Source: a virus
Taxonomy: Duplodnaviria; Caudoviricetes
IMG/VR virus record: IMGVR_UViG_3300030376_000208
Coordinates: 1 to 31,829 of that record
Direction: 5' to 3' (one strand)
DNA: 31,829 nt
In this document: in pieces, positions 1 to 31,829 of the stretch
Numbering within the stretch: position 1 is the first letter of the stretch
Layout of the letters: the number at the start of each line of letters is the position of its first letter
Program-made: the position numbers and the translations under genes
Notes under the pieces: generated by a model
Told to the model about the DNA's origin: nothing
Seen by the model: only the letters and a program-made list of their open reading frames with translations
Databases searched by the model: none

Positions 1-530
1 AGCCATGTGGTTGGGTGTGGCACGTACTGTTTTTCTTTGTGCTCAACAGTCTCAGCAAACTTAGCTGCTGCCGTGAGTATAGTTACTGCATCTGTTTTTT
101 TCAGTGCTCTTTCAAATGCAAGTCGAGCGTGACCTTTGGCTATCTTTCTTGGATAGGTGTTCCAGAAGTCATTGAAGGTAGGTGTCTCACTGACACCCCA
201 AGTAGTATTATTATTTAGTTTAGTAACATTATTATCATCTTGGTGTGTCACGCTGACACCCTCCTCTTTTAAACAATTGAATTGATAGATAGTTGCAGTG
301 CCTGTTTTACCTGCAACTTTAGTTAGATAGTTGTGTTCGACACAATAGTTTACTGCTCGAATAACTGAGCTTCTACTTAATCCTGATAGCTTGCACAGTC
401 TCGGTATCGTTGGATATGCTATGCCATAAAGATCCGTATGGTCTGCTATGAGCATCATAATTAGTTTTGCGTGTGCATTTTCAACTTGCCACTGTACTAC
501 TTCTCGTAGTAATATCTCAGCGTACAACAT
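1..530 (-). CDS. Phage replication initiator protein (N-terminal winged HTH, lambda O/DnaD-like organisation), truncated by the window edge
   Basis: Not in the ORF track. Manual translation from ATG 530 is open to the edge: MLYAEILLREVVQWQVENAHAKLIMMLIADHTDLYGIAYPTIPRLCKLSGLSRSSVIRAVNYCVEHNYL...FNDFWNTYPRKIAKGHARLAFERALKK...YVPHPTTWL. The AYPTIPRL..SGLSRSSVIRA HTH and the FW..YPRK / Y.PHP.TWL motifs are typical of phage replisome organisers. Confidence 0.85.
   Translation of the reverse strand, partial: MLYAEILLREVVQWQVENAHAKLIMMLIADHTDLYGIAYPTIPRLCKLSGLSRSSVIRAVNYCVEHNYLTKVAGKTGTATIYQFNCLKEEGVSVTHQDDNNVTKLNNNTTWGVSETPTFNDFWNTYPRKIAKGHARLAFERALKKTDAVTILTAAAKFAETVEHKEKQYVPHPTTW
181..260. other. 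Putative replication origin: two palindromic iterons flanking an AT-rich tract
   Basis: GTGTC-N5-GACAC at 182-196 and 245-259, separated by AT-rich agtagtattattatttagtttagtaacattattatcat, inside the linker region of the initiator gene. Confidence 0.6.
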
Positions 531-564
531 GTTTATGCTTTGACATGTTTGACTCCTTATATAG

Positions 565-600
565 AACCCTGTCTCTCTCCTATGTGGCAGGGTTTTATTT
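565..600 (+). terminator. Hairpin with T-tract, oriented antisense to the early operon
   Basis: AACCCTGTC(565-573)/GGCAGGGTT(586-594) with one G-U pair on the + strand, followed by TTATTT. Confidence 0.45.
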
Positions 601-918
601 AATCCTTTTTACTATTTCTTTAAAAAGATCCTCCGATAATATCACACAAACTTTTTCTTTTCCATCTTTTCTTTTATAAAATGCTAGATCTCTATCTTCT
701 AAGACCTTGAAAGCATTGGGAAAACTAGATGTTGTGCGATACTTTACTTCAGCTACTAGATTTCGTCCCACCAGTGACGGTAAGTGGATGTCGCCTGAGT
801 ATTCTCCTCCGAGCGATCCTGAGAGTGGAACTTTTTTTGCTTCGATGTTTTGTTCTTTGAGCCACTTGACGAACCATCGTTCGTGATAGCTACCTTTCTG
901 CTTATTCTTGTTTCCCAT
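595..918 (-). CDS. Holliday junction resolvase, archaeal Hjc-like PD-(D/E)XK nuclease
   Basis: KGSYHER, VPLSG, GDI and AEVKYR motifs in a 107-aa protein. Confidence 0.8.
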   Translation of the reverse strand: MGNKNKQKGSYHERWFVKWLKEQNIEAKKVPLSGSLGGEYSGDIHLPSLVGRNLVAEVKYRTTSSFPNAFKVLEDRDLAFYKRKDGKEKVCVILSEDLFKEIVKRIK

Positions 919-1082
919 ATGTCTTTCTCATAACAATCTAAGCAAACCATATGATAGCTTGCAGGTTTCTCAGCATGTAATATTGCAACAAAATATTCTG
1001 TGACAATACCACAGCTATCACACTCGCATGTGCCTGACTTAATCTTTGTACGAACAGACTTTGATCTTCGCGCCAAGTGCAT
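756..1082 (-). CDS. Small zinc-finger protein (CDSC...CLDC)
   Basis: Two CxxC pairs. Its 3' end overlaps the resolvase by 163 nt. Exact start uncertain. Confidence 0.55.
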   Translation of the reverse strand: MHLARRSKSVRTKIKSGTCECDSCGIVTEYFVAILHAEKPASYHMVCLDCYEKDIWETRISRKVAITNDGSSSGSKNKTSKQKKFHSQDRSEENTQATSTYRHWWDEI

Positions 1083-1287
1083 CTAACCAACACGTTAACA
1101 TGAAACCAGACGGCACACGTTTGTATTGCTCCCATTTGTGGATTAAAGATAAGGTGCAGCCAATCTCCATTGCAAGTCTTTCTTGTGATAGGCCAAGATG
1201 TTTACGTCTGGCTATCAAAGCATCAACAAGATTTGTGTAACTCTCAGTTACTTCTGTTGCTTTTGTGTAGTTTTGAAACTGCGCCAT
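1039..1287 (-). CDS. XRE-family helix-turn-helix regulator
   Basis: RRKHLGLSQERLAMEIGCTLSLIHKWEQYKRVPS fits the XRE HTH pattern. Confidence 0.85.
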   Translation of the reverse strand: MAQFQNYTKATEVTESYTNLVDALIARRKHLGLSQERLAMEIGCTLSLIHKWEQYKRVPSGFMLTCWLDALGAKIKVCSYKD

Positions 1288-1507
1288 TGATTTTCTTTGG
1301 TGTAATCAAACCTGTAGGCCACCGTTTAGATAATCTATCTAATGTTTGATAAACTTTCTTTGCAGTTTCATAGCTTATTTCACTACGCCCATTGACTGTT
1401 CGATAATAAGTAGACGTAGGTATCTTTGCTACAATAAAAACTTTATGCAACGGCATGTCTACATAACGATGTTTTTCTAGGATCTGATCCCAATAACTCT
1501 TTAACAT
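1244..1507 (-). CDS. Cro/XRE-like HTH protein, probably leaderless
   Basis: AKIPTSTYYRTVNGRSEISYETAKKV. Start reassigned to ATG 1507, which lies 7 nt after a candidate -10 element. Confidence 0.65.
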   Translation of the reverse strand: MLKSYWDQILEKHRYVDMPLHKVFIVAKIPTSTYYRTVNGRSEISYETAKKVYQTLDRLSKRWPTGLITPKKINGAVSKLHKSNRSN

Positions 1508-1543
1508 GCCGAAGCATATGCACATATGCAGTTAGATAGTCAA
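1508..1543 (-). promoter_or_regulatory. Sigma70-like promoter with an overlapping palindromic operator
   Basis: TTGACT(1543-1538)-N17-CATATG(1520-1515). Perfect inverted repeat GCATATG-CA-CATATGC at 1514-1529. Confidence 0.5.
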
Positions 1544-1762
1544 GTCAAACTCGTCAGTTTCTCTTGCATCTAACCAATACATTGCATATCGTTTGCCCTG
1601 TTTGTTTGTAACCATACGTGCATGAATTGACATACCAGTATCTCTTAGATCTTTGATACGTGCGGCTAATCTAAAACAACCAAAGTTTGCAAGTGCTGAT
1701 ATTGCAGTTATTGTATTGCCTTTCTCAAGATGTGCTTTGATTTGTTTGTTCTGTGACTCCAT
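1532..1762 (-). CDS. Winged-helix DNA-binding protein (HTH_39-like)
   Basis: ITAISALANFGCFRLAARIKDLRDTG and RYAMYWL match this phage wHTH family. GAGGAG RBS upstream. Confidence 0.75.
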   Translation of the reverse strand: MESQNKQIKAHLEKGNTITAISALANFGCFRLAARIKDLRDTGMSIHARMVTNKQGKRYAMYWLDARETDEFDLTI

Positions 1763-1835
1763 TGTGTTTCTCCTCTAAGTATTTCCAGAACGATGCTTTG
1801 AATGCTTGGTTAAGAATTGTATCTATGTCTCGCAT
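1725..1835 (-). CDS. Hypothetical 36-aa protein
   Basis: MRDIDTILNQAFKASFWKYLEEKHNGVTEQTNQSTS fills the gap between neighbours. Below the ORF-track cutoff. Confidence 0.4.
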   Translation of the reverse strand: MRDIDTILNQAFKASFWKYLEEKHNGVTEQTNQSTS

Positions 1836-1993
1836 GGTATTTTACCATCGCCATTGCACTCATCACATGTAACTATAGTTGAACTCTCATATCCAATGTC
1901 ACGGTCAAAGCCTTGTGGATGCCAAGTTACTTTTTCTAAGTCACCATCGCCATTACACTTAGTACATTTTACATATTCCATATCGATTAGCAT
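1823..1993 (-). CDS. DnaJ-type zinc-finger microprotein
   Basis: Two CxxCxGxG motifs (CTKCNGDG, CDECNGDG). Start reassigned to ATG 1993. Confidence 0.7.
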   Translation of the reverse strand: MLIDMEYVKCTKCNGDGDLEKVTWHPQGFDRDIGYESSTIVTCDECNGDGKIPCET

Positions 1994-1998
1994 TTGCT

Positions 1999-2220
1999 TT
2001 ACTCTACCCAATCGTCTATCTCCTCTTGCTTTGATTGATAGTTTTTTTCCCAAGCCTCATTAGCTTCATTCATAAACTGAACTATGTTTATATCGTCACA
2101 CTCTTGCATTAGAAGTGTGCCGATTTCTTTGATGCCTGTAGGCCAGTGAACATGAGGGCATATCTTCTCAGCTATGAACCTCAGTTGATGGGGCTTGAAT
2201 TGTATCTTGTCTTGAGACAT
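1999..2220 (-). CDS. Hypothetical protein
   Basis: 73-aa ORF with a GGAGGAG RBS, co-oriented in the early operon. Confidence 0.7.
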   Translation of the reverse strand: MSQDKIQFKPHQLRFIAEKICPHVHWPTGIKEIGTLLMQECDDINIVQFMNEANEAWEKNYQSKQEEIDDWVE

Positions 2221-2356
2221 TTGTTAACTCCTCCATAGAAATAAAAAATTTTACATGCACAAAACCACCTTGCATTGATGATATTGCGTAATCATGTGGA
2301 CATGTTTTGAGCCACTGTAATAGTGACTCAATGTTTTGAACTTGAACTGTAATCAT
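2168..2356 (-). CDS. Hypothetical protein
   Basis: ATG 2356 overlaps the DUF932 stop codon (ATGA coupling). Confidence 0.5.
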   Translation of the reverse strand: MITVQVQNIESLLQWLKTCPHDYAISSMQGGFVHVKFFISMEELTNVSRQDTIQAPSTEVHS

Positions 2357-3195
2357 AGTGCATACCATCTGTCTGAGTTCATTGCTTTAGCAATCTCATT
2401 CTCACGCAACCGACGAGCATTCTCTGGACTACCCAAGTGATCTGTATGTGTAGCCCACTCAGTCAATGTATTGTACAATGCCCATACATTGTTACCAATG
2501 TTGGCTCGATTGTTATCCCACATGCGTAATAGTTCTTCGCGTCTACGCATATTGAAATGTGGCTGTCCTAATTTACCACGTTGTTTTACTTTACAAAGCA
2601 TATCATTGATAAACATTTCTGCTGTTTCGTAACTAATTTTGGTATCAACATACTGTTTGAATAACACATCGTTTAGTTTGAATGCTTCGAAACCTGTTAA
2701 GATTTTAGCTGATGATGATACAACAGACACGTTAGTCGTATGTTTTGCCCAAGTCTTAGCTACAGTATTGGGTGTCGTGCAACCATTCAAACACCACAGT
2801 CTGAATGCTTCAGCCGATTGTTGGAATGCCCAACTAGCATCGTATGAATTGTAGAACTGAATACGAAACGTACATATGTCATCTACTACTGGTTCGATTT
2901 TCCAATCAGGAAAGTTAATCTCACCTCGTAGCTTACGACCACCATCAATGATGTGTATCTTTTCTTCGTATGCAGTACCAAGAGTATTAGCTACATCATC
3001 AATAGAATCCATGATACTATTGACTACATCACTGTGCGTAATGATCTTGTACTTGTCACCAAGTCCACGACTCATGTGTTCGCCAGTGTCAGTGCGAACA
3101 ACCACACGATTACCTTCGATCTTATTACCATGACGGTCATAAGTTTCTTGTAGTTCTACTGGGAAATCCCAAGTAGGATTAGTAAAGTCCAACAT
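2353..3195 (-). CDS. DUF932-family protein (phage/plasmid early gene)
   Basis: VVRTDTG..LG.KYKII, FYNSYDAS, RLWCLNG, KHT and WALYNTLTEWATH motifs. AAGGAG RBS. Confidence 0.85.
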   Translation of the reverse strand: MLDFTNPTWDFPVELQETYDRHGNKIEGNRVVVRTDTGEHMSRGLGDKYKIITHSDVVNSIMDSIDDVANTLGTAYEEKIHIIDGGRKLRGEINFPDWKIEPVVDDICTFRIQFYNSYDASWAFQQSAEAFRLWCLNGCTTPNTVAKTWAKHTTNVSVVSSSAKILTGFEAFKLNDVLFKQYVDTKISYETAEMFINDMLCKVKQRGKLGQPHFNMRRREELLRMWDNNRANIGNNVWALYNTLTEWATHTDHLGSPENARRLRENEIAKAMNSDRWYAL

Positions 3196-3205
3196 GTCTA
3201 ACTCC

Positions 3206-3295
3206 TTATGTTAATGCTGATATAAAAATAAATAGTAAACCAAATATGATAACAGCTTTTAATAGCTCTACCATAATATCAAATGCTTTTTTCAT
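3206..3295 (-). CDS. 29-aa single-pass membrane peptide
   Basis: MKKAFDIMVELLKAVIIFGLLFIFISALT with an AGGAGAG RBS. Not in the ORF track. Confidence 0.6.
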   Translation of the reverse strand: MKKAFDIMVELLKAVIIFGLLFIFISALT

Positions 3296-3369
3296 TCGCT
3301 ACTCTCCTATGTTGTAGCTGCGCCAAAGTTTGAATGCTGACGGGAAGTGATACCCCTCCCTGCACCCAC

Positions 3370-3398
3370 AAAAAAAGGGACAGCTTGGTAGCTGCCCC
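3370..3398 (-). terminator. Rho-independent terminator
   Basis: Minus strand reads GGGGCAGCT-ACCA-AGCTGTCCC followed by TTTTTTT, 15 nt after the 133-aa gene. Confidence 0.85.
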
Positions 3399-3412
3399 AA
3401 AGGGGTGGTGGC

Positions 3413-3814
3413 CTAAGCCACCTTTGCTTTGAGAAGAGCTAGTCTTTCTGAGGACATAGCTGGTTTCACTCGTCTTGGGGCAGGTTCCCAAGACTGTCCT
3501 GTTACTTGTTCGTAGACACTCAGGTCAGCTAGGTGACGCTCTTCAAGCAAGTTAAGCTCAACCTCGATGTTGTCTATCAGCTTTTGGATCGCATCTGCTT
3601 TGATTGTTTGTCCATTTTCCAGTGCTATCTCGTAGTCCGCTAACTTGTCAGCCAACATCTTCTTCTTGTAGACCAGTGAATTGTTTGAAGTGTAACATTC
3701 GTCTCTGGCAATGCCCGAAATAAATTGCTCGTTCGGTACAACATCCTGAGTAGAGTGAAAATAATCTAGAACTGCAAGTTTTCTTTCAACGAGTGTAAGT
3801 TGCTTCTTAGTCAT
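3413..3814 (-). CDS. Hypothetical 133-aa helical protein (C-terminal YEQVTGQSWEP motif)
   Basis: Start reassigned to ATG 3814 because of the AAGGAGA RBS at 3821-3827. Coiled-coil-like middle region. Confidence 0.8.
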   Translation of the reverse strand: MTKKQLTLVERKLAVLDYFHSTQDVVPNEQFISGIARDECYTSNNSLVYKKKMLADKLADYEIALENGQTIKADAIQKLIDNIEVELNLLEERHLADLSVYEQVTGQSWEPAPRRVKPAMSSERLALLKAKVA

Positions 3815-3836
3815 GTGTATTCTCCTTGTTTCATTT

Positions 3837-4041
3837 GCGAGGACCATCCTCGACACAGACCTTAACAAGACAACATGGAAAACCTGTCCACTGACAGGTT
3901 GTTATTCGCAACTTCTTCCCACACAAGTTGACCTAACCGCAACTAGACACAGCTATCGCAAGAGCACTCTAGCCAGTGCAAGAGGGAAGTTGTTGCGAAT
4001 GACTTTTCCCTGTTGTCAAGGTCTTTGACGAGGATGACCGC
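3837..4041. ncRNA. Large structured non-coding element (RNA or ssDNA fold), strand and function unresolved
   Basis: Six nested complementary segments plus three local hairpins (detailed in findings). Confidence 0.6.
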
Positions 4042-4165
4042 AGCTTGGAACAGGGGGAATACGCTATGATCTGAGACGCGACTGGAGTGAGGAAGGAAGA
4101 AAACTAGGCGGTCTAGATCCTTTGTAGTATGCTCCTCAGGTAGAAAGTTGTAGCGCACGTGCAAT

Positions 4166-4203
4166 TTGTGCGTTGACAGAGCTGTTATACTTCATGCTAT
4201 CAC
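4166..4203 (+). promoter_or_regulatory. Putative late promoter (TTGTGCGTTG motif, copy 1) upstream of terS
   Basis: TTGTGCGTTG at 4166-4175 overlaps TTGACA(4173-4178)-N17-GCTATCAC. Confidence 0.65.
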
Positions 4204-4253
4204 TGGGGGGAGAGAGGGAGAGGGGGGCTTTAGCGTGACTACAGGAGCACAAA

Positions 4254-4631
4254 ATGGTAAACATAGCAAAGCGCGATCTAACTGATAGACAGCGTCGATT
4301 GGTTGAAGCGTTTGTAGCAAATGGCGGCAACCTCACACAAGCTGCACATGAGGCAGGCTACGCTCAAGGCAATAGCGGTAGAGTTTCTGCATACAAGGCG
4401 ATGAAAACTGCACATGTGCGACAGTACTTGATGGAAGCAATGAGTGATGCATTTGGAATGAGTGCAGCTAAAGCACTGGGCAGAGTAGTGCAGTTATCAT
4501 CTGGTGCTAAGTCAGAGTACGTGCAGCTTGAAGCCTCGAAGGATCTGTTAGATCGTGCAGGGTTTAAGCCTATAGACCGCTCGCAGGTGCAGGTAGCTGG
4601 AGACATTAAAGTGTCAATCGACTTGACGTGA
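4254..4631 (+). CDS. terS: Terminase small subunit
   Basis: LTDRQRRLVEAFVANGGNLTQAAHEAGY HTH and a C-terminal ASKDLLDRAG motif. First late gene, with an AGGAG RBS. Confidence 0.85.
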   Translation: MVNIAKRDLTDRQRRLVEAFVANGGNLTQAAHEAGYAQGNSGRVSAYKAMKTAHVRQYLMEAMSDAFGMSAAKALGRVVQLSSGAKSEYVQLEASKDLLDRAGFKPIDRSQVQVAGDIKVSIDLT

Positions 4632-4710
4632 CGGGGGTGGGGTCAAAAACTGCGCGTTACTTAGTGACAGGGGTAACTCACTCACATTTTTTTCTAGAAA
4701 GGTACGCAAC

Positions 4711-4980
4711 ATGAGAAAGATACATATGAGTGCATCTGGTGGCTTGAGTCCAGAGGGTCGCAAATATTTTAAACGCAAAGAGGGTGCTAATTTAAAACCA
4801 CCTGTTCCAAAGGGTAAGAATCCAAGACGAGTTTCTTTTGCTGCTAGGTTTGGTGGGATGAAAGGACCAGAGAGAGATGAAAAGGGAGAGCCTACTAGAT
4901 TAGGGTTAGCATTAAAAAAGTGGGGATTCCGTTCTAAGGAATCGGCTAGAAGATTTGCAGCAAGGAATAAAAAGGCATGA
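4711..4980 (+). CDS. Basic phage protein (DUF6321-like)
   Basis: GGLSPEGRKYFKRKEGANLKPPV...RRVSFAARFGGM...TRLGLALKKW. Very K/R-rich. Confidence 0.7.
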   Translation: MRKIHMSASGGLSPEGRKYFKRKEGANLKPPVPKGKNPRRVSFAARFGGMKGPERDEKGEPTRLGLALKKWGFRSKESARRFAARNKKA

Positions 4981-5150
4981 GTAAAGTTAATCAGGCAGGG
5001 GTTTACACGAAGCCAAAAATGCGTGAGAGTTTATTTAAGTCTATAAAGGCGAGAGCTACTCATGGCACTGCGGCAGGACAATGGTCGGCACGAAAGGCAC
5101 AGTTGCTTGCCAAGACTTATAAGGCTAGAGGTGGAGGTTATAGATCATGA
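4977..5150 (+). CDS. Basic 57-aa protein resembling the N-terminal half of DUF5872
   Basis: MSKVNQAGVYTKPKMRESLFKSIKARATHGTAAGQWSARKAQLLAKTYKARGGGYRS. ATGA overlaps at both ends. Not in the ORF track. Confidence 0.8.
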   Translation: MSKVNQAGVYTKPKMRESLFKSIKARATHGTAAGQWSARKAQLLAKTYKARGGGYRS

Positions 5151-5311
5151 AGACTGTAGGTGAGGCTTTAAGTAAAAGACAAAAGAAAACATTAGAGAAG
5201 CATAGTAAGCATCATACAAAGAAGCATATGTCTCTAATGAAAAGGCTTATGAAGGGTGGGACTACTTTTTCTGCTGCTCATAAGAAAGCGCAACAACAGG
5301 TTGGTTCATAG
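5147..5311 (+). CDS. Basic His/Lys-rich 54-aa protein
   Basis: MKTVGEALSKRQKKTLEKHSKHHTKKHMSLMKRLMKGGTTFSAAHKKAQQQVGS. GGAGG RBS, coupled to both neighbours. Not in the ORF track. Confidence 0.75.
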   Translation: MKTVGEALSKRQKKTLEKHSKHHTKKHMSLMKRLMKGGTTFSAAHKKAQQQVGS

Positions 5312-5550
5312 TGAAAGCAACACAACGATCATTACTAAACTGGGGCAAACAGAAGTGGAGAACTAAGTCTGGTAAGAAGTCTAGCGAAACTGGTGAACGC
5401 TACCTTCCTTCTAAGGCTATCGCTGCTCTTAGTGATGCTGAGTATCGCGCTACAACCAGAGCCAAACGAGAGGGTAAGGCAAAGGGTAAACAGTTTGTGG
5501 CTCAACCGAAAAAGATTGCTAACAAGGTAAGGAGATATAGAAATGCCTAA
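5311..5550 (+). CDS. Basic protein resembling the C-terminal half of DUF5872
   Basis: QRSLLNWGKQKWRTKSGK...ERYLP...KREGKAKGKQFVAQP. Confidence 0.75.
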   Translation: MKATQRSLLNWGKQKWRTKSGKKSSETGERYLPSKAIAALSDAEYRATTRAKREGKAKGKQFVAQPKKIANKVRRYRNA

Positions 5551-5671
5551 TGTTCAAGGAAAGAAGTTCCCATATACCAAGAAGGGGATTAATGCAGCTA
5601 AGAAAGCTTCGGATGAAAAGAAGAAGCCTATGAAGAAGAAAAAGAAAACACTTATGTCAGGTAGTTATTAA
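5543..5671 (+). CDS. Lysine-rich 42-aa protein
   Basis: MPNVQGKKFPYTKKGINAAKKASDEKKKPMKKKKKTLMSGSY. AAGGAG RBS. Not in the ORF track. Confidence 0.75.
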   Translation: MPNVQGKKFPYTKKGINAAKKASDEKKKPMKKKKKTLMSGSY

Positions 5672-5901
5672 TGGCTTGGTATTTGACTAATGGTGAATTG
5701 TATACAGGCGAAACTCACGTTCTAGCAGGAACAACTTATAGTGGTAAGACCAGAACCCCTGAGTCTCGCAGGTTGGTGGAAGGGCCAGAGCCAAAGAGAG
5801 CCAGAAGCTCCAATGGCAGACTCAAGGGTGATGACCCTTCTACACCAGATATAAATGAAGCATATGAAAAACCTAAAAGGGTAGAGCTAGAGGACGAATG
5901 A
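5671..5901 (+). CDS. Hypothetical phage protein
   Basis: TAATG coupling to the upstream gene. RAR...G..KGDDPSTPDINEAY motif. Confidence 0.7.
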   Translation: MAWYLTNGELYTGETHVLAGTTYSGKTRTPESRRLVEGPEPKRARSSNGRLKGDDPSTPDINEAYEKPKRVELEDE

Positions 5902-6092
5902 CCTTTAGCCATTCTATTTCTAAGCATGACCGCGAGTTACTACGCAGGATTGTAAAGAAAGTACACCTTCAGCATCACCCAAAAGACTTTCAGACTAACA
6001 TGGAAGCTGACAAAGTTATTGATGTTATTGCACCTGATGTGGTCGAACGTATGCTAAAGTTTGCAGTGGATCACAAAATTGACAGACTTTAA
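5898..6092 (+). CDS. Hypothetical protein immediately upstream of terL
   Basis: ATGA overlap and GAGG RBS. Confidence 0.7.
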   Translation: MTFSHSISKHDRELLRRIVKKVHLQHHPKDFQTNMEADKVIDVIAPDVVERMLKFAVDHKIDRL

Positions 6093-7608
6093 ATACAAAC
6101 CTGACGGTGAAGTCCTAAAAAAATTTATGAAGGACGATACGTTCTTTCGTGGTATTCGCGGTCCTGTTGGCTCTGGTAAGTCTGTTGGTTGTTGCGTAGA
6201 AGTATTTAGACGCGCTCTTTCTCAGAAAAAAAACGATAGTGGCATACGCAGAAGTCGATGGGCTATCATAAGAAACACAAACCCACAGCTTAGAACGACT
6301 ACTATTAAGACATGGCTTGATTGGTTTCCTGAGAATGAGTGGGGTAAATTTATTTGGTCTGTGCCTTATACCCATCACATAAAGAAAGGAGACATAGACC
6401 TAGAGGTTATCTTCCTTGCTCTTGACCGTCCAGAAGATGTTAAAAAATTATTGTCCCTCGAACTAACAGGCATCTGGATTAACGAAGCAAGGGAGATACC
6501 CAAAAGTATTATTGATGCTTGTACGATGAGGGTTGGGCGATTCCCTTCTATGCGTGAAGGTGGACCTAGTTGGACAGGTGTTATTGCAGATACTAACGCA
6601 CCAGAAGAAGATCACTGGTGGCCTATTATGTCAGGCGAAGTTCCAATACCAGATCACATTCCTAGAGATCAGGCTAAGATGTTAGTCAAACCTGATAACT
6701 GGCAGTTCTTTACACAACCATCTGGTATGAAAGAAATATATAATGAAGATGGTGAAATAGAAAACTACAAGTCTAATGATGAGGCTGAAAATAAAAAGAA
6801 CATGCTTCAGAATTATTATACAAACTTAATACAAGGTAAAACAAAGTCTTGGATTGATGTCTATGTAATGAATAGACTAGGTACTATTAAAGATGGAAAG
6901 CCAGTATATCCTATGTTTGCTAGTGAAACACACATTGCTAAAGAAGAAATACCAGTAGCGGCAGGATTGCCTTTGTATATTGGTATAGATTTTGGGCTTA
7001 CTCCTGCGGCTGTTATAGGTCAGAAGGTTAGAAACAGGTGGCTAATTCAATCTGAGATAGTTGCTTTTGATATGGGCATTGTTAGATTTGCAGAGGTATT
7101 AAGAAATGAAATCGCTACTCGTTTTTCTCAAGCTTCCGATGTCTATATATATGGTGATCCAGCAGGGGATTTTCGGGCGCAAACGGACGAATCTACCCCT
7201 TTTCACATACTTAGAGGTGCTGGTCTACGCGCATTTCCCGCCCCAAGCAATTCTGTGGATCTTCGCTTGGAGTCAGTGGCGCAACAACTTAATAAAATGG
7301 TTGAAGGTAAACCTGCGTTTTTAGTTGATAGACGTTGCTCTCAGCTTATAAAGGGATTTGATGGTGGCTATGCTTATAAACGTATGGAGGTAAGTGGCGA
7401 GAGATATGCAGATAAACCTGATAAGAATATGTACTCTCACATACATGATGCACTACAATACTTAATGTTGGGAGCAGGGGAAGGTCGTGCCTTGATGTCA
7501 AATCAGAAACCTGCAAAAGTTATAAACGCTAGAAAAGACTTTGATGTATTTACTAGAAAACCTAAGAGTGTTGGTAAAAAGCCTAGCGTATGGTCACTTG
7601 TGCGTTGA
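6061..7608 (+). CDS. terL: Terminase large subunit
   Basis: Walker A GPVGSGKS, Walker B GIWINEARE, nuclease motifs IGIDFGLTP and SHIHDALQY. The true start may be TTG 6079. Confidence 0.95.
   Translation: MQWITKLTDFKYKPDGEVLKKFMKDDTFFRGIRGPVGSGKSVGCCVEVFRRALSQKKNDSGIRRSRWAIIRNTNPQLRTTTIKTWLDWFPENEWGKFIWSVPYTHHIKKGDIDLEVIFLALDRPEDVKKLLSLELTGIWINEAREIPKSIIDACTMRVGRFPSMREGGPSWTGVIADTNAPEEDHWWPIMSGEVPIPDHIPRDQAKMLVKPDNWQFFTQPSGMKEIYNEDGEIENYKSNDEAENKKNMLQNYYTNLIQGKTKSWIDVYVMNRLGTIKDGKPVYPMFASETHIAKEEIPVAAGLPLYIGIDFGLTPAAVIGQKVRNRWLIQSEIVAFDMGIVRFAEVLRNEIATRFSQASDVYIYGDPAGDFRAQTDESTPFHILRGAGLRAFPAPSNSVDLRLESVAQQLNKMVEGKPAFLVDRRCSQLIKGFDGGYAYKRMEVSGERYADKPDKNMYSHIHDALQYLMLGAGEGRALMSNQKPAKVINARKDFDVFTRKPKSVGKKPSVWSLVR
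7598..7607 (+). promoter_or_regulatory. TTGTGCGTTG motif, copy 2
   Basis: Exact copy overlapping the last codons of terL, followed by an AT-rich spacer, upstream of the GNAT gene. Confidence 0.6.
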
Positions 7609-7640
7609 AATTATTTTAAATCTATGTTTTGCAAGGAAAC

Positions 7641-8111
7641 ATGATGAACCGCAAAGCAATATATAGACAGGCTGCAAGGGATGATGTTCTTTGTATTTTT
7701 GAAATGGCAAGAGACTTTCACGCTGAGAGTGAGTTAAATGACATACCTTTTGACGATGCTGTGTTTGCTAGGTACTTAGAAGGTCAAATAGAAGATGATG
7801 CGTCTTGCATATTCGTTGCTGAAGTAAGTGGAGAAAACGTAGGATTTATATTTGGTAGTATATATCAGCTTTACTTTTCTCAAACTTTTGCTGCTAATAG
7901 TGATATATGGTATGTAAGACCTGAGTATCGTGGTGGTTTAATAGGTGTTTTATTGCTTAGATGTTTTGAAAAGTGGGCAAAAGAAAAGGGTGCTAGGTTT
8001 TTAGTTAATGGCAGTTCGTCAGGTATATCTTTGGAAAGAACACATAAACTAATAGAAAGACTTGGGTATGAATCTGTAGGTTCTGAGTACAGGAGAGACT
8101 TAAATGGGTAG
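7641..8111 (+). CDS. GNAT-family acetyltransferase
   Basis: IFVAE...VGFI, the acetyl-CoA motif WYVRPEYRGGLIG, and ERLGY. Start reassigned to ATG 7641 (AAGGA RBS). Confidence 0.9.
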   Translation: MMNRKAIYRQAARDDVLCIFEMARDFHAESELNDIPFDDAVFARYLEGQIEDDASCIFVAEVSGENVGFIFGSIYQLYFSQTFAANSDIWYVRPEYRGGLIGVLLLRCFEKWAKEKGARFLVNGSSSGISLERTHKLIERLGYESVGSEYRRDLNG

Positions 8112-8757
8112 CTGTTTTAAAAAGAAAGCTCAAAAAACTAGAGCAAAAAAAATTGTTAAGGGTAAGCCGCAAAGAGGTACAACTCGTACAGTAAGACCAG
8201 AACCTCGACCGGGGACTGCAAGTTTTGAAACTCTGCAAGCAAGGAATACTGCATACCAACAACAACAAAAAAATAAAGCTAGAAGAAAAAAGAAAGCTAA
8301 ACAAGCTGCTCTTAGAAATCAAACAACTACACCAACAACTACAACAACTACTACACCTACTACAACAACAACTACTACACCAACAACCACTACTACACTT
8401 GCTCCTGCAAATGATACAGTTACTACATCGGGTGGAGTTATTGGCGGCACATCAGTAACGCCAGAAAGTATTTACACACGTGATCCAGAAGAAGCTATAT
8501 CAGATCAAGAGAAACTGGCTCAAGAAGAACTAAGGCGACAAAGAATAAAACGAGCTAGAACAAAACAATCTTTGCTTAGAAAAAGATTAGAAAGAACTCA
8601 AGAAGTAGGTTCTGGTCGTAGAGTTTTGTCTGGATCTGAAAGAGAACTAAATGTACAGACTAGACAAGCAGGAACTGGTCGCAGAGGTGGGGCAGGTAGA
8701 AGATCTTTAATTACTGGTTCTACTGGTGGAATCGGATACTATAGTAGGTTCTTATGA
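8104..8757 (+). CDS. T7 gp7.3-like virion protein with a Thr/Pro-repeat linker
   Basis: Lies directly before the portal. Basic MG..KKK N-terminus and GRRSLITGSTGG C-terminus resemble the gp7.3 organisation. Confidence 0.55.
   Translation: MGSCFKKKAQKTRAKKIVKGKPQRGTTRTVRPEPRPGTASFETLQARNTAYQQQQKNKARRKKKAKQAALRNQTTTPTTTTTTTPTTTTTTTPTTTTTLAPANDTVTTSGGVIGGTSVTPESIYTRDPEEAISDQEKLAQEELRRQRIKRARTKQSLLRKRLERTQEVGSGRRVLSGSERELNVQTRQAGTGRRGGAGRRSLITGSTGGIGYYSRFL
8323..8397 (+). repeat. Degenerate 24-nt tandem repeat encoding (PT7)n
   Basis: TTT-P-TTTTTTT-P-TTTTTTT-P-TTTTT encoded by ACA/ACT/ACC runs. Confidence 0.9.
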
Positions 8758-10298
8758 TACAAAATTCAAAAAAATACTTAGAAAGATACGAGAAAGCAAA
8801 AGCGCATAGGCAGAACTTTGTTGATCTTTTTGAAGAATGTTATGAGTTTGCTTTGCCGCAACGAGAATCATTTTTCTTTGAAACAGCAGGACAGCGTAGA
8901 GATGATAAGATCTTTGACGAAACAGCAGTAGTTGGTGTTCAAGAATTTGCATCTAGACTACAATCAGGCTTAGTTCCTAACTTTGCTAGGTGGGCTGACT
9001 TTACCGCAGGTTCAGAAGTTCCAGACTCTGAGAAAGATTTTATTGAAAATGATCTTGATGAAGTAACAGAGTATGTTTTTGAGATATTACAAAACTCTAA
9101 CTTTGGACAAGAAGTTCATGAATCATTTATGGATCTAGCAGTAGGTACTGGTATCCTTTGTGTAGATGAAGGCGATGCAATTAATCCTGTAGTATTCTCA
9201 GCAATACCATTACCCCATGTTGTTCTTGATACTGGACCTGATGATAAAATAGATCATGTCTTTCGGGAGCGTAAGAATATAAGGAACTCTGATCTTCCTA
9301 TACTTTATGAAGATGCAAAGTTTGACATGAAGATACAGAATAGAATTGATAGAGATCCAGAAGGCAAATGCACAACCCTTGAGATTATATGCAAAGATTA
9401 CACAAAACGTAATGAGGAAGCATATCTGTATTATGTAATAGATATGTCTACAAAAGAAGCTATTGTTGAAAGAAAGTTTTCTGGCGTTGGTTCTAATCCA
9501 TATGTTTGTTTTAGGTGGTCTAAATGTGCAGGTGAGGTGTATGGTCGAGGTCCATTAATCAATGCTTTATCTGCTATTAAGACTACAAACTTAACTATTC
9601 AACTTATCTTGGAAAATGCTCAGATGGCTATATCTGGCATTTATCAGATGGATGATGACGGTATTATTAACCCAGATACTATTAATCTAGTTCCAGGAAC
9701 TATAATACCGAAGTCTCCTCAATCTGGTGGGCTACAACCTATACAAGCAGCAGGAAGATTTGATGTTGCTGATATAGTTTTAGGTGATATGCGCTTGAAT
9801 ATAAAACGTGCATTATACAATGATATGCTAGGAAATCCAGATAGAACTCCTGCATCTGCTACAGAAGTAGCTGAACGTATGGCAGATTTATCACGCAGGA
9901 TAGGATCAGCATTTGGTAGACTGCAAGCTGAGTTAGTACAGCCAGTATTACAAAGAGTGATTTACATTCTTAAGAAGCAAGGGCGTATAGAAATGCCAAC
10001 TGTTAATGGTCGAGAGGTCAAGATACGTTCTGTTTCTCCATTAGCACAAGCTCAATCTAATCAGGATATAACTTCCGTTTCTAGGTTTCTTGAATTGGTT
10101 AATGCGTACTTTGGGCCTGAGACTACAAACATATTAATTAACTCTGAAGAAACAGCTATTCACCTTGCTAAAAAATTTGGTGTACCTGACACCTTGATTC
10201 GTGACGCAGAAGAGCGTAGACAGATAGTTGCAATGATGCAGCAAATGCAAATGCAACAACAGGAACAACAAGCAGGACCACCTATTGCCGCAGAATAG
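8754..10298 (+). CDS. Portal (head-to-tail connector), T7 gp8-like
   Basis: FDETAVVGVQEFASRLQSGL, DLAVGTG, GEVYGRGP, SATEVAER and SPLAQAQ motifs. Confidence 0.95.
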   Translation: MIQNSKKYLERYEKAKAHRQNFVDLFEECYEFALPQRESFFFETAGQRRDDKIFDETAVVGVQEFASRLQSGLVPNFARWADFTAGSEVPDSEKDFIENDLDEVTEYVFEILQNSNFGQEVHESFMDLAVGTGILCVDEGDAINPVVFSAIPLPHVVLDTGPDDKIDHVFRERKNIRNSDLPILYEDAKFDMKIQNRIDRDPEGKCTTLEIICKDYTKRNEEAYLYYVIDMSTKEAIVERKFSGVGSNPYVCFRWSKCAGEVYGRGPLINALSAIKTTNLTIQLILENAQMAISGIYQMDDDGIINPDTINLVPGTIIPKSPQSGGLQPIQAAGRFDVADIVLGDMRLNIKRALYNDMLGNPDRTPASATEVAERMADLSRRIGSAFGRLQAELVQPVLQRVIYILKKQGRIEMPTVNGREVKIRSVSPLAQAQSNQDITSVSRFLELVNAYFGPETTNILINSEETAIHLAKKFGVPDTLIRDAEERRQIVAMMQQMQMQQQEQQAGPPIAAE

Positions 10299-10548
10299 TC
10301 ACATTGGTTTAGACGGAATAACAAGAAAGAAAACAGAAGAAGATAAGATAAGCCTTCATTTTGGTTCTTTATTTGTTCAGCCTACTGGTCAAGAAATTCT
10401 TAAATACTTGCGTAGTATAACTATTGAAATGGTAAGTGGTCCTAATATTTCTACTGATGAACTGCGTCATTTAGAAGGTCAACGGTATCTTGTTGGCCTA
10501 ATAGAGCGTCATATCCAAAGATCACATAAGGTTAAAAACAATGAGTGA
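10285..10548 (+). CDS. Conserved post-portal protein (Bbp19-like)
   Basis: F..PTGQEILKYL...EGQRYLV motif, located between portal and scaffold. Confidence 0.75.
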   Translation: MPQNSHIGLDGITRKKTEEDKISLHFGSLFVQPTGQEILKYLRSITIEMVSGPNISTDELRHLEGQRYLVGLIERHIQRSHKVKNNE

Positions 10549-11293
10549 AGAATCACAAGAAACAGAAGCAACAACAGAACTGCCACCTCAAGAAGAAAGA
10601 GACTTTGTAGTTGCAGAAGATTTAGAAACTAAAACTGAAGAACGTCCTGAATGGTTGCCAGAAAAATATAAAACAGGTGAGGATCTAGCAAAGGCTTATA
10701 AAGAACTTGAGTCTAAGCTTGGCACTAAGGATGTTGATATTAGAAATGAATTATTAAAAGAAATAGAAGAAGAAAGTTTTAAAGACAGGCCAAGCTCTGC
10801 TGATGATTACCAATTGCCTGATTTTGTAGATATAGATAATATTGATACAAATGATCCAACTCTTAGATGGTGGGCAGATCATGCTTTTACTTATGGTTTT
10901 AGCCAAGAAGAATTTGCTGAAGGATTAGAAAAAGTAATGCAAGCACAAGATTCTTTCTTACCAGATCCAGAAGAGGAAATAAAGAAACTTGGCGATAATG
11001 CAAATGTAAGACTAGAGGCTGTTGATTTATTTGCTAGGCAGTTTTTTCCAGAAGAATATATGGAGTCTATAGAAGATTTAGCTGCTACGGCAGAAGGAGT
11101 ACAAGCTTTAGAATTTATTATGGCTAAACTACAATCCCCTGCAATTGGATCTGATGCTGCACCAATAGGTAGAATTACCGAAGAAAGTCTGAGAGAAATG
11201 ATGGCTGATGAAAGATATTGGCATCCTGCTCGTAGAAATACAGACTTTATTAAACAGGTTGATGAAGGTTTTCAAAAGCTACATAATCAATAA
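10541..11293 (+). CDS. Capsid scaffolding protein
   Basis: Acidic protein with RPEWLPEKY...LAKAYKELESKLG and a C-terminal D.RYW motif, upstream of the capsid gene. Confidence 0.85.
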   Translation: MSEESQETEATTELPPQEERDFVVAEDLETKTEERPEWLPEKYKTGEDLAKAYKELESKLGTKDVDIRNELLKEIEEESFKDRPSSADDYQLPDFVDIDNIDTNDPTLRWWADHAFTYGFSQEEFAEGLEKVMQAQDSFLPDPEEEIKKLGDNANVRLEAVDLFARQFFPEEYMESIEDLAATAEGVQALEFIMAKLQSPAIGSDAAPIGRITEESLREMMADERYWHPARRNTDFIKQVDEGFQKLHNQ

Positions 11294-11300
11294 ATTTAAT

Positions 11301-11310
11301 TTGTGCGTTG
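11301..11310 (+). promoter_or_regulatory. TTGTGCGTTG motif, copy 3
   Basis: Exact copy in the intergenic region upstream of the major capsid gene. Confidence 0.65.
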
Positions 11311-11444
11311 CATTTTAAATAAAATTATTGTTTGAATGGGTCATTACGACCCATATCGCATTGATCGGCCCTAATTGGATACCCGAATTGATATGTAAGA
11401 GTGGACACTCGTAGCAATCGGAAACTCAATTTAGGACTGTAAAA

Positions 11445-12254
11445 ATGGCTAATACAATAGACCAAGCCTTTATAAAGCAGTTTGAAACTGAAGTTCACAT
11501 GGCGTATCAGCGTATGGGTTCCAAGCTACGGAACACTGTTCGCTCTACAAATGTGTCAGGTTCAACTGCACGATTCCAGAAAATAGGCACTGGATCAGCG
11601 TCAACAAAATCAAGAACTGGTAGTGTAACTCCTATGGAACTCGTACACACCAATGTCGAAGTATCAATGAGCGACTTCTACGCTGCTGAATTCATTGACA
11701 AGCTTGACGAGTTGAAAACAAATATCAATGAACGACAAGCTGTAACACAATCTGCGGCTGCTGCTCTTGGTAGAAAAACAGACGAGATTATCATTACTGC
11801 TATGGATGCAGGTGCTAACTCTACTCAAATACATGATACTAACTCTGCTCTTGCTAAAGCAGATCTTCTATCATTGTTTGAAACAATGGGTACGGCAGAT
11901 GTTCCAGAGGACGGACAACGCTATCTTGCGATGTCTCCTGCAGGTTATGCTGATTTGTTTTCTATCAATGAATTTGCATCATCAGACTTTGTTGGGCCGC
12001 AAAACCTACCATTTGCAGGTGGCATGACAATGAAAGAATTCTTGGGCTTCAAGATCTTTTCAACGTCTGCTGTAGCAGGTGGTAAGAACTTTGCTTACCA
12101 TACAAGTGCTATAGGTCTTGGTGTGAACTCTGATGTTCAAACTGAAGTAAACTATGTTGCTGAGAAAGTATCTCACTTAGCAACATCAATGATGTCAATG
12201 GGCGCGGTAGCTATCGATGATAACGGTATCTACGAAGTCCTAGACAATAACTAA
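11445..12254 (+). CDS. Major capsid protein
   Basis: MANTIDQAFIKQFETEVHMAYQRMGSKLRNTV and AAALGRKTDEIII. BPP-1/HTVC010P-type capsid sequence in the expected position. Confidence 0.93.
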   Translation: MANTIDQAFIKQFETEVHMAYQRMGSKLRNTVRSTNVSGSTARFQKIGTGSASTKSRTGSVTPMELVHTNVEVSMSDFYAAEFIDKLDELKTNINERQAVTQSAAAALGRKTDEIIITAMDAGANSTQIHDTNSALAKADLLSLFETMGTADVPEDGQRYLAMSPAGYADLFSINEFASSDFVGPQNLPFAGGMTMKEFLGFKIFSTSAVAGGKNFAYHTSAIGLGVNSDVQTEVNYVAEKVSHLATSMMSMGAVAIDDNGIYEVLDNN

Positions 12255-12268
12255 GAGGGGGATCTTAA

Positions 12269-12532
12269 ATGGCTTATTCTGCATCTGGTCTAACTCGTAT
12301 GGCAGGTGGTGGCGGTCATAACCTTTGGTTTTATGACTCAACCGATGCTATAACAGCAGTTCGCGTTTCTGGTTACTTTAATAACGCTGCAAGCATGTTG
12401 AATGTTGGCGACGCTATTTTTGTACTAGACAGTGATGCTCCTGCTCTCAGCATATCTCTTGTACTATCCAACAATGGTTCGGTAGTAGATATTGCTGATG
12501 GTACAGCTATCACCGTAAGCGATAGTGACTAA
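12269..12532 (+). CDS. Probable capsid decoration/cement protein
   Basis: Small beta-rich protein between capsid gene and terminator. Y.STD....V..SGYFN....L.VGD motif. Confidence 0.6.
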   Translation: MAYSASGLTRMAGGGGHNLWFYDSTDAITAVRVSGYFNNAASMLNVGDAIFVLDSDAPALSISLVLSNNGSVVDIADGTAITVSDSD

Positions 12533-12533
12533 T

Positions 12534-12562
12534 AGAGTGGGGGCATCAGCCCCCCTCTTTTA
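12534..12562 (+). terminator. Rho-independent terminator after the capsid genes
   Basis: GGGGGC-ATCA-GCCCCC stem extended by AGAG/CTCT and followed by a T-tract. Confidence 0.85.
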
Positions 12563-12574
12563 TAGGGGTTTATA

Positions 12575-13162
12575 ATGGCACTAAGTACACCTGCTAATAG
12601 CGCAATTGATATTTGTAGTCGTGCTCTTATCTTAGTTGGCGCAGAGCCAATTACTTCTTTTGAAGATGATACAACTGAAGCCCTAATTGCAGGGAACATG
12701 TATGAAGATATTGCAAGAACTAATCTTACATCTACACGTTGGCGATTTGCTACAAACCAAGCTGTATTAAATAGATTAACAGATGTTCCTACTGGCAGAT
12801 TTGACGCTGCATATCAATTACCAGATTATCTTTTTGTTCACGCTGTAACAGTAAGAGATCTTCAAATAGAATATAATATATACGGAAATAAAGTTTTTTG
12901 TGATGCGAGTCCTAATGATGAACTGATTGTAGATTTTACATTTAGAGCTGATGAAGTTGGTTGGCCTTCTTATTTTTCTCTTTGTGTTGAATATGCAATG
13001 GCAACTGTCTTTGCTACTGCATTAATAAGAGACACAGCATTATCATCTTTAATGTCAACTCAGTATGATTTTTTAATAGCAAAAGCTAGATCAACTGACT
13101 CACAGCAGCAGACAACTCGCAAGATAACAACATCGAGGTTTATTACAAATAGGCGCACTTAA
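12575..13162 (+). CDS. Tail tubular protein A / adaptor (T7 gp11-like)
   Basis: IDICSRALILVGAEPITSF, WRFA and AYQLP motifs, expected position. Confidence 0.88.
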   Translation: MALSTPANSAIDICSRALILVGAEPITSFEDDTTEALIAGNMYEDIARTNLTSTRWRFATNQAVLNRLTDVPTGRFDAAYQLPDYLFVHAVTVRDLQIEYNIYGNKVFCDASPNDELIVDFTFRADEVGWPSYFSLCVEYAMATVFATALIRDTALSSLMSTQYDFLIAKARSTDSQQQTTRKITTSRFITNRRT

Positions 13163-15402
13163 TGCAAAAAGCACGAATACCAATTACAAACTTTCAATAT
13201 GGTGAGATAAGTCCGTCTTTGGTTTCGAGGACGGATTCGGCTATTTATAACTCTTCAGCACAAAGCATTAAAAACTTTTTTATTAGAACAGAAGGTGGTG
13301 TAGCTAAACGTGGTGGTTTTCAAGCATTACATGACTTTACAGCTATTACAGAAAACACTGCTATACGTCAGCAAATAAGACTTATACCATTTATATTTTC
13401 AGATGATGAACAATATATAATAGCATTTTCAAACCAGAAATGTGAAATCTTTTTTATAAATCCTGTAACAGGTGCATTAAGTTTAGCAACAACATTAACA
13501 CAAGATGTTGATGGAAATGCTTTGCAATGGGATCATTTGTATCTGCATGAAATGACTTATGCACAGGGCGGTGATATTCTTTTTGTTTGCCACAATACTT
13601 TTATGTGTCAACAAATAGTAAGAACTGGCCTTAATAGTTTTCAAGTAGAACAATTTAATTTTGTTTTACAAGCAGGTGGAGCTAAGATCTTTCAGCCTTA
13701 TTATCATTTTCATCCTACTGGCGTTACACTTGATCCATCTGCAAGCACAGGTAATTCTATTACTATAACAACTAGTGCGCCTTATTTTGATACTACTGGT
13801 AAACATGTTGGTATTACATTGTTATATCATGGTTCAGAAATATTTATAACTTCTGTTCAGTCTAGTACACAAGCAACTGGTAGAGTTGTTGATGAACTTT
13901 TTGTAGAGTTAGACCCTAATGCTGTTAGGACTACTGATGGTTCTACTAACTTAGAAATAACTCACATTAATCATGGCATGTCTAATGGTGATTCAATTAC
14001 TATACGAAATGCAACATCTGTTGGTGGTGTAAGTGCAGGTAATGTAAATGGCACTCGGTCAATAACAAGTGTGATTGATGAAAATAGATATATTGTTGCA
14101 GGTGGCGGTTCAGCTAATACATCTGAGGATGGTGGTGGATTTATACAGATTGTTACTCATGCACCTACTACTGAATGGATGGAGCAATCTTATTCTGAAT
14201 TAAGAGGCTATCCTGCTGCTGTTGGTTTCCATGAAAATAGACTTTGGTTTGGTGGTACGCTTTCTCAACCTGATACTGTTTGGGCAAGTAAGTCAGGATT
14301 GTTTTATAACTTTGATATTGGTACTGCTCAAGATGATGATGCTTTAGAACTTGTTATGAGTATTGGTGAAGTAGCTACTATACGTCATTTTGTTTCTAAT
14401 AGAGACATACATATCTTTACTGCAGGATCAGAGTTTTTTATTCCTACATTTGAAAATCAACCTATTACGCCTTCTAATGCTAGAGTAAAAAGACAAACAT
14501 CTTTTGGTTCTACTTTTGTAAGACCACAACCTTTCTATGGTGCTACAATCTTTGGTCAGATTGGCGGCAAGATGATACGTCAGTTTGTATTTGATGATAG
14601 TGAGCAAGCTTACAAAGCCGATCCAATTTCTTTGCTTTCTTCTCATTTGATAAGCGATCCAGTTCAGATGTGTGTAATTAGTGGCGCGGTAAACACAGCC
14701 GAGTCATTTGTATTTGCTCAGAACTTTACTGGTGAGATAGCTGTTTATAATCTTAATAGAGTTGAGGGTGTTGCAGGTTGGACAAGGTTTGAAACAAATG
14801 GTTCTTTTCATTCTGTTACTGCTATTGGTAACAGGGTTTTTGCTGTTATTAAAACCAATCTTGGATCTGGTACAAATAGTTTTGTATTCACTGAATTAAA
14901 TCAAAATGTAAGTTTAGATCTTGGTAATACATACTCAGGAAGCAATGGTGTTTTTACTGTGTCAAACTTTTTTGAAAATGGCGCAAAGGTAGATGTAATA
15001 AGTGCTACAGACTACTTAGGTGAGTTTACAGTAGCTAATGGTCAGATTGATGTTTCGTCTGTAGACGCTTCTCTCTCAAGCTGTCAGGTAGGTTTTGGTT
15101 TTGATGTAGAGTTAAAGACTAATCCTATAGATGTTAATACTGCAATCGGTCCAGAAACAGGACAGCCTAGAAGTTTAAGTAGAGTTATACTTGATATGTC
15201 TGAAACATTATCTGTATCAGTAAATAATAAGAAACTAATTATAAGAAAAGTAAACAATGACTTCAGCCAACCAAGACAGGCAGTCACAGGTAAACGAGAG
15301 TTTTATTTACTTGGATACAATAAAGATCCACAGGTAACAGTTACACAAACTGCACCTATGTTTATTCAAGTTAATGGTTTAGTTGCAGAGGTATCTTTCT
15401 AA
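13162..15402 (+). CDS. Tail tubular protein B / nozzle (T7 gp12-like)
   Basis: NFQYGEISP, GGVAKRGG, GYPAAVGFHENRLWFGG and VAGWTR motifs. Confidence 0.9.
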   Translation: MQKARIPITNFQYGEISPSLVSRTDSAIYNSSAQSIKNFFIRTEGGVAKRGGFQALHDFTAITENTAIRQQIRLIPFIFSDDEQYIIAFSNQKCEIFFINPVTGALSLATTLTQDVDGNALQWDHLYLHEMTYAQGGDILFVCHNTFMCQQIVRTGLNSFQVEQFNFVLQAGGAKIFQPYYHFHPTGVTLDPSASTGNSITITTSAPYFDTTGKHVGITLLYHGSEIFITSVQSSTQATGRVVDELFVELDPNAVRTTDGSTNLEITHINHGMSNGDSITIRNATSVGGVSAGNVNGTRSITSVIDENRYIVAGGGSANTSEDGGGFIQIVTHAPTTEWMEQSYSELRGYPAAVGFHENRLWFGGTLSQPDTVWASKSGLFYNFDIGTAQDDDALELVMSIGEVATIRHFVSNRDIHIFTAGSEFFIPTFENQPITPSNARVKRQTSFGSTFVRPQPFYGATIFGQIGGKMIRQFVFDDSEQAYKADPISLLSSHLISDPVQMCVISGAVNTAESFVFAQNFTGEIAVYNLNRVEGVAGWTRFETNGSFHSVTAIGNRVFAVIKTNLGSGTNSFVFTELNQNVSLDLGNTYSGSNGVFTVSNFFENGAKVDVISATDYLGEFTVANGQIDVSSVDASLSSCQVGFGFDVELKTNPIDVNTAIGPETGQPRSLSRVILDMSETLSVSVNNKKLIIRKVNNDFSQPRQAVTGKREFYLLGYNKDPQVTVTQTAPMFIQVNGLVAEVSF

Positions 15403-15887
15403 TGGCTATTAATCCTCTTACTGTTATTACTACAGGTTTAAGTTTAATTGGTACAAAAAAATCCTACGATGCTCAAAGAGAAGAAGCAAAACGTAGGGCT
15501 GAGATAGGTAAGTTTGAAGCAAGGCAACATGTTAATGATTTGTTTCTTACTAAAGCTCAAGCAATAGATGAATCTAATAGACGTATTAGAGATATGCAAA
15601 TTGCTGAATCTCAGAACATTGCTTTCTTTAGTGCATTAGGTAGAGAAGATAGATCTGTTGGCGCGCTTCTTAAAGAAAATAGAAGGATTGCATCTGAAGA
15701 TTTAGAAGGCATAGAAAGATCTGCTGAACTTCAAGCAGCTAAGTTAGCTACTGCTGCTGCTGTTGCTTACAAGTATGGGCAAGGCGCATCGGCAGGATTA
15801 AAAGCAGAAGCAACTGCAAATCTTATTACAGGCATTACAAACATTGCTAAAAACTTAGATCCAAAGTTTTTTAAAGGAACTGGCTAA
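15402..15887 (+). CDS. Internal virion (ejection) protein, T7 gp14-like
   Basis: Hydrophobic N-terminus, Ala-rich helical body, first gene after the nozzle. Confidence 0.65.
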   Translation: MAINPLTVITTGLSLIGTKKSYDAQREEAKRRAEIGKFEARQHVNDLFLTKAQAIDESNRRIRDMQIAESQNIAFFSALGREDRSVGALLKENRRIASEDLEGIERSAELQAAKLATAAAVAYKYGQGASAGLKAEATANLITGITNIAKNLDPKFFKGTG

Positions 15888-18800
15888 ATGGGCGTTATTA
15901 GAGAAAAGAGACAGGTAGGTAGTCTTGGTCCTGTAGGTGTTGTTCGACAGCAAAGCAGCAATCAATACCAAAGAATAGCTGCTGCTACAAATAAACTAAC
16001 AGAATTAGCTATTGGTGAAATGGGTAGGCAAGCCGCTATTAGCGGTAAAGAACTTGCTGAACAAGAAGATGTATCAAAGATTACGACACTAGATCCTATT
16101 ACAAACAAACCACAGGCACTTAGTTGGGTAAATGATAACAGTTTCTTAGGTCGAGTAGGTAAGCAAGCATACGAAGAAACAATAGCTAAACGATTTCAGT
16201 TTGAGATTGATAACCAGTTAAGAGTAAAAGCCAAAGAACTTGCTATTAAATATCAAGATCAAGATGGTGGTGTAGAACTATTTAAAGATCAAATGCATCA
16301 GTATATTGATAGCATGGCAAGTAACTCTGAAGCTACTGGCTATAGCAATTACATAATGCAATCAGGTGTAAGCCTTACAACTACAACAAGCCTTAACCTT
16401 ATGGACAAGGCGGCAACAAGAGAACGTATTAAAACAACAAATAGTATTATTCTTGGACTTGATGAACAGTTAGACGCAATAGAAACTCTTACCTCTGCTG
16501 GTGAAACTGACAAGGCTCAACTTCTTATAGATGATATACTTAACACAGCACAGAAAGCAGAAGCATCTAACCATCTTACTGCATCACAAAGAAAAGCTTT
16601 TGAAGATAATAGTGCAACAAGATTTGCAATAGGAACTCTTAGAAGTAGAATGGCAAATCTTACTTCCCCTCAAGCAGAAAGAGTTTTAAGAGCTATAGCT
16701 TCTGGCAGTGCAGCTAATTTAAATGAAGAACAGCATTCAGAAGAACTAAACATTCTTGGTGATGCGTTAAGATATTTTAGAACAACATCAGAAGATGGAA
16801 CTGAAATAACTGACTATGATGCTATTAGAGCATTAGCCCCTATTGTTGAGCAACAGAAGTTAGAGATACAAAGACAAGAAAAAGAACAAAGAGTTTCTAA
16901 TAATCTTATAGACACAGAAAACTATGAAGCTATGGCTAGTAGTGCAAGAAGTCTTGGAGGAAGAGTTCTTGATTCTGACGAAAGTTCTGAAAACAAAAAG
17001 AAATTAATATTAGATAAATATGATGCTGCCGAAGCAGAATTAGATACAAGAGAGATTAATGAATCTAGAAGACTTGGCAGTGCAATAACTACTGCTCAAA
17101 AGCAAGAGTTAAGAACAGAAATATCTAAAGGCTTGCTTATTGCAGCATACGATGATCTTCAAGCTAGTGGGTTATCACCTGCGGAAATAGTGGATAGTCT
17201 TAAAGGAAGTTTTATAAGAAGAACTACTGATAGACTTACAGGCAAAGCCAATACTGCTATGTCAACTGTTATTGAATTAACAAATCGTGGAGCAATGAGT
17301 GCTGCTGATATAGATGAATTTATTAATGATTTATCTGATACTGATTTTAGAACTACAGAAAAATACAAGCAAGAACAAAGAACATTAGTAAGTAATACAA
17401 TTAAAAATTATACAGAAAATGTATCAACGCAATATGATGAGGGTGTTAAGTTTATAACTAACACTGAGTTTCTTTCTGAAACACAAAGGCAAGCTGCTTT
17501 AACTAATTTTCAAAGAGCTAAATCTGATAACATTATTGGTAATGCTATTACAGACCAGACAACATCATCAGGTTTGCAAGCTGCTATGAACTATGCGGTA
17601 AATGGGATTGAAGAAAATTTACCACCAGAACTTAAAGCTGCTGTTGATGAAGCCCTTAACTTTACTAATAAAGAAGCAATTGCTGGTCAATTAAATGTAA
17701 GGCAAACTATTATTAGCGGAGTAGAAGCAGATAATAAAGCAATACAAGAATCTGTTGATATAAGAACTGATTTAGTTAGCGGAAAATTTATAGAAAGAAA
17801 TTCTACAAATGCAGAAGAAATACAAGATTTTATTCTTGAAGCGGCAGGAATGGGAGAAGAGTTTTTCTTTAGTCAAGAAGCATTTAATCCTAATAATACA
17901 GGCGCACTTCTTTTATCAAAATCTATGCAAGCAGGAATATTACCACCTGCTTTGAAACAAATGTTTCAAGACTTAGCCGCAGGTGCAGTTAAAGGTACTG
18001 AACAAGATCTTAACATCCTTACTTTATATGAACAGTTTTCTCAGCAACCAAGAGGAACAAATGCAAAAGTAAATCTTTTTAGTGGTATAGGATTGGGAGA
18101 TAAAACATTAGCAAGGCTTGCTTCTATTTCTGCTGCAAGAAAAGTTACTAATGAGGATATAGCAGATATAGCTACTAGATTAGCTCAAGCTGATACTGAA
18201 GAAGTAAGAACATCTATGATGCGAAAGTTTGGGGATCTTTATGACAAAGAGTCTTTAAGTGCTAATGACTTTGTTCAGAGAGCAGTGCCTGATGCAAGAA
18301 CAAATCCACAAGCAATAAGAATGTTAGGCTCTTTTGCTATGTATATGGGTTCTTTGGGAATGGAGGCAGATACTATAGAAAGTAATCTGCAAGAGTATTA
18401 CAATGGTATGTTTTCAGAAACAGAAGGTTATGTAATGGACGTTGCTTCTGAGGGCGGTAATAGGTCTAGATATTCTTTTAATCATTTGTTTTCTGATAAA
18501 AAGGTAAAAGATTTTTTTATTAACAAAGTTAATAATGAATTAATGAACTTAATGATTGATACATCAACACCAAATGATTCTCGAGTAGCTTTAAGATTAT
18601 CTACAGAAGATATAGATAACAGAGCTTTCTTAATGCCAATGGGTGTATCTCAAGGTGGCGGTGTAAGATTTATGGCTGTCTTTAGAGATAATGGTAACTT
18701 AGTTCCTGTACTAGATAAAACAGGTTACCCAATAGGATTTAGTACATCAGAGCCAGATGTTGCTGCATTTGCAAAATCTATTAATAAAGAAAGCTATCTA

Positions 18801-18953
18801 AAAACTTTAAGTATGGATGAACTAAATGATATTAGACGCAACAAAATAACTGCTGATGAGATTATTGACAGCACTCAGTCAGGTCCAGAACAAGGTTATA
18901 TTGTTCCAGAAGGTGCTCAAGATTCACCGTATGCAGGAGCAGGAATGAATTAA
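15888..18953 (+). CDS. Internal virion (ejection) protein, T7 gp15-like
   Basis: 1021-aa helical protein. Assigned by synteny only. Confidence 0.6.
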   Translation: MGVIREKRQVGSLGPVGVVRQQSSNQYQRIAAATNKLTELAIGEMGRQAAISGKELAEQEDVSKITTLDPITNKPQALSWVNDNSFLGRVGKQAYEETIAKRFQFEIDNQLRVKAKELAIKYQDQDGGVELFKDQMHQYIDSMASNSEATGYSNYIMQSGVSLTTTTSLNLMDKAATRERIKTTNSIILGLDEQLDAIETLTSAGETDKAQLLIDDILNTAQKAEASNHLTASQRKAFEDNSATRFAIGTLRSRMANLTSPQAERVLRAIASGSAANLNEEQHSEELNILGDALRYFRTTSEDGTEITDYDAIRALAPIVEQQKLEIQRQEKEQRVSNNLIDTENYEAMASSARSLGGRVLDSDESSENKKKLILDKYDAAEAELDTREINESRRLGSAITTAQKQELRTEISKGLLIAAYDDLQASGLSPAEIVDSLKGSFIRRTTDRLTGKANTAMSTVIELTNRGAMSAADIDEFINDLSDTDFRTTEKYKQEQRTLVSNTIKNYTENVSTQYDEGVKFITNTEFLSETQRQAALTNFQRAKSDNIIGNAITDQTTSSGLQAAMNYAVNGIEENLPPELKAAVDEALNFTNKEAIAGQLNVRQTIISGVEADNKAIQESVDIRTDLVSGKFIERNSTNAEEIQDFILEAAGMGEEFFFSQEAFNPNNTGALLLSKSMQAGILPPALKQMFQDLAAGAVKGTEQDLNILTLYEQFSQQPRGTNAKVNLFSGIGLGDKTLARLASISAARKVTNEDIADIATRLAQADTEEVRTSMMRKFGDLYDKESLSANDFVQRAVPDARTNPQAIRMLGSFAMYMGSLGMEADTIESNLQEYYNGMFSETEGYVMDVASEGGNRSRYSFNHLFSDKKVKDFFINKVNNELMNLMIDTSTPNDSRVALRLSTEDIDNRAFLMPMGVSQGGGVRFMAVFRDNGNLVPVLDKTGYPIGFSTSEPDVAAFAKSINKESYLKTLSMDELNDIRRNKITADEIIDSTQSGPEQGYIVPEGAQDSPYAGAGMN

Positions 18954-21900
18954 TGGCTGTAAACATTCTATTTCAAGAAGGCCAGTTAGGTGCTCTAAAT
19001 AACTTTGATGCAAACGAAAAAGACCCTAAGTTCTTTGATGTTGTTGGCGCTCAACTTAACTACACTTATCAGCCAATAATAAACCAAGCTAGAAATGAAG
19101 CACAGTTTGGAAATGTAGAAACAGATTTTGACTATGACCCTAGACCAGACATGGAAGGGTATGAAGAATATTTTGACACATTAGTTCACGCTAAAAATCC
19201 TGAACATATGAGCGTTCTAAAGTCACAATTATCTGACCTTGAAGAAAATAGAGAGATAATGGGAAGGGCAGGTTTTTGGACAAACGTAGGAGCAGGTTTT
19301 TTTGATCCTGTAAATTTAATAGCTTTACCTTTTGGTGGCGCAACTATTGGGCTTGCAAGATCTGCTGTAAGAGGTGGTGTTGCGGCAGGGACTACTCAGG
19401 CTTTTCTTGAAGGTATAAGAGCACCTTTTGATCCTACTGGTACGTTTGGAGAGGCTGCGTTAAATATTGGGGCAACCACTGTATTTGGTGCATTGCTAAA
19501 TAGTGCAGTTAGTATTCCTATGACAAGAAGGGCAGATGCCTTTCGTAAGACGCAACAATCACATGAAGAGTTTTTAAGAGAAGCAGGTATTACCGAACAG
19601 GTAAATACACTTACCGCAGAAGATGTTGTTAATCTTAGACCTCGAGAAGAGAGAACTTACAAAGGCAGAACAGATCAAAACTTAGATGATACTATCGTTG
19701 TAGAAGAACAAATTGTATTTGGCTCTACCAAAAGAATAGAAGAAATAGACGAAACTCTTAAAAAGAATATGAACGAGTTAGATAATGAAAAAATAGAAGA
19801 TCTGCTTAGAGAACAAAATGCACTAACATCTAAAAGATCTGAAGCAGAAATTTCTATTTCAAATATAAATAGAGAAAGAGCATTAAGAAAAATAGAAGAT
19901 GCAAGAGTTGAAGGTATAGATGATCCGTATGATCTTGCTCCTAATTTATTTATAAACAGTCCATTCTTTAAATTTATACCAACGCCTATAAAAAGTGTTC
20001 TTCAATCTGATGCTGCTGACTCAGCTAAGAAAGCTATATTGCAGCTTACAGGTGATAGCGGATTACTTCTTGTAATGAACAAGTTTGGTTTATCTATTGG
20101 CCCTTCTGTGCTGCAGAAAGCTAAACTCATGGAAGGTGAATGGGTAACATCTAACAATAGTTTAATTAGGCTGTGGTCTGAAAGTCTTGGTATTAAAGAC
20201 CCTAGTAGACCTCTTGGCATTAATGTAAACGATGCCATTGAACGTGCAGCTAATGTTGGGAGAAAAATTAGAGGTAAAGAACCTAATGGTAGATCTTATA
20301 ATGAATGGCTTACAGAAGTTAATAACAAAAGAATTAACAAGGTTGATAATTTAACAGATCAGGAAAGACAGGCTGTAAATATTATTGATGAATTTTTTAA
20401 GAAGTATGCAGATAGATTAGAAGATGTTGGACTTCTTGGCACTGAAAAAAGTATTGCTGCTAAAGTTAGGCAAAACAAAATTAAGCTAGAAAGAGCTAAA
20501 GAAGATTTTGCAAACTTTGAAGCAAATTCAAAAAAGTGGAGAAAAAAATACAAAGCAAACTTTAATAAGATTAATGATAGTTACAGAAATAGAATTGTTA
20601 ATCTTACTAGAGCTATAGAAGAAGATGAACTTTCTTTAGAGAACTTTCCGCGTGGAGTTATGCCAGCTAATGAAGATGTGTTTATGCCTAGATATTGGGA
20701 TATAGGCAAAATTAAAAAGAACAGGGCTGAGTTAGAAAAGATTATTGCTGATTGGTATATGAGCAATCCTACTATTTATGTAAAAGAAAATGGTAGATAC
20801 GTTAAAAAAGAATTAGATGGTAGTCTCAAAGCTGCTGAAGATAGAGCTAAGAAAACTGTAGATAACATTTTAGGTATTAAAGATATAGTTGATCCAGAAC
20901 AAATAGCATATGGATACGGTAAATCAAAACATTTAAGACACAGAGAATTGGACATACCTAACAGTCTTGTTCTTGAGTTTATTCATACTGACCCAATGGC
21001 TATTATGAAAGCCTACGCTCATAGAACTGGTGGTATATATCAGTTTCACAAAATGTATGGCGGTAGATCTGTTAAAGAAGTTGTTGAAGATACTGAGTTA
21101 GAAATGCTTATAGCAGGTAACTCAGCTAAAGATATTAATACATTTAAGAAAAACTTTAAGGGTGCTTATGATAGAATTGCAGGTTCACCTGTTAGAAACT
21201 TTGACAGAATAGACTTCCAAGCTGCACAGATAATGAAAGACTTAGCATACATGAATTACATGGGTGCAGCAGGTTTTTCTGCTATACCAGATTTTTCTCG
21301 TATTGTTATGGAGCATGAGCTTGGTGATATTCTAAAAGGCTTGTTAGATGTTTTTGATAAGAATACTAGAAACTTAAATAGACAAGAGCTTGATGGGATA
21401 GCTGAAGCTATTGAGATACTTCAAGGTTCTGCCCATTTAAAATTTACAGAAAACATGACAAACAATCCAATGCAATCTTCAGCTTGGGATACTGCTAGAA
21501 GTATTTACAATGTTGCTAATCTTCTAGGTCCAGTTACACAAATTGCAAAAGAGTTAGACGGATTAATTCGTGGGCATACTCTTGTTTCTCTTTCTAAGAA
21601 ATGGACAGCCAAAGAAAAAAATAATTTAATCACACAACAAGAAGCATCTTATTTAGCTAGATATAATATTACAGAAGAGATTGCTCGAGAGATAGCAGAA
21701 GCGCCTGTTCAGCATAGTGCAAGAGGTTTGTATATTCCTAATACATCTTCATGGTCTGGTACTGTTAGATTTCCAGATCATACAGCAACAATAGTTACAG
21801 GACCTACAAATAAATTTGCAAAAGACGGAAGATATGTTCCTGCATTTTATAATAAAAACTCAAAGAAAATATTTATAGATGAAGATTATATTCGTGGTGA

Positions 21901-22879
21901 GTATTATGAATCTAGAGTATGGGCAAAAGACTCTACAAAAGTAGAAGGTGTTAAGGGGTTGCCAGAAGGGTTTATAAAATCACCAGATGATCTAGTGCAG
22001 TTTGTTAAAATGCATGAAATAATGCACAATAAAAATAGTGCTAAAAGTTTAGGTTTTGACTCTAGAACTAAACAAGGCAAAGCAGACTATGAAAATGCTA
22101 TTAATAAACTTGCAATAGAAGAGATCAAAAAACATCCAAGAGTAAGTGAAGAAACTACAGAAACATTTAGATCTGCACTTCAAAGCGGAATACTCAATAC
22201 TATTATGATGGGTACTCCTGCTGATAAACCATTAATTACAGATGGTGTTGTTTATGTTCCTCACAGAATAGCTAAAGCATTTGGTTATGATGAAGATGAT
22301 GTTGTTACTGGTTACTCAAGAGTAGAGTCGGGTATTCTTGGATTGCCATTCCAATTCTTTGCATATGCGTTTGCTGCAATGAATAAGGTGACTGGTGCTT
22401 ATTCTCAGGGTCAGATTAAAAACAGAGCCGCAGGAGTTATTACTGCAATGGGTCTTGGTTATATGTCTATTGCTATTAAGAGTCAGCTTAGTGATGGTGC
22501 TGCAAGGCAATGGGATGAAATGTCATACTCAGATAGATTTGCTAGATCTTTTGATCAAAGTGGATTAGCTGCTATGTACTCAGACATACTTTATACTTCT
22601 ATAAATACTAGCATGGCTCTTGGTGGCGGTAATTTTTTAGAAGGTGTTATTGAACCTAAGTTTCCTCAAGAACCTAATATGTTAGATGCTCTTACTGGTG
22701 TTATGGGTGCAGGTCCAAGCATTGCGGCTGATCTTACTATTAATCCTATAGAAGATTTTTTAAATGGCAATTCAGGAGAGGGTTTAAAAACTTTTACTCG
22801 TAATCTTCCGTTTATGAGGTTGTGGCTTTGGAAGGGTGATATGAATGCAATCACTCTTGGTATGTCCAGATCTATGTAA
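18953..22879 (+). CDS. Large internal virion (ejection) protein, T7 gp16-like, with an HEXXH insert
   Basis: 1308 aa, Gly/Ala-rich membrane-like N-terminal region, PRYWD and QFF.Y.FAA motifs, C-terminal LPF. HEIMH at codons 1021-1025. Confidence 0.7.
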   Translation: MAVNILFQEGQLGALNNFDANEKDPKFFDVVGAQLNYTYQPIINQARNEAQFGNVETDFDYDPRPDMEGYEEYFDTLVHAKNPEHMSVLKSQLSDLEENREIMGRAGFWTNVGAGFFDPVNLIALPFGGATIGLARSAVRGGVAAGTTQAFLEGIRAPFDPTGTFGEAALNIGATTVFGALLNSAVSIPMTRRADAFRKTQQSHEEFLREAGITEQVNTLTAEDVVNLRPREERTYKGRTDQNLDDTIVVEEQIVFGSTKRIEEIDETLKKNMNELDNEKIEDLLREQNALTSKRSEAEISISNINRERALRKIEDARVEGIDDPYDLAPNLFINSPFFKFIPTPIKSVLQSDAADSAKKAILQLTGDSGLLLVMNKFGLSIGPSVLQKAKLMEGEWVTSNNSLIRLWSESLGIKDPSRPLGINVNDAIERAANVGRKIRGKEPNGRSYNEWLTEVNNKRINKVDNLTDQERQAVNIIDEFFKKYADRLEDVGLLGTEKSIAAKVRQNKIKLERAKEDFANFEANSKKWRKKYKANFNKINDSYRNRIVNLTRAIEEDELSLENFPRGVMPANEDVFMPRYWDIGKIKKNRAELEKIIADWYMSNPTIYVKENGRYVKKELDGSLKAAEDRAKKTVDNILGIKDIVDPEQIAYGYGKSKHLRHRELDIPNSLVLEFIHTDPMAIMKAYAHRTGGIYQFHKMYGGRSVKEVVEDTELEMLIAGNSAKDINTFKKNFKGAYDRIAGSPVRNFDRIDFQAAQIMKDLAYMNYMGAAGFSAIPDFSRIVMEHELGDILKGLLDVFDKNTRNLNRQELDGIAEAIEILQGSAHLKFTENMTNNPMQSSAWDTARSIYNVANLLGPVTQIAKELDGLIRGHTLVSLSKKWTAKEKNNLITQQEASYLARYNITEEIAREIAEAPVQHSARGLYIPNTSSWSGTVRFPDHTATIVTGPTNKFAKDGRYVPAFYNKNSKKIFIDEDYIRGEYYESRVWAKDSTKVEGVKGLPEGFIKSPDDLVQFVKMHEIMHNKNSAKSLGFDSRTKQGKADYENAINKLAIEEIKKHPRVSEETTETFRSALQSGILNTIMMGTPADKPLITDGVVYVPHRIAKAFGYDEDDVVTGYSRVESGILGLPFQFFAYAFAAMNKVTGAYSQGQIKNRAAGVITAMGLGYMSIAIKSQLSDGAARQWDEMSYSDRFARSFDQSGLAAMYSDILYTSINTSMALGGGNFLEGVIEPKFPQEPNMLDALTGVMGAGPSIAADLTINPIEDFLNGNSGEGLKTFTRNLPFMRLWLWKGDMNAITLGMSRSM

Positions 22880-22880
22880 T

Positions 22881-22904
22881 TTGTGCGTCTTTTTTTGTGC
22901 GTTG
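22881..22904 (+). promoter_or_regulatory. TTGTGCGTTG motif, copy 4, preceded by a near-copy
   Basis: TTGTGCGTCT at 22881-22890 and TTGTGCGTTG at 22895-22904, upstream of the tail fibre gene. Confidence 0.65.
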
Positions 22905-22951
22905 ATAGAAAATATAAACAACGCTAATTTGTGACCAAATGAGGGTTTAAT

Positions 22952-25267
22952 ATGACAATTAACATTGCAGACAATTCACCGCGTATTTCTTACACCGTAG
23001 CACAAGGAGCAACACAAACAAGTTTTGCAGTACCGTTTGAATTTTTTGACAATGCGGATCTAAACGTATTTATAAATGGCGCATTACAAACAATTACTAA
23101 TAACTACACTGTTTCGGGTGGCGATGGTTCTACTGGTACTATTTCTATGTCTGTCACAGGTGGCTCTGGTGGGTCTACTGTTGTCATTACTCGTAATATA
23201 ACTCTTGAACGAACAACTGACTTTCCTGTTTCTGGTGCTTTTAACATTGTTGCTCTTAATACAGAGCTTGACAGACTTGTAGCTATCTCTGCTGATTTGC
23301 AAGACCAAGCTAATCGTGCATTGCAACTTACTGATTTTGATGCTGCGGTGTCGCTCGTCCTCCCCGTTGTTGACACTCGTAAAGGAAAGACGCTCGCTTT
23401 CAATGCATCAACTGGCGCGGTAGAAGCAGGTCCAAGCATTAGTGATGTTCAAGCTGTTTCTGCTGCGTCTACAGACATAGCATTACTAGCTGATATACAA
23501 GACGGAACTACGGCAACTAATGCGATAACTATTGCTGCAAGTAATAATGCAAACATTTCTACAGTTGCAGGAGTATCTGGGAATGTAACAACAGTAGCAG
23601 GAATTAGTGCAAACGTAACAACAGTAGCAGGTATAGCATCTAATGTTACTACAGTTGCAGGAGATACAACGCATATACAAGCATTAGGACCAGTAAGCGC
23701 AAACATAACTACGGTTGCAGGAGCAGTTAATAATGTAAATACGGTTGCTACAAACATTGCTAGTGTTAATACAGTAGCTACAAATATTGCTGATGTAGTT
23801 GCTGTTGCTGCTGATCTTGCTGAAACAGTATCTGAAATAGAAACGGTAGCTAATGATCTTAATGAGTCAACTTCTGAGATTGACACTGTTGCTCAAAACA
23901 TAGCCAACGTAAATAATGTTGGTAATAATATTAGCAATGTAAATACAGTAGCTTCTAACAACTCTAATATTAATGCTGTTGCTGCTGACGCTACTGACAT
24001 TGGAACAGTTGCTTCAAATATATCTAATGTAAATGCAGTTGGTGGTGTATCAGCAAATGTAACTACTGTTGCAGGTATAGCTTCTGATGTTACTGCTGTT
24101 GCAAATATACAGAGTAACATTTCTACTATTGCTCAATCAGCCGCTACAACAAATATTAATACAGTAGCTACAGATATATCTGGTTCTAATAATATTGGTG
24201 CTGTTGCTGCAGCAATTACTAATGTAAATAATGTTGGTGGTTCAATAGCTAATGTAAATACTGTTGCTACTAATCTTACATCAGTTAATCAGTTTAGTAA
24301 TCAATATGTAATAAGTGCTAATGCACCTAGCAGTCCTAATGATGGTTTGCTTTGGTTTGATACATCTTCAGATACTATGAAAGTTTATAATGGTTCTAGT
24401 TTTCAGAACGCTGGATCAAGCGTTAATGGCACAACAAACAGAGTAAACTATGTGGTTGGAACTAACTCTGGTTCTTACAATGGGTCTACTACTGTATTTC
24501 CTGCAACTTATGACGCAGGTTTCTTAGATGTATTTTTAAATGGTGTTCGTTTAGATCCTGCTGATTTTACTGCAACAAACGGAACATCCGTTACATTAGG
24601 TAGTGCAGCAACTTCTGGTGATACACTTAGCGTTGTTGGATATGGTACTTTTATTTTAGCAGATCATTATAGCAAAACACAGTCTGACGCTCGATACTTA
24701 CAACTGTCTGGTGGCACTGCTACTGGCGATCTTAATATGGGGTCGAATGATGTAATTACTACTGGCAAAGTATTATTTGCTAACTTGTATTCGCAATTAT
24801 CTGATCTTCCTTCTGCTAGTACTTATCATGGAATGTTTGCACACGTCCATAATACTGGAAAATTTTATGGTAGCCATGCAGGTCAGTGGTTACCGCTAGT
24901 CAATTCGGACACAAGCGGCAATGTAGTTATCTCAGGCAACCTTACAGTCTCAGGCACTACAACCACTGTGAACAGTACAACGCTAAATGTTGCTGATAAG
25001 AACATTACGATAGCTAATGGTGCGGCTGATGCGGCTGCTGCTGACGGTGCTGGTCTTACAGTAGATGGGGCTAGTGCAACTATTCTCTACACAGCATCAG
25101 GTGACAAGTGGGCGTTTAACAAACCCATAGCGTTGGGTGGTTGGACGATAACCGAAACTGGTGGGTCACTCTACTTTGCAACTGGTGGTGTGAATAAGAT
25201 GAAGTTGGACGCAAGCGGCAATCTCGATGTCGTTGGCTCAGTCAATTCTAATGCAACGATTAGCTAA
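22952..25267 (+). CDS. Tail fibre protein with a T7 gp17-like N-terminal anchor
   Basis: TSFAVPFEFFDNADLNVFING...ITRN..LERTTDF...LNTELDRL, followed by repeated NVTTVA/NINTVA units and modular fibre domains. Confidence 0.9.
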   Translation: MTINIADNSPRISYTVAQGATQTSFAVPFEFFDNADLNVFINGALQTITNNYTVSGGDGSTGTISMSVTGGSGGSTVVITRNITLERTTDFPVSGAFNIVALNTELDRLVAISADLQDQANRALQLTDFDAAVSLVLPVVDTRKGKTLAFNASTGAVEAGPSISDVQAVSAASTDIALLADIQDGTTATNAITIAASNNANISTVAGVSGNVTTVAGISANVTTVAGIASNVTTVAGDTTHIQALGPVSANITTVAGAVNNVNTVATNIASVNTVATNIADVVAVAADLAETVSEIETVANDLNESTSEIDTVAQNIANVNNVGNNISNVNTVASNNSNINAVAADATDIGTVASNISNVNAVGGVSANVTTVAGIASDVTAVANIQSNISTIAQSAATTNINTVATDISGSNNIGAVAAAITNVNNVGGSIANVNTVATNLTSVNQFSNQYVISANAPSSPNDGLLWFDTSSDTMKVYNGSSFQNAGSSVNGTTNRVNYVVGTNSGSYNGSTTVFPATYDAGFLDVFLNGVRLDPADFTATNGTSVTLGSAATSGDTLSVVGYGTFILADHYSKTQSDARYLQLSGGTATGDLNMGSNDVITTGKVLFANLYSQLSDLPSASTYHGMFAHVHNTGKFYGSHAGQWLPLVNSDTSGNVVISGNLTVSGTTTTVNSTTLNVADKNITIANGAADAAAADGAGLTVDGASATILYTASGDKWAFNKPIALGGWTITETGGSLYFATGGVNKMKLDASGNLDVVGSVNSNATIS
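23550..24290 (+). repeat. Degenerate ~10-aa (N[VI]xxVAxxxx) repeats forming the fibre shaft
   Basis: NISTVAGVSG NVTTVAGISA NVTTVAGIAS NVTTVAG and many further degenerate units. Boundaries approximate. Confidence 0.8.
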
Positions 25268-25282
25268 TAGGAGATACCGAAG

Positions 25283-26824
25283 ATGGCTATAAAAGTAGGT
25301 GGCACAGAGGTTGTAGATAACAACCGACAGCTTAAGAACATAGCGAGTGTAGATGCTACAACGGTGGCTGCACTTGGAACGGCTGGCGTTGGAGGCGGTG
25401 GTGGAGCAGTAGACTTTACTGCATCAGGTAGCTTATCAAATGGTGACCTTGTGAAGCTTAACTCAAATGGTACGGTAAGTGTTGTTGCTGGTGGTGGTGC
25501 AGGTTCGGAATTTACCTTTAACAGTGGTAATTCTTCAGAAAATACAGCTACCTTTGACAGCAACTCTAATAAAATAGTTATAGTTTATAAAGACGGAGGA
25601 AACTCAAACTATGGTACAGCAGTTGTCGGAACTGTAAGCGGTAGTTCAATTAGTTTTGGTTCGGAAGTAGTATTTCATAGTGGTGGTGTTGATCAACTTG
25701 GTTGTACTTTTGACAGCAACTTGAATAAAGTAGTTATATTTTATTTAGATACATCTGCCTATCATGGAAAAGCAGTTGTAGGCACAGTAAGCGGAACATC
25801 TATTAGTTTCGGAACCCCTGTAGTTTTTAAAAATAACTACAGTTATATTTCTAAAAATTGTGCTACCTTTGACAGTAATTCTAATAAAGTCGTACTAGTT
25901 TTTGGCGACAACATTAGTAACCAAGGTTACGCAACAGCCCTAGTAGGTACAGTAAGTGGCACATCAATAAGTTTTGGTAGTGCTACGGTATTTACAAGTC
26001 ATAATGTAACCACTCAGTATGGGGTTACTTTTGACAGTAACTCCAATAAAGTAGTTGTGGCTTATAAGGGGTCACCAAACAATAATTATGACGGAACAGC
26101 AGTTGTAGGCACAGTAAGTGGTACAAGTATTAGTTTTGGTAGTGCTGTAGTATTTAATTCGGGTCAGACAAACTATTCACGTTGTACTTTTGACAGCAAC
26201 TCTAATAAAGTTGTTATAGCTTATGAAGACTATGATAATGGTCAAATAGGTGAAGCAGTTGTAGGAACAGTGTCTGGTACAAGTATATCATTTGGAACGC
26301 CAGTAGCATTTCAAGACACTGGCGGAAAAATTGGAGGTTTTATTTCTCTGGTTTTTGATAGTGACTCAAATCAAATAATTATTGTTTATCAGGATAATAC
26401 TAACAGCCCTAGCATTTTAAGCATTGTTGTGGGTAGTGTAAATGGAACTTCTCTCAATTTTAAACCTTTTTCTGTGTTAGACACCCTAGGTCACGAACAA
26501 GTGGGAATGACCTTTGATAGCAACGCTAACAGGGCTGTAGTTTTATGGTCAAAGCAAAGTAATATGTATGGAACAGCCGCAACATTTAAACCAACAGACG
26601 TTTCTGAATGGATTGGTTTTGCATCAGCGGCTGTATCAAACGGTGCAACAGCTACTATTAATGTAGTCAGTAGTATTAACGAAGGGCAGTCTGGTCTTAC
26701 GGTAGGTTCTAAATACTATTTACCAGACAGCGGCACACTAACGACAACCGCTATTTCTGGTCGTGAAGTTGGTTTTGCTACCGCAGCTACCAAACTGCTT
26801 ATTACTCAAGGGAGTGTATCATAA
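25283..26824 (+). CDS. Fibre/receptor-binding protein with seven ~48-50 aa repeats (probable beta-propeller)
   Basis: Seven FDS[ND]xN units, most followed by VVGTVSGTSISFG. Confidence 0.75.
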   Translation: MAIKVGGTEVVDNNRQLKNIASVDATTVAALGTAGVGGGGGAVDFTASGSLSNGDLVKLNSNGTVSVVAGGGAGSEFTFNSGNSSENTATFDSNSNKIVIVYKDGGNSNYGTAVVGTVSGSSISFGSEVVFHSGGVDQLGCTFDSNLNKVVIFYLDTSAYHGKAVVGTVSGTSISFGTPVVFKNNYSYISKNCATFDSNSNKVVLVFGDNISNQGYATALVGTVSGTSISFGSATVFTSHNVTTQYGVTFDSNSNKVVVAYKGSPNNNYDGTAVVGTVSGTSISFGSAVVFNSGQTNYSRCTFDSNSNKVVIAYEDYDNGQIGEAVVGTVSGTSISFGTPVAFQDTGGKIGGFISLVFDSDSNQIIIVYQDNTNSPSILSIVVGSVNGTSLNFKPFSVLDTLGHEQVGMTFDSNANRAVVLWSKQSNMYGTAATFKPTDVSEWIGFASAAVSNGATATINVVSSINEGQSGLTVGSKYYLPDSGTLTTTAISGREVGFATAATKLLITQGSVS

Positions 26825-27870
26825 TGACAAAAGCAAGAGACTTAGCAGACTTAATATCAACAGGTAATCCTCTCGCTGATGGTGCAATAGCAGTTGCAGA
26901 AGTAACTGGTGCAGCTCCACTGGCAAGCCCTACGTTTACTGGCACTGCTACTGCACCTACAATCAATGCTTCTACTGCTTTGCAAATAGGTGGTGTTGCA
27001 ATTACTTCAACAGCAGCTGAGCTAAACAAGATGGACGGTGTAACTGTTGGTGCTTCTGATATTAATACAGTTACTGCAAAAGCACCTTCAGCAAGCCCTA
27101 CGTTTACTGGCGATGTTACACTGCCAGATAAGATTGTGCATACTGGCGATACCAATACCGCTATCCGTTTTCCAGCCGATGATACAGTAGCTTTTGAAAC
27201 TGGTGGTAGTGAACGTTTTAGGTTTGCTTCGGCTGGTCAGTTAGGAATTGCTGGTGCTAACTACGGTACATCAGGGCAAGTATTACAGTCAGGTGGTGCA
27301 AGTGGTGCAGCTTCTTGGGCTGATGCTGGGGGCGGTGCTCACGAAATAATATCAACGGTTACACTTAATAATACTTCAAATGTCCAGTTTACAGGTTTAG
27401 GGACAGGAAGTTATATTATTTATCTATACAATGTTATGACATCTTCAAATGCAAAAATAGAGATGTTTATATTTGATGCTGCTACAGGTAATCAGATTAA
27501 TAGTTGTGCTGGTCAAATAGGTAGAGCTGCGTACAGTTTAACAGATACTGGTGGAGTTACTTCACGCCAAGCAAATAATAACGCTGTAGTTATAAATGAG
27601 TCTAGAAATCAAATAGGTGGTTCAGAATTTGGTGTAACTGCTACAATAGAAATATCTGGTTTTGATGACACCAATCAAGAGGTACAAGGATTTTACCGTT
27701 CATTGGCAATCGGTGGTAGAGCCTATAATGATGCTAATGGCGTAGCTTTTGATAGCTGTGGCTTTGCTTATAGAACAGCTATAACTGGTGTAAAATCAGA
27801 TAAGCTTAAGCTTGAACCAACATCAGGAAATTTAAAAAGTGGCAAAATAGTTTTAGTCAAAAAACCATAG
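26824..27870 (+). CDS. Additional tail fibre protein
   Basis: MTKARDLADL N-terminus, ASPTFTG twice, HTGDTNTAIRFP and GTSGQVLQSGG fibre modules, then a C-terminal head domain. Confidence 0.75.
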   Translation: MTKARDLADLISTGNPLADGAIAVAEVTGAAPLASPTFTGTATAPTINASTALQIGGVAITSTAAELNKMDGVTVGASDINTVTAKAPSASPTFTGDVTLPDKIVHTGDTNTAIRFPADDTVAFETGGSERFRFASAGQLGIAGANYGTSGQVLQSGGASGAASWADAGGGAHEIISTVTLNNTSNVQFTGLGTGSYIIYLYNVMTSSNAKIEMFIFDAATGNQINSCAGQIGRAAYSLTDTGGVTSRQANNNAVVINESRNQIGGSEFGVTATIEISGFDDTNQEVQGFYRSLAIGGRAYNDANGVAFDSCGFAYRTAITGVKSDKLKLEPTSGNLKSGKIVLVKKP

Positions 27871-27880
27871 GGATGTAGGT

Positions 27881-28165
27881 ATGAAAAAAATTGTAGATGG
27901 TATAGAAATAAATTTATCAGATGCAGAGATTGCAGAAAAACAAGCTCGTGATAAGGCATGGGCTGATGGCGCTAATGATAGATTAGCAGACGAATATAGA
28001 GCCACTCGCAACGCTCTACTAGCGGCATCCGATTGGACACAAGCTAACGACAGCCCATTGGCTAACGATAAAAAGATAGAATGGGCAACGTATAGGACTG
28101 CGTTGCGTGACTTGCCGTCTAGTTCTGATTGGCCTGACGTAACATTTCCAACAGAACCTAGTTAA
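27881..28165 (+). CDS. Tail fibre assembly chaperone
   Basis: RNALLAASDWTQ...WATYRTALRDLP...FPTEP. Confidence 0.85.
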   Translation: MKKIVDGIEINLSDAEIAEKQARDKAWADGANDRLADEYRATRNALLAASDWTQANDSPLANDKKIEWATYRTALRDLPSSSDWPDVTFPTEPS

Positions 28166-28170
28166 ATGTA

Positions 28171-28647
28171 ATGGACCCAGTTAGTTGCGTTGCTCTAGCG
28201 ACAGGAAGCTTTAAGGCTCTCAAAGCAGCGATTGGAGCAGGGAAAGATTTTCAAGAAATGACAGGGCAGCTTTCGCAATGGGGCAAAGCTTTCTCAGACT
28301 TTACTAATCTAGAAGAAAGAGAAAAAAATCCTCCGTTCTGGAAGAAAACATTTAAAGGTTCTGATGAAGAAACAGCTTTAGAAATCTTTGCACATAAAAA
28401 GAAAATGGAACAAATGAGAAATGAAATCAAAGATCATATCTCTTGGACATATGGACCTAGTGCATGGAAAGAGGTATTACAGATAGAAGCGCAAATGCGT
28501 AGAAAAAGAAAGCAAGAGCTATACAAAAAGCAGGAACAGATAGATGCAATTATTAACTTTGGTATTGGTTTCATTATTTTTGTTATCGGTGGTGGTATCT
28601 TGTTCTGCGTTTTCTATTACCTTGGTAAATGGCAAGGTCGGTGGTGA
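28171..28647 (+). CDS. Hypothetical protein with a C-terminal transmembrane helix
   Basis: MDPVS N-terminus and hydrophobic IINFGIGFIIFVIGGGILFCVFYYL segment. Confidence 0.8.
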   Translation: MDPVSCVALATGSFKALKAAIGAGKDFQEMTGQLSQWGKAFSDFTNLEEREKNPPFWKKTFKGSDEETALEIFAHKKKMEQMRNEIKDHISWTYGPSAWKEVLQIEAQMRRKRKQELYKKQEQIDAIINFGIGFIIFVIGGGILFCVFYYLGKWQGRW

Positions 28648-28808
28648 TGTGGGTACTTCTTTGGCTGCAAGTAATTAGCGGAACATTCGATCACTACCAT
28701 ATCTCTAGTCATTCAAGTGAAGAGGCATGCAAAGAAGGATTAAAAGAAGCTAAAGTTTTAGTTACAAATACAAATAGCAAAGTGGTCTGTATAAAAATTG
28801 AACGGTGA
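28647..28808 (+). CDS. Small possibly exported 53-aa protein with two Cys
   Basis: MWVLLWLQVISGTFDHYHISSHSSEEACKEGLKEAKVLVTNTNSKVVCIKIER. TGATG coupling. Not in the ORF track. Confidence 0.65.
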   Translation: MWVLLWLQVISGTFDHYHISSHSSEEACKEGLKEAKVLVTNTNSKVVCIKIER

Positions 28809-28933
28809 CAATTACAGAATGGAAGGGAAGATACATAATCTATGACAATAAGGGTTATGTAATAATTATAACTAGGGACAAGCGAGTAGCTTACAAATAC
28901 GCAAGGAAATATTATGGTAGCAATCACAGCTAA
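28805..28933 (+). CDS. Hypothetical 42-aa protein
   Basis: GTGA overlap. Translation (M)TITEWKGRYIIYDNKGYVIIITRDKRVAYKYARKYYGSNHS. Confidence 0.5.
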   Translation: MTITEWKGRYIIYDNKGYVIIITRDKRVAYKYARKYYGSNHS

Positions 28934-29168
28934 TTATTTAGATGAACTAAAGATCTTACCGCGCCTGGCATTTTTATGTCAGATTATTTTAACTTGGAAA
29001 GTATGTCTTTGGTTTATGACATTAGAAGATCCAACCACGCAACAGTCTGCATTTGTATCTTTAGTTACTGCTATGCTTTCTGCGTCTTTTGCGTTATGGT
29101 TAGGCAAGGAAGCAAAGACAGATAGAGGTGGACACTATGCTCCAGACACTAATAGGTCCGATAACTGA
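28914..29168 (+). CDS. Two-TM membrane protein, holin/antiholin candidate
   Basis: Two hydrophobic helices around WFMTLEDPTTQQSAFVS, in the lysis region. Confidence 0.6.
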   Translation: MVAITANYLDELKILPRLAFLCQIILTWKVCLWFMTLEDPTTQQSAFVSLVTAMLSASFALWLGKEAKTDRGGHYAPDTNRSDN

Positions 29169-29523
29169 ACTAGCAGGAGGTTGGTTAAATGCCAAAACCC
29201 AAGCCCAACAAGCAAACGCAAAACTCAAACTCACCGAAGCCGAAGCCAAAGCCAAAATCCTCGTCTCCAAAGAAACCTCAGTCCAAGACTGGGAAAGGAT
29301 TATGGCACAAGGTTCTCAGTCTTCTTGGAAGGACGAGTGGTTAGTTTTATTATTCTCAATTCCATTGATCCTAGTGTTCACAGGTGAGTGGGGTCGCACA
29401 GTCGTTGCAGAGGGGTTCACAGCACTGGAACAGATGCCTGAGTGGTATCAGTATACTTTAGGCGTTATCGTAGCCAGTAGCTTTGCTGTGCGCTCTGCGA
29501 CAAAGTTCTTTAAGAAAGGTTAA
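29137..29523 (+). CDS. Holin-like protein (3TM holin type)
   Basis: SWKDEW, MPEWYQY and ASSFAVR motifs, directly upstream of the endolysin. Start reassigned to ATG 29137. Confidence 0.65.
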   Translation: MLQTLIGPITELAGGWLNAKTQAQQANAKLKLTEAEAKAKILVSKETSVQDWERIMAQGSQSSWKDEWLVLLFSIPLILVFTGEWGRTVVAEGFTALEQMPEWYQYTLGVIVASSFAVRSATKFFKKG

Positions 29524-29525
29524 TT

Positions 29526-30014
29526 ATGGCATTTAAATTATCAGACAGATCAATGAGCAAACTTAGAGGTGTGCATCCTGATTTGGTTAAGGTTGTAACT
29601 ACAGCTATAACTCTAACTGATGTAGACTTTGGTTGTATCTGTGGTTTGCGTACCGAAGAAGAACAGAAAGAACTTGTGGCTAAAGGTGCAAGTAAAACTA
29701 TGAACAGCTTTCATCGAAGGCAGGTAGATGGATTCTCTCATGCTGTTGATCTTATGGCTTACGTTGGTTCTCGAGCAAGTTGGGAAGAAACACTTTACGA
29801 TAACATAGCTGATGCAATGAAAAAGGCAGGGGATCAGCATGGTGTTAGTGTAACTTGGGGTGGTGCTTGGCAAGCAAGTCCAGACGTTCGATGGTTAAAC
29901 ATGAGAGATTGGCAAGGCACAATGGAAGAAGCATCATTAGCTTACATTGATCTTAGACGTAGCCAAGGGAAGCGTCCGTTTTATGACGGTCCTCACTTCG
30001 AGTTGACTAGATAA
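29526..30014 (+). CDS. Endolysin, peptidase M15 family (L-Ala-D-Glu peptidase-like)
   Basis: GVHPDL, GLRTEEEQ, SKTMNSFH, AVDL, WGGAW and DGPHFEL. Confidence 0.92.
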   Translation: MAFKLSDRSMSKLRGVHPDLVKVVTTAITLTDVDFGCICGLRTEEEQKELVAKGASKTMNSFHRRQVDGFSHAVDLMAYVGSRASWEETLYDNIADAMKKAGDQHGVSVTWGGAWQASPDVRWLNMRDWQGTMEEASLAYIDLRRSQGKRPFYDGPHFELTR

Positions 30015-30116
30015 ATTTTTTTCCCAAGGAGGCTTTGATAAACTAATCTTGCTTTTGTCTTGCACAGACATCTTGCGTTTATACCCTAGCCATTCTTTAT
30101 CTTTCTTAGTCCACAT
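29937..30116 (-). CDS. Possible 59-aa protein overlapping the endolysin 3' end
   Basis: MWTKKDKEWLGYKRKMSVQDKSKISLSKPPWEK..., with its start overlapping the end of 30106..30357. Confidence 0.35.
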   Translation of the reverse strand: MWTKKDKEWLGYKRKMSVQDKSKISLSKPPWEKNLSSQLEVRTVIKRTLPLATSKINVS

Positions 30117-30357
30117 CTGGTCTTACCTTTGGCTTTACATCAGGCTGCTGAACTCCTGACATAAATGGTGTTTTTTTACAGTACATCATAATTTCTTTTC
30201 CGTAAGTATCAGCCAGTATATCATACAAATTATCTAATACACCATCACCCATAGCATCATAACATTCTTGTTCGCTTGGGAATATAATACTGGTTGCTAC
30301 TTCTTGATCCTCAACAACGTACTCAATAACGAGTAGTGTGTAGAATAATTTTAACAT
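30106..30357 (-). CDS. Hypothetical protein with a hydrophobic N-terminus and two Cys
   Basis: 83-aa ORF co-oriented with the early genes. Confidence 0.7.
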   Translation of the reverse strand: MLKLFYTLLVIEYVVEDQEVATSIIFPSEQECYDAMGDGVLDNLYDILADTYGKEIMMYCKKTPFMSGVQQPDVKPKVRPDVD

Positions 30358-30380
30358 TGTTTATCTTTCTTGCTTTGATT

Positions 30381-30419
30381 AAAATAGTAAAGAGGACAGG
30401 TTATACTGCCCCTGTCCTC
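30381..30419 (-). terminator. Rho-independent terminator
   Basis: GAGGACAGG/CCTGTCCTC 9-bp stem (30392-30419), followed on the minus strand by TTTACTATTTT. Confidence 0.7.
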
Positions 30420-30423
30420 ACGA

Positions 30424-30612
30424 TTAAATATGATAGCCTAGTTTTCTTAGCTTAGAAACAAAAAGCGTTAGATCTTCTCTTGCATGAAAGTGTTTTATCT
30501 CTGCGTTTTTATCTTTATCAGATTTAAATCTTTCTTCAGACCATCTTCTTTCTTGTTGCTTTAGATACTTGAGTTCAAACTGTTGAGCAGGAGATAGCTG
30601 TTTTCTTGTCAT
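30424..30612 (-). CDS. Hypothetical protein
   Basis: Start reassigned to ATG 30612 (GGAGG RBS). Confidence 0.7.
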   Translation of the reverse strand: MTRKQLSPAQQFELKYLKQQERRWSEERFKSDKDKNAEIKHFHAREDLTLFVSKLRKLGYHI

Positions 30613-30808
30613 TGTTATACCTCCTTGCAAACTGAATGTTATATCGCCAAGCTTCTGTTCTTAGCTGCCCCATGTCAATGTCAATCATCCGAGAAGCCTC
30701 AGTAATTGTAAGGTTAGCTTTGGCACAAGTTTCTATTAACCTCCGTTTCTCTTCCTTGTGCCGCTTTCTTAACTCAGGCCATGTTTCTTTAGAACGGTAT
30801 TTTGTCAT
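30575..30808 (-). CDS. Small HTH-like DNA-binding protein
   Basis: LTITEASRMIDIDMGQLRTEAWRYNI resembles a Fis-type HTH. GGAGA RBS before ATG 30808. Confidence 0.55.
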   Translation of the reverse strand: MTKYRSKETWPELRKRHKEEKRRLIETCAKANLTITEASRMIDIDMGQLRTEAWRYNIQFARRYNNDKKTAISCSTV

Positions 30809-31310
30809 CTTTATCTCCACCAATACTTGGCGTTACTTGAAAAGAAATCATTTTATTACCGTTGTGTTCTTTGCGCCAACCTGCCATTCGCATTTTATCT
30901 TTAGTCTCAGTCATTGTGTAATCATCCAATGGCCCAGAGTAATTTGGTTTACCATCAGATGCTTCTGTATCTTCAAACATAATTGAACATCGTTGATATA
31001 CTTCAATAATATTTTTGCCATTCTTGGTTGTACCTGCCATCATTACAATCTTGCGTTCATTGCCTTGCAGATCCATTTTGCCAGAGAGAATAAACTTCTG
31101 ATCTGGATATGGTGCAAACCCTGCACCTTTATTTCTGTTGTCGTATTCTGCCATTTTTTTGGCTCCTGTATTATAATGTTTTTGTGCTGCTACTAATCTT
31201 GCGTGGTGACTTCGAGACTTGTCTTTTCTGTGACCACAAGATTCCCCTGCCTTAGCTGCACACTTTGGGCAGGGTACTTGTTGAACCATTTCTTTGGTAG
31301 TAATTACCAA
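30789..31310 (-). CDS. Single-stranded DNA-binding protein with an in-frame N-terminal zinc finger (internal start at 31154)
   Basis: Acidic DKDDKIPF tail and KPNYSG / AGW motifs, next to the annealase. N-terminal CPKC..C..H segment. Confidence 0.7.
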   Translation of the reverse strand: MVITTKEMVQQVPCPKCAAKAGESCGHRKDKSRSHHARLVAAQKHYNTGAKKMAEYDNRNKGAGFAPYPDQKFILSGKMDLQGNERKIVMMAGTTKNGKNIIEVYQRCSIMFEDTEASDGKPNYSGPLDDYTMTETKDKMRMAGWRKEHNGNKMISFQVTPSIGGDKDDKIPF

Positions 31311-31756
31311 TCAGGTTTGTCCTTGTCGGTGTACTTGTTACCATCGAACTCCCCAAGAAATACATCAGCATTAAAACCTAAGTGTGATAGTGCTTTAGTT
31401 AGCCCATCAGTCATAGCTTTCTTTGGCGCATCTTCATCTACTTTGCCATTACGCATAAGAGACTTACAGCCAGAGACAGGACCGAATACATTGTTTGGTG
31501 ATCCACTATGCCATACACTTACATTAGCTATAACAACTGTATCATCTGGCGATAGGTTGTGAATAATTGTATCTACAGAATAACCCCATCCCCCACCTAC
31601 TGGACCAAACTTTTGAGTCATTGCTTTGATTTGATAATGTGCATCAATAGCAGTAAACTTTCTTTGACCATAACTTACATCTTTAAGATATTTTTTATCA
31701 GAGGTTGATACCTCATTCCATAATTCTAGATTAAACTTTTCTGTTTCTTTATTCAT
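31304..31756 (-). CDS. Sak/Rad52-like single-strand annealing protein
   Basis: IDAHYQIKAMTQKFGPVGGGWG and DEDAPKKAMTDGLTKALSHLGFNADVFLG. Confidence 0.8.
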   Translation of the reverse strand: MNKETEKFNLELWNEVSTSDKKYLKDVSYGQRKFTAIDAHYQIKAMTQKFGPVGGGWGYSVDTIIHNLSPDDTVVIANVSVWHSGSPNNVFGPVSGCKSLMRNGKVDEDAPKKAMTDGLTKALSHLGFNADVFLGEFDGNKYTDKDKPDW

Positions 31757-31829
31757 GCTTTGCTCCTTACATTGATGCGAAGTGATCCACGTTTGTCTCT
31801 CTTCACAGTTAATTGGTCACAATAAACCT
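31753..31829 (-). CDS. C-terminus of an upstream gene, probably a YqaJ-like recombination exonuclease (partial)
   Basis: ...VYCDQLTVKRDKRGSLRINVRSKA*, ATGA-coupled to the annealase. The exonuclease call rests on exo-annealase-SSB synteny. Confidence 0.5.
   Translation of the reverse strand, partial: VYCDQLTVKRDKRGSLRINVRSKA

Follow-up and report, generated by a model that had tools for sequence, protein, structure and literature searches.

Genomic setting of the element

The window, which here means the whole 31,829-nt stretch of DNA that was analysed, is by its gene content a near-complete podovirus genome. Genes for terminase, portal, capsid, tail, internal virion proteins and endolysin are read rightwards from position 4254, and an operon including DUF932, HTH proteins, a resolvase and an O-like initiator is read leftwards from position 3814. 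A large fold-back structure, hereafter the rod, lies between these two sets of genes. The main features of the locus are as follows.

3377..3398, minus strand: intrinsic-terminator-like site directly after the 133-aa gene, from a pattern scan
3413..3814, minus strand: first leftward gene, encoding a 133-aa protein predicted to be an all-helical hairpin; the predicted output of the promoter
3822..3827, minus strand: Shine-Dalgarno sequence AAGGAG, which belongs to the 133-aa gene and lies in the basal stem of the rod
3812..4068, plus strand: whole fold-back rod, 257 nt, on the template strand of the 133-aa gene, with terminal pair C3812-G4068, from the DNA fold and covariation
4173..4203, plus strand: ordinary terS promoter-like site, TTGACA ... 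TG-C-TATCAC, conserved across the family
4254..4631, plus strand: terminase small subunit gene (terS), divergent, the fixed neighbour of the rod

The closest cultured relative was Pelagibacter phage EXVC031P Hodr (OQ414635; TerL 65%, TerS 47%), which has the same divergent gene layout and on which no paper was found in the literature. DNA similarity of the window to cultured phages was limited to chance matches. Kinship with Hodr, together with the promoter grammar described below, suggests that the host of the window phage is an alphaproteobacterium. Approximately 3,100 IMG/VR stretches match the terS patterns of this abundant family of podoviruses from the sea. The single match in GTDB was a 15-kb contig (L253, PBGS01000047.1) from a family phage with the same element, which was found in a MAG labelled Methanobacteriota, probably as a result of mis-binning or binning carry-over.

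An ArdC-type anti-restriction protein, unannotated in the record, is encoded at 13573-14457 of the Hodr sequence (L081 4510-5394, minus strand). It lies further down the early operon of this SAR11 phage, in the place occupied by DUF932 in the window. Two repeats in the window appeared ordinary: a Thr-rich repeat in a 217-aa ORF (8301-8426, plus strand) and 30-nt coding repeats in the tail fibre (23522-24282, plus strand).

Structure and extent of the rod

The original prediction placed a multi-branched structured element of approximately 205 nt at positions 3837-4041. All nine of its helices were found where they had been described (8/8, 7/7, 7/7, 6/6, 11/12 with one G.T, 6/6, 8/8, 5/5 and 5/5 Watson-Crick pairs), and the structure is real, but it extends further, from 3812 to 4068. 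A DNA fold of 3809-4072 gave -63.9 kcal/mol, and the basal stem covers both the Shine-Dalgarno sequence and the start codon of the 133-aa gene. The two predicted apical hairpins are present, with 5/5 pairs each, but they are not conserved in relatives. The rod is divided as follows.

3812..3920, plus strand: 5' arm, the predicted template arm (read 3' to 5', leftwards into the gene), from the pair table and polarity
3864..3868, plus strand: 5-nt unpaired bulge on the template arm beside the -12/-11 step, from the fold and the L001 alignment
3881..3900, plus strand: side hairpin on the template arm, 8/8 pairs, an insert between the predicted -35 and -10
3921..3983, plus strand: apical domain, unconserved, differing in both length and sequence among relatives
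3984..4068, plus strand: 3' arm, the predicted non-template arm with the promoter boxes

Comparison with shuffled sequences had been proposed as a check on the fold, and the folding of 3837-4041 surpassed every one of 200 dinucleotide shuffles in each of four modes, with z of -9.56 (RNA, plus strand), -7.01 (RNA, minus strand), -9.67 (DNA, plus strand) and -7.74 (DNA, minus strand). No other strong inverted-repeat peak occurs in the window; the rod scores 80.5, against 40 at the 99th percentile. Public DNA contigs span it (X5 covers 3038-4886), so it is not an assembly artefact. Rfam covariance models gave 0 matches at gathering score in the window and 12 relatives, the best E-value being 2.4 and lying outside the rod, so that no known family was matched, in agreement with the novelty first proposed. 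Six rod motifs were likewise absent from 6 supplements of PMC10690425, which concerns candidate structured RNAs in IMG/VR; a piece of the rod may stand in other files.

Conservation in related phages

A search with the 133-aa protein family gave 121 loci, of which 80 were kept. At 73 of the 80, terS is divergent and lies 333-680 nt away, and the other seven hold only 126-502 nt of upstream DNA. Another 170 loci were added, 160 anchored on terS and 10 on the first gene of Hodr. Enough upstream DNA was available at 215 loci and a first leftward gene at 209 (6 dropped; the start was set by hand in 18), and these 209 loci formed 87 DNA clusters. A rod, taken as at least 25 long-range Watson-Crick pairs, was present in 72 of the 87 clusters, including Hodr, and this test failed in 15. 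A z of -4 or lower was obtained in 71 of the 87 with 8 shuffles each. The Hodr rod lies at approximately 12190-12385 of OQ414635; its gap of 351 nt gave z of -7.7 and -8.4, the other strand folding slightly better. The part of MEP301 that was examined, 14.2 of 34.8 kb, showed no rod.

Rods of the podovirus family are 180-270 nt long and single-copy: 74 of the 76 inverted-repeat peaks at the 87 loci fell within the gap between terS and the first gene, and 14 loci had no peak at the threshold. The rod is kept even where the first gene belongs to another family, which indicates that it follows position. The apical domain ranges in relatives from a few bases to more than 100. Insertions of approximately 45 nt were seen in this domain of L004 and L067 relative to their close relatives, with the stem intact.

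In an alignment of 21 hand-picked copies, 23 of 31 consensus pairs had two-sided changes, and none of 500 shuffles scored as high, which bears out the expected covariation in relatives. The proportion of paired cells in this alignment was 92.6%, compared with 39-55% in slid controls. The paired segment TTGC/GCAA was invariant in 21 of 21 rows, with variation at neighbouring positions.

Strand of the fold

Polarity was assessed by Watson-Crick-only folding, in which the pairs common to both strands were kept and small symmetric mismatches were typed. On the plus (template) strand, G.T exceeded A.C mismatches 69:6 in the 72 rods (36 versus 3 clusters). The ratio on the window's plus strand was 40:7 over 19 clusters (15 versus 2 clusters; L054 and L078 too short), and the Hodr rod alone gave 0:0. 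A looser, composition-corrected test of all aligned mismatches was much weaker than the strict test, with 276:174 against an expected share of 0.52 (47 versus 21 clusters; p 1e-4, this and the other p-values here being optimistic given that the clusters are related). As a control, the small hairpin before the ribosome site was biased in the opposite direction, with G.U on the mRNA strand 7:1 at internal positions and 22:6 at the loop (36 subfamilies). At the level of the family, the folding strand is the template strand of the first gene; the original prediction had left polarity unresolved.

The types of loop were also counted in the 87 clusters. C-GNA-G loops occurred 46 times on the template strand and 10 times on the mRNA strand (shuffles 20.0 and 15.4), and GCGAAGC occurred 12 times and 0 times (shuffle 1.4). 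Mini-hairpins of the GCGNAGC type are extraordinarily stable in DNA and much less so in RNA, and have been found at phage and plasmid priming sites and at N4 promoters (PMC13037366). GNRA loops were evenly distributed (47 versus 46) and below shuffles. The RNA-type loop cUNCGg was found 12 times on the mRNA strand where 4.9 were expected, and 3 times with longer stems where 1.1 were expected. The window's own rod has no GNA loop.

Two of the three options first proposed for the element are disfavoured by these results. One was a structured 5' leader of the 133-aa mRNA, transcribed from an upstream promoter and hiding the ribosome site for translational control. Such a leader would suit a rod that ends on the Shine-Dalgarno sequence and start codon, a minus strand that also folds well (z -7.0), and the slight enrichment of cUNCGg on that strand. 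With the wobbles on the template strand, however, an mRNA leader is disfavoured: the conserved wobbles become A.C mismatches on the minus strand (69 versus 6), and such a leader gives no reason for the bubble, for the TG-n-nA with its promoter spacing or for the paired TTGC that never varies. We regard it as highly improbable.

The other was a non-coding RNA, which on the present polarity would be a structured plus-strand RNA, either antisense or a 6S-like promoter mimic that binds host polymerase. 6S RNA imitates an open promoter by means of a bubble inside a rod-like stem, and the rod has a similar stem-bubble-stem shape; its G.U polarity fits RNA as well as DNA. Unlike 6S RNA, the rod has no Rfam match, carries DNA-type loops and a sequence-specific -35 and TG, and is attached to the start of a gene. 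On the plus strand GNRA and UNCG loops are not enriched, whereas DNA-type loops are. A pattern scan detected neither a promoter pointing rightwards from within the 133-aa gene nor a terminator beyond 4068, and the opposite-polarity hairpin at the predicted mRNA start would have no explanation. A plus-strand RNA is in our judgement very unlikely.

Predicted promoter boxes on the 3' arm

The 3' arm and the adjoining template arm contain the following predicted promoter features.

3838..3852, minus strand: small covarying hairpin with which the predicted mRNA begins; G.U on the mRNA strand in relatives
3852..3855, minus strand: predicted transcription start, opposite 4027-4029, with an A3853.A4028 mismatch, placed from the -10 position
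3993..3998, plus strand: predicted -35, TTGCGA, pairing with 3906-3911; paired in 37-38 of 38 subfamilies
4014..4022, plus strand: predicted extended -10, with TG at 4014-4015, CAAGGT at 4017-4022 and -11A at 4018; spacer 18

For the comparison of boxes, the loci were divided into 118 finer clusters, 42 of which had a paired TTGCR-type anchor. Four of these were dropped (two mis-anchored and two with longer leaders) and two were re-anchored, leaving 38 subfamilies. Because we chose the anchors TTGC and TG..A ourselves, some of their invariance is built in, which does not apply to their spacing or pairing state. The clade of the window has a paired TTGCRA -35 and a paired TG on the 3' arm, followed by -11A and a mismatch bubble that extends to +2. 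The arrangement TG-n-nA at a spacer of 17-19 was found in 30 of the 38 subfamilies, compared with a mean of 2.8 and a maximum of 8 in 1,000 shuffles. The -10 hexamer is far from TATAAT, with -12T in 1/30 and -7T in 4/30; the rarity of -7T fits alphaproteobacterial promoters, most of which are without it (PMC8407463).

The TG was paired in 30/30 subfamilies and -11A in 13/30. Pairing was 30% at -7, 20% at -1 and 20-63% from -9 to +2, and it returned to 97% at +4 to +6. This pattern follows an open complex, and in the window's subfamily the opened region takes the form of the bulge at 3864-3868. The window copy has a smaller bubble than most, with -11A paired, and is without the C-purine step that lies 0-3 nt before the mRNA hairpin in 33 of the 38 subfamilies. 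From TTGC to the mRNA hairpin (mis-picked by the script in L044 and L074) the distance was 36.8 +/- 2.1 nt on the 3' arm and 54.8 +/- 3.3 nt on the mRNA strand, which is longer because the template arm carries the side hairpin. The net insert of the side hairpin is 11-23 nt in 38 of 38 subfamilies, and 23 nt in the window including the 5-nt bulge.

Outside this clade, the best sigma-70-like score of 46 rods lay on the 3' arm, by a small margin (13.5 versus 12.6-12.8, p 3e-4 to 1.5e-3). The 3' arm of L217 is near consensus (TTGTAA-17-TATAAC). A mirror arrangement was observed in L194 and L198, where the side hairpin separates the boxes of the 3' arm (8 + 9 nt = 17 looped out). The mRNA strand of these two has an intact promoter, so the rod there need not be single-strand-specific.

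A third option in the original prediction was an Frpo-like single-stranded-DNA promoter or priming signal. It is the best supported of the three, but the two reasons given for it fail. One was a minus-strand TTGACA at 4019-4014; this sequence exists, but it is not a -35, since no -10-like hexamer follows and it is not conserved, and it is the complement of the plus-strand extended -10 (TG-T-CAA). The other was DUF932, as a gene of plasmid leading regions; the gene is real, but it stands behind the terminator-like site that follows the 133-aa gene, and DUF932 is not mentioned in the main text of PMC11541004.

The region between the rod and terS

The terS promoter-like site provides an internal reference for the host's promoter grammar. 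Its spacer is 19 nt in the window's clade and 17-18 nt in Hodr-like phages. The presence of this site bears on another explanation, in which an ordinary duplex promoter on the 3' arm would fire rightwards to terS, and the rod would be either a by-product or a signal for packaging or the terminus. The 3' arm does form a continuous -35/extended -10 on the plus strand of duplex DNA, the boxes are near consensus in some relatives (e.g. L217), and the rod always adjoins terS. However, terS has its own conserved promoter-like site, and a rightward promoter would account neither for the covarying pairing and the strand bias nor for the placement of the bubble and the side hairpin; we find it very doubtful.

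Directly behind the terS promoter-like site is a G6-AGAGAGGGAGA-G6 tract (4205-4227, plus strand), and GGGGGGA was present in the gap in 51 of the 87 clusters. This tract is a candidate packaging site, R-loop or G-quadruplex element. Between the rod and the terS promoter, TTGTAGTA occurs at 4122-4129 (plus strand) and is often repeated in relatives (14 of the 87 clusters). It was considered as a genome-wide nick motif and this was not supported, as the window has one copy per strand. In L049, L056 and L066 a repeated palindrome, TGACG-CTA-CGTCA, stands between the rod and terS and is possibly an operator.

In phage P22 the pac site lies within terS (PMC9611059). A search for a genome end near terS found contig ends scattered across a range of hundreds of bases, without a common base or a pile-up.

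The first leftward gene

No match to the 133-aa protein was found in cultured phages, Pfam or PHROGs, and members of its family gave only weak NCBIfam matches (E 0.02 or worse). The structural model is a generic helical hairpin (pLDDT 86.6); it had no match in the PDB at E 0.001 or better, matched only uncharacterised phage proteins in BFVD, and gave nothing usable in the Atlas. The anti-CRISPR AcrIIA32 (8YE6_B) was considered as a relative on a profile E of 0.011 and rejected as a coiled-coil match, being absent from the Foldseek results. Homology to the first gene of Hodr was not established (probability 1.9%). By analogy with plasmid leading regions (PMC11541004), we would guess at an anti-defence role for this protein.

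By a crude test, 33 of 71 clusters have a T-tract behind the first gene, in several cases with TTGACA just beyond it. These T-tracts, with the terminator-like site of the window, point to the first gene as the main output of the rod, which therefore probably serves mainly one gene and not DUF932. A 29-aa hydrophobic ORF with a ribosome site was noted between the terminator and DUF932 (3206-3295, minus strand). As to expression, just two contigs, both short, overlap the 133-aa gene, X18 at 3547-3733 and X20, which is probably DNA, at 3597-3820; neither covers the rod, and such contigs are blind to strand and start.

Proposed mechanism

Taken together, we consider it probable that the rod is an Frpo-like single-stranded-DNA promoter for the first gene, read by host sigma-70 RNA polymerase only while the plus strand is unpaired. 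Pairing of the two arms would build a duplex -35 (TTGCGA) and an extended -10 TG, and looping out of the side hairpin would set the -35 approximately 36 nt from the start point. The mismatches from -11 to +2 would pre-open the bubble and so offset the weak -10. Polymerase would then copy the 5' arm leftwards from approximately 3853, giving an mRNA that begins with its own small hairpin and is without the distal arm, which would leave the ribosome site free. In duplex DNA the boxes on the mRNA strand would be approximately 18 nt too far apart and the gene would be off. The terminator-like site would restrict output mainly to the 133-aa gene.

Tailed phages are generally held to deliver duplex DNA, and this counts against a promoter that needs a single strand. 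The last-packaged end of phage DNA usually leaves first. The route that we prefer for the single strand is one in which a host nuclease or a YqaJ/RecE-like exonuclease of the phage would resect 5' to 3' from a DNA end near terS, on the right of the rod, so that the plus strand would remain as a 3' tail. A YqaJ/RecE-like exonuclease and a protein with weak resemblance to Rad52 are encoded by G001, a relative with a complete genome. Strand-displacement replication and supercoil-assisted extrusion are alternative routes. By a rough estimate, extrusion would cost 165-235 kcal/mol and gain 129-170 kcal/mol at sigma -0.06 or 196-261 kcal/mol at sigma -0.09, and would thus be unfavourable at the former and favourable at the latter.

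With strand displacement the rod would also serve in priming, and it might be mainly a single-strand origin, at which polymerase primes the minus strand on a displaced plus strand, with the origin possibly near the G-tract at 4205-4227. This would be compatible with a single-stranded-DNA promoter and would use the same fold and the same polymerase. The single copy and fixed place of the rod agree with priming, as does conservation of the G-tract after the terS promoter (51/87 clusters); single-stranded-DNA promoters have been proposed to prime too (PMC12672017), and GNA mini-hairpins occur at phage and plasmid priming sites (PMC13037366). On the other hand, the predicted start goes together with a Shine-Dalgarno sequence and with a covarying mRNA hairpin that lies 37-48 nt upstream of the start codon, neither of which priming alone would require, and the phages encode an O-like initiator, with no HUH or rolling-circle Rep among the proteins scanned. 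A role mainly in priming, whether alone or alongside the promoter, seems to us unlikely.

Comparison with known systems

The design of the rod, read as a single-stranded-DNA promoter, matches that of the Frpo and ssi promoters of conjugative plasmids (PMC9849209, PMC12672017). In both, a large stem-loop lies directly upstream of a gene on its template strand, -35 and -10 boxes are rebuilt by folding at promoter spacing, and the rod, like Frpo/ssi, is predicted to be off in duplex DNA. The differences lie in sequence and context. The rod is in a podovirus genome, among terminase, portal, capsid, tail and internal virion genes, and not in a conjugative leading region, and the phages that carry it are without known single-strand transfer. 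There is one copy per genome, beside terS, where Frpo/ssi have several. Its boxes are TTGCRA with an extended TG and -11A, mostly without -7T, whereas those of Frpo/ssi are the canonical TTGACA/TATAAT, and it has a side hairpin as a spacing break. A search of 72,556 plasmids gave no DNA similarity to the rod beyond a 35-nt chance match. By this analogy the rod would work like an Frpo, yet it is no Frpo.

The early hairpin promoters of phage N4 are likewise found in a tailed dsDNA phage, as template-strand hairpins with GNA-type loops (PMC13434306, PMC13037366). Each has a stem of 5 bp and a loop of 3 bases and is transcribed, after supercoil extrusion, by a T7-like virion polymerase of 3,500 residues (PMC13434306), whereas the rod is 180-270 nt long (257 nt in the window) and has sigma-70-type boxes. 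No RNA polymerase family was matched among the virion proteins scanned, and the largest ORF has 1,308 aa.

The M13 minus origin and the ssoA of rolling-circle plasmids are imperfect, single-copy fold-backs that are used by host polymerase on one strand only. The rod is also an imperfect single-copy fold-back; unlike these origins, it is coupled to a ribosome site and a gene, and no rolling-circle initiator was found in the podoviruses scanned.

In the literature searched, host-polymerase promoters on single-stranded DNA were described only for plasmids and conjugative elements, with none for tailed phages, and the only phage hairpin promoters were those of N4 that are read by its virion polymerase.

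Implications

Promoters from which host polymerase starts only on single-stranded DNA have so far been shown on conjugative plasmids, for which a single-stranded stage is established. A more speculative possibility, which we hold only tentatively, is that this phage family has a plasmid-like leading region, in which the terS-side end enters first and is made single-stranded on one strand, through nuclease attack or by design. The rod would then give immediate expression of one protective gene, and would amount to a promoter that senses end resection and is independent in sequence of plasmid Frpo. This could be tested in Hodr, a cultured SAR11 phage. If the rod does act as a single-stranded-DNA promoter, dsDNA tailed phages would pass through an unrecognised single-stranded or extruded state, and one uncharacterised gene would be singled out as needed in that state. 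Both halves of this implication are directly testable with cultured Hodr and a 260-mer that can be synthesized.
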